Origin: Candidatus Saccharimonadota bacterium
GTDB taxonomy: Bacteria > Patescibacteriota > Saccharimonadia > Saccharimonadales > JAGQNJ01
Reading direction: 5' to 3'
NCBI GenBank assembly: GCA_036826295.1
Contig: DAISWO010000003.1
Coordinates: 42,018-106,017 of the forward strand
DNA: 64,000 nucleotides
Shown: piece by piece, positions 1 to 64,000 of the stretch
How the letters are laid out: each line of letters starts with the position of its first letter
Numbering within the stretch: position 1 is the stretch's first letter
Translations under genes and position numbers: made by a program
Notes under the pieces: model-generated
The model's database searches: none
What the model was told of the DNA's origin: nothing
What the model saw: only the letters and a program-made list of their open reading frames with translations

Positions 1-633
1 CCGAAGCGCTTGAAAAGTTTTTGTAGCAGGATTAATCTTTCTGTACCCAGCTCGTGGGACTGCTGACTCAATTAACTTTACTAGCTCAATCGTAGAATTA
101 ATTGGTCTATTCTTCACGATCTTGTTAGCGATCCGTTTAGCGTATTTCTCGTCTCCATATTCCTTTAGGATCTTTACGATTTCTGCTTCCTTGTAGTTAT
201 TCACTATATCGGATGCTGTAAAATCAGCAGACTGATCCATACGCATATCGAGAGGAGCGTCTTCCATAAATGAAAACCCTCTCTCTTTATTGTCAAAATG
301 TTCCGAGGATACGCCCAAATCTGCAAGTATCATATCGAACTTTTTTTGATCTCGATATAATCTCGTACTTGCAGACAGATAATCATCTTTAATGATTACT
401 GCGTTTTTTTGACTAAACTTGTCGTTCAAATAGTTGATCGCTGTTTGATCTCTATCGACAAGTATTGTGTCCTCGTATGATAAGGTGCGCTTCAGCACTT
501 CGCCCGAATGTCCGCCATATCCTGCAGTCAAATCAAGAAAGCTTTCGCCCTGACTTGGATTTAGGTATGACAGAACTTCGTTTAGAAGAACTGGAGTATG
601 TATTTGGTGATCTTTGGTGATTTTTGTTTTCAT
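1..633 (-). CDS. rsmH: 16S rRNA (cytosine1402-N4)-methyltransferase RsmH/MraW; 5' portion only, gene runs off the left window edge
   Basis: Hand translation of minus strand from ATG 633..631: MKTKITKDHQIHTPVLLNEVLSYLNPSQGESFLDLTAGYGGHSGEVL...DMRMD. The HxPVLL start and GxGGH SAM motif are typical of RsmH, and it lies downstream of mraZ. Not in the ORF track because it is open-ended. Confidence 0.88.
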   Translation of the reverse strand, partial: MKTKITKDHQIHTPVLLNEVLSYLNPSQGESFLDLTAGYGGHSGEVLKRTLSYEDTILVDRDQTAINYLNDKFSQKNAVIIKDDYLSASTRLYRDQKKFDMILADLGVSSEHFDNKERGFSFMEDAPLDMRMDQSADFTASDIVNNYKEAEIVKILKEYGDEKYAKRIANKIVKNRPINSTIELVKLIESAVPRAGYRKINPATKTFQALR

Positions 634-969
634 ATTTTTTATTTTGAAAGGTCACCTATTCAGCAATCAACTTTTTGTTTTGTACGTTTTTGTTTTTGAT
701 TTTGTTAAGAACTAATTAGCCTGTTGATCATTGAAAGAATATATATTCGTTTAAAAAACCAATAAAGACTTCATTTCAAAACATTCTAACTAATTCATTT
801 GAGAGACTTTGTGTGAGGTGGAGTTTTGGGAGGTGTTTTAGTGTAAGGTACTAAGGTTTTTATGAGGTGGTTGCCTTCTTCCACCTGTTGATTGCCGAAT
901 AGCTAACCTCGTTTATTTGGTTATTCTATTCGATCTGTAAATTGTTAATGTACTAACTGATCACGACTA

Positions 970-1329
970 TTATTTTGCTATTAGTCGCCAGTATTTTCCG
1001 GCTCGGACCGCTACTACATCTCGTGTTATTCCGGCAAAATCAAGCAAATGTTGTTCTAAGAGAACCCTGCCCTGTTTTTGATCTAAGGCTGCTTCACTTT
1101 TACCGCTACGAAACTGTACGTTTAGATCCGCCGTCTTCTCGTCTAGGATATTTCCTGCGAGTTGCGGTTCTACCAGTTCGTCCCAAACAGCTCTTGGATA
1201 CAAGTGTAAATATTGCTTGAATCCCCTGGTTACGACTACTCCGCTAGCAAACTCAGTACGAAGCTCAGTCGGTATAGTTAACCGATGCTTGTCGTCGAGT
1301 CTCCTTTCGAAATAATCCACCGTTGCCAT
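970..1329 (-). CDS. mraZ: Transcriptional regulator MraZ
   Basis: 119 aa with two DxxxR-type half-domains (LDDKHRLTIP, LDQKQGRVLL). First gene of a dcw-type cluster ahead of rsmH. Confidence 0.9.
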   Translation of the reverse strand: MATVDYFERRLDDKHRLTIPTELRTEFASGVVVTRGFKQYLHLYPRAVWDELVEPQLAGNILDEKTADLNVQFRSGKSEAALDQKQGRVLLEQHLLDFAGITRDVVAVRAGKYWRLIAK

Positions 1330-1430
1330 TGTTTGGTCAGTCCTTTTTTAATTGTTACTCGTGGTTTTTATTTTTTGCCTTTACTACAAGCTATTTTGGC
1401 TAGCAGTTAAGGATTCGTTGGTTATGGGCT

Positions 1431-1486
1431 AACCCACGTTTACCCACTGAGTCTCAATATACTACCCACTCCTACCCACATGCAAG
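1431..1486 (-). promoter_or_regulatory. mraZ promoter (-35 TTGCAT 1485..1480, 18-nt spacer, -10 TATATT 1461..1456) overlapped by four GTGGGT(A/T) direct repeats, a putative MraZ operator
   Basis: Minus strand reads TTGCAT GTGGGTAGGA GTGGGTAG TATATT GAGACTCA GTGGGTAAAC GTGGGTT. Repeats (plus-strand ACCCAC) are at 1474-1479, 1464-1469, 1442-1447 and 1432-1437, giving a 10-nt period within each pair. Confidence 0.65.
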
Positions 1487-1530
1487 CATTTTTATCTGTT
1501 TCTTACATACTTATCCACAGTTTTGACAAA

Positions 1531-1563
1531 AAGAAAAACCCCTACACTACATGTGGGGTTTTA
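1531..1563 (-). terminator. Rho-independent terminator after the GH1 gene (A/T tracts on both sides, possibly bidirectional)
   Basis: Minus strand: CCCCACA-UGUAG-UGU(A)GGGG (7 bp, one bulge) followed by UUUUUCUUUUU. Starts about 30 nt after the GH1 stop. Confidence 0.6.
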
Positions 1564-1592
1564 TACATTGGTCTATGCACTAACGAGCTGAC

Positions 1593-2846
1593 TTAGCTAA
1601 GATGCATTATTATTTTTGCCAGATATTTAGCACTTGGTCTAATCTCGCGCTTCATAGTTTTTTGATCTACGCTAACAAGTCCAAATTTGGGCCACCAACC
1701 GTACGCCCATTCGAAGTTATCCAGTAAGCTCCAGTGCAGATACCCGACTACCTGCACCCCTTCACTTAACGCCCTTTCCATTGCTATCACCGATTGTTCG
1801 ATCCACCACTTTCTGTACTGATCTTGAGTATCTGCTACGCCACTTTCGGTAATGATTATTGGCTTACGGTATCGTGCCCAAACTCTTTTCAGTAAAGGAT
1901 GTAGTCCTTCTGGTTCCATGTACCATCCTAAATCGTTTTTCGGAGTCTCGGGGTTATCCATTTTCGCATTTCGATAATAATCAGAAAAGTAGTAATTCAG
2001 GCCTACAAAATCTTGACACCGACGAATCCGGTTTAAAAACCACCAATTCCAAAAATATTCCATTAACCTCACGCTCATTTTATCAATAATATTCTGAGCG
2101 CGCTTGGGCTGAATATTGGATAGTTGCGGCGCCGTTCCGACCATCAAATGCTTATTATCATGTTTGAGTATTCTATAAGATCTTTTATGTGCCGATACGA
2201 GATTAAAATACACCTTTAATGCGCTAATCCAATTCTTTTCCTGAGGTGGCCACCACCCCATTCCGTAACTATTGCTCATGTATACATTTGGTTCGTTAAT
2301 AGTAATTATATATGTAAGGTCACTGCCAAATTCTGAAGAAATTTTTTGCACATATCTATCAAAGTATTTTAGATTTGCCCGCTTTTTGAATGCCCCTTTT
2401 TCTTCAAACCAAACTGGGTTAGTCCAATGCCAAATATTCAAAATTGGCTCCAGCCCATGCTTTCGAAGCTCCTTTATATATTTACGATAATGTTCTATTT
2501 CCGAATTGTCCCACCTTCCCTCTTTCGGCTCAATTCTAGCCCACTCAATCCCAAATCTAAACGAATTTAAGTTCAAGCTTCTGGCAATAGTAAAATCCTC
2601 TTTGTAGCGTCGGTAATGATCAACCGCTCGTCCAGATATATAGTTATTCGGGTCCTCGGCATGTTGTTTTATCTCTGGCCAGTTAGGTAGCCACTCCAAT
2701 CTACTGTGTGCAGATCTTGCCAAGCTTTTAGCATTAGCAAGCTCCCACACCGACCATTGGTTGTGGTTGCCGCCTTCCACCTGGTGCGACGAGGTACTCG
2801 CTCCCCATAAAAAATTCGGCGGAAATTGAGATTCACTTTTTCTCAT
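1593..2846 (-). CDS. Glycoside hydrolase family 1 (beta-glucosidase-like)
   Basis: N-terminal signature FPPNFLWGASTSSHQVEGG, acid/base motif TINEP, nucleophile motif ITESG (usually ITENG). Start trimmed to ATG 2846 (MRKSESQFPPNF); the track start 2882 is a TTG with no SD. Confidence 0.85.
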   Translation of the reverse strand: MRKSESQFPPNFLWGASTSSHQVEGGNHNQWSVWELANAKSLARSAHSRLEWLPNWPEIKQHAEDPNNYISGRAVDHYRRYKEDFTIARSLNLNSFRFGIEWARIEPKEGRWDNSEIEHYRKYIKELRKHGLEPILNIWHWTNPVWFEEKGAFKKRANLKYFDRYVQKISSEFGSDLTYIITINEPNVYMSNSYGMGWWPPQEKNWISALKVYFNLVSAHKRSYRILKHDNKHLMVGTAPQLSNIQPKRAQNIIDKMSVRLMEYFWNWWFLNRIRRCQDFVGLNYYFSDYYRNAKMDNPETPKNDLGWYMEPEGLHPLLKRVWARYRKPIIITESGVADTQDQYRKWWIEQSVIAMERALSEGVQVVGYLHWSLLDNFEWAYGWWPKFGLVSVDQKTMKREIRPSAKYLAKIIMHLS

Positions 2847-2900
2847 AGGTACTTTAACTTTAGCACAATCCCCTTCTTGCAAGCTAAAGCTCGCACACTC

Positions 2901-2926
2901 TATTACTTTGTATCGCCAAAGTAATA
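2901..2926. repeat. Perfect 10-bp inverted repeat TATTACTTTG-N6-CAAAGTAATA upstream of the GH1 gene (operator or leader hairpin)
   Basis: Read directly: 2901-2910 is the reverse complement of 2917-2926. Lies 55 nt upstream of the GH1 ATG. Confidence 0.4.
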
Positions 2927-2956
2927 TAAAACTCTGGGCTGAGTCATAAACACTAT

Positions 2957-3073
2957 TGAATTGTAGTGTGCAAGAACCGCGCCGAAAAAACGCAAGCGGT
3001 CTCGAATATTGTTTTTAGTGTAGGATTCTCGACTGGTTTTCGGCTTGATTCGGTTCTTGTACGCTACAATTCA
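2957..3073. repeat. Extended imperfect hairpin element A (~117 nt), possible structured RNA
   Basis: Outer arms 2957-2979 and 3051-3073 give 23 bp; the only 2 non-Watson-Crick positions are G-U wobbles when read as plus-strand RNA and A-C mismatches on the minus strand. Inner perfect helix GCCGAAAA 2981-2988 / TTTTCGGC 3037-3044. Confidence 0.5.
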
Positions 3074-3144
3074 TCGGTTTCTGCCAATGCCCGTGAACGA
3101 CGAGACCCAAACAAAAACAAGATTATCTTATACTGAACTCGCAG

Positions 3145-3489
3145 TTATTTTTTTGTGATTACTATTTTTATAATTTTATCATGGCTGACCGTTACGGTTT
3201 CTTGGCCGGAGGTTTTCATAACTTCCCCATCTAGCATTTCACCCACAAAATCGAAATCGAATAAAATCACGCCGGGTTTTACTTCTTTTACAGAAGTAAC
3301 TCGCCAGTTTAGAGACGAAAACTGACCATGAAAATTCCTTTGCATGGCAATAATGTCTTTCTTACCAACGTACTCCCCTGTTGCCTGAGAAATATAAACT
3401 GTTTTATCCGTAAATAGTTTTTCAATATTATCAAAATCGCTCTTATTAGAAAGCTCAAAATATAGTTTAGCCGTTTCCATAACATTCAT
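3145..3489 (-). CDS. Small NTF2/SnoaL-like fold protein (hypothetical)
   Basis: 114 aa with a compact alpha+beta pattern (LYFELSNKSDFDNIEKLF...WRVTSVKEV...ILFDFDFVGEM) reminiscent of SnoaL/DUF4440-type NTF2 proteins. Judged by eye only. Confidence 0.45.
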   Translation of the reverse strand: MNVMETAKLYFELSNKSDFDNIEKLFTDKTVYISQATGEYVGKKDIIAMQRNFHGQFSSLNWRVTSVKEVKPGVILFDFDFVGEMLDGEVMKTSGQETVTVSHDKIIKIVITKK

Positions 3490-3586
3490 ATCAGTCTAAT
3501 TGTAGCATTTTACACTCGCGAAGCGTCGTTATTGAAGGGTTCAATAGGAACACTTTACGAATTGAATCGCCTCTGTATTTTCCTGA

Positions 3587-3705
3587 AAGACTACGTCAAC
3601 ACTACAACAAAAAGGACGAGGACTGTTTGAAGATAACGAATATGCCTAAATGGCATATTCGTTATTAAGTTCCGCAGTCTGTTGTGGTGTTTGACTAGTA
3701 GTCTT
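3587..3705. repeat. Extended imperfect hairpin element B (~119 nt), possible structured RNA
   Basis: Nested helices: 3587-3594/3698-3705 (8 bp); 3595-3609/3680-3695 (about 15 bp, one bulge, one wobble that is G-U only on the plus strand); GACTG 3621-3625/CAGTC 3675-3679; apical perfect 14-bp stem 3633-3646/3652-3665 with loop TAAAT. Confidence 0.5.
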
Positions 3706-3710
3706 ATCAA

Positions 3711-3766
3711 GAAAAACAGCAAGCGTGGCACTTTTGCATACTTTTCTTGCTGCTGAGAAAAGTATG
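3711..3766 (-). terminator. Candidate terminator region after the AlkD-like gene (two overlapping hairpins)
   Basis: Minus strand: perfect 10-bp hairpin CATACTTTTC/GAAAAGTATG (3766..3737). An alternative 7-bp stem CAGCAAG (3752..3746)/CTTGCTG (3723..3717) is followed by TTTTTC. Confidence 0.4.
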
Positions 3767-3796
3767 AGATAACTTAATTCTGTAGAAAAAGAACAT

Positions 3797-4498
3797 TTAC
3801 TTGAGTTTCATGTAATGGGCACGATCGGCTGGGTGCAACTTTTCAATACTGTAGCGAAGCATGGTTCGGGGCATCGTTGACGCGTATTTATCTAGGAATT
3901 CTTTCAGTTTAGGCTCGTCTTTTTTCCCTGCTTCGCGCAGCATCCAACCCGTAGCTTTATGTATCAAATCTTGCTCATCATTTAGCAAGATTTTAGCAAT
4001 TTTAAATGTATCTTCTAAATCATTCTTGTCTATAAAATATGCAGTACTTACTATCGCTATTCGACGTTCCCACATCTGTTTTGACCGAGCTAATTTATAC
4101 AAAATTGCCCTATCTTTGTCTGCTATGTATGCACCAACAATTTTATGGCAACTAATGTCAATTATGTCCCAATTGTTGATTCTATCCGTCCTTCGTAAAT
4201 ACAAATCATACAGTGATTTTCTGAGTACAGAATTTGCACGCTCCGCTTGCCAGCGCATTATTATCACTGCCGCTAAACGATGCTCATGTATGGGGCTTTC
4301 TAGTAGCTTTTCTAGCTCATCAATAGGTAATTCTTTATACTTTTTACATACCAGTCTAGTTTGAGGCACAGTTAAGCCTATAAATACGTCCCCTTCTCCA
4401 TACTGTCCCTTACCTGTCTTAAAAAACCGTTGCGAATGAACAGCTCTTGCTGGGTCTTCAAAACTATTCAATTCATTAATTAATTCTGCGGCTGTCAT
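3797..4498 (-). CDS. DNA alkylation repair enzyme, AlkD/AlkC-like HEAT-repeat DNA glycosylase family
   Basis: 233 aa. The N-terminus ...DPARAVHSQRFFKTGKGQYGEGDVFIGLTVPQTR..., the helical-repeat pattern and WMLREAGK are typical of the DNA alkylation repair protein family. Confidence 0.8.
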   Translation of the reverse strand: MTAAELINELNSFEDPARAVHSQRFFKTGKGQYGEGDVFIGLTVPQTRLVCKKYKELPIDELEKLLESPIHEHRLAAVIIMRWQAERANSVLRKSLYDLYLRRTDRINNWDIIDISCHKIVGAYIADKDRAILYKLARSKQMWERRIAIVSTAYFIDKNDLEDTFKIAKILLNDEQDLIHKATGWMLREAGKKDEPKLKEFLDKYASTMPRTMLRYSIEKLHPADRAHYMKLK

Positions 4499-4501
4499 AT
4501 C

Positions 4502-4930
4502 TCACATCTTCCGACTATCATAAGCCCAATGTAGTAGAGCCTGACGCTGTTTTCGACGACAAGTCAAATCTCCAGGGCTACATCCCTTTTGGATCTGCGC
4601 TATGTGTCGCTTCATCGCCTTCCAACGTTTTATTTGGCGTTCATCATCTTTACTTCTCCTACCCAGACAATAACGGCAATACCACTGAAACCACCCTAGT
4701 GGGTCTTGCGGGTTAATCCAGCCTTTTTCTTGCCACACACTCAATGGTTGGCTAGCGCTTACTTCAAAGAAGTTCAACTTAGGATCGGGTTTACCGCTGG
4801 TTAATCGCGCATTAACAAACCAATCATCAGGAAATTCTTCGTAATCTCCATCAAAATAATTACCGCCAAAAACACCCAATTCCAGCATTTCTTTAGGTGT
4901 CAACTCCGGTTTAAAATCATCTTCCATCAA
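4502..4930 (-). CDS. Hypothetical Trp/Cys-rich protein, tightly coupled to the AlkD-like gene
   Basis: 142 aa with the motif GWFQWYCRYCLGRR...RWKAMKRH...GCSPGDLTCRRKQRQALLHWAY. Its stop lies 3 nt before the AlkD-like ATG. I recognise no family. Confidence 0.6.
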   Translation of the reverse strand: MMEDDFKPELTPKEMLELGVFGGNYFDGDYEEFPDDWFVNARLTSGKPDPKLNFFEVSASQPLSVWQEKGWINPQDPLGWFQWYCRYCLGRRSKDDERQIKRWKAMKRHIAQIQKGCSPGDLTCRRKQRQALLHWAYDSRKM

Positions 4931-4974
4931 CTATTAGAATATCATCGAATCTTTAGGAAGTCTGATAAAAACGT

Positions 4975-6174
4975 TTATCCCCTTTTAGAACGACGGTTTC
5001 CACCGTGAGTTCTAGCCATCCGTCCCTTCAGACCACGCCCTGCTTGACGATTCTTACTGAAGTTATGGTTTCTTGGCTGTTTTTGTCGATGAGCCACACT
5101 AAAGTGACCGTCTGGCAATCTTCCACCTTTATCATCTTCGACCTTTCTATCCCAGCCCTTTCTCCTTAGACTAGGTTCGACCGGAATAAATCCAGGCACC
5201 ATTTGAGCCATAACTGGCGTAACAGGAGCTTCTTTGCCAATTGGTGGTAGTGGCGGTTTTTCGTCCTTAAGTGTGATCACAATTTTAGCGCCTTGTTCTC
5301 TTGCAATCGCTCGATCTAAGAACCGCGCAACATCATTAGGCACGTCTCTTGGAGTACCGAAATTACCTTCAAAATAATCAATCATTTGTTCAACGCTATC
5401 AAATCTCTCTTTATATTTTTCTCGAAGCTCTTCAGCCTTAGCAACCTCAGTATCAGTAAATGAGTCTTCGTGGGTATCAACAGCTGGATCGAACGGTTTT
5501 ATCTTGTCGCTAATATCATAGCCAAACTCGTCCTGAATACGCTCAACTAGTGATTCTTTGGCTTTTTCGTATCGTTCACGCGCCAATTTTACTTGTTCAG
5601 TTTCTCCATTACCATCTAAATCAGGGCCAGGTGTTTGTAATTCAATAACACCCTCTTCACCTAGGTTCTCGCGATTATCATTAGCTGATACTAAGCCCGT
5701 TAAATCTACTTCTTCAATCAAATCAGGATTAGACAGACGATCTCGGTTTTGATCAATCAATTCATTAATCTGGTCGGCTGAATCAACTGCATCTTCGGCA
5801 TTAGCTGTAAAGCCCCTTCGATATTCATTATTTATTCTAAGCTTAAGTTTGCCATCTTGAACTTGCATCTCTTGAGGATTGGTCGAGAACTCAGCATCTT
5901 GAGCTAGCCACTCCCCAGTAGGAGCTGCATGAACATTGGGCAGATCTTCGGTTATCCCTACCGGTGCTATAGCTGATGATGCGGCTCCATTTTGCGATAA
6001 GGCACCAGCTACCACTCCCGCACCAAGTGCTCGTCGTAAAGTTGGAGATCCGTGCTCTTCAGAAGAAGACAATTTTAGAATTCCCATAGTCATTGGATCT
6101 ATGTAATCACTTTGTGCTCGAGCAATATCTTCTCGGTCTGGACCAATTACTTTACGTGGCATTCCTTCTGACAT
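4975..6174 (-). CDS. Hypothetical acidic protein with Arg/Lys-rich C-terminal tail
   Basis: 399 aa with a D/E-rich body and the C-terminus HRQKQPRNHNFSKNRQAGRGLKGRMARTHGGNRRSKRG. No signal peptide or TM segment seen and no recognisable domain. Confidence 0.6.
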   Translation of the reverse strand: MSEGMPRKVIGPDREDIARAQSDYIDPMTMGILKLSSSEEHGSPTLRRALGAGVVAGALSQNGAASSAIAPVGITEDLPNVHAAPTGEWLAQDAEFSTNPQEMQVQDGKLKLRINNEYRRGFTANAEDAVDSADQINELIDQNRDRLSNPDLIEEVDLTGLVSANDNRENLGEEGVIELQTPGPDLDGNGETEQVKLARERYEKAKESLVERIQDEFGYDISDKIKPFDPAVDTHEDSFTDTEVAKAEELREKYKERFDSVEQMIDYFEGNFGTPRDVPNDVARFLDRAIAREQGAKIVITLKDEKPPLPPIGKEAPVTPVMAQMVPGFIPVEPSLRRKGWDRKVEDDKGGRLPDGHFSVAHRQKQPRNHNFSKNRQAGRGLKGRMARTHGGNRRSKRG

Positions 6175-6224
6175 TTTTTTATAACCTTTTTTGTTTTTTT
6201 ACTATTTTATAACTTAACAATACT

Positions 6225-6253
6225 ATATTAGCATAAGCTTTACATTTTTGCAA
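6225..6253 (-). promoter_or_regulatory. Sigma-70-like promoter for the 399-aa gene
   Basis: Minus strand: -35 TTGCAA (6253..6248), 17-nt spacer, -10 TAATAT (6230..6225). About 50 nt upstream of ATG 6174. Confidence 0.5.
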
Positions 6254-6271
6254 GTAGTTTTATAGTTTGTG

Positions 6272-6874
6272 TTATCTACGAGTTTTTTGTTTGTTGTTGC
6301 GATTATTGTTGTTTTTGGAATTGCGAGAATAGTTTTTATACTCTAGTTGTCTGCGCATTTGGTCAATTCTAGTTATATACTTCTCATAGGGTTTTAACAG
6401 TGATGAATATTGCCAATTTGGCGTCATGATGCATTCTAATCTTTCCTTCTTTTCTAGGTATTCTGCTAAACAGTAAAAATCACCATCTCCTGATACTATA
6501 ATGGCCTTCTTATAGTTAGACAGTTCTTTCATGGCATAAAGAACCAATTCAGCATCAACGTTGCCTTTTACTAGATGTTCTTCGTTTAGTTTATGTGCTT
6601 GTACTTCTTCAGATGTCATATTTATAGTAACAGTTGGTTTCAGAACTATCAGATAGCCTTGGTCGTGAAGCTGCTTGTACATATCCTCGTGCTCTTGCAT
6701 GTATCCGATAAATAGATATGCCCTAGTTACACCGTATTTATCTTTTAGTAGTTGCCTAAATTTATGCCAGTCCAGCTTGAACCCAGCTTTTTGCGTGCCA
6801 AGGTTAAGATTTTGGCTGTCAATAAAAGCAAAATTGCCGGTAGGTTTCGGGCGTCTGAATAAGAATTTTGCCAT
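6272..6874 (-). CDS. NYN/LabA-like (PIN-fold) nuclease domain protein
   Basis: 200 aa with the conserved acidic positions of NYN domains (FAFIDSQN, GNVDAEL, VSGDGDF). Low-complexity N/K-rich tail. Confidence 0.75.
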   Translation of the reverse strand: MAKFLFRRPKPTGNFAFIDSQNLNLGTQKAGFKLDWHKFRQLLKDKYGVTRAYLFIGYMQEHEDMYKQLHDQGYLIVLKPTVTINMTSEEVQAHKLNEEHLVKGNVDAELVLYAMKELSNYKKAIIVSGDGDFYCLAEYLEKKERLECIMTPNWQYSSLLKPYEKYITRIDQMRRQLEYKNYSRNSKNNNNRNNKQKTRR

Positions 6875-6930
6875 ATTTACTTATATTTTATCATTCTAGA
6901 CTTGATTAACAGAATTATTACAAAACTTAT

Positions 6931-8451
6931 CTATTTAGGAATTTCTACATCTTCACCGAAATGCTTTATTAGCCTACTTTTTATAGATCCTGGGTGACGA
7001 CCGAATTTTTGTGACAACTTAGCAACTCCGTCCCCCAACACAAATCGTTCTTTCAGTTCTTGATCATCCGCCTTTTCCCACCTGGTATAGGCCTTAGGAA
7101 ATTTTTGTCGCATTGAAGCAAGCTTTTCTGACCATGTACTTGGGGAATCTAATTTTAGAACTACCGTTTTTCTACTTTTGACTCGCTCACGTAGATGTTC
7201 GTATTTTTTGCTGGCCTTATCTGACTGTAATCTTAGATGCTGATCTATCTCTAGCGCTTCTGGACTAACACGAAGTGCCATCGCGTTAAGCCCAAGTAGA
7301 CTCAATGTATCGAGACTACGAACTCGCGATAAAGCAACGTAGCCCATCCCCTCAACAAAAGCTCTCTCTAAATTAATTCTGGCGGCATCCAACGTCATGC
7401 CCTGGCTTTTATGCACTGTTATTGCCCAAGCCAGTCGCAGTGGTAGCTGTGTCAGAGATGCCCGTTTTTTATCGCCATCTCGAAGCTCCCAAGTATCCGG
7501 CAAAATCGTAACCTTCCTACCATTATTAAGCTTTACTATTGGATAATCTGAGTTTTTATCAAAATCAACTACCACTCCAAGCGATCCATTTACAAATTTT
7601 TTCTCGGTGTTATTTTTGATGCAGATTACCAATGCGCCCTTTTTTAGTACTAGGTTTTCTTGTGCTAGGCACGACCGTTTTAACGTTTCTTTATGATATT
7701 CCTTACCCGTCGACTGCATATTATAAATATGCTCACTACCCTTCAAACCAGAAAGTTGCCGAGCATTTAAACTATCTACGTCAACGTTTGTCGTATGAAG
7801 TTCTGTTACTGCAGCCGAGGATCCTAACTGTTTGTTCTTCCTGCCCTGCAATGCCGTAACATGACGCCTACGAATGTCGTTGTTTCTAATCGCATTTAGT
7901 ACATCCAAGAAAAGCGTGTCATCTTGTCGATGTTGTTCGTCAAGATAACATATAACTGGACCAAGATCCCGCCACGACGAAGAGTTAACCACAAAAGATC
8001 CCTCTCTAGCGTCACTTCGATTAACTGGCGGTAATTGAAAAAAATCACCACATAGAATTAGTTGTATTCCACCGAAAGGTATATCATTTTTTCTGGCCTG
8101 ACGTAACAGATTATCGATCATATCCAGTCGATAATCGTGAAGCATCGAGATTTCGTCGATTATCAGAACATCTGATTTTGTTAGGTTATCTACTTTTGAT
8201 TTTGTTAGTCCTTCGAAAAACTTTTTTGGCAGTTCTTCCATTACACCTATACCGCTCCATGAATGAATCGTATTTCCGCCAAGATGTGTTGCAGCAAGAC
8301 CGGTAGTTGCAGTTACAGCGACAGTCTTGTGTTGTTTTTTAGCACGACGAATAAATTCGTTTAAAACATAGGTTTTGCCCGATCCTGCTGGTCCGGTAAG
8401 CAGAACACTCAGGCCTTCTTCCATAATCTCTAATGCTAACGCTTGATCCAT
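6931..8451 (-). CDS. PIF1/RecD-family SF1B DNA helicase with C-terminal HTH-like tail
   Basis: 506 aa. Walker A GPAGSGKT, ATTGLAA, Walker B IIDEISM, LILCGDFFQLPPV and TVHKSQGMTLD are all present. Confidence 0.85.
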   Translation of the reverse strand: MDQALALEIMEEGLSVLLTGPAGSGKTYVLNEFIRRAKKQHKTVAVTATTGLAATHLGGNTIHSWSGIGVMEELPKKFFEGLTKSKVDNLTKSDVLIIDEISMLHDYRLDMIDNLLRQARKNDIPFGGIQLILCGDFFQLPPVNRSDAREGSFVVNSSSWRDLGPVICYLDEQHRQDDTLFLDVLNAIRNNDIRRRHVTALQGRKNKQLGSSAAVTELHTTNVDVDSLNARQLSGLKGSEHIYNMQSTGKEYHKETLKRSCLAQENLVLKKGALVICIKNNTEKKFVNGSLGVVVDFDKNSDYPIVKLNNGRKVTILPDTWELRDGDKKRASLTQLPLRLAWAITVHKSQGMTLDAARINLERAFVEGMGYVALSRVRSLDTLSLLGLNAMALRVSPEALEIDQHLRLQSDKASKKYEHLRERVKSRKTVVLKLDSPSTWSEKLASMRQKFPKAYTRWEKADDQELKERFVLGDGVAKLSQKFGRHPGSIKSRLIKHFGEDVEIPK

Positions 8452-8515
8452 GTTGTTGTACTAGTATAGCCGACTTATACGATCTCTGTGTATAAACAAA
8501 TGTTATTATTGATAT

Positions 8516-8965
8516 ATGAAAAGAAGAGTTGCTGTACGTGGCATCATCGTTGTTGATGGAAAGCTTCTATGTTTTAAGCTAAGGTCAAAACACGGAGACG
8601 ACGTCACAAAATACTGGTGCGTACCCGGAGGTGGCGTTGACGTAGGAGAGCCATTACTGGATGCATTAGAACGAGAGATGATCGAAGAGACGGGCGTAAA
8701 ACCAGAGGTTGGAGGTCTACTGTATGTACAGCAGTTTTTTGATAATCAGTTCGAATATAAAGAACAAATGGAATTTTTTTTCCATATCATTAACGGCAAA
8801 GACTACTTGAACATAGATCTAGGCAATACTAGCCATGGCTTAGCAGAAATAGCCGAATTTGCGTTTATCGACCCTAGTAAGAACTTCGTTTTGCCAAAAT
8901 TTTTAACCACTGAGTCGTTCCAAGACTTAGGCAAACATCCAACAAAGTTTTTTAGCTATTTTTAA
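8516..8965 (+). CDS. NUDIX hydrolase
   Basis: Nudix box GGGVDVGEPLLDALEREMIEETGV. Confidence 0.85.
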   Translation: MKRRVAVRGIIVVDGKLLCFKLRSKHGDDVTKYWCVPGGGVDVGEPLLDALEREMIEETGVKPEVGGLLYVQQFFDNQFEYKEQMEFFFHIINGKDYLNIDLGNTSHGLAEIAEFAFIDPSKNFVLPKFLTTESFQDLGKHPTKFFSYF

Positions 8966-8966
8966 T

Positions 8967-9353
8967 CTAGTCACCAGGGTTATAGTCTGCAAGTAAAGCG
9001 TTCCATGTTTGCGGGCCTACGATTCCATCAACAGTTATGCTTTTTAGTGTTTGGAATTTCTTCACAGCTTTCTTAGTCTGTTGTCCAAAAACACCGTTAA
9101 CAACTAGTCGCGGTTCAACATGATAAACATTATTTAGTTTTCTCTGCAAAATGCTAACACAAGGATGAGTTGAGTTGGTTGTCATACTTAGCATTGGCTG
9201 TCTACTCAAACATAAAGAATAATTCCAAGAAACTGGTTTTGCCTTCGCTGATGCTACTGGTGCCATTACTGTCCCAACACTAACTACTGATATTGCTACC
9301 ATTACAAATGCACTAACTTTCTGAATGATTTTATTCATAATAACTCCTCTCAA
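8967..9353 (-). CDS. Secreted/membrane-anchored peptidoglycan-binding domain protein
   Basis: N-terminal hydrophobic segment plus a C-terminal PG_binding_1-like repeat (VKKFQTLKSITVDGIVGPQTWNAL). Confidence 0.7.
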   Translation of the reverse strand: MRGVIMNKIIQKVSAFVMVAISVVSVGTVMAPVASAKAKPVSWNYSLCLSRQPMLSMTTNSTHPCVSILQRKLNNVYHVEPRLVVNGVFGQQTKKAVKKFQTLKSITVDGIVGPQTWNALLADYNPGD

Positions 9354-9408
9354 TTTAATAACTATTACACATATTATACTACTTTTTTATATTTCAGTCT
9401 ACCCTGTT

Positions 9409-9948
9409 TTATAATCCGCGTTGTTTTCGCTCTAATACATCATATCCTTCATGTACCTCATCTGCCCGATCTAAGCCAAAAGATTCTAACAATTCCCATA
9501 GTTTGGCGACCGCTTTATCATGATCACTTTGATGATCCATCATTAGTTCAGCTTCGATAAAATCCCCTAAGCTCGGAACACTATCAACACAAATCTCAAT
9601 CTCTCCAATTTTTGCCTTTCGGCGGATTTTAGTAATGTCAGAATACAGTTCATAACCCAATAACTTAATTATCGCTTCAAGCTCTTTGGCGTTGTCTACT
9701 ATCGTTTCGTGCTCAATACTATCTAGATGCCCGACAACAGATCTTTTTAAGGTAAAATATACTGTCTTATGATTTTCAGCCCTGATTCTTAGCCAATTTG
9801 CCCCCGCCTCGTTATCTTTATTCCCGGGCTCTCCATACACGACATCGTGTTGTGTTAGTTTCTCGCCAAGCGTGATCCCCTTCTCAACTAAAACTTTCTC
9901 AAGTTTATCTAGATTTCTTATACGTGCCTTAACTTCAATCTCTCTCAT
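9409..9948 (-). CDS. CYTH domain protein (class IV adenylate cyclase / triphosphate tunnel metalloenzyme family)
   Basis: Starts MREIEVKARI, which contains the ExExK signature. 179 aa, typical CyaB/CYTH size. Confidence 0.75.
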   Translation of the reverse strand: MREIEVKARIRNLDKLEKVLVEKGITLGEKLTQHDVVYGEPGNKDNEAGANWLRIRAENHKTVYFTLKRSVVGHLDSIEHETIVDNAKELEAIIKLLGYELYSDITKIRRKAKIGEIEICVDSVPSLGDFIEAELMMDHQSDHDKAVAKLWELLESFGLDRADEVHEGYDVLERKQRGL

Positions 9949-9965
9949 AAGCTAATCATACCATT

Positions 9966-10379
9966 TTATATATCTGTCCAATAGCACGTATAGTCGCCGC
10001 CTTTTATCATACCTAATTCGCTATAACGTTTATCGAGTGCTTCATCTCCAACGGGAGTATATACTAAAATTTGTGTGTGCTTTCTCGATTTGAGAATTTT
10101 AGTTGCATGGTCATATAATTCTTTGGATACCCTCTTGTCGTTATCTTTTACTACAAATCTAAAAAGCCATGCCACCCTACCGTCTTCGATCAAAGAAATG
10201 GCACCCAATAATTCTCCATCATGCTCGTACACCAATATACTCTCTGAATCATCCGAAATTTTCTTTTCCAGTCTATCGCGCCCATCCCGAGCCTCATCAA
10301 ACTGACCACCAAACCACTCCGAATGCAGATATAGCTCCTTCAACTTTTCATAATCTGAATCTGTATAACTTCTAATCAT
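9966..10379 (-). CDS. GNAT family N-acetyltransferase (putative)
   Basis: 137 aa with a beta-strand/helix pattern and AWLFRFVVKDNDKRVSKELY resembling the acetyl-CoA binding region. Weak, judged by eye. Confidence 0.5.
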   Translation of the reverse strand: MIRSYTDSDYEKLKELYLHSEWFGGQFDEARDGRDRLEKKISDDSESILVYEHDGELLGAISLIEDGRVAWLFRFVVKDNDKRVSKELYDHATKILKSRKHTQILVYTPVGDEALDKRYSELGMIKGGDYTCYWTDI

Positions 10380-10533
10380 TCTTGAATTATAGCAGTTTTG
10401 TTGGGCATCGGCTTTTTCCTGATAAGCTCACGTCAAACAAGAATAAACGTTAAGCCCGAGCTTTTACCATACTTCTACACCCCTAATAACAAGTTTTTTG
10501 GGGACCTCGTTTTGGCGATCCAAAGTTTAAGAT

Positions 10534-11910
10534 TTATGCAAGCTTTAGCTTGCCCACGAGTTCAGCAATTTTAACGCGTTCTTGCTTTGTCGTGTCACGA
10601 TCTCGTACCGTAACAGTGTCATCCTCTAAAGTATCGAAATCTACAGTCACACAATATGGCGTTCCAATCTCGTCTTGTCTACGGTATCGCTTCCCGATAT
10701 TTCCGTTATCATCAAATTCGCATGTCATAGTTTGGCTAAGAGTTTCAAAAACTGCTTTTGCCATTTTTACTAATTCGGGTTTGTTTTTTAATAATGGAAA
10801 AACAGCAACTTTAACTGGAGCGAGAGATTTGTGCAGTTTTAGAACGGTGCGTGTTTCACCATCGATTTCTTCTTGCTCATACGCATCGCAAACCACCGCC
10901 AAGAACATTCGGCCTAAACCAACTGACGTTTCGACAACCCAAGGTATGTACTTCTCATTTGTAGTCGGGTCTTGATAACTGAGGTCTATACCAGAAAACT
11001 TAGTGTGCTGACTCAAGTCATAATCGGTTCTGTCGTGTATTCCCTCCATCTCATCAAAGCCCATTGATGGATAATTGTATTCTATATCCCAAGCTTCTTT
11101 ACAGTAAAAGACCAAGTTATCGTGTTTTTTCCAGCGCAGATTTTCTTCTTTTATACCTATATCCTGGTACCATTGCCAACGATTCTTCTTAACTTGATCG
11201 TAGACGTTTTTATTCTCATTTGGCCTAATAAAATATTGTGTGTCAGCTTGCTCTAACTCGCGGGTTCGAAACAGAAAATTACGCGGGCTGATTTCGTTCC
11301 GGAAGGCCTTCCCGATTTGGGCAATACCAAAAGGCACTTTCATTCGGGTAGTGTCGACTACATTTTTAAAATTAAGATAAATCCCTTGGCATGCCTCGCC
11401 GGGAAGGTAGACAACCCTTTCTTCTTCTCCAGCAAAATCGCCTAGATTTGATTTGACTAGTAGGTTAAAGGCTTTAACTGATGAAAAATCTTTCTTTCCA
11501 CACTTTGGACATTTTATTTGTTTTCTGTTTTCGTCGAATAGTCGATTCAATTCTTCCTCCGACATTTTTTCGTCAGCTGTGACGCCTACGCCTTCAAGCT
11601 CTTTATCGACACGAATTCGATTATGACAATTTTTGCACTCTGCTAATGGATCAGAAAAACCAGAGGTGTGACCTGAGGCTTCCCATACTTTAGGATTTTT
11701 AAAGATAGCGGAATCCAAACCTACAAAGTCGGTACGACTTGTTACATTTGCTCGCCACCACGCAGCCTTTAGATTATTTAGTAGCTCGACTCCGTAGGGA
11801 CCGTAGTCGTACAGACCTGCTTCTCCACCATAAATCTCTGATCCTTGGTAAACAAACCCACGGCGCTTACATAAACTAACGATGTCTTCTAGGCTAACTT
11901 TTTTACTCAT
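10534..11910 (-). CDS. glyQS: Glycine--tRNA ligase (alpha2 dimeric type)
   Basis: 458 aa. N-terminus IVSLCKRRGFVYQGSEIYGG and class II motifs. Confidence 0.92.
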   Translation of the reverse strand: MSKKVSLEDIVSLCKRRGFVYQGSEIYGGEAGLYDYGPYGVELLNNLKAAWWRANVTSRTDFVGLDSAIFKNPKVWEASGHTSGFSDPLAECKNCHNRIRVDKELEGVGVTADEKMSEEELNRLFDENRKQIKCPKCGKKDFSSVKAFNLLVKSNLGDFAGEEERVVYLPGEACQGIYLNFKNVVDTTRMKVPFGIAQIGKAFRNEISPRNFLFRTRELEQADTQYFIRPNENKNVYDQVKKNRWQWYQDIGIKEENLRWKKHDNLVFYCKEAWDIEYNYPSMGFDEMEGIHDRTDYDLSQHTKFSGIDLSYQDPTTNEKYIPWVVETSVGLGRMFLAVVCDAYEQEEIDGETRTVLKLHKSLAPVKVAVFPLLKNKPELVKMAKAVFETLSQTMTCEFDDNGNIGKRYRRQDEIGTPYCVTVDFDTLEDDTVTVRDRDTTKQERVKIAELVGKLKLA

Positions 11911-11935
11911 ATTATTATCTATTGTATCAGATACA

Positions 11936-12628
11936 CTAGCTTACAGTTTGCATAATATGTTGCAACAGCTGCAAGCAAACACCTACCTCGGCTTTAACGC
12001 CACCCACAACATTAATTCGCTCAATAGTCTCGTCTGCCAACAAGCGCATTAGCTTTATATGCCTACTGTTATAGGAGCCCTCGGCTTTGCGCACAAAACA
12101 CATGTCGTCTTGATCGAATGCATAATTACTAGCTTCTGCTAGACTGTAACCCTCCCTATCGGTTGTAAGATTTGGTTCGTGTCCCATCGTCATAATTAGG
12201 TTCATATAAAACCAGGCTTCAATCAAACTCAAATTAAATTCTGGATTATTGAGAGCTGATATCGATCGTAGTAGTAGATTATAATAATCAATATCGCAAT
12301 TATCTTGAGTAACCGAGTCAATGGTCGTAAGAATCGCATAGGCCGTGTTTGTTCGTTCTATATCTTTTACTATTTCTCCGTAATGCGTAACAAGCCTAGA
12401 CGAAGTTAATGTTCCAATCTCTTTTTTTGCCGGGATAAAACTAATACTACTAACGCTAAAAAGTTCAATACCGCCTGCTAATTTGCTCTTTTCTTTGCGA
12501 ACACCCTTCGCGATCAACGATAGCTTGCCCTGATCGGGGGTAATAATCGTCAGGATTCGGTCAGCTTCGCCGAAGTTAATGCGTTTTAGAACTATGCCGC
12601 TGGTCGATTTACTATTTGGCGCTGGCAT
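11936..12628 (-). CDS. recO: DNA repair protein RecO
   Basis: 230 aa. GIVLKRINFGEADRILTIITPDQGKLSLIAKGVRK is a typical RecO OB-fold N-terminus. Confidence 0.85.
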   Translation of the reverse strand: MPAPNSKSTSGIVLKRINFGEADRILTIITPDQGKLSLIAKGVRKEKSKLAGGIELFSVSSISFIPAKKEIGTLTSSRLVTHYGEIVKDIERTNTAYAILTTIDSVTQDNCDIDYYNLLLRSISALNNPEFNLSLIEAWFYMNLIMTMGHEPNLTTDREGYSLAEASNYAFDQDDMCFVRKAEGSYNSRHIKLMRLLADETIERINVVGGVKAEVGVCLQLLQHIMQTVS

Positions 12629-13007
12629 CTTTTGCCTTCACTAAATCTGCCGTCACCGAGAGCAGATTGTCTAATGTAACTTTTGGTTTATACAGCACCC
12701 TTGAAATTCCTAATTCTTCGGCAACTAACGGACTAATCCCCAATACGTCTTCTGGTATCAAAGAATTAATTATAATCGGAATGTCGTGCCAATCTGGATG
12801 TGATCGAAGCTCGTATAAAAATTCTATTCCATTATGTTCACCTAACTGAATTTCTAGAATTATCAGTTTTGGGTTTTGTCTGTCTAGCGCATGGATCGCT
12901 GTTTGCGCGGTTGTCTGAAGATCTACTTTGTACCCCGCTCTTTGCAAAATCTTTTTATAAGTACTCCCAAGTATTGCGTCCGGTTCAATTAACAAAACAT
13001 CTACCAT
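12612..13007 (-). CDS. Stand-alone receiver (REC) domain protein with Glu at the phospho-acceptor position (pseudo-receiver)
   Basis: 131 aa with CheY-like topology. LIILEIQL sits where DxxxxD...LxxLD is expected (E52 instead of Asp); the S (IINS) and K-P (YKPK) positions are conserved. Overlaps recO by 17 nt. Confidence 0.75.
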   Translation of the reverse strand: MVDVLLIEPDAILGSTYKKILQRAGYKVDLQTTAQTAIHALDRQNPKLIILEIQLGEHNGIEFLYELRSHPDWHDIPIIINSLIPEDVLGISPLVAEELGISRVLYKPKVTLDNLLSVTADLVKAKDASAK

Positions 13008-13040
13008 GCAAATATTATAGTCCCAAACAGTCCAAGCACG

Positions 13041-13751
13041 CTATAATAGCTTTAATTGTGCACTCGGCAAGAGATTGGCGATAAGTCCAGTCATGTTATT
13101 GTGTCTTATAAAATGTAGCTCACTGTCCATTGCATAAAAAAGCGAGTCTGCGACATATAAGCCCGCTCCGCTAGTATGCGTCATATTTGAAGCTGGCTGA
13201 CGCGCGTTCCCGTACAATTTTCTCGCGCTATCTAGTGATTTTTTACTAATCTTACTGCCAGAACTTAGTATGCCCACGCTAATCACGTCATTATCATTTC
13301 TAGCCAATAACGTAACTAATTTTTTTATCGAGAAGGTATTCGCACTAATAAAAGTATATGCCAAGCTTGTAAGTGCGGCTTCTAGAGCACTTTTATTTGC
13401 CATTACTAAACCGCATTTGCCCTCAACTCTTATATCAATATCTGTATTATATAATTTGGTCAGCCGACTTAGATTTTGCGCGCTATCATACATTGTTGAG
13501 GTGAGTGAGATTGAGCTGAGTTCTAAGGGTACTTGGTTGATTAGAGTCTGAGAGCTCAAAACGTAACTATCAAGTAGTTTAATAGCAGCTTCCGCAGTTA
13601 TCTCGATACGCCTATATTGATCTCGGTCGTTCATTAAACGGCCAAATTCTGCACTTCGCGCCACTTGCATAAAGGGCAATTTCAACTCTTCTACTAGGGA
13701 GTATAATAGCTTAATGTTCGGATCTACCTGAACTTGCTGATTACCTAACAC
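13041..13751 (-). CDS. Degenerate cytoplasmic histidine-kinase-like protein (His replaced by Glu; N and G1 boxes eroded)
   Basis: 236 aa. SLVEELKLPF aligns to the HisKA H-box SHELRTPL with E at the His position. The C-terminal TSGAGLYVADSLF...GLIANLLP resembles the G2 box and end of HATPase_c. No TM segment. Confidence 0.6.
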   Translation of the reverse strand: MLGNQQVQVDPNIKLLYSLVEELKLPFMQVARSAEFGRLMNDRDQYRRIEITAEAAIKLLDSYVLSSQTLINQVPLELSSISLTSTMYDSAQNLSRLTKLYNTDIDIRVEGKCGLVMANKSALEAALTSLAYTFISANTFSIKKLVTLLARNDNDVISVGILSSGSKISKKSLDSARKLYGNARQPASNMTHTSGAGLYVADSLFYAMDSELHFIRHNNMTGLIANLLPSAQLKLL

Positions 13752-13821
13752 AATCTACTTCTCCCTCTCTTAATATCTAAGAAAAGTATATCACGCCAAG
13801 GATTTTTGACTAATTTATCAG

Positions 13822-14487
13822 CTACGGCGAGAAATCAAAATTTTTAAGAATATTTTTCTCAAAATCGGGTACGAATTGGCTATCTTCTGTCCATATTTTT
13901 ATAGTTTTATCCCTAAGCGGAAGCAAAATCATTACCCCAGATTTATTAGTATCAATCTTGCCAACAACTTGCGTACCGATAATATTATCAACATTTACGG
14001 GCTTATAAGGTTTTGCTCTCGCGTCTCCATTTTTTACAGCAGAGTCAAAATTTTTAATTTCTTCGGCATAAGTTGCGTTAGATATTTGCAACCTCAATGC
14101 AAAAGCTGTGCCTCCCTTAATATTTGGTACAAAATTTGGATGGAAGTATCCGTCAACAGGCGTGCTAGAGCCATTTTCATCCACAAATGCACTCCATGTC
14201 TTTGGATATTTCACAGACACACTTCCAAATGACGATGGCCCGGCATATTCTTTCAAGGGCTCCTTTTCACGTTGAATAAAATCATTATCCTTCTGAGTTG
14301 CGGTCTCTTTTTTTGCAACTTCAACAGCAGTACTTATTTTTTCATCGACATTATTCTTATAATCTGTTCTTTCAGCGTAAGCCCAATAGCCAAAGCCAAG
14401 CGCACCGAAAAACATTAACAACACAAATATCAAAGCAATAAGCAATAAGCTGACTGCACCATTCTCATTTAATTTTTTAGAATCCAT
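13822..14487 (-). CDS. Hypothetical membrane-anchored protein
   Basis: 221 aa with a single N-terminal TM (VSLLLIALIFVLLMFFGALGFGYWAY) and a soluble C-terminal domain. No recognised family. Confidence 0.55.
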   Translation of the reverse strand: MDSKKLNENGAVSLLLIALIFVLLMFFGALGFGYWAYAERTDYKNNVDEKISTAVEVAKKETATQKDNDFIQREKEPLKEYAGPSSFGSVSVKYPKTWSAFVDENGSSTPVDGYFHPNFVPNIKGGTAFALRLQISNATYAEEIKNFDSAVKNGDARAKPYKPVNVDNIIGTQVVGKIDTNKSGVMILLPLRDKTIKIWTEDSQFVPDFEKNILKNFDFSP

Positions 14488-14553
14488 ATTGCTAATGGTA
14501 TAACAATATACTTACATCTGACAAGTACTCTTTATATCCAGACACAAAATCAC

Positions 14554-15042
14554 TTACTTATACTCATATAAAAATACACCCTGATCCGTTCTGACAGGTT
14601 TTTTGTTAGGTATTTTAAACGCATAGCTTGCCAGCCTTACTGGATTTGAGTAATCTTTTGATATTTTTTGGTCAAGCCGCGCCATATACTTGTCCAACAA
14701 AAAACAATAGATCCCGTCGGCTTCAGGCCATTTTTTGTGCCAATAATTTCCCCATATGATGGTTATTTGTTTTCGGTGTGAAAAAGTAACAATTTTTGCT
14801 ACTACAACCAATATTGGGTTCAGCTCATAGCCGGTAACACGCAGGCCATTTTTTGCTGCGGCCTTTAACACCCTGCCATCGCCACAACCTAGTTCTATAA
14901 AACTTTGTCCTGATTTTAAGTTGAGTAGATTTAAAGCAACTCTAATCTGATCTTTTTTTGTTGGCAAATAGGGTGCGCCAAATAAAATCACGAATCCGAA
15001 ACAAACAACAAATATTAATACTGTTAAAGATAGCCAGTTCAT
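14554..15042 (-). CDS. Class I SAM-dependent methyltransferase with N-terminal TM segment
   Basis: 162 aa. Motif I is ELGCGDGRV, preceded by a hydrophobic N-terminus. Confidence 0.65.
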   Translation of the reverse strand: MNWLSLTVLIFVVCFGFVILFGAPYLPTKKDQIRVALNLLNLKSGQSFIELGCGDGRVLKAAAKNGLRVTGYELNPILVVVAKIVTFSHRKQITIIWGNYWHKKWPEADGIYCFLLDKYMARLDQKISKDYSNPVRLASYAFKIPNKKPVRTDQGVFLYEYK

Positions 15043-15231
15043 CTATCCCTTAAACTTTTTTACTTCGTTCTTTGCATTTTCTAGGTATCGACGCAGTTCG
15101 TTCACGAGCTCAGTGCCTTTTGCGTGCAGGTCCAAAGCTTTATCAACATCTGTATCTACACTCTGTAGTTGATCTAGGACTTCATCTAGCTCATCTCTTA
15201 TCTGGGTGTATTTTCTTATTTTTTCTGTCAT
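15043..15231 (-). CDS. xseB: Exodeoxyribonuclease VII small subunit
   Basis: 62 aa, helical, directly downstream of xseA. The LDEVLDQLQS...LDLHAKGTELV pattern fits. Confidence 0.85.
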   Translation of the reverse strand: MTEKIRKYTQIRDELDEVLDQLQSVDTDVDKALDLHAKGTELVNELRRYLENAKNEVKKFKG

Positions 15232-15235
15232 ATTT

Positions 15236-16363
15236 TTATTCTACCTTTAATTTGCCTATTTCAGCCATAGCACTCCCTTTTGCGAGACGAATATCAATTT
15301 TGTCTCCTATATCAAGCTGCTGTATAGATTTTATTGTTTGACCATTTTTTGAGACTATCGAGTAGCCTCTGTTTAAGACTGCTTGTGGATCAAAACTTCT
15401 CAATAATTGTTCTTTTAATTCTATCTTTGATGCTTCCTGATTCAAAAAATCTTTCAAGTAATTAGAAATGTTCAGAATGTTTTGATCTAAGCTGTTACTT
15501 GCCCCAGAAAGTATACTTTTAACTGTTGTTGCGAGACTGTCTAAGTCCCTATTTAGTCTTCGTACTTCATCTCTTCTATCCGGAACAATTATCTCGGCGG
15601 CATTGCTAGGCGTACTTGCACGTTTATCTGCTACTAGTTCTGCAAAAGATAGGTCCCGTTCGTGACCTACAGCTACTAATGTAGGTATTCGGCTACTCGC
15701 AATGGCTCTTGTGAGTTTTTCGTCGTTAAACGCATCAAGGTCATCAGAACTTCCACCTCCTCGAGTGATAACCAGCAAGTCTAAATAAGGAAGCCCGGTA
15801 TTCAAGTTGTTTATTGCTTTAATTATCTGATTAGGTGAATCAACGCCCTGAACCAAGGCTTCGTGATGAACGATCTTTAACCCCGCCCATCTTTGATTAA
15901 CAATTTTTATAAAATCACTATAGGCGGCTGACTCAGATGATGTAATTAAACCAATGGAATACGGAATCGTTGGTATCTGCCTTTTACGTTCTGGGGCAAA
16001 TAAACCTTCTTTTTCCAACTTGGCGTGTAGCAACTTATTAGCACGATTAATTGTTCCCTTGCCAGAGAGTTCGATTTGTTCGACCTGCAGACTGAATCCA
16101 AATCTAGGATGCAATTGCGGGGTAGCTCTAACTCGAAGCATCATTCCGTCTTCTATTGGTGCCGGTAATTTTAAAATCGATCCAAAAAAATTTACGCTAG
16201 AGTTTTCGTCTTTTAAACTAAAATACAGCCAAGTATTTCTACTAATCCGGAGGTTACTAACCTCTCCTAATACCACTACACTAGAGTATGCATAATTTAT
16301 AGTCTGATTAAAGACTGCGACAAAATCACTAACTCCAAACTCTAACCTCGAATCTACACTCAT
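15236..16363 (-). CDS. xseA: Exodeoxyribonuclease VII large subunit
   Basis: 375 aa. OB-fold N-terminus (VVVLGEVSNL), ITRGGGS motif and coiled-coil C-terminus. Confidence 0.88.
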   Translation of the reverse strand: MSVDSRLEFGVSDFVAVFNQTINYAYSSVVVLGEVSNLRISRNTWLYFSLKDENSSVNFFGSILKLPAPIEDGMMLRVRATPQLHPRFGFSLQVEQIELSGKGTINRANKLLHAKLEKEGLFAPERKRQIPTIPYSIGLITSSESAAYSDFIKIVNQRWAGLKIVHHEALVQGVDSPNQIIKAINNLNTGLPYLDLLVITRGGGSSDDLDAFNDEKLTRAIASSRIPTLVAVGHERDLSFAELVADKRASTPSNAAEIIVPDRRDEVRRLNRDLDSLATTVKSILSGASNSLDQNILNISNYLKDFLNQEASKIELKEQLLRSFDPQAVLNRGYSIVSKNGQTIKSIQQLDIGDKIDIRLAKGSAMAEIGKLKVE

Positions 16364-17403
16364 TGATTATAGTTTTTATCGTGAATTGCTTTATGATAAA
16401 AATAATATCCGGGAGGAAGCTGTATTGTCATATTGATAATCCTATAGGTTATTGTAATCGGCAGACTCACCCCAGCCGGGACCCCAGCAGAAGCCAAAAC
16501 TCCAGTCATCAAAAATTCGTATACACCTACACCCCCAGGAAAAACTGATATGACTCCGGCAAAGTTAGCCACTGCATAAGCTATAATTACAGCTCCAGGA
16601 TTTACCCACTGCGCAAACGCAATATAAACTATATAAATAGTTATTATCTCTGCAATATTCGCTAGCAAGGCTGAGACCAAAGGACGCTTTAGAACTTTAG
16701 GGTTTTTTCTTATTAACATATAGTTTTCATGCAAATCTGTAAATAAATCCTGAACCGTCTGCACACTTATAGTTTCCGGGTGTCTACGACGAAAAACATG
16801 AATCAATCGATTTAATATATTTGTTAGAAAAGTAAAAAAGCTATTAATACGCTGTTTACTGCCAAGAATATATGCCCCGATGAATGAACCAATAAATAAT
16901 AGTGTTGCCAATGAGCCAGCGACTAAAATTGCCAAGTTGCTCGCTTGGCCACCTATGGCAAGAATGATCAAACCAGCTGCTAACAGTATCTGAAACGATA
17001 TAAATACTAGAATGTATTTCATGAACTGAACGAGAGTGGACTGGCCGCCGCTTACACCCATACTTTTCATCCTAACCCCAAAATAAGACACTCCTGTTAC
17101 TCCGCCACTAGGAAACACAGTATTCACGAAGTTAAGCTCTAGCTGTACGCGGAACATTTTTAAATATCTTATTCGTTTATTAAGTATGTAGAACAAATCT
17201 TGATACATCTGAGAATAGGCATGGTAATTTAAGATCTGTGCTGGAACCATCAAGAACAATGCAAACTTTTTCAAGTTCCCGACATTAGATACGGTCTCCC
17301 CTATTTGGTCTCTTGTGACATAAAACAAACCAGCTAACGCCAAGAACGTCACGACGTTAATGATTAGCTTCCAAGGTGTTTTTTTCTGTTGTTCTTCAGA
17401 CAT
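16360..17403 (-). CDS. Polytopic membrane protein, UPF0104/MprF-TM-like (flippase-like) family, putative
   Basis: 347 aa, about 8 TM segments, Lys-rich N-terminus. Resemblance to lysyl-PG synthase TM-region proteins is by eye only. Confidence 0.5.
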   Translation of the reverse strand: MSEEQQKKTPWKLIINVVTFLALAGLFYVTRDQIGETVSNVGNLKKFALFLMVPAQILNYHAYSQMYQDLFYILNKRIRYLKMFRVQLELNFVNTVFPSGGVTGVSYFGVRMKSMGVSGGQSTLVQFMKYILVFISFQILLAAGLIILAIGGQASNLAILVAGSLATLLFIGSFIGAYILGSKQRINSFFTFLTNILNRLIHVFRRRHPETISVQTVQDLFTDLHENYMLIRKNPKVLKRPLVSALLANIAEIITIYIVYIAFAQWVNPGAVIIAYAVANFAGVISVFPGGVGVYEFLMTGVLASAGVPAGVSLPITITYRIINMTIQLPPGYYFYHKAIHDKNYNQ

Positions 17404-17443
17404 AAGTATTATGTTTATTTATTATACCGTCTATACTTTAACT

Positions 17444-18628
17444 ATGCACAATAAAACTATTTGTATCCTTGGCAGACTACCCTCTATTGCTACCGCCGAG
17501 CTTGAAAGCTTATTCGGGGCGGATCGGATTACAAAACTCTCTTCCGAATCAGTTCTTTTAAACGAAGATCCAAGTATTATTAATTATTCTCGTCTTGGCG
17601 GTACTGTAAAAACGTGTAAATTATTACATATTTTTGAAGAAAAAAATTGGTCGAAAGTCGAGTCCTACCTAGAGAACCAACTCCCCAATCACATTAATGA
17701 TAACAAAAAATTAACATTAGGGTTGAGTGCTTACAGTGTAGCTGTAAATCCTAGTCAGCTATTAAAAACAGGTCTTAAATTAAAGAAACAAATTAAAAAA
17801 CTTGGTACTTCGTTTAGGCTAGTCCCTAATAATGACCCTGCACTATCAAGTGCCCAAGTATATCACAACAAATTAACTAAGCCTGGTTCATTAGAGCTTT
17901 GTTTTGTTGGCTCTGGTAATAAGATTTATATGGGGCAAACTGTAGACGTTCAAGACATTAACGCTTACTCTGCCAGAGATCAAGCCCGACCTAAACGTGA
18001 TGCCCGAGTAGGCATGTTATCACCAAAACTAGCCCAGACAATCATAAACTTAGCTAACCCTAAAGCAGAAGATATTATTTTAGATCCATTCTGCGGAACT
18101 GGAGTCATCCTGCAAGAAGCACTACTTATGGGTTTCGCCGTAGCCGGGACTGATTTAGAGCCACGAATGATTGAATATACCCATGAAAATATTGAGGTTT
18201 GGCTCGCAGGCAAATACCCTGATTTTAAAGATAAGGTCAATCTAAAAATCGCCGACGCCACCTCTGTTATTTGGAATAATGCCGAAGGTATTCAATTTGA
18301 TTCGCTTGCCAGTGAAACCTATTTAGGACGCCCACTAAGCTCACTTCCAAGCATGGCTATACTTGATCAAATCATCAGGGATGTTGATACAATATTAAAA
18401 AAGTTTTTAAAAAATCTCGCCAACCAAACAAATCCAGGATTCCGTCTATGTATAGCAGTCCCCGCCTGGAAAACTCACTCCGATTTTTTGCACCTTCCAC
18501 TCCTTGACCATCTCGAGAGATTAGGCTATACTCGTATGAAGTTTACTCACGCAGATGATAAAGATTTGATCTATCATCGTGAAGGTCAAATTGTTGGTCG
18601 TGAATTAATAGCATTAACTAGGAAGTAG
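17444..18628 (+). CDS. SAM-dependent methyltransferase, UPF0020/Trm11-like (RNA or DNA methylase)
   Basis: Motif I is ILDPFCGTGVILQEA. The motif IV position reads SETYLG instead of (D/N)PPY. Start trimmed to ATG 17444 (MHNKTICILG) because the track start overlaps the upstream divergent gene. Confidence 0.55.
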   Translation: MHNKTICILGRLPSIATAELESLFGADRITKLSSESVLLNEDPSIINYSRLGGTVKTCKLLHIFEEKNWSKVESYLENQLPNHINDNKKLTLGLSAYSVAVNPSQLLKTGLKLKKQIKKLGTSFRLVPNNDPALSSAQVYHNKLTKPGSLELCFVGSGNKIYMGQTVDVQDINAYSARDQARPKRDARVGMLSPKLAQTIINLANPKAEDIILDPFCGTGVILQEALLMGFAVAGTDLEPRMIEYTHENIEVWLAGKYPDFKDKVNLKIADATSVIWNNAEGIQFDSLASETYLGRPLSSLPSMAILDQIIRDVDTILKKFLKNLANQTNPGFRLCIAVPAWKTHSDFLHLPLLDHLERLGYTRMKFTHADDKDLIYHREGQIVGRELIALTRK

Positions 18629-18633
18629 TAAAT

Positions 18634-18906
18634 ATGTCACATGTCAAAGCGGGCGGTACTAGTAAGAATAACAGAGACTCTCAAGGTCAAAGACTTGGCG
18701 TTAAGCTTTTTGGTGGTCAACCAGTAAAAACCGGACAAGTAATTGTCAGACAAATCGGGATGACAAAGCGCCCTGGTAACGGTACATTCATGAGCCGTAA
18801 CTTCACTATCCACGCTGCTAAAGATGGCGTAGTTGGCTTTAAAACACGTAAAGTTAAACGTTTTACTGGTAAAACTGCCAGACGAACCGAAGTAACCGTA
18901 GAATAA
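18634..18906 (+). CDS. rpmA: 50S ribosomal protein L27
   Basis: MSHVKAGGTSKNNRDSQGQRLGVKLFGG is a classic bL27 N-terminus. Confidence 0.93.
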   Translation: MSHVKAGGTSKNNRDSQGQRLGVKLFGGQPVKTGQVIVRQIGMTKRPGNGTFMSRNFTIHAAKDGVVGFKTRKVKRFTGKTARRTEVTVE

Positions 18907-18907
18907 A

Positions 18908-19177
18908 TTAAGTAAGATTTGCCGTTCGAGGAGGTAATCCGTTTCTAGCTCGAATTGCCCTATCGGCTGCATCAACACCCATTTGTTGAATTGTTCTTGT
19001 TCTGACTTTATCGCCCTCTGATTCAGCTTTAGGAGGTCTTACCGCAGCTGCTTCAGCGGCTGCTGTTGCTATTTCTCCTTCAGTTAATTGACGCCTGACT
19101 GGCGCGATAGGTAATTCTCTAAGTGCTAATTCATCTGCTGTTGGTACGTGGTCTATAATTTTTCTTTGTTCACCCAT
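18908..19177 (-). CDS. Hypothetical Ala/Arg-rich protein
   Basis: 89 aa. Good SD (AGAGGA) 7 nt upstream of the ATG. No recognisable domain. Confidence 0.45.
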   Translation of the reverse strand: MGEQRKIIDHVPTADELALRELPIAPVRRQLTEGEIATAAAEAAAVRPPKAESEGDKVRTRTIQQMGVDAADRAIRARNGLPPRTANLT

Positions 19178-19368
19178 ATATATCCTCTATCTAAAAATCA
19201 ATTGACTTCGTTATGGCTGTACTCAAAATGGCATCGTTAAATGTATCAAAGCCGTTTACGGGAAAATTGTCTTGATTGGTTTGTTTTTGATTCATGTTTA
19301 TTTTCCATTCTTAAGGAATATATACAGTATACATTATGCTTGTGTTTTTGTCAATATTAGATTAATTA

Positions 19369-19746
19369 CTAAACACCAAGATGGTGTTTAACTCGTTCTA
19401 CTACGTCGGCAATTACTACCTGCGATTTGACCATGTAGTCATCTGCACCTAATTTTTGGGCTTTTTCTTTATCGCTGTCCTGACTAAGGGCCGTGAGCAT
19501 GACCACCTTCATATTCGCCGTCTCTGGAGTATTTCGCAGAATATCAAGCACGTCAAAGCCACTTACTTTTGGCATCATCACATCTAATAATATTAGATCC
19601 GGCCGAAATTCCACTGCTGCAGCCAGGGCGTCTTCACCGTTCGGTACTCTATGTACGCTGAATCCCTCCGTTTCAAGACGCATGCGATAGACGTTCGCTA
19701 ACCCATCATCATCCTCAACTAATAATATTTTCTTTTGATTGCTCAT
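19369..19746 (-). CDS. Single-domain response regulator (CheY-like), canonical
   Basis: LLVEDDD, DLILLDVMMP, MLTA and K (YMVKS) are all present. No partner kinase lies in the window. Confidence 0.85.
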   Translation of the reverse strand: MSNQKKILLVEDDDGLANVYRMRLETEGFSVHRVPNGEDALAAAVEFRPDLILLDVMMPKVSGFDVLDILRNTPETANMKVVMLTALSQDSDKEKAQKLGADDYMVKSQVVIADVVERVKHHLGV

Positions 19747-19771
19747 GTATATATTGATAATGCTAAATTAT

Positions 19772-21391
19772 TTATGACTTTTTAGCAAGTAAACTCTCTA
19801 CGAATCCTTTAAATAATGGCTGTGGTTTGTTCGGTCGCGAATTAAATTCAGGATGAAACTGCGATGCTACAAAGAATGGATGATTTACCCCTTCAATCAC
19901 CTCTACTAATCGCTTATCTGGCGACAACCCTACAGCTTTGATGCCCCAATCTTTATAGCTTTCTCGATACTCATTATTACATTCATAGCGATGCCTATGT
20001 CGACCAATTATTTTTTTGCTTTTGTAATACTTGGCAGTTAAAGAATCCTTGTCAAGATCACACGGATAATTACCGAGTCGCATTGTTCCGCCTGTATTTT
20101 CCAAACCTTTTTGTGAGTTCATAGTACTGACAACTTGAAAATCACTTTGCGAATTAAGCTCCGTACTGGTCGCGTCCGAAACCCCCGCATTTCTGGCTGC
20201 AGCGATTACTGCCATCTGCAAGCCAAGACAAAGCCCAAGATAAGGAACTTTGTGTTTTAACGCGTACTGCGCCGCTTTAATCTTACCTTCCAGTGCTCTT
20301 TCCCCGAAACCGCCAGGAACAATAATGCCATCAACTTTGTCAAAGGTCTTTTTCAATTGAGATTGCGTCATAGCCTCACATTTTTCGGCATCAATCCAGT
20401 GATATTCAATCCCAACCTTACTATGCCATCCAGCACTTTTTAAGGCTTCTATAACGCAGATATAAGTGTCTTCGTTATCCAAGTATTTCGCAACTAGTCC
20501 AACTTTTACCTTCCTGCTAGGTTTGTCCATAATAGTTGCAACCATATCTCGCCACTCTTTCATGTGAGAACGTTTATGCTTGAGACCTAATTTTTTCACT
20601 ACATAGTCACCTATTCCTTGATCTTCTAAAGTCAAGGGGACTTGATAAACACTTTTGGCATTCGGCAATAAGGCAATACCATCTTCTGACACTCCACAAA
20701 AAGTACTCAATTTTTGTTTTACCCGCTTACTATTAGGAGATTCCTCACATCTCGCTACGAGCAGGTCCGGCATAATACCCATACTCCTGAGCTCTCTAGT
20801 GGCATTTTGAGCGGGTTTTGTCTTTATCTCCTTACTTGCAGCTAAATACGGTAAATAAACAACCTGAACGTTAATACAGTTTTCCTGCCCCGCTCGCGTT
20901 CGATATTCTCGTATCGCCTCAAAAAAAGCTGGACTCTCATAGTCTCCCACCGTTCCTCCGATTTCGACAATATGTACATCAAACCCTTGGCTGGCCTGGT
21001 CGATATAATTTTGTATTGCGTCTGTAAAGTGCGGGACAACTTGGACTGTTTTTCCTAGATATTTACCATCTCGTTCGTCCTGAATCAGCTTCCGCAAAAC
21101 TCTCCCACTCATTACCGAACTTGAGGAAGTTAACTCAACATCTAAAAACCTTTCGTAATGGCCTAGGTCTAAATCAGTTTCCGATCCGTCCGCAGTAACA
21201 AAACATTCACCATGCTCTGCTGGATTTAACGTGCCCGCATCAACATTTAAGTATGGATCGAGTTTTTGGATATTTACAGAAAGCCCTCTACTCTTTAGAA
21301 TATTTCCGATTGAGGCGGCAGTTATACCCTTACCGAGTCCTGAAAGAACTCCGCCTGTTACAAAAATATACTTAGTAGGTCTTTTTGCCAC
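19772..21391 (-). CDS. pyrG: CTP synthase
   Basis: 539 aa. KYIFVTGGVLSGLGKGI N-terminus and the glutamine amidotransferase motif GLCLGLQ. Confidence 0.95.
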   Translation of the reverse strand: MAKRPTKYIFVTGGVLSGLGKGITAASIGNILKSRGLSVNIQKLDPYLNVDAGTLNPAEHGECFVTADGSETDLDLGHYERFLDVELTSSSSVMSGRVLRKLIQDERDGKYLGKTVQVVPHFTDAIQNYIDQASQGFDVHIVEIGGTVGDYESPAFFEAIREYRTRAGQENCINVQVVYLPYLAASKEIKTKPAQNATRELRSMGIMPDLLVARCEESPNSKRVKQKLSTFCGVSEDGIALLPNAKSVYQVPLTLEDQGIGDYVVKKLGLKHKRSHMKEWRDMVATIMDKPSRKVKVGLVAKYLDNEDTYICVIEALKSAGWHSKVGIEYHWIDAEKCEAMTQSQLKKTFDKVDGIIVPGGFGERALEGKIKAAQYALKHKVPYLGLCLGLQMAVIAAARNAGVSDATSTELNSQSDFQVVSTMNSQKGLENTGGTMRLGNYPCDLDKDSLTAKYYKSKKIIGRHRHRYECNNEYRESYKDWGIKAVGLSPDKRLVEVIEGVNHPFFVASQFHPEFNSRPNKPQPLFKGFVESLLAKKS

Positions 21392-21457
21392 CTATACTCC
21401 CCTAATTAATCAATCCAAATATTACCATATCTGGACTGACTTTAAAAATATAATGGG

Positions 21458-22702
21458 CTATTTCTGTAGTTCATCAATCGCGTAGTCAAGTTGAGGGTCC
21501 TTATTTGCTTTTATGTCCTTGACGCCACGATTTACTCTTTTATCGGGCGCTATCCCTTCTTTGTCTATATTTCTACCATTTGGTGTAAACCATCTGGCCA
21601 CAGTAATTTTAAGTAGTCCTCCGCTCGATACTGGCGTAAGTTGTTGGACGCTACCCTTTCCATAGCTATCCTGACCTACTAATTTTGCACGATTATTATC
21701 TTTTAATGCTCCGGCAACTATCTCGCTTGCACTTGCACTACCCTCATCGATTAACACGATCGTATTTAGTCCGCCAAGTATGTTATCGCCAGAGGCTTTA
21801 TGTACGTCAACTGTAGTATTACCTCGCTTTTCCTCAACAACTATTTGTCCTTTGTCTAACCAAATGCTAGAGACCTCCACTGAAGATTCAAGAAGCCCCC
21901 CAGGATTGCCTCGAAGATCTAATACGATTGCTGTGGCATTTTTTGCTTTCAACTCCGAAGCAGCCTGTTTGGTTAAGTCAGCCGTATCATCGGCAAACCT
22001 CGATATTTTAATGTAGCCAACATTCCCTTCTTTCATTGACCATTCTACACTTGGTATCTTTATATTCTCTCTCTTTATTGATATTACTTGCTTGTCTTCG
22101 TCTTCTCTCAGAATCGTTAATTCTACTTCTGTGCCTGATTCGCCTCGAATCTTTTCTACTGCTTCGGTTAGTGTCATGTCATAAGTATTGTCACCATTTA
22201 TTTCTGCAATAACGTCTTTTGGCATTAACCCAGCTTTATCAGCTGGGTAACCGCTTATCGGTGACACCACAACAAGCAAATCATTCTCTTTAGACAGTTC
22301 TGCTCCAATTCCACTAAATGCACCATTCAATTCACCGTCGAAATCATTAGCTTCTTTTTCACTTAAATACTCTGTATAGGGATCGCCAGTGGCAGTAGCT
22401 AATCCGTTTTTCAAGCCATTCATAACATCTTCAATTTTTAATTCACCATCATAATTTTTTCGAATGATATCGTATACATCATTAACAGATTGATAATCTA
22501 ATTTACTTGGCAAAGTATCGTTCTCTGTTTGAATACGATTATTGTTCAGTAGTGAGATATTAAATTGATCTGATCCAATTGACCAGCCGGCAACAAACAA
22601 TAACGCACCAATAAAAACAGTACTAAATAATGAGACCTTCCTAGTCTGCCGCTTTTTATTGTATTGTGCTTGGCCTTGTTCCAAAATTTGTCTGCCCCTC
22701 AA
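21458..22702 (-). CDS. S41 family C-terminal processing protease with PDZ domain
   Basis: N-terminal TM, PDZ region, catalytic GSASASE and K in YGKGSVQ. Confidence 0.85.
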   Translation of the reverse strand: MRGRQILEQGQAQYNKKRQTRKVSLFSTVFIGALLFVAGWSIGSDQFNISLLNNNRIQTENDTLPSKLDYQSVNDVYDIIRKNYDGELKIEDVMNGLKNGLATATGDPYTEYLSEKEANDFDGELNGAFSGIGAELSKENDLLVVVSPISGYPADKAGLMPKDVIAEINGDNTYDMTLTEAVEKIRGESGTEVELTILREDEDKQVISIKRENIKIPSVEWSMKEGNVGYIKISRFADDTADLTKQAASELKAKNATAIVLDLRGNPGGLLESSVEVSSIWLDKGQIVVEEKRGNTTVDVHKASGDNILGGLNTIVLIDEGSASASEIVAGALKDNNRAKLVGQDSYGKGSVQQLTPVSSGGLLKITVARWFTPNGRNIDKEGIAPDKRVNRGVKDIKANKDPQLDYAIDELQK

Positions 22703-22767
22703 TTTTATCGTTACACTTAACTTAACATTAATTAACTTCTTCTGCTACGCTAGACTGATAGAACATA

Positions 22768-23976
22768 TTAAAAATGTATGAATACAAGCCCAGCTGTACT
22801 AATTCTTGCAGTCGAATAGTAACCATTTAGGCCGGCATTGTATTGGCTCACAAATATTGTCCCATCGCCGTATACATGCTCTACGTACATTGCGTGACCG
22901 TAAAATCCAGAGTTACTAATTGCCACGACACCTACTCCATTTGGATTGTTGTTAACCGGTAAACCGGCCGCACGGGCGTTTTCGTCCCATTGATTAGCAT
23001 TTCCGATACCACCCCAATAAGGCATATGTTTTCCAACACTCCACACCTTCCAGGCTGTGTAGCTAACACATTCTCGGTTATACATTCCCCATGTATCGAT
23101 TATCGAATCCATTGGCGCATGACACCAGGCTTTTGGATATCCGCCACAATTTGCAGCCGATCCAGTTGGGACATTCCCTCCAAACAGTACCGCATTAGCT
23201 GCAGCCTGTTGAGCCCGAAGCTTGGCAATCTCTGAATTAGTCTTTTTTATCTTAGAATCAAGTTGATTTTGTTGACTTTGGTTCAGTCCAAGCAAAGACG
23301 CCTGCTCACTCTTGCTCTCATTAATACTCGCCTGTCGAGTTTTTAGGTCTTCTGCATTTGCTGCCAATAAGTCTTTTTTATCTTTTAATTGATTTCTAAG
23401 CTCATTAACCTGATCAAGGGTTTCTTTAATTTTACTCTGGACAGAATTTCGATACTGTTGTTTGTCGATAAATTCGCTAAGGTCTTTACTGGACGCTAAC
23501 ATTTCTAATGTTGAAATGTCCCCCTCTACATACATCTCTCGAATATTTAAGCCAAGCAAAGACCTCTGTTTATCTAATTCCTTCTGGGCTTGACGAATAT
23601 CTTTTTCTAAATTATCGATTTTTGACTGAGTCTCAATAATTTGCGATTGTAGGGTATTAATTTGTTTTTGGAGCTTTGCAATAGCATCCTCTAGGTCACT
23701 TGCTTCCGAGCCAAGTTGCTCTAAATTAGAACTAGTTTTATCATTTTGTTCACTCAACTGTTGAATTTTCTCGTCAAATTGATCTGCAAAGACAGTGGTT
23801 AATCGGCTTCCGCCTCCAAACAAAGCCAGAATCATAATAAATACAGCAACGAATCTGCCGCTAATGGCAATCTTTTTCAGAATGTTGTTGTTGGTTGATT
23901 TTTGTTTCACAGTATTTGTTAATTCGTGACGTTTATTTAACATAAGTATTATAGCATGTCCTCCTGTATTTGACAA
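22768..23976 (-). CDS. Coiled-coil + CHAP domain peptidoglycan hydrolase (PcsB-like)
   Basis: Long coiled coil followed by CHAP with Cys (NRECVSYTAWKV) and His (GHAMYVEHV). Immediately downstream of ftsEX. The true start may be an internal Met. Confidence 0.8.
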   Translation of the reverse strand: MSNTGGHAIILMLNKRHELTNTVKQKSTNNNILKKIAISGRFVAVFIMILALFGGGSRLTTVFADQFDEKIQQLSEQNDKTSSNLEQLGSEASDLEDAIAKLQKQINTLQSQIIETQSKIDNLEKDIRQAQKELDKQRSLLGLNIREMYVEGDISTLEMLASSKDLSEFIDKQQYRNSVQSKIKETLDQVNELRNQLKDKKDLLAANAEDLKTRQASINESKSEQASLLGLNQSQQNQLDSKIKKTNSEIAKLRAQQAAANAVLFGGNVPTGSAANCGGYPKAWCHAPMDSIIDTWGMYNRECVSYTAWKVWSVGKHMPYWGGIGNANQWDENARAAGLPVNNNPNGVGVVAISNSGFYGHAMYVEHVYGDGTIFVSQYNAGLNGYYSTARISTAGLVFIHF

Positions 23977-23986
23977 TTATTTAATA

Positions 23987-24937
23987 TTATTTTGAACTCT
24001 TGAACTTAAGATAGCGGCGAGTAGCGATAATTGAAGAAAGGCCTCCGATGAACACTCCAATACTAAGTTGAATAATTAAGATTTGCCAGAAGTATTTTGC
24101 AAAATAATCGCTAGCGTATTGAATATCTAGTAGTCCTAGTGTGCTAGCACTAAAAGCGTTAGTTTGTACCGCAAAAACGGCACTACATAATGTGACGGAG
24201 ATTATAGCTGATATTATTCCGTACAATATCGTTTCTACTACAAACGGGCCTCTTATATACGAGGTACTCGCACCCAACAATCGCATAATTGCTAACTCTT
24301 CTCTTCTGTTAAAAATAGCCATTCTAATCGTATTGAAAATTATTAACATCGAGATCATAGCAAAAACTACCACGCTAACCACACCCGCTCGGCGAATAAA
24401 AGTAGTCGCCGTGGCAATTTTATCAATTGCCTCTTTCCTGTCTCCAGAATATGAAGTCTCTTCTGATTGGAGTTTTTTTATGTCTGGACTCTCTAAGAAG
24501 GCTTTTATTGGTTGAATATTATCTGTGTTAATTGGCTTTATAAGCAAGCTTGCAGGCAACGGGTTGTCGGTCTGCGAAATTGCAACCAATAAATCAAGGT
24601 TATCTTTATTCTGTTCTTTGTATCTTGCTAATGCATCATCTTTGGAAATATATTCTACTGACTTGATATTTTCTAGCGCCTTTATGTTTGTGATTAACTG
24701 GTCTCGCTGATCTTGGTTATTAGCTACATCATCTGTTAAATATACTGAAATATCAATTTTGTCGGTAATTTGGACAATTGTATTGGCAAATGTCGCATTA
24801 GCAATGACTGAGAACAACATTATTGACAGAGTTATAACCATAACAGCGATAGCAGCGACTGCCAGCCACGCATTTCGAACAAAGTTAACAACACCGCTCT
24901 TAAGTATTCTCTCGAACTGGATCAATTTCCTTTTCAT
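23987..24937 (-). CDS. ftsX: Cell division permease-like protein FtsX
   Basis: 316 aa with 4 TM segments and a large extracellular loop. Follows ftsE with a 1-nt gap. Confidence 0.88.
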   Translation of the reverse strand: MKRKLIQFERILKSGVVNFVRNAWLAVAAIAVMVITLSIMLFSVIANATFANTIVQITDKIDISVYLTDDVANNQDQRDQLITNIKALENIKSVEYISKDDALARYKEQNKDNLDLLVAISQTDNPLPASLLIKPINTDNIQPIKAFLESPDIKKLQSEETSYSGDRKEAIDKIATATTFIRRAGVVSVVVFAMISMLIIFNTIRMAIFNRREELAIMRLLGASTSYIRGPFVVETILYGIISAIISVTLCSAVFAVQTNAFSASTLGLLDIQYASDYFAKYFWQILIIQLSIGVFIGGLSSIIATRRYLKFKSSK

Positions 24938-24938
24938 A

Positions 24939-25628
24939 CTAAGCCGTGTAATTTCCTCTAGCTTTATCGCTAACTATCTTACCTTTTTCAATTGTTATGA
25001 CTCGTCTTTTAAGCTTGTTGACGATATCTTGATTGTGAGTCGTCAGAAGTACGGTGGTACCATATTTATTAATTCTCTCTAACACCTTAATAACGTCCCA
25101 GGCATGAGCTGGGTCAAGGTTACCAGTAGGTTCGTCCGCTATTAGGATTTTTGGCTGGCGTGCGATGGCTCTGGCTATAGCAGCTCGTTGTTTTTCCCCT
25201 CCCGATAATTGCCATGGATATTGTTTTTCTTTTCCTTTTAATCCTACTATTGATAATACTCGTGGCACAGTATGCTTTATTTCGCTATTACTAGCCCCTA
25301 CTATTTCTAGCGCAAACGCAACATTTTCATACGTCGTTTTGTTGGGCAATAATTTAAAATCTTGAAAAACTACGCCAATCTTTCGGCGAATTAACGGAAT
25401 CCTCTTATCTTTAAGATGCTCGTAATCGATTCCACCTACAACAATTTTGCCACTGTTAGGGCGCTCTTCTCTTGTTAACAATTTTAGAAAAGTTGATTTT
25501 CCAGCTCCACTCGGACCTACAATAATTACGAATTCTTTTGGTTCAACGTGCAAGCTAACTCTATCTAATGCAACGTTAGTTTTGTTGTATACCCTAGTTA
25601 CTCTATCTAATAAAATCACGGGTAACAT
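24939..25628 (-). CDS. ftsE: Cell division ATP-binding protein FtsE
   Basis: Walker A GPSGAGKST, signature LSGGEKQR, Walker B ILIADEP. Confidence 0.9.
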   Translation of the reverse strand: MLPVILLDRVTRVYNKTNVALDRVSLHVEPKEFVIIVGPSGAGKSTFLKLLTREERPNSGKIVVGGIDYEHLKDKRIPLIRRKIGVVFQDFKLLPNKTTYENVAFALEIVGASNSEIKHTVPRVLSIVGLKGKEKQYPWQLSGGEKQRAAIARAIARQPKILIADEPTGNLDPAHAWDVIKVLERINKYGTTVLLTTHNQDIVNKLKRRVITIEKGKIVSDKARGNYTA

Positions 25629-25666
25629 TATAGCAAAAGCACTATGACTTCCATAGCGCAGATTAT

Positions 25667-26755
25667 TTATTTTTCGTTTAAGTTTTGATTTAGATAGGCT
25701 TCGATAAAATCATCAATTTTACCATCCAAAACCCCTGTAACATCGGTAGCCTCACACTTAGTTCTCAGATCTTTCACCATTTTGTAGGGGTGCATTACAT
25801 ACGATCTAATTTGATTACCCCATTCAGCCGAAGTATTCGGACCCTTCAATAAATTAATTGTTTCTTGGTGTTGTTCCATCTGTAACTGGGCTATTTTTGA
25901 TCTTAAGATAGTTAAAGCAGTTTCCTTATTTTGGAGCTGTGAACGCTCGTTTTGGATGCTAACAACAATTTTGGTTGGGATATGCGTGATACGCACAGCT
26001 GAATCTGTAGTATTTACACTTTGTCCACCATGACCACCAGCTCTATAAACATCAATCTTGAGATCCTTCTCGTCAATCTCTAGCTCTGTACTGGACTCGA
26101 TCTTTGGCAAAATATCTACTTTGGCAAAACTAGTTTGTCTGAGGTTGTCAGAGTTATATGGACTTAATCTGACTAGTCTATGCACCCCTTGCTCAGCTTT
26201 TAGTATTCCATATGCAAACTCGCCCTTTACAGAGAATGTAACGCTTTTTATTCCGGCTTCATCGCCTGCTGATTGATCGATAATATCAACTTTAAAATTA
26301 TGGTTTTCGCAGTACCTTAGATACATTCGCTGTAGCATCGATGCCCAATCTTGTGCATCCGTGCCACCGGCCCCGGCGTATATCGACACTATGGCATCAT
26401 TACTATCATGCTTGCCCGAAAACTTAAGTTCATTTTTTAGCAATCCAAAGCTTGAGACCAGTTGATTATATTGTTGCTGAATCTCGGTCGCCATTTTCTC
26501 ATCACCTAGTCCAACCAGTTCTTCTAATTCGGTCACGGACGACAAGGCATCATCCCAAATTTTTATTCGCTGTTTTATCGACCCAATCTTCTGCATTATA
26601 TCCTGCGCATTCTTAGAGTCATTCCAAAAGTTTTCATTTTCTGACTCGACTTCTAGTTCTCTCAGTCGTTGCTTTGTGGCAGTTAAATTGATTTGATTTG
26701 AAGCATCAATAATTTGTTTTTTTAGTATATTAATTTTCTTGATTAATTCTTGCAT
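25667..26755 (-). CDS. prfB: Peptide chain release factor 2 (uninterrupted ORF, no +1 frameshift site)
   Basis: 362 aa. GGQ motif (GGHGGQSVN). The RF2-type tripeptide region reads LVRLSPYNSDNLRQTSF (SPY rather than SPF). Confidence 0.9.
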   Translation of the reverse strand: MQELIKKINILKKQIIDASNQINLTATKQRLRELEVESENENFWNDSKNAQDIMQKIGSIKQRIKIWDDALSSVTELEELVGLGDEKMATEIQQQYNQLVSSFGLLKNELKFSGKHDSNDAIVSIYAGAGGTDAQDWASMLQRMYLRYCENHNFKVDIIDQSAGDEAGIKSVTFSVKGEFAYGILKAEQGVHRLVRLSPYNSDNLRQTSFAKVDILPKIESSTELEIDEKDLKIDVYRAGGHGGQSVNTTDSAVRITHIPTKIVVSIQNERSQLQNKETALTILRSKIAQLQMEQHQETINLLKGPNTSAEWGNQIRSYVMHPYKMVKDLRTKCEATDVTGVLDGKIDDFIEAYLNQNLNEK

Positions 26756-26801
26756 TACAATTAATTATATCCTAGTAAGAAACGGATTGATAAAAACAAT
26801 A

Positions 26802-28106
26802 CTATTTCAAAAATGATGATTTAAGCCATAGAGGCTTTAATATCATAGAGAGATCCGCTATCAATCCATCATCAGCTTTTCCTAAAAGTCCGAATCCACC
26901 GATTTTGTTCTCAAACATTTTATTCGTTATTCCGACAATCTGTTCAAGAGTTACTGCCTCAATCCTTTTCGGGATATGGTAATAGTCCTCCACGCTGTCG
27001 TTAAAAAAGTAATTATTGCTATATCCTGCGGCTGTTCCTGACACGGTTTGTGCGCTCCTCTGATACCTTCCTAAAGCGTACTGCTTCGAACTAATTATAT
27101 CCTGTTCACTCAACAAACCTTTTCTTGTATTCATTATTTCTTTAGCGATGAGTTCAAATAAAGTCCGGATATTATCTGGGTGCACTTGGGCAGCAAACCA
27201 CCAATTGCTCCCACCATTCCACCTGGCGTGAGAAGAGCTAACATCGTAAACAATTCCCTGCTCTCTGGCTGCTCCAAGAATTCTAGAATGGAAAGTCTCA
27301 GTTAATAAGTTATTTGCTAAAGATAATGCATCGCTCTCTTCATTTGTCATCCATCTATCCATGAACGTGTCGATATAGAAATAAATGTTCTCGACGGATG
27401 ATTTTGCAATGTATAAGGGTTTTTTTATTCTTCGTGGTGATTCCGTGGGAAGCGCAATACGTTTTTTTGTTTTAGGAAGTGATATGTTCTCGAGTAACTG
27501 AATCATTTCTTCTTGTTTCGATTTAGTAATTTTTCCAGCAAACACAAAACGCATATTACCTGTGGTATGCGTGTCGATATAATGCTTCCTAATATCGTCT
27601 ATAGAAACATTTGTTAAGAATTCTAAGCGTTCTTGATCTGTCATCGCAATCAGACCATTAGCTTGCCTAAGAGCAAGGCCCAAATGCCTAAAATTATTAT
27701 TTGATCTTGAAATTAACTCCTCTTTAACATTGCCAAGCTCTGCTTGATATTCTTCCTCTAGAAAAAGTGGTTTTGTGATTGCCAGAATTGCCAGATCTAG
27801 AATACGTTGCCATTCGAAATCTGCGCATTCAAACTCGTAAGTAATATCATAGACTCCAGTTGACGCATTTGAATAGGCTCCATTTTTTTCTACTTCCGCC
27901 TGAAAAAGACGGCTTTTTGGAAATCTATCGTTTGCCCCGAGAAGTATATGTTCAACTAGATGTGCCGTTTCGTACTTATCTCTTGGGGATAAGAACTCTC
28001 CTGCTCGAAAGTTAATTTCATAAGTCATCACTGAGGCGTCGGGTACGTTAATAAATATACCTTTTACACCGTTTTTTAACTTAACCTCACTAACAGTATG
28101 TTTCAT
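26802..28106 (-). CDS. M16 family zinc peptidase (insulinase-like)
   Basis: Inverted zinc motif HLVEH (HxxEH) near the N-terminus. 434 aa. Confidence 0.8.
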   Translation of the reverse strand: MKHTVSEVKLKNGVKGIFINVPDASVMTYEINFRAGEFLSPRDKYETAHLVEHILLGANDRFPKSRLFQAEVEKNGAYSNASTGVYDITYEFECADFEWQRILDLAILAITKPLFLEEEYQAELGNVKEELISRSNNNFRHLGLALRQANGLIAMTDQERLEFLTNVSIDDIRKHYIDTHTTGNMRFVFAGKITKSKQEEMIQLLENISLPKTKKRIALPTESPRRIKKPLYIAKSSVENIYFYIDTFMDRWMTNEESDALSLANNLLTETFHSRILGAAREQGIVYDVSSSHARWNGGSNWWFAAQVHPDNIRTLFELIAKEIMNTRKGLLSEQDIISSKQYALGRYQRSAQTVSGTAAGYSNNYFFNDSVEDYYHIPKRIEAVTLEQIVGITNKMFENKIGGFGLLGKADDGLIADLSMILKPLWLKSSFLK

Positions 28107-28113
28107 GTACTTT

Positions 28114-30744
28114 CTATTTTCTACGGCCTTTTGCTCGTCGCTTTCTTTCTGCTTTTCGAGATTTAGACTTCGATTTCTTCTTTACATTTGTTTTTTTAAT
28201 ACTTGATCGTTGCTGGACTACTGGTGAAGATGTGGTTTTAGCCGACTTAAAATCGTTGGCGTTAAACTCTTCGCCTTCAATAATTTTATCGGCGTTCTCT
28301 ATAGAATTTCGTGCAGCCCTAGTCAACTCAGTCTCAATTGGAGCGTCAATATCTTCATCCCGAAGCGGTTCTGCACTAAATAGTGCCTTCAGTACATCAT
28401 GCCTTAATGTGGCTTGCATCGACTCGAACAATATTTGTGCTTGTCTACGGTATTCAACTAAAGGATCTCGCTGACCAACACTTATCCAACCAATCCCTTC
28501 ACGCAAATGATCCATTTCTTCTAGGTGTTGCATCCACAAGTTATCCAAAACCTGCAAGTATATATCACTTTCAACTTTCCTCATTATTTCAGACGTAAAC
28601 GACTTCTCTCTCTCAGCATAGATGATCATAGCCTCTTTTTTTAGAGCTTGCGGAAACTTATTTACATCAGCTGAAAATAATTTATCTAGAGTCTTTTCAC
28701 TAAACGGAAAAACATCAACGATAATATCTTGATAATCATAACTCGTTATTTTTTCCGATTGAGCAATAACATCAGTCTCGGCGTCGATCAATTGTTTAAT
28801 TCTAGGGCTAATATCATTTTGCTTTAAAATTTCACGCCGCATTATGTATGTAGCTTTTCTATGACGGTTCATAACATCATCGTACTGAACAAGATTTTTC
28901 CGTTGATCGAAGTTAAAGCCTTCAACTTTCTTTTGGGCTCCCTCCAAGCTTTTAGAAATAAACCTATTCTCAATTGGCGTTTCCTCGTCTGCAGCCAACC
29001 TATTCATTACGGCTGCAATACGCTCCCCACCAAATATTCTCATTAGATCGTCTTCGCAAGATACAAAAAACTGACTCGCGCCTGGATCTCCCTGTCTACC
29101 AGATCTCCCCCTTAACTGATTATCGATACGTCTAGATTCGTGCCTTTCACTACCTAGAACAAACAATCCACCTAGCTTCTTCACTTCTTCGGATAAAACA
29201 ATATCAGTCCCACGTCCAGCAATATTAGTAGCTAACGTGACTGCGCCTTTCTGACCGGCATTTGCTACAATATGCGCTTCTTTTTCGTTATTCTTTGCAT
29301 TCAACACCTGATGTGGCACCTTAGCTTCGTTCAATAGTTTTGATAATAACTCGTTTTTTTCAATGGATACTGTCCCAATCAACACAGGCTGTCCAATTTT
29401 ATGCAATTTTTTTAGCTCTTTTACTATTGCTCGGAACTTTCCTGCCTCTGTTTTGAATATTTTATCGGCTTTGTCGTCACGAATAACTTTTTTATTCGGG
29501 GGAATCTCTATGACGTCTAGTTCGTATATCTGATGGAATTCTTCTTGTTCTGTGGCAGCGGTACCTGTCATACCCGAAAGTTTGTCGTATAAACGGAACA
29601 GGTTCTGAAAACTAATTGTAGCAAGTGTCATTGATTCTTCTTGGACTGCAACTCCTTCTTTTGCTTCAATCGCCTGGTGTAAACCTTCGTTATATCTTCT
29701 TCCTTTTAATAATCGACCAGTGAATTCATCGACAATTACTACTTCACCATTGTTTGTAACCACATAATTTTTATCTCTTTCGAACAAAGCACGAGCGCGA
29801 AGGGCTTGTTCTAGATGATAAATTGTACGGATGTTTTCTGTCGAATAAAGACTTTCGACCCCTAAAATCTTTTCAACTTCTTCGATACCCTCGTCCGTGA
29901 GTACTACAGCTTTTCTTTTTTCATCTTTTTCATAATGTTTTTCGCTGTTCAATCGACTGACAATTCTCGCGAATTGTTCGTAGGCTGTTGCGCTAGCTGC
30001 CGCTGGCGCAGAAATGATTAGAGGTGTCCTAGCTTCATCGATTAAAATTGAGTCTACTTCGTCTACGATCGCAAAGTTTAGCTCCCTTTGCCTGAGTTGA
30101 TCAACTTCTCTAACCATATTATCTCGCAAGTAATCAAATCCAAATTCATTATTAGTTCCATAGGTAATATCCGCCGCATACGCCTCTTGCCTACTGCATG
30201 GTTTTAGATGCCTAAACCTGGCGTCGTCATGTGAATCATCAACGTATTTTTTATCGAATATGAATGAATCGTCGGGCATAATTACCCCAACACTTAAACC
30301 AAGAAAATCGTATATTTCACCCATCCAGCCACCATGTAAGCGCGCCAGATAATCATTGACCGTAATCAGATGAGCCCCTTTTCCTTCTAAGGCGTTAAGA
30401 AACAACGGCAAAGTAGCAACAAGAGTTTTTCCTTCACCAGTTTTCATCTCAGCGACAGCGCCTTCATGCAACACCATTCCACCAATAAGCTGAACATCAA
30501 AATGACGCTGACCAATTACCCTCGAAGCAGTCTCTCTGACTAAAGCAAAGGCTTCTGGGAGTATTTTGTCTAGGCTTGATTTTTCAAGTTTCTGTTTTAA
30601 TAACGCTGTCTGCTTTTTTAGCTGAGCGTCTGACATTTTTTGATATTTTGGAGCTAGTACATTGATGTCCTTGACTTTTTTTGTTAGTCGTTTCAGGGTT
30701 CTAGCCTGTGGATCACCTAGTATTTTTTTTGCAATTTTATTCAC
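28114..30744 (-). CDS. secA: Preprotein translocase ATPase SecA
   Basis: 876 aa. MKTGEGKTLV Walker A and DEVDSILIDEARTPLIIS. Lys/Arg-rich C-terminal tail with no Cys zinc finger. Confidence 0.95.
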   Translation of the reverse strand: MNKIAKKILGDPQARTLKRLTKKVKDINVLAPKYQKMSDAQLKKQTALLKQKLEKSSLDKILPEAFALVRETASRVIGQRHFDVQLIGGMVLHEGAVAEMKTGEGKTLVATLPLFLNALEGKGAHLITVNDYLARLHGGWMGEIYDFLGLSVGVIMPDDSFIFDKKYVDDSHDDARFRHLKPCSRQEAYAADITYGTNNEFGFDYLRDNMVREVDQLRQRELNFAIVDEVDSILIDEARTPLIISAPAAASATAYEQFARIVSRLNSEKHYEKDEKRKAVVLTDEGIEEVEKILGVESLYSTENIRTIYHLEQALRARALFERDKNYVVTNNGEVVIVDEFTGRLLKGRRYNEGLHQAIEAKEGVAVQEESMTLATISFQNLFRLYDKLSGMTGTAATEQEEFHQIYELDVIEIPPNKKVIRDDKADKIFKTEAGKFRAIVKELKKLHKIGQPVLIGTVSIEKNELLSKLLNEAKVPHQVLNAKNNEKEAHIVANAGQKGAVTLATNIAGRGTDIVLSEEVKKLGGLFVLGSERHESRRIDNQLRGRSGRQGDPGASQFFVSCEDDLMRIFGGERIAAVMNRLAADEETPIENRFISKSLEGAQKKVEGFNFDQRKNLVQYDDVMNRHRKATYIMRREILKQNDISPRIKQLIDAETDVIAQSEKITSYDYQDIIVDVFPFSEKTLDKLFSADVNKFPQALKKEAMIIYAEREKSFTSEIMRKVESDIYLQVLDNLWMQHLEEMDHLREGIGWISVGQRDPLVEYRRQAQILFESMQATLRHDVLKALFSAEPLRDEDIDAPIETELTRAARNSIENADKIIEGEEFNANDFKSAKTTSSPVVQQRSSIKKTNVKKKSKSKSRKAERKRRAKGRRK

Positions 30745-30799
30745 GGTCGTAATTCTCTTCCCTCATACTGTTTTTATAGCTTCATTTATTGTAACGTAT

Positions 30800-31165
30800 C
30801 TATCTTGTCTTGCGCGAGCGCAATTTGGCGAGAATCTTTTTCGACACCTTGTGATCAGTATTCTTGTCTTTATACTTTTTTAGTTGATTCTTTAATTTGG
30901 TCTCTACTATATCTACTGCCGCATAAATATTTATTGTCGCTTCTTTTGTGGCAATTGTTTCTTTTGGTAATTTTATGATTACCTCACAAGTACATTCTTT
31001 TTTAGTCTTAATTACTCTTTCCTTTAAATGCACAACCATATGCGCCGACTCTCTCGAATGACGTGGCATATACTTATCTAAACGACCGAGCTTTTTCTCT
31101 ACATACTTTTGTAAGTCATTATCGACTTTTAGGTTTATTCCTTGAACCTCCATTTTTTGTATCAT
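30800..31165 (-). CDS. hpf: Ribosome hibernation promoting factor (short HPF/RaiA family)
   Basis: 121 aa. GINLKVDNDLQKYVEKKLGRLDKY is typical of sigma-54 modulation/HPF proteins. Confidence 0.85.
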   Translation of the reverse strand: MIQKMEVQGINLKVDNDLQKYVEKKLGRLDKYMPRHSRESAHMVVHLKERVIKTKKECTCEVIIKLPKETIATKEATINIYAAVDIVETKLKNQLKKYKDKNTDHKVSKKILAKLRSRKTR

Positions 31166-32464
31166 TTAAATTACTTCCTTTCCATTCATATATTTTTTTA
31201 AAACTTCTGGAATCACCACATCACCGGCTTTTGTCTGATAATTTTCAATTATTGCTACTAGTGGCCTCTCAGAAAAAACCGTTGCGTCATTGGTGTGCAC
31301 AAACTCCACTTTGCCATCATTTCGCCGGAATCTTGTCTTCATGCTCCGTGCCTGAAAATCAGTAATATAGTCGGCAGTATGAGTTTCTCGATACTTGTAT
31401 TGCCCAGGCAACCAAGTGTTTACGTCTACACCTTTCGCGTTAGGAAAGCCAATGTCAGCAGTACACTTCTCAATGACTTGATATGGCAACTTAAGCGACT
31501 TCATCAAATATTCTTCAATCGCTACCATAAAGAGATGTTCATCGAAAGATTCGTCTGGGCTACAAAAACTCTCCATCTCTAACTTGTTGAATTGATGCAA
31601 GCGAAATATGCCTTCTGTGTCCTTTCCATATGTCCCCGCCTCTCTTCTAAACGCCGTCGTATACCCTACATATCGTATCGGTAAATCTTTTTCGTCTAGA
31701 ATTTCGTTCATATACATTGGCGCAAGAGTGTGCTCGGCGCTCGCATTGAGCCAGAGATCTTCATCCTCTAATTTGTAGGTCTGCTCTTCTTTATTTAGCC
31801 GCCCAGTTGCTTGAAATACTGCTGTTTTGGCGACCGCCGGCGGTATAACAAAGGTAAATGGCTTAGCGCTGACTTTTAGTTTTGCATCTTCAGCAATTTT
31901 CTTAATAATCTCAGCGTTCGTTACTATATCTAATCCGTATTGCCATAACGCAAACTCTAATCTAGCCAAATCACCTTTAATATACACAAACCTACTACCG
32001 GCAACTTTAACGGCACGTTCTTTATCTAGCCAACCTTTTTCATGAGCAATCTCCCAGTGATTTTTAGGCTTGAAATCAAAATCTGGTTTTTCGCCGACGG
32101 TGCTTACGACTTCGTTTTCATCTTCGCTATAACCGACAGGAACAATCTCTTCTAGAGGCATATTAGGAACTTTATTAATGAGGTCGTTAAACTGCTTTTC
32201 AATTATCGACAGATTACCTTCTAGTTCTGACAACTTATCTTTTAAGTCTTTGCCTTTTTGTACAATCGCCTCACTTGGTTTCTGCCCCTTTGAACTTGAA
32301 GCGAGGTCATTACGTTCTGCTCGTAGTGTCTCAACTTGCCGCTGAAGGTCTTTCTTTTCTACATCTAATTTAAGTAACTTTGCAGTATCGACTTCATAGC
32401 CTTTTTGTTTGGCTTTCTCATTAACTAACTCAGGGTTATCCCTCACAAATTGGATGTCTATCAT
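31166..32464 (-). CDS. serS: Serine--tRNA ligase
   Basis: 432 aa. MIDIQFVRDNPE start, coiled-coil arm, class II core (FRREAG). Confidence 0.93.
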   Translation of the reverse strand: MIDIQFVRDNPELVNEKAKQKGYEVDTAKLLKLDVEKKDLQRQVETLRAERNDLASSSKGQKPSEAIVQKGKDLKDKLSELEGNLSIIEKQFNDLINKVPNMPLEEIVPVGYSEDENEVVSTVGEKPDFDFKPKNHWEIAHEKGWLDKERAVKVAGSRFVYIKGDLARLEFALWQYGLDIVTNAEIIKKIAEDAKLKVSAKPFTFVIPPAVAKTAVFQATGRLNKEEQTYKLEDEDLWLNASAEHTLAPMYMNEILDEKDLPIRYVGYTTAFRREAGTYGKDTEGIFRLHQFNKLEMESFCSPDESFDEHLFMVAIEEYLMKSLKLPYQVIEKCTADIGFPNAKGVDVNTWLPGQYKYRETHTADYITDFQARSMKTRFRRNDGKVEFVHTNDATVFSERPLVAIIENYQTKAGDVVIPEVLKKYMNGKEVI

Positions 32465-32482
32465 ATTATCTCTATTATAGCT

Positions 32483-33265
32483 CTATTTCTTATTGTTTTG
32501 TAGGTGTTTTATTGTTAGTTCTGTCCGTTTTTTTGCATACTCACAATAGTCGCAATCCCCGCCCATCGCCGCCTTGCCAACTTTTGGCATATCGCCTTCT
32601 AGACATCTTTTCATTTCATGAAGAGTTTTTCCGACCCAACTATCATCGCCGACATAAGGAATGATTTTTGTTCTAAATTCTATGCGATCATGAAACCCGT
32701 CTTTATCTAAACGGCCGTTAGCATACACAAAATAACCAGTATTGTTCACCTGAAACCCATTCTGACGTAAGAGCCATTGGTACACTTCCATCTGTCTTTT
32801 ATACGCCATTTGCCAATCAGCATCGATTGTAACGTCAGCCTGTTTGGCGGTTGCCTTATAGTCAACCACTACTAATTCATCGTGTTCGTTAGTCCATACG
32901 TCATCAACTGCTCCTGTAACAAACAGGTTAGACTCTTCATCTAAGTGCTGTACCCCAACAAAGTTTTCTCGCCATTTGTTTAAATCTTTATGTGCAAAAG
33001 GAATAGCGGATACATTGTATTCAATCATAATTGGATGAGGTTGTTTTTTGCTACGAAAATCGTCAAATTCTTTTTTTAAAAGTTCGTCGACAGCACTGTT
33101 GATTCTAAACGGAGGTCCATTCGGTCTTTTTAGTTTTAATCTCGCATCTAGCCAAAAACATCGTGGGCACTGCGTAAATAATTCTATTTTGCTCCGACTA
33201 ACTTTAAAGGCTTCTTTTTGGCCTGGTCTGTAGGCCTGACCTCTTTTACTATAACTCGTTATCAT
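32483..33265 (-). CDS. PD-(D/E)XK nuclease superfamily protein with N- and C-terminal CxxC pairs (Cas4/RecB-like fold)
   Basis: QCPRCFWLD, the D...VVVDYKA catalytic motif, and C-terminal GGDCDYCEY. Confidence 0.7.
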   Translation of the reverse strand: MITSYSKRGQAYRPGQKEAFKVSRSKIELFTQCPRCFWLDARLKLKRPNGPPFRINSAVDELLKKEFDDFRSKKQPHPIMIEYNVSAIPFAHKDLNKWRENFVGVQHLDEESNLFVTGAVDDVWTNEHDELVVVDYKATAKQADVTIDADWQMAYKRQMEVYQWLLRQNGFQVNNTGYFVYANGRLDKDGFHDRIEFRTKIIPYVGDDSWVGKTLHEMKRCLEGDMPKVGKAAMGGDCDYCEYAKKRTELTIKHLQNNKK

Positions 33266-33301
33266 TTATACACATTATAGCATTACAGACGATTGTAATT
33301 T

Positions 33302-33922
33302 TTATGGGTTTTGAATGAAACGAATTATGTCTTTAGGTTTTTCCGCAATAAAGTCTGGGTTATTTTTACTAAGAATTTTATCTCCGTTAAATCCCCATGT
33401 AACGGAGATGACCGGCAAGCCTACTTTATTTGACGCCTTGATATCTCTCACCTCGTCACCGATATATATACAAGATTTTTTATCAATCTTGTACTTTTTT
33501 ATTACGCTCTTTAACGCTATGGTTTTACCAAACACACCGACCCCTCCAACTATGCTTTCAAAATACTGATTTAAATTATTATTCATAAGTAAAATATTTA
33601 TATTTTCCACACTATTACTACTCACAATATACAAATGATGGCCGTCATCATGGAGCCGCTTGATGACATCAGACAAACCAGAAAACACTTTAACTCTCGA
33701 AATATTTTGCTTTATATATGATCTTGCCAGCACAACGTACTTAGGAATTCTATGATAAGGAACATTTAGTTCGCTAATTAACTGTTTAACGGTCATGTTC
33801 TTATATTTCTTGATTTTTTCGTCAGTTAAGCCCAAATCACCTAGAACCGTCTCTGCACATTCAATCGCAACTGGAAGAGTGTCAGCAATAGTACCATCAA
33901 AATCAAAAATCACACTCTTCAT
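33302..33922 (-). CDS. HAD superfamily hydrolase (phosphatase)
   Basis: Motif I is VIFDFDGTIADT; motif IV region is YIGDEVRD. Confidence 0.8.
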   Translation of the reverse strand: MKSVIFDFDGTIADTLPVAIECAETVLGDLGLTDEKIKKYKNMTVKQLISELNVPYHRIPKYVVLARSYIKQNISRVKVFSGLSDVIKRLHDDGHHLYIVSSNSVENINILLMNNNLNQYFESIVGGVGVFGKTIALKSVIKKYKIDKKSCIYIGDEVRDIKASNKVGLPVISVTWGFNGDKILSKNNPDFIAEKPKDIIRFIQNP

Positions 33923-33971
33923 AAGATTATTATACTACTTTAATGTAAGAAGTTTCTGTCTGTTTAAATTC

Positions 33972-34781
33972 TCATGGGCGAAGAGCACCAAAAAAGACCT
34001 GCCAGGCAAGCAGTGATTTTGCGACGAGGCTAAGAATCATGTAGACACGTTCACCGTATAGATAGTCTGACCATTTACCAATCCTTTTGTACTGAAGATA
34101 CATATTAATCGCAAAACAGTTAAAGAATACAAAGAGACTAACATAAATCCAATAAACAAACGTCGGGATTTGACCGCTACCATACATGTTAGAGCCCCAA
34201 AAATAGATCCCAATCACTAACCAAGGCACAATCCCTGCGATACAACCCACAACAAAGCTTACCCACGAGACGTCCTTAGATTTATTATTATGTAACTCCA
34301 TGACGAGCCCGCAAAGGTTCATTACGGCCGTCAAACTAAATATCATAACTAAACTGGAAAGATCGTATATCCCACTCAGGAGCGCTATACCAATCATCAT
34401 TGTGCTGGCACTAAACGAGTATTCAATCCATCGCATTTTATTTATATGATTTTTAAGGTTGCTCTCGTACCAATCACGCAAGTAGGTAGCTAGTAAACCA
34501 TGTGCTAATGCCGACATAAAGAAAAATAACGCAACTAGATAGGCGAGGTTAACATTTGTAACATTCTGCATTGCTGGTACGAGATTTGGCATGCCGTTAG
34601 CATTAGAGTTAATAGTATCTAGCGTCAAGTAGCTGGTGTTAACGGGGAAAGTTACATTTTTAGCCAACCAAACCACTGCTAAGCCCTGCAGTGCGTGCAG
34701 AATCGCTAACACCACATTCCATTTATGTAGTTTTTTGAAATCTTTTGTATTCATAGTATCTTTGCTTTTAAATCTTTTCAT
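33972..34781 (-). CDS. Heliorhodopsin (7-TM retinal-binding protein)
   Basis: 269 aa. RWIEYSFSAS, FVVGCIAGIVPW and LQYKRIGKWSDYLYGERVYMILSLVAKSLLAWQVFFGAL are near-colinear with the prototype heliorhodopsin as I recall it, including the Schiff-base Lys in SLVAKS. Confidence 0.88.
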   Translation of the reverse strand: MKRFKSKDTMNTKDFKKLHKWNVVLAILHALQGLAVVWLAKNVTFPVNTSYLTLDTINSNANGMPNLVPAMQNVTNVNLAYLVALFFFMSALAHGLLATYLRDWYESNLKNHINKMRWIEYSFSASTMMIGIALLSGIYDLSSLVMIFSLTAVMNLCGLVMELHNNKSKDVSWVSFVVGCIAGIVPWLVIGIYFWGSNMYGSGQIPTFVYWIYVSLFVFFNCFAINMYLQYKRIGKWSDYLYGERVYMILSLVAKSLLAWQVFFGALRP

Positions 34782-34797
34782 AAATTTACTTTATCAT

Positions 34798-34820
34798 ATT
34801 CGTCATTTATTTTGACGAAT
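34798..34820. repeat. Perfect 8-bp inverted repeat ATTCGTCA-N7-TGACGAAT between the small ORF and the heliorhodopsin gene (operator or weak terminator)
   Basis: Read directly. Lies 17-39 nt upstream of the heliorhodopsin ATG (34781) and 2 nt after the upstream stop. Confidence 0.4.
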
Positions 34821-34821
34821 T

Positions 34822-35103
34822 TCACATAAAAAAGCTGGGAACAATTACCAACGACAGTATTGCGAGACCAAAAAGCCTGCGAAAATAATTAACCCCGTAG
34901 AATATTTCAAGCATAGACCAGCAAACTATACTCACCAGCGAAACAAGGTCCACAAAAAACTTAAAATCTCCTTCTTGAATAATCTTTGAGACAACCATTG
35001 TTAAAAACTAGATTAATAGTGGCGCATTTGGCCACTGAATTATAACTATTTCTCCGTCGCTATTAAAAAATAGTTTACGGAACAATTTTCGGATTTTATG
35101 CAT
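34822..35103 (-). pseudogene. Small membrane protein ORF interrupted by one in-frame TAG (31 codons + TAG + 61 codons), or two separate micro-ORFs
   Basis: Hand translation: MHKIRKLFRKLFFNSDGEIVIIQWPNAPLLI*FLTMVVSKIIQEGDFKFFVDLVSLVSIVCWSMLEIFYGVNYFRRLFGLAILSLVIVPSFFM*. TAG at 35010..35008. ATG sits 3 nt after the lysS stop. Both pieces are below the ORF-track size cutoff. Confidence 0.5.
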
Positions 35104-35106
35104 AGT

Positions 35107-36615
35107 CTACATTTTCAAATCAGGATATATGGACTTAGTCGTCTGATCAATTTCTGTTCGTAATTGAGGGAATGGAACACCTTCCCTCGCAGACACGCCC
35201 TCAAATATCCAAAAAACTCGCTCTGCATAACCTAGTCCACAAGCAGGAGGCATGCCATACTCGAGCATTTCAACATAATCAATATCTAGCATCTGTGCTT
35301 CATCATCACCCTCGTCGCGCATTTTTTGTTGTTGCACAAAACGATCAAGCTGGTCCACTGGATCATTTAACTCACTCCAGCCATTACTTAACTCACTGCC
35401 AGCAATTACGGCCTGAAAACGCTGAACGAACCTTGGGTCATCATCGTCTGTCTTTGATAACGGAGATATAAATGTCGGGGTATCTATAAGCCATACCGGT
35501 CCAGCAACACTTGCACGAATTTTCTTCCATAATTTGTCGATTCCTCTGGCTTTGTTCTCGGTCTTCTCAACTTCAATCTTATGTTTTTTTAGCTCACTTT
35601 TTATTTGTTCTATCGTGCAATCAAACACATCTATCCCGTAATGTTTCTTGATGACATCAGCATATTTCCAACGTTCCCACTTAACGCCCATGTCGATTTT
35701 CATACCTCTAACTTCAAATTTCAGCGTCCCGAAAGTCTCAAGTAAGACTTTTTTAAACATCTCTTCCATCAATTCCATGCCGTCTTCCCAATCGGCATAG
35801 GCCCAATACCATTCCATGGCAACATGTTCTGGCAAATGTTCGTCACTATAATTTTCATTACGAAACCTTGGGCCAATATCAAACACCCTCTCGTAACCTC
35901 CGCCAATTAATCGCTTCAACGGAAGTTCATGAGATATTCGTAAATAAAAATCTTGATCAAGTGCATCCATATGAGTAACAAATGGGGTTGCATCTGCCCC
36001 ACCGGTTGTATGTTCTAGCACTGGGACATTAATCTCTAGAAAATCTTTGTCTAATAAAAACTGTCTTGTCGCTTGCCAGAACTTACTCCGTCTGACGAAA
36101 CGATCATAAACATCTTTGTTGACATTCGTATCTACATATCGTCGTCTTAATCTTTCTTCTTTATTCGTAAATCCATCTTCTTTTGTGGGCATTGGTCTTA
36201 GCGACTTCGTTAGTAACCTTAGCTTTTCCACGGCAACCGAAATTTCGCCAGTTTTGGTTTTAATAACTTTTCCTGTAGCTTCCACAAAATCACCAGGATC
36301 CAGTAATTTTAGATCTGAGTAATTCAGCTCACTATTTGGGTAATGAGCATCGCTTCGACCCTCATCTTTATTAAATAACTGAACTTCTCCGCTCGCGTCC
36401 TTTATAACTACAAAAGCTAGTTTGCCAATATCCCGTATCCGAATAATCCTGCCCACAACCGATACTGTCTTGTTCTCAAGCGCAGAAAAGTTTTCAATAA
36501 CATCTAGATTATTGTGAGTTCGTTTCGTCTTTGCAGGGTATGGATTTATACCGAGTTTTTTTAAATCCTCTATCTTCCGAAGTCTCTCGGCCCTTAATTC
36601 AATCAAATTTGCCAT
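35107..36615 (-). CDS. lysS: Lysine--tRNA ligase, class II
   Basis: 502 aa. OB-fold N-terminal domain and class II motifs (FRNE, GGLGIGIDR-like ACGLGYAERV). Confidence 0.93.
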   Translation of the reverse strand: MANLIELRAERLRKIEDLKKLGINPYPAKTKRTHNNLDVIENFSALENKTVSVVGRIIRIRDIGKLAFVVIKDASGEVQLFNKDEGRSDAHYPNSELNYSDLKLLDPGDFVEATGKVIKTKTGEISVAVEKLRLLTKSLRPMPTKEDGFTNKEERLRRRYVDTNVNKDVYDRFVRRSKFWQATRQFLLDKDFLEINVPVLEHTTGGADATPFVTHMDALDQDFYLRISHELPLKRLIGGGYERVFDIGPRFRNENYSDEHLPEHVAMEWYWAYADWEDGMELMEEMFKKVLLETFGTLKFEVRGMKIDMGVKWERWKYADVIKKHYGIDVFDCTIEQIKSELKKHKIEVEKTENKARGIDKLWKKIRASVAGPVWLIDTPTFISPLSKTDDDDPRFVQRFQAVIAGSELSNGWSELNDPVDQLDRFVQQQKMRDEGDDEAQMLDIDYVEMLEYGMPPACGLGYAERVFWIFEGVSAREGVPFPQLRTEIDQTTKSIYPDLKM

Positions 36616-36668
36616 ACCATTAAATTGTACGATGGCTGACTAATCTAAACAACTATTTACCTCTATAT

Positions 36669-37130
36669 TTACGAAATCGAGACAATTTTATACGTAGTAG
36701 TGTCGGCGGGCGTAACAATCTCGACACTATCGCCAACCTTACGGCCAAGTAATGTCTTACCGATCGGTGATTCGTCTGAAATCTTCCCATTTAGCGGATC
36801 AGCTTCAACCGTTCCTACGATCAAAAACTCTTTCTTTTTGCCTGCAGTACTTTTTAGTTCAACTTTAGAGCCTAATTTTACCGTTCCATCGGTTTTTGGC
36901 TTCTTAATAATCTCGACACTTCTTAAGATGTTCTCAATTTCAGATATCCTAGTTTCAGCTTTCCCCTGCTCTTCTCGTGCAGAAGTATATTCGGCATTTT
37001 CGGCAAGATCACCAAACTCTCTAGCAGATTTAATCCTCTCAGAAACCTCGCCTCGCTCAGAAATTAACTTTGTTAATTCTTTTTTTATCTCGGCAACGCC
37101 CTCTTTAGTCAAATGGAATTGTTTTTTCAT
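36669..37130 (-). CDS. greA: Transcription elongation factor GreA
   Basis: 153 aa. LTKEGVAEIKKEL...GDLAENAEY coiled-coil tip motif. Confidence 0.9.
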   Translation of the reverse strand: MKKQFHLTKEGVAEIKKELTKLISERGEVSERIKSAREFGDLAENAEYTSAREEQGKAETRISEIENILRSVEIIKKPKTDGTVKLGSKVELKSTAGKKKEFLIVGTVEADPLNGKISDESPIGKTLLGRKVGDSVEIVTPADTTTYKIVSIS

Positions 37131-37198
37131 CTTTAGTCCTCTTTAGCTGAATTACGTTATTGTACCTCTAAAGTCGCTGTATTATAGCAACCCTAGCC

Positions 37199-38449
37199 CT
37201 ACCTGGCTAGTTTTTTTAATAACTGTTCAACTGATTGTAATTCGGTGTCTTTTTCAGTGCGTTTTTTATACTCGTACTTGCCTGCCTCCACAGTTTTGGC
37301 ACTAATAACAACCCGATGAGGGATACCAATTAAATCAGCGTCAGCAAATTTCTCGCCAGCTCTTGCATCACGATCATCGTACAGTACCTCAATACCTTTT
37401 TCCTGTAAGGTTCGATAAAGACTATCAGCGCTAGCCACTACCTTCTGTTCCTCACCTAACCTTACGATCACGACTCTAGCTGGCGCTACTTCATCAGTCC
37501 AAACTAGACCTCGCTCATCGCTAAACTTTTCCGCAATAACACCCATAATTCGGGTAATTCCAATACCGTAAGATCCTAAATGTACTGGTACTTGTTCCCC
37601 ATTTTCGTCAGTAAACGTAAAGCTCATTTGCTCTGATTTTTCAGTACCAAAATTGAATATATTACCAACTTCCGCAGTTTTTACTTTTTCAAGTCCATCA
37701 CGGCTAATACCTAGCTCTGCCAGGTTCTCATCGCTCATCACTTCTTCGTTTACAGCGATATCTTTTTCACGATTCAGATAAATTACGTCTTCGCCAGCCT
37801 CACAAATTGTCTGGAACTCGTGGCTAAATTTGGTAAATGCTCCGCCACTGGCAAAAGTTACGTAAGTATCCTTGCCTAGACCCAAACGATCGTACACTCG
37901 CAAATAGGCATTAATTGTCAATTGGTAAAAATCCTCGTGTTGATCAGCATTAGTACTTAATGAGTACATGTCCTTCATAACAAATTCGCGGCCACGCATT
38001 ATTCCGCTCTTGGCCCGCAACTCGTTTCGCAACTTCGTCTGGAACTGATAAACATACACCGGCAAGTCTTTATAGCTAGAGATATATTGTTGCATCATTT
38101 CTACTATCGCCTCTTCGTGTGACCAGCCAAAACCAACCTCTGTATCGTCTTTTAGCTTTGACTTGAACCACACATCAACCACCTCGTCATCCCATCGTGA
38201 AGTAGTTTCCCAAGTTTCTTTTTTCTGCAGAGAACTCATGATTAGTTCCTGCCCGCCAATCTTATTCATTTCTTCTCGAACAATTTGTTTGATGTTCTCC
38301 ACCACACGTAAACCTAATGGCGTATAGGCATAAACGCCAGCCATTACTTTGTATATATATCCGGCCTGAATTAGTAATTGAGCATTCTTCGCTGTTTCGT
38401 CAGCTGGCACTTCTTTTCTAGTTTTAGTAAATAATTGTGAGTATTTCAT
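37199..38449 (-). CDS. proS: Proline--tRNA ligase, bacterial-type but lacking the INS editing domain
   Basis: 416 aa. MKYSQLFTKTRKEVPADETAKNAQLLIQAGYI and class II motifs. Only about 30 residues lie where the ~180-aa INS domain normally sits between motifs 2 and 3. Confidence 0.88.
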   Translation of the reverse strand: MKYSQLFTKTRKEVPADETAKNAQLLIQAGYIYKVMAGVYAYTPLGLRVVENIKQIVREEMNKIGGQELIMSSLQKKETWETTSRWDDEVVDVWFKSKLKDDTEVGFGWSHEEAIVEMMQQYISSYKDLPVYVYQFQTKLRNELRAKSGIMRGREFVMKDMYSLSTNADQHEDFYQLTINAYLRVYDRLGLGKDTYVTFASGGAFTKFSHEFQTICEAGEDVIYLNREKDIAVNEEVMSDENLAELGISRDGLEKVKTAEVGNIFNFGTEKSEQMSFTFTDENGEQVPVHLGSYGIGITRIMGVIAEKFSDERGLVWTDEVAPARVVIVRLGEEQKVVASADSLYRTLQEKGIEVLYDDRDARAGEKFADADLIGIPHRVVISAKTVEAGKYEYKKRTEKDTELQSVEQLLKKLAR

Positions 38450-38454
38450 TGCTT

Positions 38455-39243
38455 TTATCCTACCACAAAGCGCGTCTCAAGACGGCCAGTCATGTCTTCG
38501 CTTACTGCAGACATTCGAGCATCAACACCAGCTTGTGCAGCCGTCCAAAGCGCATTAACGCCTGCCGATAAGCCTCCTGTACCTTCGTTACTTTTGGAGC
38601 GAGCTTCTGCCATTGCACGAACACTATCGATATTATGCCGGTTAACTACTTCAATAAGTTGCTCATCGTCATCGTAAACTCCTCCAGCCTCTTTATATAT
38701 CCGAAGTATTGTGGCCCCAGTAGCTACTGCAATATGAGAACCCATCCCATCATTTTCTCCACCAACATATATTTTCATCAGCTCTCGAAGGCTAAGGGCA
38801 GATTCATTGACAACTGTGTCTATTCCACTCTCCCCATTATCTTCTATTAAGTTAAAGAAATTATCTCGTTCTTCATTGTTGCGATATTTATGCCACCATC
38901 TATGGCCATTTAGCTGCCGGTGCGTAATATCTAGACTGATCGCCAGTCTACCCATTTCTTCTAGCTCTTTTTCCCAAATCCTGAACACCTCCGTCATCCC
39001 TAGAGCAGCACATTGCTGAAGAGTCATATCTCCCGCGCGTTCTGATCCGTACATGCGCTCTGCTTTCTGTCTACCTGTTTCAGCTGCTCCCGAAGTTACA
39101 ATAATATGCTGATCTTCAGGAAATGATCCAATCAATCCCCTTGCATAGCCACCGATCGCATCCGCGTCAACAAGTCCATCTTTTGTGACTAAATTCGTTC
39201 CAAGTTTGCTTACTCTTAAATTTTTCATTTCAAAGTTCTCCAT
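38455..39243 (-). CDS. Amino-acid kinase family protein, glutamate 5-kinase (ProB)-like without PUA domain
   Basis: 262 aa. VSKLGTNLVT, IIVTSGAAETG and GTGGLSAGV follow the ProB order of motifs but are divergent. An alternative start is ATG 39228 (MKNLRVSKLG) with GGAGAA SD. Confidence 0.6.
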   Translation of the reverse strand: MENFEMKNLRVSKLGTNLVTKDGLVDADAIGGYARGLIGSFPEDQHIIVTSGAAETGRQKAERMYGSERAGDMTLQQCAALGMTEVFRIWEKELEEMGRLAISLDITHRQLNGHRWWHKYRNNEERDNFFNLIEDNGESGIDTVVNESALSLRELMKIYVGGENDGMGSHIAVATGATILRIYKEAGGVYDDDEQLIEVVNRHNIDSVRAMAEARSKSNEGTGGLSAGVNALWTAAQAGVDARMSAVSEDMTGRLETRFVVG

Positions 39244-39245
39244 TT

Positions 39246-39280
39246 AAAAACCCCTCATTGTATTTGAGGGGTGTTATTTT
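39246..39280 (-). terminator. Rho-independent terminator after the CPBP protease gene, abutting the ProB-like start
   Basis: Minus strand: CCCCTCA-AATACAA-TGAGGGG followed by TTTTT, then AA ATG (39243). Confidence 0.55.
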
Positions 39281-39383
39281 CAATTTTATATTTATATAAA
39301 TACTAAATTACACCCGCTTGGGGTGGTGTGGGCATAACAATTTGAATAATTCTGTATTCTGCCATGGTTTAAAATATTATAAC

Positions 39384-40178
39384 CTATCTGACCTGAAATA
39401 CAAACAACAACGTGAAAGCAATACCATTTTTCATCATGTGGAGCATTATTGGTGCGCCAAGCCCACCTGTCTTTTCTCTTAGATAAATTAATACTAACGA
39501 TAAAATGAAGGTATCTATCGCAGCAATCCACAATAATTCTGCCCCGCTACCAAATTGTAAGTGGGCTGCTGCAAACAAAACGCTAGTTATAATAACCGCA
39601 GCCCATTTTGGGAATCCATTCTTTAGGCCAGTATAGAGAAACCCTCTTGCTAGAACCTCTTCTACGAAAGGTGCAGCCACCACTAGACTCAGAAAGACTA
39701 ATAACAGAGATAGTCCCTGTTGTGCGGTGTCGAACCCGATTTGTTGTTCTTGCTCCAGGTTAACACCCGGAACGATTGCCTTAACAACAACAGTGACAAC
39801 CGCAAAACTTAAAAAATATACCCCTAGCGCCAGTAGAGCGTATATAAAGTCAGTAATTTTAGGGAGTTTTAAGCCAAGGTATTTGAAATTTCGTTTTTTC
39901 CGCTTTAAAAGATAATTAAGCATTATTAGAACGAACAATTCAATCAAAATTATCAGGCCGAACTTTGCCCCGACTGTATCCAGCCACGCTTCTGATCTAG
40001 CTTTGTCCATGCCAAATATCGATGGAATCATCAATATTAATAATCCCCCAATCACTTGCGAGGTTAAAAATACACCTATGGTTAGGAAGACAGTCGGAAC
40101 TGGCTTCCAAAAAACTGACTTTTCTGCTTTATCTTGATTGTTTTTAACTATCAACTTCTCCTGCGTCGTCTCGCTCAC
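39384..40178 (-). CDS. CPBP family intramembrane glutamic endopeptidase (CAAX protease-like)
   Basis: EEVLARGF (EExxxR) and FAAAH (FxxxH) motifs in a polytopic membrane protein. Confidence 0.8.
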   Translation of the reverse strand: MSETTQEKLIVKNNQDKAEKSVFWKPVPTVFLTIGVFLTSQVIGGLLILMIPSIFGMDKARSEAWLDTVGAKFGLIILIELFVLIMLNYLLKRKKRNFKYLGLKLPKITDFIYALLALGVYFLSFAVVTVVVKAIVPGVNLEQEQQIGFDTAQQGLSLLLVFLSLVVAAPFVEEVLARGFLYTGLKNGFPKWAAVIITSVLFAAAHLQFGSGAELLWIAAIDTFILSLVLIYLREKTGGLGAPIMLHMMKNGIAFTLLFVFQVR

Positions 40179-41297
40179 CTAAAAGAACCTCCTCACATCA
40201 ATCACAGTAATAAGCACAAAAAGTATCATCAACGCCACAAAACCCACTCCATGAATCAAATCTTCTTTCTCTTTGGTCAGCGGTTTCTTCATTGCCCTAT
40301 AAGCCAACGTTACAAAAAGCCTACCGCCATCAAGGGCTGGAATCGGTAGGATATTCATAATTGCTAGCGTTAGAGAGATTATCCCAATTATCATCAGTAT
40401 GAACCTGGTGCCTAGCAAACTCCCGTCCTTTAATATGACAAATATCCCTACTGGGCCCGCTACTTGTTGGGCGGCCTCTGATCCGTTGCCGGTGAAAATA
40501 CTCGCAATTGCCGAACCTAACCCATTTAGGGTCATCCAAGTGAATTGTCCAGCTGAACCAACGGCCACGATTGGCGCCGACCATGTCGAACGTCGTAATT
40601 CATAAACCGTAGGTGTTATACCAAGATAACCTTTGGGATTATCAGTATTCTTTGACTCATCTACCTCTTCTGTAGACCTAAGCTGAACTTGAGCCATTTG
40701 TCGCTTGCCGGCACGCTCAAAACTTACATATGCACTTTGATCAGCTAATTTTTCGGTTTCATTAGGAAATTGCTCCACGTCTATAACCTCAACAATAGTA
40801 GTTGGTGTTTTACCTACTCCGATAATTTTATCTTGCACTTTAAAACCTGCTTTTTCAGCAGGCGAGCCTGGTTCGACAACTGCAATTAACACATCTTTAC
40901 TAGAGACTATCGTGTCACTAGCAACACTAAACTGATTTTCAAATAATTTTGGCATACCGATCAGCGCTAGCACAAAGAATATTAATATAGCTGTTATTAG
41001 GTTCATGACTACCCCAGCAGTCATGATTTTCACTTTATTCCCTAAAGTAGCGGACCCATAACTCCCCTTATCAGTAGCCGAATCATTCTCTCCTTTAAGT
41101 CTTACGAATCCACCGAGTGGCAACAAATTTATACTAAGGAGCATCTTGCTCTTGAGTTTCTTGCCCCATACTTTCGGCGGGAATCCAATCCCAAACTCTT
41201 CTACAACCACACCACTTTTTCGGGCCGCATAATAATGTCCAAACTCGTGGACAATCACTAAACAAACAAACAAAAATATTCCTATTACTAACAGCAT
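40179..41297 (-). CDS. rseP: RIP metalloprotease RseP (site-2 protease, M50) with PDZ domain
   Basis: HEFGHYYAA (HExxH), NILPIPALDGG (NxxPxxxLDG), central PDZ. Confidence 0.88.
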   Translation of the reverse strand: MLLVIGIFLFVCLVIVHEFGHYYAARKSGVVVEEFGIGFPPKVWGKKLKSKMLLSINLLPLGGFVRLKGENDSATDKGSYGSATLGNKVKIMTAGVVMNLITAILIFFVLALIGMPKLFENQFSVASDTIVSSKDVLIAVVEPGSPAEKAGFKVQDKIIGVGKTPTTIVEVIDVEQFPNETEKLADQSAYVSFERAGKRQMAQVQLRSTEEVDESKNTDNPKGYLGITPTVYELRRSTWSAPIVAVGSAGQFTWMTLNGLGSAIASIFTGNGSEAAQQVAGPVGIFVILKDGSLLGTRFILMIIGIISLTLAIMNILPIPALDGGRLFVTLAYRAMKKPLTKEKEDLIHGVGFVALMILFVLITVIDVRRFF

Positions 41298-41992
41298 TAT
41301 TTTCCGAACCTCCTTATGCGCCTTTTATAATCGTTTATAGCATCATTGAGGTCATTCTTATCAAAATCAGGCCAAAATTTGTCATTAAAAAATAGTTCTG
41401 CATACGCAGCCTTATACAACATGAACCCACTCAGTCTTTTTTCACCTGAAGTCCTAATAATCATGTCCAGATTAGGGAAATCCCTTGAATACAATAGTTG
41501 TTCAAAGTCTTCTTTACTTAGACGTTTACCATCTTTTTGATCATGATATTTGTTCACTGCATCAATAATCTCATTCTGACCACCGTAATTGAAGCACAAA
41601 CCGACTGTAGCTACCGTATTATTTTTTGTTAGTTCTTCTGCTTTTTCTATAGCTAGTACCAATTTAGAGCTTAGTCTATCTCTTGAACCGACAAATATAA
41701 CCTTTATATTATCCCCATGTAACTGGGCGACATCTTTCGTGGCGATTTTTAGTGCTAATTTCATTAAATAGCTAACTTCCTTCTCGCTTCTCTCCCAATT
41801 TTCAGTTGAAAACGCATAGGCAGAGATGTATTTTATTCCCTGATCTACAGCTTCTTTAATAATAGTTTTAAGGTTTTCATAACCTCTAGCGTGACCCTGA
41901 AAGATTGGTAGACCGTTAGCTTTTGCCCAACGACGGTTTCCGTCCAATATTAGTCCGAGATGTTTTATTTCTACTGCATGTTCTTCGGTCAC
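41297..41992 (-). CDS. uppS: Isoprenyl transferase (undecaprenyl diphosphate synthase)
   Basis: HLGLILDGNRRWA and the RTSGEKRLSGF motif. Confidence 0.92.
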   Translation of the reverse strand: MTEEHAVEIKHLGLILDGNRRWAKANGLPIFQGHARGYENLKTIIKEAVDQGIKYISAYAFSTENWERSEKEVSYLMKLALKIATKDVAQLHGDNIKVIFVGSRDRLSSKLVLAIEKAEELTKNNTVATVGLCFNYGGQNEIIDAVNKYHDQKDGKRLSKEDFEQLLYSRDFPNLDMIIRTSGEKRLSGFMLYKAAYAELFFNDKFWPDFDKNDLNDAINDYKRRIRRFGK

Positions 41993-42028
41993 TTAACTAT
42001 TCCCCCTCTAAGGATTACTCGACAAAAA

Positions 42029-42592
42029 CTAAACAGTCATTATTTCTCGTTCTTTAGCTTTAACAGCTGATTCACACTGAGTTTTGTATCTTTGCATAAT
42101 CTCATCAACCTGCTTTTCAAACCGACTAAATTCATCTTCTCCAATATCTTTATCTTTTTTAGCTCCTTCGGCTATTTCGCGAGCTTCATGACGGATATTT
42201 CTCATCCTAATCATTGCTTCTTCAGCTTTTGCCCCTAACTGCTTCACAATCTCTCTTCTACGCTCTTCATTAAGTGGCGGAATTGGAATCCTAATTATCC
42301 TACCATCATCAGTCGGGTTAAAGCCTAGGCTTTGATTATCTCGAATTGCTTGAGATATCGACTGGATATTATTCGGGTCAAAAGGTGAAATTTGAAGTAA
42401 TTGTGGTTCTGGGCACGATATTGTTGCCACTTGGATTAACGGCATGGGCGTTCCATACGCCTCCACCTTAACGCTATCTAGCATTGACGCATTCGCTCGT
42501 CCAGTCCTAACCTTTTTTAGCTCAATTTGTAGATGCTCAAACGCCTGTTTGAATTTTTGCTCAGTAGTAGTGAATAAGTCGTTAATATTCAT
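42029..42592 (-). CDS. frr: Ribosome recycling factor
   Basis: 187 aa. Typical RRF pattern (VRTGRANASMLD, IRIPIPPLNEERRRE). Confidence 0.93.
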   Translation of the reverse strand: MNINDLFTTTEQKFKQAFEHLQIELKKVRTGRANASMLDSVKVEAYGTPMPLIQVATISCPEPQLLQISPFDPNNIQSISQAIRDNQSLGFNPTDDGRIIRIPIPPLNEERRREIVKQLGAKAEEAMIRMRNIRHEAREIAEGAKKDKDIGEDEFSRFEKQVDEIMQRYKTQCESAVKAKEREIMTV

Positions 42593-42629
42593 ATTTGTCT
42601 ATACGTTTATTGTAATGCAATTTACGTTT

Positions 42630-43220
42630 TTACGATACTTCACCTATTTGCATACGAGAGAATCGCCTAACTATCAGATTCTCGCCAAGTTTTGCCCCAT
42701 GTTCTTTTACATACTGGTCCACTGTAATTTCTGGGTTTTTTACGAATGGCTGTTCTAGCAAGCATTTTTCAGAAAAATATTTTTTCACCATTCCATCGGC
42801 AATTTTTTCTACCATATCAGTTGGTTTGCCGTCTAATTTAGCTTTTTCGCTGAATTCAGACTTCTGTTTATCAATCTCCTCTTTTGGAATATCATCCATC
42901 GAAACATACATAGGCGCGGATGCAGCAACATGCATACAAACGTCCTTAACAAGGTTCGTAAACAATTCATTCCTGGCTACAAAATCAGTCTCGCAGTTTA
43001 GTTCAACCAAAACACCGATTCGACTATCGTGGTTATATGTCCCAATAACTCCGGCGCGGGCTTCTCTCTCACCCCTCTTTTCAGCCTTTGTGAGGCCTTT
43101 TTTTCGCATTGCCTTCAAGGCTACTTCAAAGTCACCATTAGCCTCAACTAATGCTTTCTTTGCATCAGTTATGCCAACACCTGTTAATTCTCGTAGTCGT
43201 TTAATCTCTTTAATGTCCAC
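42630..43220 (-). CDS. tsf: Elongation factor Ts (short form)
   Basis: IKRLRELTGVGITDAKKAL UBA-like N-terminus. 196 aa. Confidence 0.9.
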   Translation of the reverse strand: MDIKEIKRLRELTGVGITDAKKALVEANGDFEVALKAMRKKGLTKAEKRGEREARAGVIGTYNHDSRIGVLVELNCETDFVARNELFTNLVKDVCMHVAASAPMYVSMDDIPKEEIDKQKSEFSEKAKLDGKPTDMVEKIADGMVKKYFSEKCLLEQPFVKNPEITVDQYVKEHGAKLGENLIVRRFSRMQIGEVS

Positions 43221-43223
43221 TGT

Positions 43224-43958
43224 CTACTCCTCCTTCTTGTCGTCTTCAGCTTTTACTTCAGTTTTTTGTTTAGATTTTCCACTATTTATTGACGCAGTTA
43301 ACAATTCTCCGATTAAATCGTGAGTTTTCTTTGAATCATCATTGCAAGGTATAGGCCAATCAACTAATGATGGGTCAACGTTAGTGTCAACAATAGCGAC
43401 AACTGGAACACCTAGCTTTCTCGCCTCTTTAATAGCATTGTCATCATGCAGGGCATCAAAAACAAAAACTACATTTGGTTTTGCTGGCATAGCTTTAATA
43501 CCGCCATACATCCAATTCATATGATCAATCTCTTCTTGTACCCTCTGGAGCTCAAGTTTGTTATATCGGGCCGCAAATTGGCCTGACTGCATTTTTTCTT
43601 CTAAATCTTTTAGGTACTTAATTCGACCTTGAATGGTCTTACCGTTAGTCAGCATGCCGCCAATCCATCTGTTAACCACGTATGGCGAGCTTGTTTCATC
43701 AGCAGCCTTACGAGCAGCCTCTTGTGCTTGCTTCTTGGTACCAACAATTAACACGGTCTTGTTCTGAGCCACTGTTTGTTCTACGAAATCCAATGCTAAT
43801 GTCAGATTATCTGCCGTTTGCACTAGATCAATGATATGAATTCCACCGCGCTTGCTGTGAATATATGGTGCCATTTTTGGATGCCACCGACTAGTTTTGT
43901 GCCCAAAGTGCGCACCGGCCTCTAACAGCTTCTTAATATCTACATCGTTTGATGCCAT
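43224..43958 (-). CDS. rpsB: 30S ribosomal protein S2
   Basis: LLEAGAHFGHKTSRWHPKM signature. 244 aa. Confidence 0.95.
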   Translation of the reverse strand: MASNDVDIKKLLEAGAHFGHKTSRWHPKMAPYIHSKRGGIHIIDLVQTADNLTLALDFVEQTVAQNKTVLIVGTKKQAQEAARKAADETSSPYVVNRWIGGMLTNGKTIQGRIKYLKDLEEKMQSGQFAARYNKLELQRVQEEIDHMNWMYGGIKAMPAKPNVVFVFDALHDDNAIKEARKLGVPVVAIVDTNVDPSLVDWPIPCNDDSKKTHDLIGELLTASINSGKSKQKTEVKAEDDKKEE

Positions 43959-44102
43959 TTAATATAATCCTTTCTCTTCGGTAGAGCTTCTCAAAAAAAT
44001 CACAAGAGATCATTTTAAGAGAGGATTTGTTACACTACCTGATTAATAATGATGTACCTATACTATCATGTATATGATATTTGTCTATAACACATATCTC
44101 TG

Positions 44103-44131
44103 TTGACTCCTAGCTAACAGATGTGTATACT
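44103..44131 (+). promoter_or_regulatory. Sigma-70-like promoter for rpmE (very short leader)
   Basis: -35 TTGACT (44103-44108), 17-nt spacer, -10 TATACT (44126-44131). ATG at 44144. Confidence 0.6.
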
Positions 44132-44143
44132 TTGGCTTTGATT

Positions 44144-44509
44144 ATGAAAAAAGATCTACACCCAAAGAATTATCGGACTGTCGTATTTCAAGACCTGAAT
44201 AACGACTGGTCTTTACTGACCCGCTCAACAGTTGACTCTGAAGAAACAATCAAATGGGAAGACGGTAACGAGTACCCTCTAGTAAAAGTGCATATTAGTA
44301 GCGCTTCTCACCCATTCTTTACTGGGCAAGAAAAACTTGTCGACGTTGAAGGTCGAGTAGACCGCTTTAAAGCCCGAAAAGATGCTGCTGAAAAAGCCAA
44401 AGCTGAAAAACTAGCTAGCTTGAAAAAATCAAAGCCAAAAACTACTGTAAAAAAAGAAGCTCCGGTAAAGCTCGAAGCTACTGCTCAGTCAAAAACTCCC
44501 GACAACTAG
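44144..44509 (+). CDS. rpmE: 50S ribosomal protein L31, type B (no CxxC) with Lys/Ala-rich C-terminal extension
   Basis: [17 protein letters not shown]...HPFFTG. No zinc-binding cysteines. About 40 extra residues ([30 protein letters not shown]...). Start trimmed from the track GTG 44123. Confidence 0.88.
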
Positions 44510-44528
44510 CGCCTCGACTTTTAATTAA

Positions 44529-44563
44529 ACAGTTTTAGCTATACGCATAAGCTGTTTTTCTTT
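44529..44563 (+). terminator. Candidate terminator after rpmE
   Basis: ACAG(tttt)AGCT-atacgcata-AGCTGT followed by TTTTTCTTTT. The stem is short and bulged. Confidence 0.4.
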
Positions 44564-44589
44564 TATACTAATAACTAACGAGATAAATT

Positions 44590-45648
44590 ATGGATACAAA
44601 ACGACAAGAGCTACAGACTGAACTAGACAACATCAAAAAGCGCCTGGAAGACCCAGATATTTATAAATCAAAGGATTATCCCGCCCTCGCAAAACGACAA
44701 AGCGATATCGAGCAGATTCTCGACCTATTCGCTCTAAAAGACAAAATCCTTAAACAATTATCTGATTCCAAAAATATGACAGATAATGGCGATTCAGAGC
44801 TTGCTGATCTGATCATTCAAGAGAAGAGTGAGCTAAATGAGAAGCTAGAATCAATCGATCAGCAACTTCATGACGCTTTAATCCCAAAAGACCCTAATGA
44901 CCATCGCGATGCAATCATCGAAATACGTGGAGCAGCTGGTGGTGATGAATCAAGTTTATTCGCTGGCGACCTATTCAAGATGTACAGTCGTTGGGCCGAA
45001 AATCACAATTACAAGATTGAGCTTTTGAGTGAAAGCCCTAATGAAGTCGGCGGGTTTAAGGAAGTAATTTTTGCACTAGTTGGTCCAGATGCCTATAAAA
45101 ACCTAAAGTTTGAAGCTGGTGTTCACCGTGTGCAAAGAGTGCCGGAGACTGAGAGCCAAGGCAGAATTCATACCAGCACAGTAACCGTCGCCGTGTTGCC
45201 TGAAGCCGAAGAACAAGACGTCGAAATTAGCCCTCAAGATCTTAGAATCGATACTTACCGCTCAAGTGGTCATGGCGGACAAAGTGTAAACACTACTGAC
45301 TCTGCTATAAGAATTACTCATATCCCCACAGGTCTAGTCGTTACCTGCCAAGACGAAAAATCGCAAATAAAAAACAAGGATAAAGCTATGGGGGTACTGA
45401 GATCAAGACTGCTTGCCTTGCAGATTGAAAAAGAGCAGGCCGAACTAAGCGACAAAAGAAAAGCGTTAATCGGTTCTGGTGATAGAAGCGAAAAAATTAG
45501 AACTTATAACTTCCCTCAAGATCGAATAACAGATCACCGGATTAATTACTCGAGGAGCAATATCCCTGGTGCCTTGACCGGAGATATAGACGATATCATC
45601 CGAGAACTCCAAACATATGAACAAAAACTCTTATCAGACAACTCTTGA
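44590..45648 (+). CDS. prfA: Peptide chain release factor 1
   Basis: PxT tripeptide region [17 protein letters not shown] and GGQ motif (SGHGGQSVN). Confidence 0.93.
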
Positions 45649-46447
45649 AAAAGCTTTAAGTAGCAGTGAGTTAGCGCTAAAAAGTACTCTGCCAGACTCG
45701 GCTAGACTAGATTGTCAACTAATCACTGCCCATGTCTTAGGCAAGCCTCGATCTTGGGTAATATCTCATGGTGATTTTGTGCTCTCCACGCCTCAAATAC
45801 GGCAGATTGAAAGACTTACAAAACTTCGTCAAGAAAATACCCCAATCGCCTACATTTTAAACGAGAAAGAATTTTATCGAAGGAAATTCTACTGTGACGA
45901 CCGAGCTTTAATCCCAAGACCTGAAAGCGAACAAATTATATCCAGCATGTTAGATATCCTACCCAAGACACCACTGTCAATTATCGATGTGGGGTGTGGC
46001 TCGGGGGTGCTAGGAATAACTGCAAAATTAGAAAATCCGAACTGGCAACTAACTCTATCGGATATTTCCAAGCAAGCAATCGATGTTGCCACCCGTAATG
46101 TTAAAAATTTTGGATTATCATCTAATGTTTCTATTATCCAATACGATTTACTACCCACCGATAAATATTATGACGTCGTTATCGCGAATTTGCCGTATGT
46201 GCCTACTAATCTTATCGGTAAATCAGATATTAGTTTCGAACCTAAAATGGCTCTGTTTGCTGGCGAGGATGGACTAGATTCTTACAGGCAATTGTTCGCC
46301 CAATTGCAGAGCAGAAGAGACCGTCCCACATTCCTTTTCATCGAATCACATTCGGATCAGCAAGCTGAACTGATTAACATGGCTCAATCGTGTAGATATA
46401 GTCTAATAAAAAAGACAAAGTTTACGCTAGCGCTCAAGCAAAATTAG
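45617..46447 (+). CDS. prmC: Release factor glutamine N5-methyltransferase PrmC/HemK
   Basis: Motif I is [10 protein letters not shown]. The catalytic motif reads NLPYV (usually NPPY). Follows and overlaps prfA. Confidence 0.85.
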
Positions 46448-46454
46448 TTGCTTG

Positions 46455-47642
46455 CTAGTTCTTGAGCTCTTCTAATTTTACGTCTACACTTTTTTCTTGA
46501 CCATCCCGAACATAAGTAACTTTAACCGTATCTCCAACCGAATACCTGCTAATCATAGATGAAAGATTATTTTTTTCATCTATTTTTTCGTCATTTATAG
46601 CAACAATTATATCCCCATTTGTTAGTCCAGCGCCGTCAGCAGGCGAACCTTGCACTACACCATTATCGCCATTACCACCTTGAATATAAGCACCTTCCGT
46701 TCGATCGAGTTGGAGTTCTTTCGCTGTTTCTTTGTCTAGTTGCAAGTAACGCACGCCTAGATATGGCCTTAGTAGCCTTCCGTTTTTTAATACCCCATCT
46801 ATCAAACCTTTGACATCATTAATCGGGATAGCAAATCCAATATTCTCAGCTCCTCCACCAGCTACTGCTGTATTTATACCAACAACATTTCCATCCGCAT
46901 TAACTAAAGGTCCGCCAGAATTGCCTTGGTTAATTGCCGCGTCTGTTTGAAAAAGATTCTGTAGGCTCTCCACTCCACCGCCATCTCCTTCAGCCTGAAC
47001 AGATCTCCCATAGCCAGAGATGATCCCTGATGTTACGGTATTTTGAAACTGTCCTAACGCGTTACCGATGGCAATTGACATGTCGCCTACTCTCATATTG
47101 CTTGAATCACCTAAAGTTACCGGTTTTAACTTTACGCCTTTGGTATCTTCAATCTTCAAAAACGCAATATCTAGAGTATCACCACTTGATGTTTTTCCAA
47201 CAACAGAAACATTGTCGTAAACAGTTCCATCCGACAATACTACGCTTACTTTTGATGTTCCGCTAGGAATAACATGACGGTTAGTAACTATATATCCGTC
47301 TTGACTAATAATGAACCCCGTCCCCGCACTCTGTTGCTCAAGCTCCTCGGAACCACCAAACGAATCAGTAGCATTCTCGACACTAATAACATTAACACTG
47401 ACAACACTCGGTCCGACGGTTTTGGCTATAAAGCTAATCAACTCACTTTGACTTGAAATAGTCTGACGACCTTGATTGGCCTGTGAACTAAATGAGTTAG
47501 GGTTATTTGAATACGACCGTGCGCCAAGCCCCCCCCCCAAGAAGCCTATGACTAAAACTAGCAGCCCCTGGCGTAACTTTTTTACCGCCATGACTTTTTT
47601 GGGCTCTACGGGTTTACTATTCGATATATCTGTTTTGCTCAC
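46455..47642 (-). CDS. htrA: HtrA/DegP-family serine protease with PDZ domain, N-terminal membrane anchor
   Basis: Catalytic triad contexts TNRHVI, DIAFLKI and GNSGGPLV, plus a C-terminal PDZ. Confidence 0.88.
   Translation of the reverse strand: MSKTDISNSKPVEPKKVMAVKKLRQGLLVLVIGFLGGGLGARSYSNNPNSFSSQANQGRQTISSQSELISFIAKTVGPSVVSVNVISVENATDSFGGSEELEQQSAGTGFIISQDGYIVTNRHVIPSGTSKVSVVLSDGTVYDNVSVVGKTSSGDTLDIAFLKIEDTKGVKLKPVTLGDSSNMRVGDMSIAIGNALGQFQNTVTSGIISGYGRSVQAEGDGGGVESLQNLFQTDAAINQGNSGGPLVNADGNVVGINTAVAGGGAENIGFAIPINDVKGLIDGVLKNGRLLRPYLGVRYLQLDKETAKELQLDRTEGAYIQGGNGDNGVVQGSPADGAGLTNGDIIVAINDEKIDEKNNLSSMISRYSVGDTVKVTYVRDGQEKSVDVKLEELKN
47529..47538 (-). repeat. Homopolymeric G10 tract (C10 on plus strand) inside the htrA coding region
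   Basis: Read directly: ggc ttc ttG GGG GGG GGG ctt encodes GFLGGGL in the TM anchor. Confidence 0.9.
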
Positions 47643-47670
47643 TTATACATCCCTCCCTTCATAATTCATG

Positions 47671-48420
47671 TTAAATAACTGTATCTGACCACTGTGAAAA
47701 TGCTAATACTACTACTACCACTGCAATCATAATAAATACTATTTGTCGTGATACTAGTTTGGTTAATCTTCCGTCCTGAATCAAGTAATACAAGGTTCCC
47801 ATGCCAAAACCCAAAACATTTAGAAGTAAGACAGGCTGGGCAACTATTCCATAAAATATTAGCCAGTGTCCCAGTAGCCAAGCTAAAGCTCCGGCAAAAA
47901 ATGCCCAATAATCACCTAAAAATCTACCGTAAGAATCATCAAAGCTACTAAAAAAGTGCCTGGCGCAGAAATAACAGATAACCCAGGTTCCTAGAACTAG
48001 GACAATCAAGGGTTCGCCACCCCATTTTGTATAAAGGGCCATTAGCCCTAATAATTGTGCTACTAGTGCCTGCGCACTCATGCCGTATATTGTATTACTG
48101 GGTTTTATTAATAAAAGCCATACGGCGTATGATAATGTCCAGATCAACTGCCAGACAACTGAATTTGTTTGAGACATAAATATTACAAATGAAATACCTG
48201 CAATCATATCTACTGCATTAGCTCTAATGTATGCTGGCCAATGCCTTGGCCTAACTGCTAACATTCTCCATTTGCTTAACAAGACCAAAATTATCGCTAA
48301 CTGAACTAAATTGATCCTGACGAAAACGTAGACCAGTAGTGGCAAAGCTATTGTGAAAAGCACATGAAAGATACTAGAGAAGCCACTTGCAGGTCTAATT
48401 TTCTGGAATTTTGCTTTCAT
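47671..48420 (-). CDS. Hypothetical polytopic membrane protein
   Basis: 249 aa, about 7 hydrophobic segments. ATGA overlap with the upstream LCP gene. Confidence 0.55.
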   Translation of the reverse strand: MKAKFQKIRPASGFSSIFHVLFTIALPLLVYVFVRINLVQLAIILVLLSKWRMLAVRPRHWPAYIRANAVDMIAGISFVIFMSQTNSVVWQLIWTLSYAVWLLLIKPSNTIYGMSAQALVAQLLGLMALYTKWGGEPLIVLVLGTWVICYFCARHFFSSFDDSYGRFLGDYWAFFAGALAWLLGHWLIFYGIVAQPVLLLNVLGFGMGTLYYLIQDGRLTKLVSRQIVFIMIAVVVVVLAFSQWSDTVI

Positions 48421-50057
48421 TCTTTCCCTACGATTATAACAAAGTCGGTCTTCTCAGGATCTACACTAACACCCTCAGGAAGTTTGTTAATAGCAGTTGT
48501 TTTAGTTCGAAGTTCCAGATAGCGTTTCGTATACTTATTGTCTCCGTTTCTTAGATCAATTAATTGTATGCCCGCAGAGCCCTTATTCGGTGCATCGCCA
48601 GTACTGACAATCTTGTAGCCATACGATTTTAAGTTGTTAGCATATTTTTTTGCTAGGCCAGCATCACTTGTGCCATTTAATACTACTATTCCAGCATTTT
48701 CTTTTTTCAAAAACCCGTCTCTTAGTTTTGTTCGTAGATATTTATGAATTTCGCCATAGTTATCGATTCCTGCTTTTGGCACAACAACGGATAGACCATC
48801 GATTGTATCAGTGGTTACAAATTCGTTTGGAGGATCTGCTAGTCCGACAGAAATAACTTTATCTTCACCTACGTCTTTTCCGATTTCATATAATTTCAAA
48901 ATATCGTCAATACTAAGATTTGTATGAACGTGACTACCAAAAGCATTTAACAGACCGGTTATTTTAATAGGGTTACTAAAAGTACCTAGACTAAGTGCTT
49001 TTTCTTTAAGAGCTACCATCACTTGTCTTTGACGTTCTGTTCTATCAAAGTCACCTCTAGCACTACCAAACCTCGATCGTGAGAATAACAAAGCTTTTTT
49101 ACCATTAAAGTGCTGGACTCCTTTATCTGCTATCAAAGGATCCCAATTATTCTCCCAGGCTACGGAAGGATCATAAAGTGGTTCTTTGACATTTACATCA
49201 ATCCCTCCGACAGTATCAATTGCCTTTTGAAATGCCTTAAAGTCAACCATAGTGTAGTAGTGGATCGGCATTCCAGTTACTTGCCCAGCTACTTTTTCGA
49301 TTGCTTCTATCCCAATCTTTTCAGCTTCTTTTTTGGATTTTCCTAATGCCAGAGCCTCTTCTTTGGCTTGGGGGTAAACGTTGTTAATCTTTGTGTATCC
49401 ATTTCCGGGCCTTTGAACATATAAATCTCTTGGGATACTTAGTAATCCCACCTCTCTCTGACACGAATCCACGCTTGCAATTAAAATTGTATCTGTAAGA
49501 TCAGGTCCGTCGTGCCCAGGCCCACCTTTACCTAGTAACAGAACATTCACTCTTCCGTCACCTTCTTTTTGCAGTAACGATGGGTTTACGTCACAGCTTA
49601 ACGCCAACGCACTATCGCCACCATCGAATACCTGTCTTGCGCGCCAATACAGCAATCCCAGTATCGACAACCCAACCAGCATAAACAATGCTAGTGCTCC
49701 TAAGACACCCCGTTTTGCATATCCTTTAAAACCCTTAGGTTTACTAAATAATCTGTGTTTTTTCCGCTTGCCACTCTCGATGTCCATGTCTAAATCTTTC
49801 TTAAATATTGGTTTTCTACCTGTTGAAGTTCCGTCAGGAAATTTATTGGACCGACTAAGTGGGCCAACGTTCATACCATCTTTTTGCCTGAATTGATCTT
49901 TTGATCCAATAGATGGCATATACGAAGAAATACTCTTCTTTGGAGCGGACTGCGGAGAAATTATATTATTACCTGGTTTTCTACGAACAAATCCATCTGT
50001 CGTAATTGCTCGTCGACTTTTTCTTGAACTGTTTTTATCAATCATAAACGTAAACAC
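48417..50057 (-). CDS. LytR-CpsA-Psr (LCP) family cell-envelope glycopolymer transferase with LytR_C-like C-terminus
   Basis: TM anchor, then NVLLLGKGGPGHDGPDLTDTILIASVD...LSIPRDLYV, which is typical of LCP. Confidence 0.82.
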   Translation of the reverse strand: MFTFMIDKNSSRKSRRAITTDGFVRRKPGNNIISPQSAPKKSISSYMPSIGSKDQFRQKDGMNVGPLSRSNKFPDGTSTGRKPIFKKDLDMDIESGKRKKHRLFSKPKGFKGYAKRGVLGALALFMLVGLSILGLLYWRARQVFDGGDSALALSCDVNPSLLQKEGDGRVNVLLLGKGGPGHDGPDLTDTILIASVDSCQREVGLLSIPRDLYVQRPGNGYTKINNVYPQAKEEALALGKSKKEAEKIGIEAIEKVAGQVTGMPIHYYTMVDFKAFQKAIDTVGGIDVNVKEPLYDPSVAWENNWDPLIADKGVQHFNGKKALLFSRSRFGSARGDFDRTERQRQVMVALKEKALSLGTFSNPIKITGLLNAFGSHVHTNLSIDDILKLYEIGKDVGEDKVISVGLADPPNEFVTTDTIDGLSVVVPKAGIDNYGEIHKYLRTKLRDGFLKKENAGIVVLNGTSDAGLAKKYANNLKSYGYKIVSTGDAPNKGSAGIQLIDLRNGDNKYTKRYLELRTKTTAINKLPEGVSVDPEKTDFVIIVGKE

Positions 50058-50158
50058 TAGTATACCGACAATTGCATGAATTTAGAACGTTTTTTTTATT
50101 TTCATACATAGTCTAATCATAGTATTCATATTGCCAATAACGTATAGTACTTCATTAG

Positions 50159-50779
50159 ATGAACGACGAACATTTTAGCCATGATCAGGGAATACAGCCT
50201 ACTGGTGGCAAAAAAACAAAAAAAGATACCGCGAAAGCTATATCGGGTACACTGGCAATGTTTTTGTTGGCCCCTGTTATAGCACTTTTTTTGGTAGCTT
50301 TCGTTTTTCAATCGTATAGGGTAGACGGAGCCAGCATGGAATCAACTCTGTCTAATAACGACCGTCTAATAGTCTCGAAGGTCCCTAAGACTTGGTCAAA
50401 AATCACTAAAGAACCGTATATCCCAGCAAGATACGACATAATTGTTTTTCAAAAGAGTGAATCTTTTGGGCTCAAAGAATATGACAAAATTCAACTAATA
50501 AAACGAGTCATAGCCTTGCCCGGTGAAAAGGTAGTAATCAAGAATGGTGTAGTTACTGTTTATACGTCAGAGCAACCTGAAGGCTTCAACGTCGATGAAG
50601 GCCAAGATTACGCCAGCAACATCGGAAACACGGGTGGAGAGGTTAATGTGAAGGTTGAGAATGACGAGGTCTTTGTGCTCGGCGATAACAGGAATAATTC
50701 GTTAGATTCTAGAGTATTTGGCCCTATAAACAGCAATAATATTATCGGGAAGCTCGCGTTTCGGATATACCCCCTTTAA
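50159..50779 (+). CDS. lepB: Signal peptidase I
   Basis: Catalytic Ser context GASMESTL, Lys context KRVIALPGE, and GDNRNNSLDSR box. Confidence 0.88.
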   Translation: MNDEHFSHDQGIQPTGGKKTKKDTAKAISGTLAMFLLAPVIALFLVAFVFQSYRVDGASMESTLSNNDRLIVSKVPKTWSKITKEPYIPARYDIIVFQKSESFGLKEYDKIQLIKRVIALPGEKVVIKNGVVTVYTSEQPEGFNVDEGQDYASNIGNTGGEVNVKVENDEVFVLGDNRNNSLDSRVFGPINSNNIIGKLAFRIYPL

Positions 50780-51639
50780 GAAGTCAATTTTCTGATTAGT
50801 TCGTCTAGTTTATTATCGTCAGAAAAATGAATTTCTAGCTTTCCACCGTTAGCCGTTCTGCGAATCGATATCGGAGTGTTTAATAATTCGCTTAATTTTT
50901 TTGTGTCGATTGTCTCTGTTAACATCTTTTTCTTTACTGTTTGCTCTGATGAGTTGCCTTCTTTTATGCTATTAACATACTGTTCGGCTTGTCGAACCGA
51001 CCAATTATAGTTAACTACTCTGTCGAGAAGAGCCGTTTGTTGATCCTCCATACCCTTTAAGGCCAATATCGCCCTAGCATGACCCTCACTAATCTTATTT
51101 TCTTTTAAAGCCTGTTTAGCGTTTTCTGGAAGCTGCATCAACCTAACAATGTTATTTACAGTCGTAGGTGCTTTCCCGAGTCTGCTGGCTATATCCGCGT
51201 AACTCATTGAAAACTGGTTATGTAGTTTTTGAATAGATTGCGCCTGTTCGAGCGGTGATAAATCCACGCGTTGAACATTCTCGATAATTGCGATCTCTAA
51301 CTGCTCTAGTTCTTCGTGAGATCGTACTATCACTGGCACCTTATCTAACTTGGCTATTTTTGAGGCTCGCCATCGTCGTTCCCCGGCGATTATTAAATAT
51401 GTATCCCCTTTTTTTGTCACTACGAGAGGTTGTAATATCCCATAACGCTTTATTGATTCTGCGAGTTCTTCCAAGGCTTGTTTGTCGAATTCTCTTCTTG
51501 GTTGGTCGGGGTTGGGGATGACTTTGTTAATCTCAATCTTCTGAATCCTTTCGGACCCATCAACTATAGAATTGTCAAAATCGGTCGGGATTAACGACTC
51601 GAAACCCTTACCAAGTCCCGTTTTAGAATTTGTTACCAT
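50776..51639 (-). CDS. parB: Chromosome partitioning protein ParB
   Basis: ParB box LIIAGERRWRA and an HTH region. Downstream of parA. Confidence 0.9.
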   Translation of the reverse strand: MVTNSKTGLGKGFESLIPTDFDNSIVDGSERIQKIEINKVIPNPDQPRREFDKQALEELAESIKRYGILQPLVVTKKGDTYLIIAGERRWRASKIAKLDKVPVIVRSHEELEQLEIAIIENVQRVDLSPLEQAQSIQKLHNQFSMSYADIASRLGKAPTTVNNIVRLMQLPENAKQALKENKISEGHARAILALKGMEDQQTALLDRVVNYNWSVRQAEQYVNSIKEGNSSEQTVKKKMLTETIDTKKLSELLNTPISIRRTANGGKLEIHFSDDNKLDELIRKLTS

Positions 51640-51645
51640 ATAAAA

Positions 51646-52407
51646 CTACCTCTCACCCACTCTTTTTTCAATTTCCTTAGCTAATTGCTTGTAGCTTCTT
51701 GCACCTTTCGACCATTTATCATGCTCATGGATCGTTCTGCCATAACTCGGCGCTTCAGCCAATCTTACATTGCGAGGGACAACAGTCGAAAACAATTTTC
51801 CGTCGAAATGTTTCTTGAGTTCATCGTAAACCTGTTGAGACAATGAAGTTCTTGCGTCGTACATTGTTGCCACAACACCCAGTAACTCTACATCAGGGTT
51901 TAAACCTTGTCTGACTCGTTGTAGAACCGCCAATAATTGCGACAAGCCTTCTAATGCATAGTATTCGACCTGCACCGGAATTAGCACCCAGTTCGAAGCT
52001 GTTAAGGCGTTAACTGTAAGTAAGCTTAGCGCAGGTGGGCAATCAATAATTACAAAATCATAAGCCACGCCCACAAAAGACTCTTTCAATTTATATTCAC
52101 GCCGCTCTTCTCTTGCTAGGTCTATTTCTGCTGCCGCCAATCTTTCGTTTGCAGGAACAATACTTACGCCTAGTCTGTCTATCTCGACAATCGCATCACT
52201 CAACTTAACTGATCCCATTAATACTTCGTAAGAGGTATTACCCAGCTTTTTATCTACCCCTAGTCCACTCGTAGCATTGCCCTGAGGGTCTAAATCAACG
52301 ATTAAGACGTTCTTACCTAGCTTTTGTAGATATGAAGCTACATTAATCGCAGTAGTAGTCTTGCCTACACCGCCTTTTTGATTAATGACTGAGATTATAT
52401 GTGTCAA
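51646..52407 (-). CDS. parA: Chromosome partitioning ATPase ParA/Soj (TTG start)
   Basis: Deviant Walker A NQKGGVGKTT. 253 aa. GAGGG SD 8 nt upstream of the TTG. Confidence 0.9.
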   Translation of the reverse strand: MTHIISVINQKGGVGKTTTAINVASYLQKLGKNVLIVDLDPQGNATSGLGVDKKLGNTSYEVLMGSVKLSDAIVEIDRLGVSIVPANERLAAAEIDLAREERREYKLKESFVGVAYDFVIIDCPPALSLLTVNALTASNWVLIPVQVEYYALEGLSQLLAVLQRVRQGLNPDVELLGVVATMYDARTSLSQQVYDELKKHFDGKLFSTVVPRNVRLAEAPSYGRTIHEHDKWSKGARSYKQLAKEIEKRVGER

Positions 52408-52452
52408 CGTATCTACCCTCGCTCCTATAATTCAAGATTACCACTATAACCA

Positions 52453-52470
52453 TTTCACGGCAACGTGAAA
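52453..52470. repeat. Inverted repeat TTTCACG-GCAA-CGTGAAA (split parS-like half-sites or GNRA-type hairpin) upstream of parA
   Basis: Read directly. The half-sites match the arms of the canonical parS (TGTTTCAC/GTGAAACA) but the centre carries extra bases. Confidence 0.35.
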
Positions 52471-52495
52471 ACCAAACAACTAATCCTTTACCATG

Positions 52496-52525
52496 TAGTA
52501 TTATAGCGCTAGCGCTATAATACTA
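52496..52525. repeat. 30-nt perfect palindrome TAGTATTATAGCGCT|AGCGCTATAATACTA between rplU and parA
   Basis: Verified base by base. The symmetry centre is between 52510 and 52511. Starts 6 nt after the rplU stop codon. Confidence 0.85.
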
Positions 52526-52531
52526 GTACTA

Positions 52532-52843
52532 CTAGGCTATCTTGTTAATCTTTATCTGGGTGTATTGTTGTCGATGGCCGCGAACTTTGCTAACACGTTT
52601 TTTAGGCTTATACCTAATCGCCTTGACTTTATCGCCTTTCACGAGCTGCTGAACTACGGTAGCGTTAACTTTTACGCCTTTTACCTCTGGAGTCCCCACC
52701 GTTGTTTTATCCCCGTCAATCACTAAAATTGGCACAAAATCTAATGTTTTTTGCTCATCAGATAAGTGATCAATATCTAAAGTTTCGCCTTCAACAACTA
52801 AATATTGTTTCCCGCCTGCTTTAATTACTGCTTTTTTCATCAT
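52532..52843 (-). CDS. rplU: 50S ribosomal protein L21
   Basis: AVIKAGGKQYLVVEGETL, a classic bL21 N-terminus. 103 aa. Confidence 0.93.
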   Translation of the reverse strand: MMKKAVIKAGGKQYLVVEGETLDIDHLSDEQKTLDFVPILVIDGDKTTVGTPEVKGVKVNATVVQQLVKGDKVKAIRYKPKKRVSKVRGHRQQYTQIKINKIA

Positions 52844-52911
52844 TCCTCTGTTTATATGATTTAATTACTCACATGATACTAACAGAGAAGTGTCTCTCTG
52901 TAAAGTGTAGC

Positions 52912-55824
52912 CTATCCGGCTTTTTGTATATTAATGGTTAGCTCTGTTCCTTCAAGCTTTACGACTTCTGTATATTTTAGTGCAACTTGTTCGTGTGTGA
53001 GCTTCGAAGCCAGTGTTTCAGAAGCAATGGTAGCTTTATGCTCAGCTATGGCCTGAAGCACTTCTTTATCAGCCGTAACAAGCGATAGCTCTATTCTATC
53101 ATCGACATTCAACTCTGCCTTTTTACGAGCATTTTGTACGTGTCGCACAATCTCTCGCATTAAACCTTCTCGCTGAAGTTCGGGCGTAATCTTTATGTCC
53201 AGCAAAGTGGCTTTCCCAAAACGGACATCCCGAACGTTCACTTCTTCCTTAATGATATCGATATAACCTTGAGCCGTAGCATCAGCTAATCCGCTAATTG
53301 TAAGTGATGAAAGTGGCTGCCGAACCTTAATTTTGGCCTCGCCTCTTTGCGATAAGGCGTCGTTAATGACCTGTCGGGTGTTGGCCATTAACTCAAGCAC
53401 TGACTGATCTTTCTTGGACAGTGTCTCAACTTTTGGCCAGTCACTCAGGTGAACTGATTTCGGTAAACCCGTGCCGTCTGTTAACTCACTCCACAAATAA
53501 TCGCTCAAGAAAGGCGCCCAAGGTGCCAACAGCTGACAGATGCGAACCAGAGTAAACCATAGGGTCTCGTAGGCTTGCTGCTTGTCGGTGTCGTCTTCAG
53601 TCTTCCAGAAACGGCGTCGCGAACGACGAATATACCAATTACTCATATCGTCAATAAGGTTAAAAATCGGCTGGATAGCATGAGCTAATTTGTAATTGTC
53701 GGCCTGCTTAGTTACCTCTTCGATGGTTTCGTTAAGTCGGGCCAACATCCATTGGTCTAGAACGCTGGTGCTTTCTGGTTGCTCGCCGGGGGTCGCTGGT
53801 CCCCAGGCATCGATATCAGCGTACATTTTGAAAAACCGATGTGAGTTCATGAGAGTGCCCAAAACATTACGGTTCAGGTCCTTAAGTGAATCACGGTCAA
53901 AGCGCATATAATCGGCTGTCTGTGTGGCTTGAGTACTCGACAGCAAGAATAGTCGTAAGGTGTCAGCGCCCTCGTCGTTATAAACATCATCGACAGGTGG
54001 ATAGTTCTTGAGTCGTTTGCTCAGCTTTTGACCGTCGGCTGCCATGATCATGCCGTTAACTACGACGTTCTTATAGGCTGGACTATCGAAGAGGATAGTA
54101 TTAACGACATGCTGAACATAAAACCACAACCGAGTTTGATCAAGTCCCTCAATGATAAAGTCGGCTGGAAATGTCTTCTCGAAGGTATCTTTGTTCTCGA
54201 AGGGATAGTGTTGCTGGCCAATACTCATACAGCCCGATTCGAACCAGCAGTCCAAAACCTCTTCGACCCGGTGATAAGTCTTGCCGTCTTTCTCTATAAC
54301 AACATCGTCAACTTTTGGTCGATGGACATCTGATAAATCGAGGTCTTTGTCGCCTGCTAGCTCACGAAGCTTGTCGTAACTATCAATTACTAGGTAGTCG
54401 TCTTCGTCCTCGGTATTAACCCAAATAGGCATTGGCGCACCCCAATAACGATTGCGCGACACTGACCAATCGCGGGCCCCCTCCAACCACTTACCAAATC
54501 GGCCACTCTTGATATTTTCTGGTACCCAGTTAATCTCTTCAGCGGTCCCCATCAGTTGCTCGCGAATGGCTGAAACCTTGATGAACCAACTTGTGATGGC
54601 GTAGTACATCAGAGGTGTTTCGCAACGCCAACAAAATGGATAGGTGTGCGTAAAAGTCAGTGCCGCATACACACGGTCGGCTTTGGTTAGATGTTCGATA
54701 ATGTACTTATCAGCCTTCTTGAAGAAGAAGCCTTTTATTTCATCATAGCCGATATCACCAGTCACCTTACCACTCGCATCGATGGTTTTAAGCACCGGGA
54801 TGTTATGTTCTTGGCCGAGATTTAGATCGTCCTCACCAAAGGCCGGCGCTACATGCAACACTCCTGTTCCATCATCGATGCTAACAAAGTCGGCTGCCCA
54901 GACTTTATAGAGGTTTTCTTTCCCTTCTAAAGTGGCAGCCTCGGCGACTTCAAACAATGATTCATAGCGTTTGCCTACTAGTTCTGTACCGTGAATTTCT
55001 TTCAGAATATGGTAATTATCACTAGAAAGAACTTCGAGGCGTTTCTTCGCCAAGATTATTACTTCTTCCTTGCCGTCGTCGTCTTTGAGCCTTGCATAGA
55101 CATACTCTTCAGTAGGATTAACAGCGATAGCTGCATTTCCCGGCAACGACCAAGGAGTCGTCGTCCAACCCAACAAGAAAGCATCCTCGTCGGCCAATTT
55201 AAACTTCACAAATAAACTAGGGTCAGGCACGTCATCTTTATAACCGTCATTAACCTCGAAATTTGAAAGAGGCGTTTCACAGCGAGGGCAATAGGCCGTG
55301 CTCTTAAATCCTTTGTACAGCAAGCCTTTTTCATTTATCTGACTAAGCGCCCACCACACACTTTCGGTGTAGCTGTTATCAACGGTGGCATAATAGTTAT
55401 CGTACTCGCTCCAACGGCCTAACCGTTGCAACAACACTTCCCACTCGCCCTTGTACTTAAAGATTGAGTCGTTGCAGGCGTTGTTGAACTTCTCTAGCCC
55501 CAGCTCTAAAATCTGCTTCTTACCGCTGACACCAAACTCCTTTTCAATGGCAAACTCCACGGGTAGACCATGGCAGTCCCAGCCATTACGCCTCGGTACG
55601 TAAAAGCCTTGCATAGTTTTATAGCGTAGCACGGAGTCTTTGATAGCTGTCACCAGGCTGTGGCCGAAGTGTGGCAAGCCATTAGCAAACGGTGGGCCAT
55701 CATAAAAACTAAAGAATGGCCCGCCTTTACGCTGTTCCATACTCTTCTCAAATGTCTTATCTGCTTGCCATTTACCAAGAACTGCTTCTTCGATTTTTGC
55801 TAAATTTGATTTTTGCTGTGTCAT
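52912..55824 (-). CDS. ileS: Isoleucine--tRNA ligase, type 2 (eukaryote-like)
   Basis: PPFANGLPHFGH (HIGH-type) and KLSKRLKNYP (KMSKS-type). Start set to ATG 55824 (MTQQKS) with GGAG SD; the track start 55854 is a TTG inside the leader. Confidence 0.92.
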   Translation of the reverse strand: MTQQKSNLAKIEEAVLGKWQADKTFEKSMEQRKGGPFFSFYDGPPFANGLPHFGHSLVTAIKDSVLRYKTMQGFYVPRRNGWDCHGLPVEFAIEKEFGVSGKKQILELGLEKFNNACNDSIFKYKGEWEVLLQRLGRWSEYDNYYATVDNSYTESVWWALSQINEKGLLYKGFKSTAYCPRCETPLSNFEVNDGYKDDVPDPSLFVKFKLADEDAFLLGWTTTPWSLPGNAAIAVNPTEEYVYARLKDDDGKEEVIILAKKRLEVLSSDNYHILKEIHGTELVGKRYESLFEVAEAATLEGKENLYKVWAADFVSIDDGTGVLHVAPAFGEDDLNLGQEHNIPVLKTIDASGKVTGDIGYDEIKGFFFKKADKYIIEHLTKADRVYAALTFTHTYPFCWRCETPLMYYAITSWFIKVSAIREQLMGTAEEINWVPENIKSGRFGKWLEGARDWSVSRNRYWGAPMPIWVNTEDEDDYLVIDSYDKLRELAGDKDLDLSDVHRPKVDDVVIEKDGKTYHRVEEVLDCWFESGCMSIGQQHYPFENKDTFEKTFPADFIIEGLDQTRLWFYVQHVVNTILFDSPAYKNVVVNGMIMAADGQKLSKRLKNYPPVDDVYNDEGADTLRLFLLSSTQATQTADYMRFDRDSLKDLNRNVLGTLMNSHRFFKMYADIDAWGPATPGEQPESTSVLDQWMLARLNETIEEVTKQADNYKLAHAIQPIFNLIDDMSNWYIRRSRRRFWKTEDDTDKQQAYETLWFTLVRICQLLAPWAPFLSDYLWSELTDGTGLPKSVHLSDWPKVETLSKKDQSVLELMANTRQVINDALSQRGEAKIKVRQPLSSLTISGLADATAQGYIDIIKEEVNVRDVRFGKATLLDIKITPELQREGLMREIVRHVQNARKKAELNVDDRIELSLVTADKEVLQAIAEHKATIASETLASKLTHEQVALKYTEVVKLEGTELTINIQKAG

Positions 55825-56070
55825 GTTGCTCCTTTTATAAAACAAATACCTCAAAGGTTTATCTGGATCCGCCAGCTGGCGGAGGTACCATCCAGATTCC
55901 TTTGAGGTGATCTCAAAAGCACTCTTTTTATCAGCTGTTACGGGCTTACCCGGCGAGTTCTAATTTCTGTAACAACAGATTTCTTCTCGCTCCGTTCTCC
56001 TTCGTAGCTTTAGCGAAGGAGGGTCGCAGTTGATGGCTGCTCATAACGGATTGTAGTAATTTCTTACTAA
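55825..56070 (-). promoter_or_regulatory. T-box riboswitch leader of ileS
   Basis: Minus strand 55898..55863 reads AAU CUGGA UGGUACC UCCGCC AGCU GGCGGA UCCAG. This is the T-box consensus with the 7-nt UGGN bulge between two helices. Upstream is a short stem with an internal loop carrying AUU-A (55964..55961). Confidence 0.7.
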
Positions 56071-56075
56071 CCATA

Positions 56076-56104
56076 AATATACCCTATAAACACCTACCGT
56101 TCAA
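56076..56104 (-). promoter_or_regulatory. Sigma-70-like promoter of the ileS T-box leader
   Basis: -35 TTGAAC (56104..56099, inside the end of the upstream ORF), 17-nt spacer, -10 TATATT (56081..56076). Confidence 0.55.
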
Positions 56105-56363
56105 CAAGATACGCAGACACTTCGTCGATTAGTGGCATAGTTTCAGTAGCCCGCCAACTACTAACTAGCTGACCACCGTTATCTAGGGCTACAACCGTTG
56201 GATAACTAACAATATCGTATAGTTCAGCTAATCTGACGCCTTCTTTTGAATCAACATCAAGCAATTCTAGCGCCCTAGAAGTTCGGCGAAGAAAATCTCT
56301 TGCATACTGTTCTACCATTGTCCCATGTTCTGACTGGGGTCTGTAAAGCACAATCACTTTCAT
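56094..56363 (-). CDS. Thioredoxin-fold protein lacking any cysteine
   Basis: 89 aa. VIVLYRPQSEHG sits where WCGPC is expected. The ELYDIVSYPTVVALDNGGQL pattern (cis-Pro loop) is typical of thioredoxins. Zero Cys residues. Confidence 0.6.
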   Translation of the reverse strand: MKVIVLYRPQSEHGTMVEQYARDFLRRTSRALELLDVDSKEGVRLAELYDIVSYPTVVALDNGGQLVSSWRATETMPLIDEVSAYLVER

Positions 56364-56395
56364 CTACCCAGAATACCATCTCTAGGAGGCATTAT

Positions 56396-59173
56396 CTAGC
56401 TACAGCCAGTCGTTGAACCACAGGATGTGCAGACATAACAACTACCTGATCGTTGAGTCTGATTACCACAGTTAAAACATAGCGGTGCCGTATCGTCAGA
56501 CGATGATTTTTCTACAACAACTTGTTCCGTTTCTTTGATTGTTATCTCTGTATTTTGCTCAATTATTGGCTCAGTAATCACGGGTTGATTACCAACCTCT
56601 AGTGAAGTTTGAGATTCTGGCATATCGTCGATTGATGCTAGACCTAATTCTAGTCGATCGTCGAAAGACAGATATTCGTTTGCTAACTTCTTAGCTATGT
56701 AATCAATTAGTGAAGTGGCTGTTCGGATTTCCGGATCATCAGTTATGCCTGAGGGCGCAAACGACATGCTGGTAAAGGATTTTACATAATCCTTTAACGG
56801 CACCCCAAACTGCAATCCATGACTCACGCTAATCGCAAAGGCATCCATAATGCCGCGTAGAGTCGAGCCTTGTTTACTGACATTTACGAATATCTCGCCG
56901 GCGGTACCATCTTCGTACTCTCCCACTGTCATATATCCATGACTATCTGCAACTCTGAAAGAGAACGTTTTGGCCGTTCGTGTTCGAGGCAAGGACTTTC
57001 GCAAAGCCCCACCTTTTAGTACAAATTTATCTTCAATCGAAGCTGTTATTGTAGTGGTCACATCTGCAATCTTCTCTTTATCCTCAGAGCCAGCCTTTTT
57101 AGCCATAGCGAGAGGTTGGCCGACCTTACAGTTATCTCGATACACCGCCACAGCTTTTAATCCAAGTTTCCAAGATTCAATATGTAACTGTTCAATTGCT
57201 TCCACATCAGCCTCTTCGGGCATGTTAACCGTCTTACTAATTGCACCTGATAAGAAAGGCTGAACAGCACCCATCATCTTTACGTGTCCCATGTAGTGAA
57301 TCGAATTATCGCCCATAGAACAAGCAAACACGTTTATATGCTCTGTTTTTAGATGCGGCGCGCCAATAATAGTCTTTTCTACATCTATAAATCCAACGAT
57401 ATCGTCAATTTGCTGCTTTGAATATCCCATAGCGTTAAGTGCACGAGGAACGGTCTGATTAACGATGTGCATTGTTCCGCCACCTACAAGCTTCTTAACC
57501 TTAACGAGTCCTAGGTCCGGCTCAATACCAGTTGTGTCACAGTCCATCATCAAGCCAATTGTGCCCGTAGGAGCCAATACGCTCGCCTGTGAGTTGCGAA
57601 CGCCATGAATTTCAGATAGTTGCACTGCTTCGTCCCAAGAATGCGCTGCAGCGCTTAAAAGCTCTTCAGATACTAGGCTAGCGTCAATCTTTGAGACTTC
57701 CTGCCTATGCATTCCGATGACCTTAAGCATTCCCTCTCGGTCTTTTCTGAATCCAGAGAAGGTACCAACCCTTTGGGCAATCTTGGCACTAGTCGCATAA
57801 GCGTGTCCAGTCATCAATGCAGTAATTGCTGCTGCCTGGGCTCGACCTTCATCAGAGTCGTACGGCAAGCCTTGGGCCATAAGTAATGCACCGAGATTAG
57901 CGTACCCTAGTCCAAGCTCACGATACGCTCGTGCATTTTTGCCAATACTCTCTGTTGGGTATTCTGAATATCCAACCAATATCTCCTGAGCCGTGAATAT
58001 TAATTCAACAGTATGCTTAAATGCCTCTACATCAAAAGTATTATCATCTCGTAGATATTTTAGAAGATTTATCGATGCTAAGTTACAGGCTGAATTATCT
58101 AAGTGCATGTACTCACTACAAGGGTTTGACGCATTAATCCGTCCAGCATTCGGACAAGTATGCCACTTGTTAATTGTAGTATCGAACTGCATCCCTGGGT
58201 CCGCACATTCCCAAGCTGCTTCATTTAATTGCCTAAAGAGTGCTCTGGCTTTGATTGTTTTTACGGCTTTTCCAGTTTTAACTTCTTTAAGATCCCAATC
58301 TGAGTCATTTTCAACGGCTTGCATGAACTCGTCCGTGACCCGCACGGAATTATTGGCGTTTTGATACTGGACAGAGAAAGAATCCTTACCATCTAGGCTC
58401 ATATCAAAACCATTTTCCTCTAACACTCGGGCTTTCCGCTCCTCTATCGCTTTACACCAAATGAATTCTTCAATATCTGGATGATCAATGTTGAGAATGA
58501 CCATTTTTGCGGCTCTACGAGTTTTTCCACCACTTTTTATTGCTCCTGCCGATGCATCAGCACCTCTCATAAAGCTAAGTGGTCCACTAGCCGTACCCGC
58601 ACTCTTTCCTAGTTTTTCAACTGACGAACGGATTCCACTCAAGTTAATGCCTGAACCCGAGCCTCCCTTGAATATCATTCCTTCTTCTTTATACCAATTC
58701 AATATTGCCGGCATAGTGTCTTCAATACCCAAGATAAAACAAGCGCTAGCTTGTTGAGAGCGGCTCGGAGCGCCAATATTGAACCATACAGGAGAATTAA
58801 AGGCTGCTCGTTGAGTGGCAAGGATGTACTTTAGTTCTTCAGAAAAAATTTCAGCTTCTTGATCGGATTCAAAATAATCTTCGCTAAGTCCATGCCGAGT
58901 AACCGTATCAACCACTCTGTTAATCAAATCACGGAGAGAACTTTCACGTTCATCAGTACCCGGAGTCCCGGTAAAATATTTTTGAGCAACAATGTTGACG
59001 GAATTGAGCGACCAACTATCTGGAAAATCAACACCTTTTTGTTCGAAAACAGGCACCTTAGTAAAAGGGTTTGCGATTACCGAATCCCTTTTCACCCATT
59101 TCAACTGATCATACGCACTTTTTTTGGGTTGCGTAAATAACCTCTCAACCCTTAAGCTGGTTGCTTGACTCAT
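56396..59173 (-). CDS. nrdJ: Class II (adenosylcobalamin-dependent) ribonucleotide reductase NrdJ
   Basis: 925 aa. Active-site NPCSEY, a typical N-terminus (ERLFT...YDQLKW) and a Cys-rich C-terminal tail CFNCGNQTQRSGSCYVCTSCGSTTGCS. Confidence 0.9.
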   Translation of the reverse strand: MSQATSLRVERLFTQPKKSAYDQLKWVKRDSVIANPFTKVPVFEQKGVDFPDSWSLNSVNIVAQKYFTGTPGTDERESSLRDLINRVVDTVTRHGLSEDYFESDQEAEIFSEELKYILATQRAAFNSPVWFNIGAPSRSQQASACFILGIEDTMPAILNWYKEEGMIFKGGSGSGINLSGIRSSVEKLGKSAGTASGPLSFMRGADASAGAIKSGGKTRRAAKMVILNIDHPDIEEFIWCKAIEERKARVLEENGFDMSLDGKDSFSVQYQNANNSVRVTDEFMQAVENDSDWDLKEVKTGKAVKTIKARALFRQLNEAAWECADPGMQFDTTINKWHTCPNAGRINASNPCSEYMHLDNSACNLASINLLKYLRDDNTFDVEAFKHTVELIFTAQEILVGYSEYPTESIGKNARAYRELGLGYANLGALLMAQGLPYDSDEGRAQAAAITALMTGHAYATSAKIAQRVGTFSGFRKDREGMLKVIGMHRQEVSKIDASLVSEELLSAAAHSWDEAVQLSEIHGVRNSQASVLAPTGTIGLMMDCDTTGIEPDLGLVKVKKLVGGGTMHIVNQTVPRALNAMGYSKQQIDDIVGFIDVEKTIIGAPHLKTEHINVFACSMGDNSIHYMGHVKMMGAVQPFLSGAISKTVNMPEEADVEAIEQLHIESWKLGLKAVAVYRDNCKVGQPLAMAKKAGSEDKEKIADVTTTITASIEDKFVLKGGALRKSLPRTRTAKTFSFRVADSHGYMTVGEYEDGTAGEIFVNVSKQGSTLRGIMDAFAISVSHGLQFGVPLKDYVKSFTSMSFAPSGITDDPEIRTATSLIDYIAKKLANEYLSFDDRLELGLASIDDMPESQTSLEVGNQPVITEPIIEQNTEITIKETEQVVVEKSSSDDTAPLCFNCGNQTQRSGSCYVCTSCGSTTGCS

Positions 59174-59328
59174 ATTTTTACCCTCACTTGTATATTTTTA
59201 ATATTGTTTAGTTTTTGTTTAGAGTTCTTTTACGTCGCCTAGGCAGTAACACCTCCCCAGATTTTACGTAAAACAGCTCTCTAGAATATTACCGTTGGTT
59301 GTAATGCTCTAGAGAACCGCCAAGTTCT

Positions 59329-59799
59329 TCACTTAGAGTTCCCTTCTTTCATGCTTCGTATCTGTGACAGTTCTTTTTCAAAGCCCGCTATATCTTTAAA
59401 GCGTCTGTACACACTAGCGAAACGAACATATGCAACTTCATTTAGTTTTGCAAGATTCTCCATCACAAGATCACCGATTTTTTTAGTAGTAACCTCATGT
59501 TCGTCGCACGCATATAGTTTACGCTCTATATCGGCGACCATATCTTCAACCTGCATGTTGGTGATAGTTGTCTTTTCGCATGCTCTATACAATCCGGCTT
59601 GTAGTTTTTCTCTGTCGAATAGTTCTCGTACGCCATTGTTCTTGACTACCACTAACTGAGGTCTCTCTATCCTTTCATACGTAGTGAATCGATGATTACA
59701 CTCAGGGCAACTCCTACGCCTTCTGATCGCATCACCACTAGCTACGTCACGAGACTCGATAACCTTTGTGTCGGAGTGTTTGCATTGACTACATTTCAT
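59329..59799 (-). CDS. nrdR: Transcriptional repressor NrdR (zinc ribbon + ATP-cone)
   Basis: MKCSQCKHSDTKVIESRD...CPECNHRFTTYERIE. Start set to ATG 59799, 8 nt after the GGAGG SD; the track GTG 59808 overlaps the SD. Confidence 0.92.
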   Translation of the reverse strand: MKCSQCKHSDTKVIESRDVASGDAIRRRRSCPECNHRFTTYERIERPQLVVVKNNGVRELFDREKLQAGLYRACEKTTITNMQVEDMVADIERKLYACDEHEVTTKKIGDLVMENLAKLNEVAYVRFASVYRRFKDIAGFEKELSQIRSMKEGNSK

Positions 59800-59847
59800 T
59801 TTGCACACCTCCTTTGTTCAAATTTAAAGTACTAGAACCGTATTGAA

Positions 59848-59896
59848 TCACTATATATGGTGCTTGTGATATACACATTAACTCTATGGATGGTGT
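59848..59896 (-). promoter_or_regulatory. Tandem NrdR boxes overlapping the nrdR promoter
   Basis: Box 1, 59848-59863, TCACTATATATGGTGC matches 13/16 of the acaCwAtATaTwGtgt consensus. Box 2, 59881-59896, ACTCTATGGATGGTGT matches 12/16. Start-to-start spacing is 33 nt. Confidence 0.6.
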
Positions 59897-59937
59897 TTTG
59901 CAACAAATAAATGGTGTATTATTTTCGACAAAATTAT

Positions 59938-61239
59938 CTATTTATCGTCGTTGTCTTCGTTAGCTTCTTCTTTGGATCGTTTCTTTTTTAGTCGTCTTAA
60001 GAATGATGGCTTTTCAAGCTCCACTTCACGCTTTTTTTCTTCATCGTCCTCATCCGAATTATTCTCAGAATGATCAGTATGCTCTACAGAAGAATCATCA
60101 GGGTGTTCCATTGTCCAAATATTTGGCATTGGTTGGTCGCTATGGAAATCGTGGCTCTCATCAGTATCAATTGAAGTACTCTTTGAATCCAAATCCATAT
60201 CTATATCATCTATGTCTCCAGTAACCGACGATTCCCCGCTCCCAGATTCTGTTTTTTTATTACTATTCTTTGATGGAGTGAAATATGATGCATCAAACCC
60301 GGTAGCCACTACTGTTAGTATCATTTCTCCTTCGATTTCAGGATTAATTGTAGCTCCAAAAATTATATTCGCATCAGGGTCGGCAGCTTTAGTAATTGAT
60401 TCTGCGGCAGCATTAATTTCATGCATACTCATGTCGTTGCCACCGATTACGTTGAACAAGATGCCTCTTGCACCATCTATGGATACTTCAAGTAGTGGAG
60501 ATTCAATAGCTTGTTGAGCGGCCTTTACGGCTCGGTCTTCGCCACTAGCCCTACCTATGCCCATTAATGCAGATCCTGCATTACTCATAACAGTCTTAAC
60601 ATCAGCAAAATCGAGATTAATTAGTCCATGAACTGTAATAAGGTCAGATATTCCTTGGACTCCCTGTCTTAGAACATCATCGGCAACCTTAAATGCTTCA
60701 AGCAAAGGTGTTTGTCGATCGATAGTCTGTAACAACCTGTCATTTGGAATAGTGATTAAAGTATCGACAGAATCTTTAAGTTTTTCAATCGCAGCCTCAG
60801 CATTACGTTTTCGCTTGTCTCCTTCAAAGGCAAATGGTTTTGTTGCAAATCCTACAACTAATGCACCAGAATCTTTAGCAACTTTGGCTACCACGTGTCC
60901 CGCTCCACTTCCCGTGCCACCACCTGCTCCAATTGTTACGAAGACCATGTCAGCGCCTGCAAGAGTATCACGAATCTCTTCGATCGATTCTTCTGCAGCA
61001 TTCTGCCCCATCATAGGATCAGCGCCAGCACCTAAACCTCTGGTAGCTTCTTTGCCAATATGAATTTTCTTCAATGCTCGCGAATGATGTAGTGCTTGGG
61101 CATCAGTATTGATAGCAATAAACTCGACTCCATCCACTCCAGCATCAATCATCCGATTAATCGCAGCTGAACCCGCTCCACCAACTCCTACGACTTTAAT
61201 TGATGCGAATGTTTCAACTTCTGGTGCGACCTGTGGCAT
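59938..61239 (-). CDS. ftsZ: Cell division protein FtsZ
   Basis: GGGTGSG tubulin signature. Long acidic C-terminal linker with a basic terminal peptide. Confidence 0.95.
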
Positions 61240-61346
61240 GTTTTTACCTCTCTTAGACTAACAATTTTATCTAGTGATAAGTATACCCTAGCTATTGAAC
61301 AACTTCAATGTGCTGTTGGGACTACTTTTTTATAATGCCGAGTAAT

Positions 61347-62597
61347 TTATTTGACTACCCTTTTTTTCAAGTTTTTCCATAAGCCCTCAACCACACCAAA
61401 AACTTTATCATTAGCTCCCTCAAGTCGCTTTCCATGAGCTCCATCTGAGGGCATTAAGAACATATCAAGTAACATCAAACCGACTGCTGTTCTATAGCTT
61501 TGGTCATTGACGGTATCTGCTAGACCTCCAATAGACTGAAGCGAACCAAGTCTAGCCGCTAGTTGAAGTTTGTCTTTGGTAAAATCAGCGATTCCTGGAG
61601 TCTTCGACACTCCCCCTACCAGCACGATACCTCCAGGCAACCTACCTGCCTTATGAATACGCTTCAACTCTTTCTCGATAAGTTCAAATAACTCTTCCAT
61701 GCGAGCTTCAGTAATCATAGCAACTTCACTGGAGTCGAATTCATAATGTTTTTTCTCATGGGTTATTTTCACTTTTGTTGATTTATGATTACCAGATAAT
61801 TTTGAATGCTCTATTTTGACTTTCTCGGCTATATCTAAATCAATTCTAAGTCCAATGGCGAGATCGTTTGTAAGATGTATCCCCCCGACAGGTATTACGC
61901 CAATATACTGAACCTCTCCATCTTCGATAATTACTAAATTAGTGGTTCCAGCCCCTATATCAATCACTAGTGTCCCAGCTTCTTTTTGTTGCCGTGATAA
62001 TACTGCTTCAGCCGCAGCTAGACTTGATACAGTTCTGTGCGACGGTCTGAGGTCACAATGCTCAAGAACACTATATATCGAATTAATATTTGGTGTTGCT
62101 GCTGTTACTATATGCGTATCTACCTCTAGCCTGACGCCATGCATGCCCACTGGGTCTTTGATATTATCTTGGCCATCGATTCTATAATTTTTTGCAAAAA
62201 CTTGAATAATTTCCCTATTCGGAGGCAGGCTAACTATAGTAGCTGCCTCTTCTACCCTTAGTCTATCTTCGTTTGTAATTTCTCTATTAGTAGAGCTAAT
62301 CGCGATAACGCCTTGAGAATTCAGACCTCTAACATGCGATCCGTTAATATTGATAGTAGCTGTGCGAATGTCAAACCCAGAAACTCGCTGAGCCTCGTTA
62401 ACCGCACTAGAAACCGCCTCAACTACATCTTCAACATGAGCAACAACACCTTTCCTCATTCCTAGATTCTTGGAAGTACCATGGCCAACTATAGCCGGCC
62501 GATTAGGATCGGTAGGATCAGTTGTACCAACTACGCATCTTACTGCGCTGGTACCTATATCAAGCCCAACGAAATGTTGTGTGGGTTGTTCTCGCAT
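61347..62597 (-). CDS. ftsA: Cell division protein FtsA
   Basis: Actin-fold motifs (VGLDIGTS, VIDIGAGTT). Directly upstream of ftsZ. Confidence 0.92.
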   Translation of the reverse strand: MREQPTQHFVGLDIGTSAVRCVVGTTDPTDPNRPAIVGHGTSKNLGMRKGVVAHVEDVVEAVSSAVNEAQRVSGFDIRTATININGSHVRGLNSQGVIAISSTNREITNEDRLRVEEAATIVSLPPNREIIQVFAKNYRIDGQDNIKDPVGMHGVRLEVDTHIVTAATPNINSIYSVLEHCDLRPSHRTVSSLAAAEAVLSRQQKEAGTLVIDIGAGTTNLVIIEDGEVQYIGVIPVGGIHLTNDLAIGLRIDLDIAEKVKIEHSKLSGNHKSTKVKITHEKKHYEFDSSEVAMITEARMEELFELIEKELKRIHKAGRLPGGIVLVGGVSKTPGIADFTKDKLQLAARLGSLQSIGGLADTVNDQSYRTAVGLMLLDMFLMPSDGAHGKRLEGANDKVFGVVEGLWKNLKKRVVK

Positions 62598-62641
62598 GTG
62601 TAAGAGTATAACGCTTATATTTACTTCACATCAAGCTATTA

Positions 62642-63403
62642 CTACGTTTTGTTAGAGGATGTAAGAATTTCTACGCCTGTTTTTGTAATTAATATCGTGT
62701 CTTCAAAATGTGCAGACAAAGAACCGTCTTTGGTCTTCACTGTCCAACCATCTTTATCAATAAAAACATCTTCGCCTCCAAGTGTCGCCATAGGTTCTAC
62801 AGCAATAGTCATACCGGCGCATAAAACTGGACCAGTGTTTTTATGCCCGTAATTAGGAATTTCAGGAGCCTCATGCAGGCTATGCCCTACTCCATGCCCC
62901 ACAAACTGTTTTACTACCCCTAAACCTGCTTCTTCCAGTACATCAGAAATCCTTGCACCTAACGAGCCCACTTGAACTCCGTCTTTTAGTATATTCAAAC
63001 CAGCTCTGAGTGATTCTCGTGTTTTTTCAACTAGTTTTTTTACTTCCGGGTCTAACTTACCGACAACAACAGAGATTGCCCCATCAGTAATCATGTCTTT
63101 ATGCAAAATTCCAAAGTCAAAACTAACAATATCACCTCTTTGTATGATCCTTTTTTCACTGGGTATTCCATGAACAACTTCATCATTCAAAGAAATACAG
63201 ATAACATCCGGAAAACCATAATACCCCAAAAATGCTGGCTTCACTCCGTAGTTTTTTAGTTCTTGCTTGGCTATATCCGCTAAAAACTTTGTGCTCATCC
63301 CCGGTTCAACTGTTTTTTCCAACAATAGCAGTACAGACTTTAGCATCTTTCCGCCCTCTCGCATTGCTTGAATTTCTTTATCTGTTTTGATTATTGGAGT
63401 CAT
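62642..63403 (-). CDS. map: Methionine aminopeptidase type I
   Basis: 253 aa with metal-ligand contexts (DIVSFDF, DGAISV, VGHGVG, IAVEP, FEDT). Confidence 0.92.
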   Translation of the reverse strand: MTPIIKTDKEIQAMREGGKMLKSVLLLLEKTVEPGMSTKFLADIAKQELKNYGVKPAFLGYYGFPDVICISLNDEVVHGIPSEKRIIQRGDIVSFDFGILHKDMITDGAISVVVGKLDPEVKKLVEKTRESLRAGLNILKDGVQVGSLGARISDVLEEAGLGVVKQFVGHGVGHSLHEAPEIPNYGHKNTGPVLCAGMTIAVEPMATLGGEDVFIDKDGWTVKTKDGSLSAHFEDTILITKTGVEILTSSNKT

Positions 63404-63944
63404 TGGCCAAATTTGCCTTTACTGCCTTTAGAATCTCGTCGTGTACTTCTTCAACATTTTGTTCTGCATTAATATCATAAACTTTTACATTATTATTCTT
63501 AAGTTCTTCCAGTACAGGCAAGATTGTTCTATCGTACTCTTTTAATCTTAGTTCTATGGCATCAGCATTGTCATCAGGACGCCCTCTGCTTAACAATCGT
63601 TCTTTTACGATATCTGAAGACGCCACAAGATGAATAACAGCACTAACTTTAAGTTGTCCATATTTTAACTGGTTTAACAGCCAATCCGCCTGGCCAACTG
63701 TCCTAGGAAATCCGTCTAGAATAAATTCATGGTCTGTGTCTACCACTGAAAAAATTTTCTGAACCAATGAGATCATCTGATCGTCATCCAATAATTTACC
63801 CTCAATCATATCCTTTCTAGTCTGCCCTGAGATTAACATTCTCAAGAATTCACCAGTCGATAGCCACGGCAAACATAAAACATCAGCCAGTTTTCTGCCC
63901 TGCACACTTTTACCCGAACCAACAACACCCATAAATATAATCAT
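63378..63944 (-). CDS. adk: Adenylate kinase (short LID)
   Basis: P-loop GVVGSGKS, then LSTGEFLR and ILDGFPRTVGQA. Classic (secY-)adk-map order. Confidence 0.85.
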   Translation of the reverse strand: MIIFMGVVGSGKSVQGRKLADVLCLPWLSTGEFLRMLISGQTRKDMIEGKLLDDDQMISLVQKIFSVVDTDHEFILDGFPRTVGQADWLLNQLKYGQLKVSAVIHLVASSDIVKERLLSRGRPDDNADAIELRLKEYDRTILPVLEELKNNNVKVYDINAEQNVEEVHDEILKAVKANLANDSNNQNR

Positions 63945-64000
63945 TGTCCAATTTTCTCCTTAACCAGTCTTGCGATAGTCGCACCGTCAGCTGAACTACC
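63941..64000 (-). CDS. 3' end of an upstream CDS running off the right window edge (secY by synteny only)
   Basis: Minus-strand frame reads ...GSSADGATIARLVKEKIGQ* with the TGA overlapping the adk ATG (ATGA). Identity cannot be established from 19 residues. Confidence 0.3.
   Translation of the reverse strand, partial: GSSADGATIARLVKEKIGQ

Follow-up and report, generated by a model that had tools for sequence, protein, structure and literature searches.

Two adjacent genes in the window (the whole 64,000-nt stretch of DNA analyzed here) encode a kinase-like protein, pHK, and a receiver-like protein, pRR. The two are probably cognate partners derived from a HisKA-type kinase and its receiver, with His–Asp phosphotransfer lost on both sides. 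Glu stands in both phospho-acceptor columns and pHK has no N-box Asn, yet the pair is conserved class-wide; for these reasons, protein binding, and not phosphotransfer, is the most likely basis of its action. The genes of interest are as follows.

11936..12628, minus strand: recO (TIGR00613, 6e-26)
12612..13007, minus strand: pRR, a single-domain pseudo-receiver of 131 aa with an ATG start (Pfam Response_reg)
13041..13751, minus strand: pHK, a pseudo-histidine kinase of 236 aa with a GTG start, from the ORF listing
13761..13765, minus strand: GGGAG, a Shine–Dalgarno sequence 9 nt upstream of the pHK GTG start, read from the sequence
13822..14487, minus strand: TM221, a single-pass membrane protein encoded directly upstream of pHK
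19369..19746, minus strand: canonical single-domain receiver (Pfam Response_reg, 4.2e-24) with DD, Asp, Thr and Lys intact

An earlier note on this DNA had described the two ORFs, and both were found on the minus strand, at 13041–13751 and 12612–13007. The motifs it quoted lie within them (SLVEELKLPF at pHK residues 18–27, GAGLYVADSLF at pHK 195–205 and KLIILEIQL, which includes Glu52, at pRR 47–55), and the 17-nt overlap of recO and pRR is seen in the window sequence. GenBank annotates pHK as a start-truncated 'hypothetical protein' of 209 aa; by length arithmetic, this version would begin near Met28 and omit the H-box-like motif. The GTG start is supported by the upstream GGGAG sequence and by the conservation of residues 12–27 in homologs. 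Because the pHK family is nearly invisible to Pfam and is start-truncated and labeled hypothetical in this genome's record, two-component censuses of Patescibacteria overlook or misclassify it. In a scan for promoters and terminators, the counts matched those expected from shuffling, and no terminator-like site appeared between the genes on the minus strand.

The receiver partner

pRR matches Pfam Response_reg (PF00072) at 2.1e-12, scoring 47.6 bits against a gathering cut-off of 30.2 bits, and is by this measure a receiver. Its best PDB sequence matches are the CheY-like RR468 and FrzS. Four elements carry the assignment of its residues.

12978..12986, minus strand: E8-P9-D10 of pRR, where VLLIEPDA pairs with VLLVDDSA of RR468
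12852..12854, minus strand: Glu52, in the phospho-Asp column of the RR468 alignment
12798..12830, minus strand: helix alpha3, residues 60–70 (GIEFLYELRSH), the most conserved receiver element
12684..12764, minus strand: switch residues Ser82 (12762–12764) and Lys107-Pro108 (12684–12689), from homolog counts

A phmmer search against PDB sequences aligned LIILEIQL of pRR with LIVLDIMM of RR468, placing Glu52 on Asp53. The phospho-acceptor Asp at the end of beta3 is thus absent from pRR, and Glu holds the position in 121/121 homologs. pRR also lacks the Mg2+-binding acidic pair (DD): DD1 stays acidic as Glu8, and the second metal-binding position, DD2, is Pro9, in 121/121 homologs. Pro9 had been overlooked in the earlier note. 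The Thr/Ser and Lys switch positions are retained, with Ser at position 82 in 76 homologs and Thr in 44, Lys107 in 119/121 and Pro108 in 112/121; at K-3, pRR has Val104 and most orthologs have Tyr. The RR468 alignment and the homolog counts therefore uphold the description of a receiver with Glu in the phospho-Asp column that has kept its Ser and Lys-Pro. These features place pRR among the pseudo-receivers, or aspartate-less receivers, in which the phospho-Asp is most often replaced by Glu and DD2 is non-acidic in ~80% (PMC12632262). Mean column entropy is 0.32 bits in alpha3 versus 2.2–2.7 bits in alpha1, alpha4 and alpha5, and His58 is invariant.

The kinase-like partner

As a single sequence, pHK found no match in Pfam, NCBIfam or PDB sequences, and its homology is therefore taken from the family profile and the fold. 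The AF2 model (pLDDT 84, pTM 0.81) consists of two long helices and an alpha/beta domain, laid out as a DHp at ~11–71 and a CA-like domain at ~79–236 in a soluble protein with neither a sensor nor a TM segment; the model shows both the DHp four-helix-bundle hairpin and the Bergerat-fold CA domain of HisKA kinases. Foldseek comparison of the model with PDB gave DivL (4q20) as the best match (E=7e-11, TM 0.69–0.72), with further matches to HK853, CusS, ZraS, RetS and ChpT; HK853, DivL, CusS and ZraS match at E ~1e-9 to 1e-10 with TM ~0.7. Seven of 140 family representatives touch HisKA in Pfam (best 6e-5), and one touches HATPase_c. Fold and family-profile matches, with no single-sequence HMM match among them, thus identify the upstream protein as the histidine kinase homolog that it had been taken for. 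Its motifs are the following.

13671..13700, minus strand: H-box-like motif SLVEELKLPF, pHK residues 18–27, with Glu21 at 13689–13691
13341..13385, minus strand: degenerate N-box helix, pHK residues 123–137, LEAALTSLAYTFISA, from a CA-only profile against ZraS and PhoR
13137..13226, minus strand: lid-like loop with R184-Q185-P186, then G2-like SGAGLYVAD (Gly195, Gly197), from conservation counts and the PhoR alignment

In the family profile, Glu21 aligns to the His/Tyr/Glu column of a hybrid kinase, DivL and CpxA. The phospho-acceptor His is absent from the H box, and residues 1–75, which span the whole DHp, contain no His of any kind; HisKA domains without the His make up only 0.9% (PMC12632262). 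The H+4 position is Leu25; among family sequences, Leu occurs there 82 times and Thr only 12. HisKA phosphatases require Thr or Asn at H+4, and the H-E/D-x-x-T/N phosphatase motif is accordingly absent from pHK.

Turning to the CA-like domain, both N-box Asn residues are missing: the CA-only profile against ZraS and PhoR places Ser129 and Thr133 in the two Asn columns. Column 133 holds Ser, Ala, Val, Thr or Gly in 128/145 aligned sequences, and Asn falls outside the five commonest residues. In known GHKL enzymes, the N-box Asn is needed for Mg-ATP binding. The G1 box (DxGxG) is likewise lost, with Ser163 or Ser164 in the two possible registers and no GxG thereafter. Many family members hold Asp or Glu at or beside the G1 column, unlike the pHK of the window; at column 164, near G1, one of the two is present in 51/67 orthologs. 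The G2 box is retained, as the CA-only profile places Gly195 and Gly197 on the PhoR GxG, and Gly197 is found in 134/145 aligned sequences. The G2 glycines and a conserved lid persist across the family, and together with the acidic residues near G1 in many members they make some binding of nucleotides or other ligands conceivable. Gly160, Gly197 and Ala201 are nearly invariant across the family, and R184-Q185-P186 is strongly conserved even though the lid block of the model (181–190) has a pLDDT of only 49.

The profile alignments thus agree with the earlier account of pHK, which had put Glu on the phospho-His column, judged the N and G1 boxes eroded and recognized a surviving G2-like GxG; the loss of G1 holds for the window protein. 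With both proteins checked against HMM columns, the catalytic positions fall on Glu21 and Glu52, as had been assigned. pHK fits the Collins and Childers definition of a pseudo-histidine kinase, as given in PMC12632262, having kept the fold and lost the His, the N-box Asn and G1, with a presumed loss of activity.

The conserved remnants of the CA-like domain bear on an alternative in which this domain binds a nucleotide or other ligand through G2, the RQP lid and the Asp/Glu near G1, so that pHK would be a ligand sensor, or a kinase or ATPase acting on another substrate, for example Ser/Thr of pRR, like the GHKL anti-sigma kinases. Residual enzyme activity of this kind would suit the strong conservation of Gly195, Gly197, Ala201 and R184-Q185-P186 despite the predicted flexibility of the lid, the acidic residues at column 164 of most orthologs and the invariance of Ser/Thr82 in pRR. 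It is, however, rather unlikely in view of the absence of Asn from the five commonest residues at column 133, which is the Mg-binding N-box column, and of the Ser residues that the window pHK carries in both candidate G1 Asp columns.

Conservation of the Glu/Glu state

The reading of a pair that binds without phosphotransfer draws further on the distribution of the two Glu residues. Glu52 is present in all 121 homologs, in 63/63 species-level orthologs and in 4/4 RecO-anchored loci. A homolog search with RecO yielded relatives of ≥45% identity only, stopping short of Southlakia and the oral lineages. Glu21 is found in 51/51 members of the window subfamily and in 120/144 (83%) of the wider-family representatives. 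The remaining ~17% of pHK family clusters have Gln, Asp, His, Tyr or other residues at position 21, and Glu21 itself may therefore be functionally unneeded. Loci L001–L066 were found with an EELKLP search pattern and are left out of the Glu21 evidence, because the invariance of EELKLP among them is partly ascertainment. A metagenome scan with one protein that lacks Glu at position 21 gave a single locus (L067). Together, the ortholog, RecO-anchored and spacing counts answer in the affirmative a question that the earlier note had raised, namely whether orthologs share the Glu/Glu state and the linkage to recO.

Judged from sequence, the two Glu residues of the pair are not strictly coupled. One His-bearing pHK member is still paired with a Glu receiver, and co-variation of His and Asp between the partners is rejected in this, the one case seen. 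Decay into pseudogenes is also rejected, given the invariant residues across >60 species and the intact ORFs; both the pHK and the pRR genes are under strong purifying selection.

Genomic context

The order TM347-xseA-xseB-MTase-TM221-pHK-pRR-recO-glyS is kept in 66/66 species-level genomes examined, and a syntenic block of 9–12 genes, including glyS, L27, the methyltransferase and the canonical receiver, extends across the class Saccharimonadia. The neighbors of pRR and pHK are xseAB, the methyltransferase, TM221, recO and glyS. The gap from pHK to pRR is −4 to +12 nt in most of the 66 genomes, and the overlap of pRR with recO, 17 nt here, is 4 nt in 45/59 other genomes. Adjacency and tight spacing or overlap of pHK and pRR across Saccharimonadia suggest translational coupling. 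In every one of the 66 loci that includes the flank, TM221 lies next to pHK. It has no Pfam or PDB sequence match, its family profile has no match against PDB, and its single-sequence AF2 model reaches a pLDDT of 42; TM221 may belong to the module as its third component.

The earlier note had treated the pair as operonic with recO. The physical linkage stands, being visible here as the 17-nt overlap and conserved elsewhere, while a functional tie does not follow: the linkage is weak evidence for one because the whole 9–12-gene block is syntenic across the class, and recO is dispensable in S. epibionticum. A role of the pair in regulating or scaffolding recombinational repair or competence through RecO would fit the pRR/recO overlap in nearly all genomes and the presence of exonuclease VII genes in the same block. 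We consider it highly improbable, however, since the block equally includes the unrelated glyS, L27 and methyltransferase genes, and recO, xseA and xseB tolerate insertions in S. epibionticum whereas the pair does not.

A second proposal, that the pair constitutes a partner-switch module, is not sustained. In a partner-switching set, a GHKL anti-sigma kinase lacking a DHp is combined with a STAS antagonist, a PP2C phosphatase and a sigma factor as the target. Components of the STAS, PP2C or sigma-factor kind are absent from the vicinity of the pair, and pHK differs from the RsbW/RsbV or SpoIIAB/SpoIIAA type in having a DHp and a receiver, rather than a STAS protein, as partner.

The canonical receiver (19369–19746) shares the syntenic block and stands outside the pair. 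It had been cited as a sign that the lineage still uses normal phospho-Asp chemistry; its intact residues and Pfam match are clear, and actual use of that chemistry is more than residues can establish. No canonical kinase was found in the window.

Essentiality of the syntenic genes in Southlakia epibionticum

Published Tn-seq data for S. epibionticum cover the corresponding block (PMC10633639). With orthology assigned solely from the synteny of 12 genes and from gene lengths, and with calls on such short genes drawing on few insertion sites, SEML1_0246 (syntenic to pHK) is GD/GD/ES with normalized reads falling from 92 to 0.9, and SEML1_0247 (syntenic to pRR) is NE/GD/ES with reads falling from 47 to 0 (PMC10633639 Table S1). 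SEML1_0245, syntenic to TM221 and annotated as PsbP/Mog1p-like, is essential at all time points and belongs to class I (PMC10633639 Tables S1, S2). Insertions are tolerated in the flanking methyltransferase, RecO (NE/NE/GD), xseA, xseB and SEML1_0238 (NE), the syntenic canonical receiver, which is non-essential, as is a canonical PAS kinase and receiver pair encoded elsewhere in the genome, SEML1_0317/0318 (PMC10633639). From this synteny, we infer that the module has a function needed for growth, with no dependence on RecO or the canonical receiver.

SEML1_0246 matches HATPase_c at 6.9e-6 versus 7.4e-26 for the canonical kinase, a match ~20 orders of magnitude weaker, and SEML1_0247 matches the Pfam receiver family at 1.2e-17 versus 5.6e-18 for SEML1_0317 (PMC10633639). 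Because SEML1_0247 scores like a canonical receiver, the S. epibionticum pRR may still hold Asp.

These data also weigh on an alternative modeled on DivL, in which the DHp of pHK binds a phosphorylated canonical receiver (that at 19369–19746) or another regulator, pRR serves as a constitutive phospho-mimic competitor or decoy, and the pair reads a phosphorelay located elsewhere. DivL, which has Tyr for His and binds DivK~P, is the top structural and second-best profile match of pHK; the canonical receiver lies within the same conserved syntenic block, and the S. epibionticum genome carries, at another site, a canonical pair of PAS kinase and receiver. The resemblance to DivL, however, is one of common fold, not of function, and the window contains no canonical kinase. 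Moreover, the syntenic pHK and pRR genes are essential in a species that can do without SEML1_0238 and SEML1_0317/0318, and the essential function would thus be independent of canonical receivers. We therefore regard the DivL-like reading as unlikely.

Proposed mode of action

We favor a pair that signals through binding, for which the following steps may be envisaged. pHK would be a constitutive DHp dimer with no productive Mg-ATP binding and no autophosphorylation. pRR would not be phosphorylatable, and Glu52, Ser82 and Lys107 would hold it in one conformation, probably an active-like one. The two proteins may dock through the ancestral interface, with the conserved DHp alpha1 of pHK (AEELKLPLLQIAR) on one side and, on the other, the L13/A14/Y17/L21 face of alpha1 of pRR together with its active-site loops. 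Output could run through a further partner bound to the hyper-conserved alpha3 of pRR, and possibly also through the RQP lid loop of pHK. As these interactions would be free of phosphotransfer, any regulation would operate through binding or abundance, possibly involving TM221, and not through phosphorylation.

More tentatively, and as a possibility that we rate well below the loss of phosphotransfer itself, the pair could form an obligate phosphorylation-free signaling or scaffolding complex of two-component origin that is essential for epibiotic growth, perhaps as a three-part module with the Patescibacteria-enriched TM221. Here the facing Glu pair together with Glu8, Asp10 and His58 would make a new ligand- or metal-dependent interface, with output via alpha3.

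The pair occurs class-wide in genome-reduced epibionts and is, by synteny, essential in the one Saccharibacterium with Tn-seq data. It offers a natural system, with a genetically tractable relative, for asking what a kinase–receiver interface does once phosphotransfer is lost; how bacterial pseudo-receivers switch was listed as an open question in a 2025 review (PMC12632262).

Comparison with known systems

Among kinase-like proteins, DivL of Caulobacter crescentus shares with pHK a DHp and CA fold in which the phospho-His is replaced, and acts by binding a receiver instead of phosphorylating it. It differs in having Tyr at the site and in being large, membrane-anchored and multi-PAS, whereas pHK has Glu and is a bare core of 236 aa; furthermore, its partner DivK is truly phosphorylatable, whereas the partner of pHK is itself dead. 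PsmA of Streptomyces venezuelae, a hybrid pseudokinase, resembles pHK in its Glu at the H-box His, its unconserved CA ATP-binding motifs and its lack of the E/DxxT/N motif; it has no autokinase activity and works through protein interaction with DivIVA (PMC12963549). Where the system described here has two proteins, PsmA is a single large hybrid polypeptide, and its receiver has retained an Asp that is dispensable for function; the PsmA residue at the His position varies among species, and the family is limited to Streptomycetaceae (PMC12963549). RetS of Pseudomonas and proteins of the ChpT/Spo0B type also have a histidine kinase fold in which the CA domain is degenerate or non-catalytic, and they signal through protein contacts, but RetS and ChpT keep the His and join phosphotransfer or phosphatase reactions with real partners.

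On the receiver side, pRR resembles FrzS, the plant PRRs and Rim15p, in which Asp is replaced by Glu, DD2 is non-acidic and Thr and Lys are often kept (PMC12632262, PMC4395418); FrzS binds its partner via the alpha3-beta4-alpha4 surface, and pRR is most conserved at alpha3. Unlike such FrzS-type orphans or domains of larger proteins, pRR is a stand-alone protein encoded in tight coupling with a dedicated pseudo-kinase. CmrRST of Clostridioides difficile offers a further parallel, with a pseudo-receiver in an operon with two-component partners and a presumed interaction mode, although the CmrRST kinase and one of its regulators are canonical, whereas the pHK–pRR operon holds no canonical partner. 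Pseudo-kinases and pseudo-receivers are thus already known singly; here, a cognate pair combines a dead kinase half with a dead receiver half.

Gene block, annotation and synteny

The pseudo-histidine kinase pHK and the pseudo-receiver pRR sit within a minus-strand gene run whose gaps are short or whose genes overlap. The features of the region are as follows (window positions).

10534-11910, minus strand: glycyl-tRNA synthetase (glyS)
11936-12628, minus strand: recO, identified by TIGR00613 and Pfam, with a 17-nt overlap with pRR
12612-13007, minus strand: pRR, 131-aa receiver
13041-13751, minus strand: pHK, 236 aa, GTG start
13822-14487, minus strand: TM221, 221-aa single-pass membrane protein
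14554-15042, minus strand: class I methyltransferase
15043-15231, minus strand: xseB
15236-16363, minus strand: xseA
16360-17403, minus strand: flippase-like membrane protein
19369-19746, minus strand: canonical single-domain receiver
19772-21391: pyrG, adjoining the canonical receiver

GenBank annotates pRR as 'response regulator', TM221 as 'hypothetical protein' and the pHK locus as a 209-aa 'hypothetical protein' (HMS23725.1). By length arithmetic the last would begin near Met28, removing the conserved H-box-like N-terminus. The GTG start with its Shine-Dalgarno sequence (GGGAG, 9 nt upstream), together with the retention of residues 12-27 among homologues, supports the 236-aa form as the likely product. 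Within the 64-kb window there are no other kinase-like ORFs, and the only other receiver is the canonical one, which lies about 5.6 kb from the pair and carries Lys then Ser (YMVKSQ), versus the usual Lys-Pro; at least nine further loci have receiver-like ORFs in the equivalent place. Promoter and terminator scans were uninformative. ARAGORN found no tRNA or tmRNA genes across the whole window (1-64000), and the GC skew, negative along its whole length, fits a single replichore with mostly minus-strand genes.

The recO linkage noted earlier extends to related genomes, with a shorter overlap in most: the order TM347 (a conserved membrane protein)-xseA-xseB-methyltransferase-TM221-pHK-pRR-recO-glyS is kept in 66/66 species-level Saccharimonadia loci, contig ends permitting, with pHK-to-pRR spacing mostly between -4 and +12 nt and a 4-nt pRR/recO overlap in 45/59 genomes. 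Since gene order in the class is so stable, adjacency alone says little about function. Four contigs bearing the complete Saccharibacteria-type operon (L014, L015, L032 and L052) have MAG titles of Verrucomicrobiia, Candidatus Limnocylindria and Dormiibacterota, and are probably mis-binned. TM221 lies immediately upstream of the pair in all Saccharimonadia cases; it gave no match to Pfam or PDB sequences, and its single-sequence AlphaFold2 model is of low confidence (pLDDT 42). TM221 may be a third component of the module.

pHK is a degenerate histidine kinase homologue

Searches of Pfam, NCBIfam and PDB sequences with pHK alone returned nothing, even at E <= 10. A word-indexed search yielded 81 homologues, all without precomputed Pfam domains (0/81), although JGI gives one of them the label 'KdpD'; an exhaustive profile search recovered 275 family clusters (50% identity) at E <= 1e-30. 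Against the PDB, a 51-member profile matched histidine kinases only (CpxA 0.0024, DivL 0.0098 and others) and placed Glu21 on the His column. The AlphaFold2 model built from the same alignment (pLDDT 84, pTM 0.81) comprises two long helices (11-40 and 44-71) and then an alpha/beta domain, and Foldseek returned 327 PDB matches at E <= 0.001, led by DivL, HK853 (including complexes with RR468), CusS, ZraS, RetS and ChpT, with full-length TM of about 0.7. Given these profile and structural matches, homology of pHK to kinases with a dimerisation/His-phosphotransfer hairpin (DHp) and ATP-binding domain (CA) is secure, and both the kinase ancestry and the Glu at the phospho-His position proposed in the earlier note are borne out.

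Catalytic columns were assigned by aligning a CA-only family profile with ZraS and PhoR. The two N-box Asn columns are Ser129 and Thr133, the G1 Asp column is 163 or 164 by register (Ser at both), and the G2 GxG is retained as Gly195 and Gly197, in keeping with the earlier reading of eroded N and G1 boxes and a surviving G2. Residues were counted over 144 full-length representatives from the exhaustive search, a sample without motif bias. Glu occupies position 21 in 120 of them; Gln and Asp follow with 8 each, His with 3, and Tyr, Leu, Ala and Arg with one each. pHK itself has no His in residues 1-75. At H+1 the counts are 76 for Gln and 31 for Glu. At H+4 Leu prevails (82) and Thr is confined to 12, so that the family lacks the HisKA phosphatase motif. 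At column 133 the five commonest residues, Ser, Ala, Val, Thr and Gly, account for 128/145 aligned sequences (window included), and Asn is not one of them; Gly160, Gly197 and Ala201 are near-invariant. Pfam HisKA is reached by 7/140 representatives (best 6e-5) and HATPase_c by 1/140. On these counts and scarce matches, the whole family is a cryptic, degenerate HisKA derivative.

By analogy with GHKL enzymes, a protein that lacks the Mg-binding Asn, as pHK does, would probably not bind Mg-ATP. R184-Q185-P186 (within residues 184-189; 13185-13202, minus strand) is conserved family-wide, although the ATP-binding residues are lost and the lid loop that holds it is of low model confidence and predicted to be flexible. 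This conservation suggests that the former ATP lid may have a new binding function.

The receiver Glu is the stricter feature

pRR matches Pfam Response_reg at 2.1e-12, over the curated cut-off. In pairwise HMMER alignment with RR468, LIILEIQL pairs with LIVLDIMM, setting Glu52 on the phospho-Asp column, and VLLIEPDA pairs with VLLVDDSA, making the acidic pair Glu8-Pro9; the Thr and Lys positions are Ser82 and Lys107-Pro108, as had been anticipated. Among 121 homologues (90% clusters), Glu52, Pro9 and Gly60 are invariant and Glu8, Asp10, His58 and Lys107 nearly so. Glu52 is present in 63/63 species-level orthologues located via the neighbouring gene. The best-conserved element is helix alpha3 (GIEFLYELRSH; 12798-12830, minus strand), near-invariant in the 121 homologues at a mean entropy of 0.32 bits versus 2.2-2.7 for alpha1, alpha4 and alpha5, and so far better conserved than the helices usual for kinase docking or output. 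Conservation extends to one face of alpha1 (L13/A14/Y17/L21) and to the active-site loops.

Glu21 is found in 51/51 members of the window's pHK subfamily; its presence in the 66 GTDB loci is not counted as evidence, EELKLP having been the search pattern (ascertainment). Four loci found via RecO homologues, a search blind to both motifs, are Glu/Glu in 4/4, with H-box motifs AEELKLPL, AENLKLPL, AEELRLPL and AEDLRAPL, each with a receiver LE(I/M/L)QL. Among orthologues, Glu holds for the receiver and for both proteins at the RecO-anchored loci, but not throughout the kinase family, where position 21 carries other residues in ~17% of clusters. A metagenomic locus (L067:952-2018) encodes a His-retaining member (AHELRMPL) whose N box is degenerate in the same way; downstream come a Glu-type receiver (VEIQL, with ESD), recO and glyS. 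This member may represent either an intermediate stage in evolution or a reversion. With the RecO-anchored loci all Glu/Glu and the His-bearing member still paired with a Glu receiver, the receiver Glu is a deeper and stricter feature than the kinase Glu. Where His is retained, the CA domain of its host protein is already degenerate.

Published Tn-seq in Southlakia epibionticum

Wang et al. 2023 (PMC10633639) reported Tn-seq of Southlakia epibionticum. Comparison of its tables with the window shows that the 12 successive genes at 10534-19746 are ordered as in SEML1_0238-0249; nine are so ordered in the 66 GTDB species. That run comprises a receiver, L27, a UPF0020 methyltransferase, a flippase-like protein, xseA, xseB, a methyltransferase, a 663-bp hypothetical, a 708-bp 'HAMP domain-containing histidine kinase', a 366-bp 'response regulator', RecO and GlyRS. 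In that dataset (calls as T0/T1/T2), SEML1_0245, the TM221 counterpart (PsbP/Mog1p-like annotation, Patescibacteria-enriched), is ES/ES/ES, class I; SEML1_0246, syntenic with pHK, is GD/GD/ES (normalised reads 92, 3.8 and 0.9); and SEML1_0247, syntenic with pRR, is NE/GD/ES (reads 47, 0.75 and 0). The block methyltransferase, xseAB, the canonical receiver SEML1_0238 and the canonical PAS kinase and receiver SEML1_0318/0317 are NE (PMC10633639). RecO is NE/NE/GD with 25-36 insertions retained (PMC10633639). Polarity on glyS does not account for the depletion of the pair, since recO tolerates insertions.

Pfam matches of SEML1_0246, read as independent E-values, are weak (HATPase_c 6.9e-6, HisKA 3.4e-4) beside those of that genome's canonical kinase (7.4e-26 and 2.5e-11), as would be expected of a member of the degenerate pHK family; it was given ECOD HK domains (Table S2, PMC10633639). 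SEML1_0247, matched to pRR by gene order, scores 1.2e-17, like a canonical receiver, and may still carry Asp at the phospho-acceptor site. The terms 'histidine kinase', 'response regulator' and 'two-component' are absent from the main text of PMC10633639, so the pair is apparently not discussed there.

Proposed function and comparison with known systems

The best-supported reading is a conserved pseudo-kinase/pseudo-receiver pair that is phosphotransfer-independent and works via protein contacts. We propose that the DHp-receiver interface is probably retained, that pRR alpha3 probably provides a further output surface and, from the Southlakia epibionticum synteny, that the pair's function would be important for growth independently of RecO and of the canonical receiver. 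Less likely readings, each with evidence against it, are that pHK is a DivL-like reader of a genuine phospho-receiver, that its CA-like domain keeps a ligand-binding or alternative kinase role, and that the pair has a RecO-linked role. We found no description in the open-access literature of a dedicated co-encoded pair with both partners dead, nor of such a pair in Saccharibacteria. The pHK family has been overlooked by current annotation, and the pair offers a tractable model for pseudo-two-component signalling.

Single pseudo-kinases are known in DivL, RetS and PsmA, the last (from S. venezuelae) with Glu at the His site, and 0.9% of HisKA domains in a representative set lack the His (PMC12632262). 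Asp-to-Glu pseudo-receivers are likewise already known: pRR fits the commonest pattern described by Bourret and colleagues, in which Asp is replaced by Glu, DD2 is non-acidic in ~80% and Thr and Lys are often kept (PMC12632262). The conservation of its alpha3 recalls the alpha3-beta4-alpha4 partner surface of FrzS.

Follow-up and report, generated by a model that had tools for sequence, protein, structure and literature searches.

The stretch of DNA analysed here (64 kb, hereafter "the window") exhibits a putative heliorhodopsin (HeR) gene, located between housekeeping genes of a Saccharibacteria genome, and no recognisable gene for making retinal. This raises the questions of whether the gene encodes a genuine and functional HeR, from where such a protein would obtain its chromophore, and what it would do with it. 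The following genes and frames of the locus are relevant to these questions.

32483..33265, minus strand: PD-(D/E)XK (Cas4/RecB-like) nuclease gene (Pfam PDDEXK_1), the conserved downstream anchor of the block
33302..33922, minus strand: HAD-IA type phosphatase gene (Pfam HAD_2, 121.7 bits), with an intact DxDGT motif
33972..34781, minus strand: heliorhodopsin gene, 269 aa, seven TM helices plus an extracellular beta-hairpin, N-terminus predicted cytoplasmic
34822..35103, minus strand: small frame in the spacer between lysS and HeR, a nonsense variant of the gene for a conserved 93-aa two-TM protein
35107..36615, minus strand: class II LysRS gene (lysS; Pfam tRNA-synt_2 and OB fold), the upstream anchor of the HeR slot

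The HeR ORF starts at an ATG codon and is intact over its 269 codons. Its product matches heliorhodopsin profiles far beyond chance, as judged from the Pfam, NCBIfam and PDB scores. The Pfam family PF18761 is matched over its entire length (profile positions 1-242 of 242) with 313.2 bits (cut-off 26.7, E-value = 1.3e-93), and the NCBIfam HeR equivalog NF038020 with 312.8 bits (cut-off 100, positions 1-244 of 244). Sequence matches in the PDB include TaHeR (6is6, E-value = 7e-75) and 48C12 (E-value = 5e-51). A public protein (P0001) is 99% identical, and an exact-sequence look-up returned no identical entry. A protein named "heliorhodopsin HeR [Candidatus Saccharibacteria bacterium]" at NCBI (P0024) exhibits 68% identity. 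The window ORF is a real, intact member of the heliorhodopsin family. The original prediction, which had read the strings RWIEYSFSAS, FVVGCIAGIVPW and LQYKRIGKWSDYLYGERVYMILSLVAKSLLAWQVFFGAL in this ORF and compared them with 48C12 strings, is upheld by these end-to-end profile matches; all three strings are present in the 269-aa ORF, and the quoted 48C12 strings agree with the alignment to 48C12.

The residues of the retinal pocket and of the lateral opening were located as follows.

34017..34019, minus strand: codon AAA for K255, the retinal Schiff-base lysine, in the SxxxK motif of TM7 (S251-L-V-A-K255)
34110..34256, minus strand: lateral-fenestration / carotenoid-binding-site stretch of TM5-TM6 (F176, C180, G183, F220, N221, A224)
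34422..34424, minus strand: codon GAA for E120, the Schiff-base counter-ion, in TM3 (RWIEYS)

S251 and K255 are aligned with S237 and K241 of 48C12 and with S234 and K238 of TaHeR, which places the lysine of SLVAKS at the Schiff-base position as had been proposed. The glutamate of WIEYS, proposed as the counter-ion, is likewise found in the column of E107 of 48C12 and E108 of TaHeR; the structure of the TaHeR E108D mutant (7clj) departs at exactly this column. The two conserved histidines expected in LHALQ and ALAHG are H29 and H94, aligned with H23 and H80 of 48C12. K255 and E120 are each invariant in 120 of 120 homologs, and so are H29, H94, S251, W187, M154 and E162; all eight residues are the same as in TaHeR/48C12. 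The fenestration motif has been defined by 48C12 positions 162, 166, 169, 206, 207 and 210 (bioRxiv 10.1101/2025.11.27.691015), the pattern being aromatic at 162 and 206, small at 166 and 210, and glycine at 169. At the level of sequence, all six positions are kept in the window protein.

An AF2 model of the window HeR (pLDDT 92.1) exhibits seven helices and two strands (residues 44-54 and 67-78), with the long extracellular beta-hairpin between TM1 and TM2 that characterizes the HeR-type fold. Foldseek aligns the model to TaHeR (6is6) with TM scores of 0.88/0.94 and an rmsd of 1.9 A. Every one of the top 10 matches is a HeR structure, and type-1 rhodopsins appear with E-value>1e-3 and TM scores of about 0.6. 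Counted together, the N-terminus and the even loops contain 16 lysine and arginine residues, and the odd loops and C-terminus contain one. From this charge distribution we predict an inverted topology, with the N-terminus in the cytoplasm and the C-terminus outside, in agreement with the orientation originally expected. The putative cytoplasmic loops, ICL1 (LRDWYESNLKNHINKM) and ICL3 (QYKRIGKWSDYLYG) among them, carry positive charge.

Comparison with the HeR genes of two relatives (L001 and L002) gives pN = 0.11 and pS = 0.77-0.81, the latter saturated, and hence pN/pS ratios of 0.13-0.14; the raw values are used in place of NG86 dN/dS because of this saturation. Both pN and pS are in the range of those of the flanking HAD and nuclease genes. 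The HeR gene is under purifying selection and is not decaying.

The gene occupies a slot with a conserved order, GreA-LysRS-[variable]-HeR-HAD-nuclease-SerRS-SecA. Across Saccharimonadales, HeRs with identities as low as about 52% are encoded at this same site. "Candidatus Saccharibacteria" MAGs exhibit 82-95% amino acid identity to the window with full synteny, which identifies the host as a member of the Saccharibacteria (TM7, Patescibacteria). Pfam confirms each of the neighbours named from the sequence (HAD phosphatase, PD-(D/E)XK nuclease and lysS). The HAD gene follows HeR in the same orientation after 49 nt; in 15 related loci it follows after 10-50 nt (10-12 nt in many). Its product resembles phosphoglycolate phosphatase and PpaX, with the best NCBIfam scores under the equivalog cut-offs. 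The co-orientation and close spacing of HeR and its neighbours suggest an operon; a promoter/terminator scan of the locus gave no clear signal, its counts being near those expected from shuffling. The small frame upstream of HeR consists of 31 codons, a TAG stop at 35010..35008 and 58 further codons in frame. It has no Pfam match. TGG replaces the TAG in L001 and in a 99%-identical strain (L063), and the 93-aa orthologue is intact in L001 and weaker in L007.

Several neighbours were considered as partners of the HeR. As a candidate, HAD ranks behind MsrA, since in an unbiased sample the gene content between HeR and the nuclease varies (RsmE, DUF5671, an M14 peptidase or a TRAM methyltransferase). 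The spacer frame is found only in the window clade and L007, and is broken in the window, so that it is not supported as a partner in general. Two-component genes are enriched near HeRs (Bulzu et al.); the window contains two orphan response regulators, 14 and 21 kb away and not adjacent.

The MsrA gene was found directly upstream of HeR in 12 loci selected through HeR and in L064. Among eight loci picked through the nuclease gene, that is, regardless of HeR, msrA adjoins HeR in seven; six of these pairs are co-oriented, either 39-48 nt apart or overlapping by 17 nt, and one is divergent, and the eighth locus possesses neither gene. No msrA was found at the HeR locus of the window, nor anywhere else in the 64 kb; the present genome has lost msrA from the slot. 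HeR also occurs without an adjoining msrA in the relatives L001, L002, L011, L012, L035 and L036, so that any link to MsrA is not obligatory. The adjacency is confined to Saccharimonadales, and it could reflect inherited gene order instead of functional coupling. The pairing nevertheless points to MsrA as a concrete candidate partner that can be tested, in line with the published proposal that HeRs assist monoderms in withstanding light-induced oxidative stress. A role of HeR as an oxidative-stress sensor has been proposed (PMC8612252, PMC9166423). We searched the literature and found no paper naming heliorhodopsin together with methionine sulfoxide reductase.

Pfam family scans covered about 63 ORFs/genes of the 64-kb window. 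They returned no BCD/blh, SQS_PSY, Amino_oxidase (crtI), lycopene cyclase, trans-polyprenyl synthase, RPE65-type oxygenase or type-1 rhodopsin/SacR among these ORFs, so that the claim of no carotenoid, blh or crt gene in the 64 kb holds. The window represents about 6-8% of such a genome (relatives are available as single contigs of 0.78 and 1.05 Mb). The genome-wide absence therefore rests on the Saccharibacteria literature: Saccharibacteria genomes bearing rhodopsins are without blh genome-wide (PMC9296517). Six window ORFs have no Pfam match, and the sole multi-TM protein among them is encoded at 47671..48420. This protein (7-TM, four histidines) was considered as a cryptic Blh and rejected at the profile level, as it exhibits no signal of BCD or any other family at Pfam E<=10 or NCBIfam E<=0.01. 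The gene shares 4 bp with a LytR gene, an overlap that gives it an envelope-related look. Scans of the window for tRNAs and Rfam families gave no matches.

The original prediction implied that a HeR without a retinal pathway is surprising. This is unwarranted. Such is the usual situation, blh being rare in HeR genomes (bioRxiv 10.1101/2021.02.16.431466), and the HeRs of Saccharimonadia have been catalogued, with about 80 reported and SLVAK as the commonest motif (PMC9166423). The window HeR is one more orthologue of this already known group, and an ordinary one.

As a whole, the best explanation is probably that the window HeR is a retinal-scavenging, non-pumping photosensor, possibly tied to the repair of photo-oxidative damage. 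The protein would insert with its N-terminus in the cytoplasm and link all-trans retinal covalently to K255; the resulting Schiff base would be protonated, with E120 as its stabilising counter-ion. The cell is most likely unable to synthesise retinal, so the apoprotein would take up retinal produced by others, for example by an actinobacterial host or the lake community. Entry would occur via the kept lateral opening between TM5 and TM6, as demonstrated by experiment for TaHeR, the closest solved relative. Light would then isomerise the retinal and generate a long-lived intermediate. No ions would be pumped, and partner proteins would be modulated via the positively charged cytoplasmic loops. 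MsrA would be the conserved partner-by-context in this lineage, and given this context the signal would most plausibly serve to prevent or repair oxidative damage driven by light. The analysis establishes the family, key residues, fold, predicted topology, purifying selection and gene order of the HeR, and the lack of retinal genes in the window; we infer that retinal is scavenged, that no ions are transported and that the signal is linked to the repair of oxidative damage. Retinal scavenging was proposed earlier for TaHeR-type HeRs and for Saccharibacteria (PMC9296517), and a study cited in that paper is said there to describe a quick uptake of external retinal by TaHeR through its lateral opening. 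Our literature search found no experiment on any CPR heliorhodopsin, and of the HeR partners established by experiment (glutamine synthetase, photolyase and a multidrug ABC transporter), none is encoded near the window HeR. A bolder version would take msrA and HeR as a conserved two-gene unit, in which the light-sensing HeR, with its borrowed chromophore, directly activates or recruits MsrA for photo-oxidative repair, with the downstream HAD and nuclease adding repair functions. We regard this version as tentative and rather unlikely. If true, MsrA would be a fourth, previously undescribed partner class for regulatory heliorhodopsins, and the present genome a natural msrA-uncoupled variant.

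Four other explanations were considered. The cell might make retinal itself through an unrecognised pathway. Chazan et al. (bioRxiv 10.1101/2021.02.16.431466) observed that HeR genomes are usually without blh and, citing Aurantimicrobium minutum, inferred an unknown retinal pathway; six ORFs of the window, including the 7-TM protein at 47671..48420, do have no family assignment. However, this would require beta-carotene, and phytoene synthase, desaturase, cyclase and trans-prenyl synthase are all absent from the window and such genes are missing from rhodopsin-bearing Saccharibacteria genomes (PMC9296517). The 7-TM protein has no BCD signal even at E<=10 and looks envelope-related, and the kept fenestration favours uptake. 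We consider an own pathway improbable. Alternatively, the inverted topology and the fenestration may serve chiefly to hold an external xanthophyll antenna, the HeR being a two-chromophore device fed by pigments of its neighbours. According to a preprint (10.1101/2025.11.27.691015), 91% of HeRs possess a carotenoid-binding site, and its authors argue that monoderms use exogenous xanthophylls; six of six motif positions are kept in the window HeR. Yet the evidence of the preprint comes from structures and docking, energy transfer in a HeR is so far putative, the kept motif is equally explained by retinal entry, and an antenna alone does not define the output function. We therefore take this account to be fairly unlikely.

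The gene could also be a decaying relic whose product has lost the ability to bind a chromophore, tolerated in a genome unable to supply retinal. The lack of a chromophore pathway in the window would suit such a relic, and the premature stop in the small gene directly upstream indicates some local decay. Against this, the ORF is intact, its retinal-pocket residues are invariant across 120 homologs, its pN/pS at saturated synonymous sites is like that of the neighbouring housekeeping genes, and the gene has been kept at the same site across Saccharimonadales even where identity has fallen to about half; the relic explanation is disfavoured and hardly credible. The absence of pumping assumed for the photosensor has its own counterpart in a light-gated or light-driven ion transporter, similar to the proton-transporting viral V2HeR3, that would contribute to membrane energetics. 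Some viral HeRs move protons, according to work cited in PMC11109279 and PMC12873467, and Saccharibacteria have few other proton-moving routes (PMC9296517). However, the window protein is nearest to TaHeR (50% identity) and then to 48C12 (42%), and it has kept the fenestration/CBS motif. Both TaHeR and 48C12 are reportedly non-transporting. The transporting viral subfamily is reported to be without the motif (bioRxiv 10.1101/2025.11.27.691015), and the energy-generating rhodopsins of Saccharibacteria are type-1 SacRs, which belong to another family (PMC9296517). Ion transport thus appears very improbable for the window HeR.

The main value of the present analysis is the correct annotation of the gene. 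Saccharibacteria offer a clean test case for the function of HeRs because of their tiny genomes, their presumed lack of chromophore synthesis and their episymbiont life.

HeRs are reported to be restricted to monoderms, with Patescibacteria among the HeR-bearing phyla (PMC8612252). Compared with the Saccharimonadia HeRs of Chiriac et al. 2022 (PMC9166423), the window protein shares the lineage, the SLVAK motif and the predicted inverted topology. Nothing essential differs; the msrA found ahead of HeR in most relatives is missing from the window locus. Glutamine synthetase, photolyase and the OmrDE ABC transporter are partners regulated by the cytoplasmic loops of HeRs (PMC11109279). The window HeR resembles these regulatory HeRs in its positively charged, putatively cytoplasmic loops and its co-oriented, closely spaced neighbours. 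The same study distinguishes ten groups of HeR neighbours: GS, NAD synthetase, photolyase, MerR, TerC, ABC transporter, SDR, alpha/beta hydrolase, DUF2177 and DUF2238. None of the ten adjoins the window HeR, the nearest ABC genes (FtsE/FtsX) being about 9 kb away, and the lineage-typical MsrA and HAD phosphatase fall outside these groups.

Among characterised proteins, TaHeR of the Thermoplasmatales archaeon SG8-52-1 (PDB 6is6, 7u55; mutant 7clj) is the closest, with 50% identity over 245 aligned residues. The two proteins have in common the lysine, the glutamate, both histidines, the serine of SxxxK and the fenestration residues, as well as a methionine at the position of 48C12 Q213 and a threonine at that of N138; the TaHeR host is without a retinal pathway, according to a source cited in PMC9296517. 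In contrast to the archaeal TaHeR, the window protein is bacterial (CPR), is encoded in a different genomic context, and exhibits about 6 extra residues in the extracellular hairpin loop, 5 extra residues in the TM5-TM6 loop, and F176 in place of Y164. The prototype actinobacterial HeR 48C12 (PDB 6su3, 6uh3, 9ljj) shares H23, H80, E107, S237 and K241 and the fenestration motif F162, C166, G169, F206, N207 and A210. It is more distant (42% identity), and its Q213, N138 and S112 are replaced by M, T and A in both the window protein and TaHeR. The type-1 SacRs (Jaffe et al. 2022, PMC9296517) resemble the window HeR in host lineage, in dependence on external retinal, which for the HeR is presumed, and in a similar lateral opening in the model, whereas they belong to another family, have the opposite membrane orientation and are outward proton pumps.

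The gene under study lies in a conserved block of housekeeping genes:

33972..34781, minus strand: heliorhodopsin (HeR) gene, ATG start, 269 aa in the ORF listing, with the same translation as that quoted in the original prediction.

A profile-HMM search, proposed as a check in that prediction, confirmed the assignment. The Pfam family PF18761 (Heliorhodopsin) covers residues 18-267 over the full profile (1-242/242; E-value = 1.3e-93, 313 bits, for a gathering score of 26.7 bits), and NF038020 ("heliorhodopsin HeR"), an NCBIfam equivalog model with a cut-off of 100 bits, scores 312.8 bits. The best matching solved structure is TaHeR, the heliorhodopsin of Thermoplasmatales archaeon SG8-52-1 (PDB: 6is6/7u55; E-value = 7e-75, 50% identity), followed by the prototype actinobacterial 48C12 (6su3/6uh3/9ljj; E-value about 5e-51, 42% identity). 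These Pfam, NCBIfam and PDB matches are far above chance and bear out a heliorhodopsin gene at this location; that the ORF is a functional HeR in identity is to us practically certain.

The 48C12 strings quoted in the original prediction (RWVEYSLSSS, FGCIAGIVPW and LQYKGKGKWSNYLRGERAYIVLSLVAKSALAWQIF) are all found in the 48C12 alignment of the PDB search. We used MAFFT to align the window HeR, its 120 closest database homologs, TaHeR and 48C12. The Schiff-base lysine, the counter-ion glutamate and both histidines are retained, as had been claimed: K255 aligns with K241 (48C12) and K238 (TaHeR), E120 with E107 (48C12) and E108 (TaHeR), H29 with H23 in both structures and H94 with H80/H82; S251 aligns with S237/S234. 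The entry of the TaHeR mutant E108D (7clj) departs from 6is6 at precisely the E120 column, and the counter-ion position is thus independently fixed.

An AlphaFold2 model (58-sequence alignment as input; mean pLDDT 92.1, pTM 0.87) exhibits seven transmembrane helices and a beta-hairpin between TM1 and TM2. Its top ten Foldseek matches in the PDB are all heliorhodopsins (6is6: TM 0.88/0.94, rmsd 1.9 A), and type-1 rhodopsins rank after them (E-value>1e-3, TM about 0.6). The N-terminus together with loops 2-3, 4-5 and 6-7 contains 16 lysines and arginines, the remaining loops and C-terminus 1. Accordingly the N-terminus is predicted to be cytoplasmic, which is the family's defining inverted orientation and the one anticipated in the original prediction. 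A terminator-like hairpin with a T-run after it (33997..34013, minus strand) falls within the last 40 nt of the coding sequence, where LLAWQVFFG is encoded; it could dampen transcription running on into the HAD gene, or simply result from the conserved peptide.

A search of species-representative genomes gave 25 loci, the best from MAGs of "uncultured Candidatus Saccharibacteria bacterium" and the remoter ones from Dojkabacteria, Woykebacteria and Thermoplasmatales. One of the nearest relatives (L001) encodes proteins 82-98% identical to those of the window in perfectly collinear order over about 20 kb, which places the window in a Saccharibacterium (TM7, Patescibacteria/CPR). In Pfam scans, about 63 ORFs make up a housekeeping block, almost wholly on the minus strand, with, among others, aminoacyl-tRNA synthetases, SecA, FtsZ/FtsA/FtsEX, release factors, ribosomal proteins, class II ribonucleotide reductase and ParAB; six ORFs have no Pfam match, and tRNA and Rfam searches found nothing in the window. 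The minus strand holds about 55 of the 63 genes and GC skew is negative in each 2-kb bin, so that the whole window appears to lie within one replichore, transcription being co-oriented with replication. Two stand-alone response-regulator receiver proteins without output domain are encoded at 12612..13007 and 19369..19746 (minus strand); no recognisable histidine kinase was found in the window, and an unassigned 236-aa ORF adjoining the former (13041..13751, minus strand) might be a degenerate kinase-like protein.

The same scans revealed no Blh/BCD, RPE65-type oxygenase, phytoene synthase, phytoene desaturase or lycopene cyclase in the window, nor any trans-polyprenyl synthase, type-1 rhodopsin, photolyase or glutamine synthetase; the sole prenyl enzyme is the cis-prenyltransferase UppS. 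The predicted lack of carotenoid, blh and crt genes thus stands for these 64 kb, roughly 6-8% of such a genome judging from relatives whose single contigs span 784 kb and 1.05 Mb. Of the six ORFs without a Pfam match, the one multi-TM candidate was considered as a Blh:

47671..48420, minus strand: protein of 249 aa, four of them histidine, with seven hydrophobic stretches, its gene overlapping a LytR-CpsA-Psr gene by 4 bp.

It was rejected at profile level, exhibiting no BCD signal (Pfam at E-value<=10) and no NCBIfam family at E-value<=0.01.

Could the HeR be a decaying relic? Against L001 and L002, the closest genomes (82% amino acid identity), pN is 0.11 and pS 0.77-0.81. Synonymous saturation precludes a formal NG86 estimate, hence raw values were used; uncorrected, pN/pS comes to 0.13-0.14, comparable to the neighbouring HAD (0.10-0.13) and nuclease (0.10-0.14) genes. 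Moreover, K255, E120, H29, H94 and S251 are invariant in all 120 homologs, as are most retinal-pocket residues (W118, Y121, S124, M154, E162, W187, F220, F223, Y231, Y247, W260). Purifying selection acts on this gene, and we reject the relic. Retinal made by an endogenous pathway of unrecognised kind (bioRxiv 10.1101/2021.02.16.431466) is unlikely, being improbable in such a genome and given a window without a carotenoid route.

In a 2025 preprint (10.1101/2025.11.27.691015), the lateral fenestration and carotenoid-binding site of HeRs is defined (numbering of 48C12) by aromatic side chains at 162 and 206, small ones at 166 and 210, and Gly169 and Asn207. The window HeR exhibits F176, F220, C180, A224, G183 and N221 at these positions. 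Judging from sequence, the opening through which TaHeR takes up retinal is preserved, which supports scavenging. The motif equally allows the preprint's proposal that exogenous xanthophylls are bound there; such an antenna is possible, unproven, and compatible with scavenged retinal. Ion transport, as in viral V2HeR3, is disfavoured because the protein is close to TaHeR and retains a motif reported missing from the transporting viral subfamily (10.1101/2025.11.27.691015).

Genomic context was compared by tblastn, with window proteins as queries and 61 related loci as targets. Saccharibacteria conserve the order GreA - LysRS - [variable] - HeR - [HAD] - PD-(D/E)XK nuclease - SerRS - HPF - SecA - M16 - RF2 - FtsEX, and the HeR slot persists down to about 52% HeR identity. 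The HAD phosphatase gene follows HeR by 10-50 nt in 15 loci. In 12 loci, selected through HeR, a gene with a GCFWG signature lies immediately upstream on the same strand; these are methionine sulfoxide reductases (PMSR, MsrA) by Pfam (180-210 bits). A 784-kb contig (L064) exhibits DUF427 - PMSR - HeR with a gap of 12 nt. To avoid the bias of HeR-based selection, we searched for nuclease homologs and examined eight with long contigs. PMSR precedes HeR on the same strand in six (gaps of 46, 45, 39, 48 and 46 nt, and one 17-nt overlap), the two are divergent in one (22 nt between), and one (L072) has neither. The content between HeR and nuclease changes (HAD, RsmE-type methyltransferase, DUF5671, M14 peptidase, TRAM methyltransferase) while the msrA-HeR adjacency is kept; the pair is therefore a stable unit of a variable slot. 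In the majority of related Saccharimonadales, msrA (PF01625) is directly upstream of HeR (L004, L007-L010, L016, L021, L032-L034, L038, L064 and L066-L071), frequently with a DUF427 gene before it.

The window, L001, L002 and the 99%-identical strain L063 represent a variant without msrA, with a small ORF between lysS and HeR:

34822..35103, minus strand: frame of 93 codons for a small two-TM protein in the lysS-HeR spacer, with one TAG at 35010..35008.

TGG (Trp) replaces this TAG in L063 (1626-1950) and L001 (9679-9960); the TAG therefore represents a nonsense variant, or else a sequencing error, in a conserved small gene, for which no family assignment was obtained. In two loci (L069:740-2272, L071:815-2344) a class I LysRS (PF01921) after greA occupies the syntenic place of the window class II LysRS (35107..36615), which looks like in-place displacement of one by the other; the class II LysRS of L064 carries an extra DUF2000 domain.

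Msr is unmentioned in the main text of Bulzu et al. 2021 and Chiriac et al. 2022, our literature search found no paper with both "heliorhodopsin" and "methionine sulfoxide reductase", and PMC11109279 lists ten groups of HeR neighbours with neither MsrA nor HAD among them. A direct functional link between MsrA and HeR seems to us rather doubtful. The pairing, outside the window's own locus, is the one lead worth keeping.

By analogy with characterised relatives, all-trans retinal would be taken up from outside and bound covalently on K255 with E120 as counter-ion, and the protein would go through its photocycle slowly and transport no ions, as is reportedly the case for TaHeR and 48C12. The signal would probably be passed by protein-protein contact via the positively charged cytoplasmic loops; such contact has been shown for OcHeR with OmrDE, and earlier for glutamine synthetase and photolyase as partners (PMC11109279). 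Genomic context suggests a tie to photo-oxidative damage control, in agreement with the proposal of Bulzu et al. (PMC8612252). The analysis itself establishes the family, the chromophore and counter-ion residues, fold, predicted N-terminus orientation, purifying selection, fenestration motif, conserved synteny and lack of retinal genes in the window. The full chain, scavenged retinal and a non-pumping sensor, is in our judgement reasonably probable.

What the original prediction centres on, a HeR in a reduced genome with no retinal pathway, is no anomaly but the published norm. Among 1326 CPR genomes, Chiriac et al. 2022 (PMC9166423) detected 115 rhodopsins, spread over 86 genomes; they report 80 heliorhodopsins in Saccharimonadia and count SLVAK, the motif of the window HeR, among the commonest. 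Jaffe et al. 2022 (PMC9296517) detected no blh gene in Saccharibacteria that carry rhodopsins, and suggested that actinobacterial hosts provide the retinal; HeR genomes in general seldom have blh (Chazan et al., bioRxiv 10.1101/2021.02.16.431466). Both the presence of HeR and the lack of retinal synthesis are thus already published for this lineage. More than 7300 database proteins match the window HeR at E-value<=1e-10, one of them 99% identical, and a 68%-identical protein is already named by NCBI "heliorhodopsin HeR [Candidatus Saccharibacteria bacterium]". One Saccharibacteria MAG carries a second HeR in tandem (L006:11044-11769), about 290 nt downstream of the first and very divergent (23% identity to the window HeR, Pfam 97 bits). 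The original description and interpretation were correct, yet the object is ordinary, a well-conserved orthologue of a catalogued group. TaHeR, whose source organism also lacks retinal synthesis, quickly binds external retinal via a small opening (Jaffe et al. 2022, PMC9296517). At S112, N138 and Q213 of 48C12, which differ in TaHeR, the window HeR sides with TaHeR (A, T and M, respectively).

Follow-up and report, generated by a model that had tools for sequence, protein, structure and literature searches.

A T-box leader upstream of ileS in Saccharibacteria in which a putative terminator encloses an intact antiterminator and appears to compete with Stem III

The window, that is, the whole 64,000-nt stretch of DNA that was analysed, is gene-dense with a G+C content of ~40%; on its minus strand lies ileS, the product of which has 100% identity with a protein of Candidatus Saccharibacteria annotated as isoleucine--tRNA ligase. 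The gene is preceded, on the same strand, by a structured leader, and the locus is organized as follows:

52912..55824, minus strand: ileS coding sequence, 970 aa, with the ATG at 55824
55829..55834, minus strand: Shine-Dalgarno (SD) sequence AAGGAG, by sequence match
about 56050..55837, minus strand: T-box leader upstream of ileS, same strand as the gene
56076..56104, minus strand: promoter-like TTGAAC, 17-nt spacer, TATATT, matching the consensus at 9 of 12 positions, a consensus match only

The promoter-like site would place the start of the transcript ~20 nt before the leader; the number of such matches in the leader region is not above chance. In relatives, hexamers resembling TATAGT or TACAAT are found just 5′ of the conserved AAUCCGUU start.

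At the gathering threshold, a search with Rfam gives no match in the whole window. In E-value mode the T-box family RF00230 is matched end to end by 56014..55861 with 31.5 bits, where the gathering score is 93; the E-value is 2.6e-5 when the 501-nt region is searched and 0.0033 when the window is searched as a whole, this being the sole Rfam match there at E ≤ 0.1. The alignment covers Stem II, Stem IIA/B, Stem III, and the antiterminator, and 82 positions of Stem I are reduced to 5 nt. The covariance-model search proposed in a preliminary description of the locus thus did return the T-box family, but under its cut-off, and the gathering score is reached by none of 20 related leaders either. 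In the minimum free energy fold of the 272-nt leader, an outer helix encloses the antiterminator (z = -4.9).

What settles the identity of the leader is the comparison with the ileS upstream regions of other genomes. Thirty leaders from contigs of Saccharibacteria and related CPR bacteria, taken from among the matches listed, were compared, with 18 actinobacterial loci as controls; the IleRS proteins belonging to the compared leaders are 48–89% identical to that of the window. In the two closest relatives (L101 and L102) the leader lies 5′ of an inserted methyltransferase gene and partly beyond the edge of the locus, and in L085, L086, L096, L002, and L101 another gene separates the element from ileS, forming a two-gene operon. 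Judged from the elements that these sequences share, the leader is a T-box upstream of ileS, as the preliminary description had proposed: the AUC hairpin, the bulge, and the RRRxG-Stem III-AA motif are all conserved, the Rfam score below threshold notwithstanding. The coordinates which it had assigned on the minus strand to the antiterminator, the outer helix, Stem III, and an upstream stem also proved correct throughout. The 5′ half of the leader, which would decode the tRNA, comprises the following:

55991..56050, minus strand: Stem I region, with base helix UCCGUU (56050..56045) / AACGGA (55996..55991) in the minimum free energy fold
56026..56040, minus strand: specifier hairpin, GCAG, loop CCAUCAA (56036..56030), CUGC, representing an ultrashort Stem I
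55997..56021, minus strand: inserted 8-bp hairpin, CUCCUUCG, loop CUAAAGCUA, CGAAGGAG, variable and lacking in most relatives
55953..55990, minus strand: Stem II, GCGAG (55990..55986) / CUCGC (55957..55953) with a CUGU-UGUU-ACAG cap, aligned by cmscan to Stem II of RF00230
55934..55952, minus strand: Stem IIA/B region, CGGG-UAAG-CCCG-UAACAGC, F-box-like by cmscan alignment

The base helix of Stem I encloses the specifier hairpin together with the inserted, lineage-specific one, and its equivalents in the closest relatives read UCCG/CGGA or UCC/GGA. The stretch UUAUGA ... GAA in the Stem I region resembles a K-turn, by eye only. Of the 30 leaders, 29 have a hairpin with a 4-bp stem and a loop NNAUCNN of 7 nt, in which AUC never varies; the stem covaries (GCAG/CUGC, GUGG/CCAC, GCGG/CCGC, GUAG/CUAC, AUGG/CCAU, AAGG/CCUU). 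The same hairpin is found in actinobacterial ileS leaders as CCGG-CCAUCAC-CCGG. Because of this conservation the specifier is read as the isoleucine codon AUC at 56034..56032, followed by a purine (A at 56031). In the Rfam alignment the Stem I base falls on the loop of the inserted hairpin, a placement that was rejected in favour of the conserved AUC hairpin. In the preliminary description, the specifier had been left unsettled between three sites; of these, the AUU reading did not hold and the third option, AUC in CCAUCAA, did. That AUU had been located in the loop AAAUUAGAA within GCGAG/CUCGC, which was then taken for a truncated Stem I; both the Rfam alignment and the actinobacterial comparison identify this element as Stem II.

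The internal-loop strands of Stem II are GAAGAAA and AAAUUAGAA, of the S-turn type by sequence, and the motifs GAAGAA ... (A/U)AGUAGAAC are common to the CPR and actinobacterial leaders. In Stem IIA/B, GGGU..GCCCGU(A/C)ACAGC, that is, GGGU..GCCCGUnACAGC, is likewise kept in both groups. For the S-turn of Stem II and the F-box of IIA/B, sequence motifs and cmscan alignment agree, an agreement at the level of sequence. Taken together, the 5′ half is collinear, motif by motif, with actinobacterial ileS leaders through Stem III and the AA that follows it, and by this measure the decoding half is clearly homologous to that of the actinobacterial ileS T-box with ultrashort Stem I.

The 3′ half of the leader contains the discriminator and what follows it:

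55920..55924, minus strand: 5′ purine string GAGUG (RRRxG motif), preceding Stem III
55899..55919, minus strand: Stem III, CUUUUGAG (55919..55912), loop AUCAC, CUCAAAGG (55906..55899), 8 bp, -6.9 kcal/mol
55897..55898, minus strand: AA between Stem III and A1, invariant columns in alignments A2 and A4
55863..55895, minus strand: antiterminator-type element, consisting of A1, a 7-nt bulge, A2, and the loop AGCU
55884..55890, minus strand: T-box bulge UGGUACC, of which UGGU is complementary to a tRNA 3′ end ACCA
55899..55908, minus strand: 5′ arm of the outer helix (clamp), ACCUCAAAGG, made of the last two loop bases and the whole 3′ arm of Stem III
55848..55857, minus strand: 3′ arm of the outer helix, CCUUUGAGGU, nearly identical to the Stem III 5′ arm CUUUUGAG
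55837..55847, minus strand: U-rich tract AUUUGUUUUAU directly 3′ of the outer helix, with U at 8 of the 10 nt that follow the helix core

An RRRxG-Stem III-AA motif has been defined upstream of A1 in T-boxes (PMC7583486). In the leaders compared here, (A/G)AGNG stands directly 5′ of the Stem III hairpin in 24 of 30. RNAalifold recovers Stem III itself from 11 leaders aligned by MAFFT without fitting; both bases have changed in four of the six pairs of the stem, AU/UA exchanges among them. Seven leaders have a 3-bp mini version, and it is absent from three (L002, L088, and L011). A1 is formed by CUGGA (55895..55891) and UCCAG (55867..55863) and can be extended to AUCUGGA/UCCAGAU over 55897..55861; A2 is formed by UCCGCC (55883..55878) and GGCGGA (55873..55868). 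With the register fixed, A1 is paired in 100% and A2 in 97% of the cells of the alignment, and compensatory changes occur. The bulge reads UGGUACC in 29 of the 30 leaders and UGGAACC in L095, UGG.ACC being invariant. A tRNA-Ile gene was sought in the window and 29 loci, and none was found.

The unusual part of the leader is the helix that surrounds the antiterminator. The 61-nt nested hairpin has a predicted energy of -34.3 kcal/mol (z = -6.4), and none of 200 shuffles was as good. When 30-nt flanks of the antiterminator are paired with each other, those of the window give -17.5 kcal/mol, against -7.3 ± 2.4 kcal/mol with shuffled 3′ flanks (0/500 as good). Flank pairing is far above that of shuffles in 26 CPR leaders, with z down to -10 and 0/500 in 12 of them; z lies between -1.2 and +1.7 in the 18 actinobacterial controls. 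The native combinations of arms sum to -396.9 kcal/mol, against -221 ± 18 kcal/mol for permuted partners (0/10000). Both the flank-pairing and the arm-permutation tests are alignment-free. The outer helix is present in 29 of the 30 leaders of Saccharibacteria and related CPR bacteria and is built from many different sequences; its arms diverge strongly among lineages, yet remain complementary, as the following arm pairs from single lineages illustrate:

CCUCAAAGG/CCUUUGAGG
CACCUUGAAGG/CUUUCGAGGUG
CCAUCUGGA/UCCGGAUGG
UCCACUUG/CGGGUGGA
CCCUCUCG/CGAGUGGG
GCCUCUCUUGG/CCAAGAGAGGU
AUCACUUCUUUUGG/CUAAAAGAAGUGAU

Pairs of the outer helix were counted in an alignment in which the 5′ arm was fixed relative to A1 and one 3′-arm offset was fitted for each sequence. 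There, 14 of 16 pairs change on both sides and 80.6% of the cells are paired. For the whole structure (outer helix, A1, and A2) the paired fraction is 87.9%, against ≤57% with slid partners, and the covariation score, 0.644, compares with 0.246 for shuffles and ≤0.211 for slid partners. The fixed-register alignment was passed through MAFFT with N as padding, which shifted 5 of 29 rows; the pair counts were therefore lowered, not raised. Alignment A3, made with covariance model R1 from a plain MAFFT alignment, was set aside as mis-registered, A1 being only 66% paired in it and a slide by +1 equally good; R1 did find further leaders, though A3 gave weak pair counts. The perfect 10-bp outer helix reported in the preliminary description thus exists base for base, and it shows the covariation among related leaders which that description had proposed to look for.

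The median length of the outer-helix core is 10 bp. In the 10 nt that come after it the median count of U is 8, and 25 of the 30 leaders have at least 6. Fewer than six were counted in L096, L095, L012, and L011, where the scored arm had run into the U-run, and L010 is without a U-run. A stable stem containing G+C with an adjoining U-tract is found in 29 of the 30 leaders. The outer helix and U-run are, from their sequence, most likely the base of an intrinsic terminator, a name that the preliminary description had not given them and that the comparative data favour. The "loop" of such a terminator would be a 43-nt structured insert, not a short hairpin loop, and a terminator scan does not list the site because the scan is limited to loops of 3–8 nt. 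In most leaders the SD and the start codon follow 10–25 nt after the U-run; in L093, L095, and L015 the distance exceeds 100 nt. The predicted accessibility of the SD in 26 leaders averages 0.55 with the outer helix and 0.49 without it, values regarded as equal. SD sequestration as a general mechanism was rejected for this independence, and it is the U-run, the distant start codons, and the clamp-independent accessibility of the SD together that make the outer helix a probable terminator rather than a sequestrator.

In canonical T-boxes the antiterminator is itself taken apart: the terminator builds its 5′ strand from the 3′ strands of A1 and A2 and thereby shears A1 (PMC7583486). Such a terminator, or a sequestrator on the same strands, was sought here and is absent in the window and in most CPR leaders. 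The last 14 nt of the window antiterminator pair with downstream sequence at -6.6 kcal/mol, against -7.1 ± 2.2 kcal/mol for shuffles, that is, no partner was found, and for the antiterminator 3′ strand of the CPR leaders z is about 0, the best values being -2.3 (L007) and -1.8 (L092). The actinobacterial controls do contain the expected sequestrator, CCUCGC/GCGAGGAG. On sequence grounds, then, the leader lacks the OFF helix on the 3′ strands of A1 and A2, the feature that defines both canonical and actinobacterial T-boxes.

What the leader has is an outer helix that draws on the strands of Stem III. The window RNA ending at A1 is predicted to fold into Stem III and the antiterminator (-25.4 kcal/mol, 48% of the ensemble); when the next ~30 nt, which contain the 3′ arm, are added, the outer helix replaces Stem III (-37.1 kcal/mol). 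In all 30 leaders together, addition of the 3′ arm keeps 317 of 328 A1/A2 pairs (97%) and removes 181 of 195 Stem III pairs (93%), and every leader favours the clamp state over the Stem III state, by 8–20 kcal/mol. In these models Stem III and the outer helix are mutually exclusive. The preliminary description had anticipated much of this: that nothing downstream pairs with the 3′ half of the antiterminator agrees with the shuffles, and that the antiterminator is nested in the outer helix, not overlapped by a terminator or sequestrator, sets the leader apart from the 18 controls. Its suggestion of a switch between Stem III and outer helix is upheld in that this is the sole conserved alternative pairing, found in nearly all of the 30 leaders; how the switch would operate is what we infer in the following.

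The leader is probably a transcription-attenuating ileS T-box, the terminator of which encloses the intact A1/bulge/A2 element and displaces Stem III; it would be here that transcription ends, tRNA-Ile would decide whether it does, and uncharged tRNA would favour read-through. The decoding half, made of the ultrashort Stem I with its AUC hairpin, Stem II, and IIA/B, would read tRNA-Ile. Uncharged tRNA-Ile would then pair with the bulge while the polymerase transcribes the last ~30 nt, and would fix Stem III, with its purine flanks, to the antiterminator. Docked in this way, Stem III would withstand strand displacement and hold off the 3′ arm until the polymerase had cleared the U-run; the base of the terminator would stay open and ileS would be transcribed. 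With charged tRNA, or with none, Stem III would be undocked and mobile, the 3′ arm would displace its 5′ arm, the ~10-bp helix would close, and transcription would stop at the U-run.

Such a role of Stem III is plausible because of results obtained with the homologous discriminator. The tRNA 3′ end cannot be bound without Stem III, and the purine string binds only once the duplex of tRNA and bulge exists (PMC7583486). In the ileS T-box of M. tuberculosis, the linker and the stacked Stem III are held in place by uncharged tRNA, and with a mimic of charged tRNA Stem III lies away from the antisequestrator (PMC12647780). As Stem III is a mini version in seven leaders and absent from three, its protection would not be the whole story there. 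The outer helix, moreover, extends A1 in a geometry close to that of Stem III, which stacks near A1, so that an RNA closed by the clamp might still bind tRNA.

That the clamp state is the more stable one in every leader would also be expected if the outer helix were simply a fixed closure, or served as a constitutive terminator or stabilising hairpin, with the T-box acting in some other way or being a decaying relic; the three leaders devoid of Stem III and the low Rfam score would fit this as well. It is nevertheless unlikely. In canonical T-boxes, too, the OFF state is far stabler than the ON state (-19.5 vs -7.4 kcal/mol on average in TBDB), and for an essential single-copy gene it would be costly to have a constitutive terminator ahead of it, right after its own promoter-like site. 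A relic would hardly be expected to keep the AUC hairpin, the motifs of Stem II, RRRxG, AA, and UGGUACC at IleRS identities of 48–89%; it is this conservation of the elements that contact the tRNA which makes decay improbable. Leaders without Stem III also bear on a different possibility, namely that the clamp-closed RNA is the form that binds tRNA, with the outer helix in place of Stem III and the A-rich 3′ linker in place of RRRxG, so that the tRNA would act otherwise, for example by sterically slowing completion of the hairpin, or with inverted logic. The 5′ arm of the clamp does consist of Stem III 3′-arm nucleotides at the identical position relative to A1, and most leaders have an A-rich linker from A1 to the 3′ arm (AUAAA in the window). 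As an account of the switch, this possibility is quite improbable, however: RRRxG lies 5′ of Stem III, would be off the junction in the clamp state, and tends to pair with the U-run in the folds; stabilisation of a terminator by uncharged tRNA would cut IleRS exactly when it is needed; and Stem III covaries as a hairpin, for which there would be no reason if it never formed.

The decoding domain has its closest homologues in translational T-boxes, and control might be translational here as in Actinobacteria, the SD being hidden or exposed and the U-run serving as a spacer or standby site. One leader behaves in this manner: in L010, the helix CCUCC...AAUUAAG / CUUAA.AGGAG buries the SD (probability of being unpaired 0.00 vs 0.34). 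In L007 and L092 the A2/A1 3′ strand has some complementarity to the SD, and the predicted fold of the window leader has a weak UUGUUUU/GGAGCAA hairpin. For the leaders at large this reading is very unlikely, as the SD is equally accessible in either state (0.55 vs 0.49, 26 leaders), the A1 3′ strand is without a conserved downstream partner, the U-run follows the helix in all but L010, and the start codon is >100 nt away in three leaders (L093, L095, and L015). Attenuation by a terminator that displaces Stem III thus remains the preferred reading, and L010 may represent the same principle adapted to hide a ribosome-binding site.

With the actinobacterial ileS T-boxes (class II in TBDB; M. tuberculosis, M. 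smegmatis, N. farcinica) the leader shares the type-2 IleRS gene that it precedes, AUC in a 7-nt terminal loop, an ultrashort Stem I without a distal platform, and the series GAAGAA/AGUAGAAC, GGGU..GCCCGUnACAGC, RRRxG-Stem III-AA, and A1/UGGUACC/A2. The difference is in the output: all 18 actinobacterial loci pair the A1 3′ strand CCUCGC with the SD-containing GCGAGGAG and have no outer helix, whereas here A1/A2 stays intact, Stem III is consumed, a U-run comes after the helix, and the SD stays unsequestered. With canonical transcriptional T-boxes (RF00230; B. subtilis tyrS, glyQS) it has in common the T-box bulge, Stem III, the purine string, a thermodynamically favoured OFF state, and the proposed cotranscriptional choice between termination and read-through. 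It differs from them in that the terminator would contain A1/A2 unchanged and unfold Stem III instead, and in a Stem I without the distal platform for the tRNA elbow; its Rfam score is a third of the cut-off.

In the ZTP, fluoride, and preQ1 transcriptional switches, a downstream strand with the sequence of one strand of a ligand-stabilised helix invades that helix unless the ligand locks it, and the decision is kinetic. Their ligands are small molecules, bound in a pocket to which the invaded helix itself belongs; the comparison with the present leader is one of analogy only, the invaded Stem III being an accessory helix that would latch onto the duplex of tRNA and mRNA.

In the T-box mechanisms found in the literature searched, uncharged tRNA stabilises A1 against an OFF helix that needs the A1 3′ strand. 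A search of literature accessible without subscription for T-boxes in Saccharibacteria, Patescibacteria, CPR, or TM7 yielded no description of the arrangement reported here. The ultrashort-Stem-I model of TBDB was run on Actinobacteria, and otherwise on sequences with truncated Stem I that the Rfam model had detected; with this search scope, and with Rfam scores below the cut-off, CPR leaders go unannotated. The chances are about even that the leaders of Saccharibacteria and neighbouring CPR lineages stand for a third type of T-box expression platform, in which a latch made of Stem III and the purines is set against a terminator enclosing an unchanged antiterminator, and charge is read via docking, not via a stabilised A1.

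If true, this would mean that docking of Stem III alone can carry the regulatory decision, A1 being common to both states, and the leader would offer a clean system in which to measure this docking, which was only recently seen to be essential and charge-sensitive. The finding would be of real interest to specialists in riboswitches and of modest interest beyond. It places T-box regulation in Saccharibacteria and related CPR bacteria, and for these reduced, host-dependent organisms it points to direct sensing of isoleucine charging.

Upstream of the leader in the window, an ORF of 89 aa (56094-56363, minus strand), for which no Pfam match was found, separates it from a ribonucleotide reductase (RNR) gene. 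The order RNR, ORF of 86-89 aa, leader, ileS, L21, ParA is repeated in three relatives (loci L103, L105 and L109). Nearly all long ORFs of the window (1-64000) lie on the minus strand, and its GC skew is steadily negative; neither a tRNA gene nor an Rfam family at gathering threshold was found anywhere in these 64 kb.

In several relatives, the T-box with the clamp terminator precedes a two-gene operon, that is, an unrelated gene is situated between leader and ileS; the one in L002 looks like an SGNH/GDSL-type hydrolase, as judged by eye from its sequence.

Leaders ahead of two-gene operons (locus, position, intervening gene)
L101, 1-54, methyltransferase
L102, 1-60, methyltransferase
L085, 829-922, ORF of ~190 aa
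L086, 849-942, ORF of ~190 aa
L096, 802-894, another ORF
L002, 662-749, ORF starting MKRILVYGDSNTWG

Between its specifier hairpin and Stem II, the window's leader carries an inserted 8-bp hairpin (55997-56021, minus strand) that is lineage-specific; L088, L105 and L103 have insertions in this position or close to it. In predicted folds, the U-run following the clamp (55837-55847, minus strand) tends to pair with an A/G-rich stretch located 5′ of Stem III (55920-55935), which includes the RRRxG purine string; this pairing, which has equivalents in other leaders, lengthens the terminator hairpin. The purine latch would then also be masked in the OFF state.

Three ileS leaders (L002, L088 and L011) have no Stem III between the purine string, AAGU, and AA; there, the 5′ arm of the clamp (GUCCC or CCACC) directly follows the purine string. 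In L015 (1327-1428), the 3′ arm of the clamp, GAAAGGC, has as its partner the 5′ arm of Stem III and not the 3′ arm. This bacterial-type ileS T-box is found on a contig labelled as belonging to a MAG of Promethearchaeota, an archaeal group; the contig has probably been mis-binned. The T-box bulge of L095 (1289-1382) is UGGAACC instead of UGGUACC, and a tRNA-Ile with U73 is therefore predicted in that lineage; the long spacer ahead of its ileS contains repeated GGGUCAGACCC hairpins.

One divergent CPR leader, L010 (1413-1506), lacks the U-run. Its outer helix is formed by CAACCUCCAAUUAAG, which is located 5′ of Stem III and spans the purine string, with CUUAAAGGAGAUUG; this helix buries the SD (probability of being unpaired 0.00 versus 0.34). 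L010 may represent a translational form of the same principle, but it is a single example, and its duplex outperforms those of shuffled sequences only marginally (52/1000).
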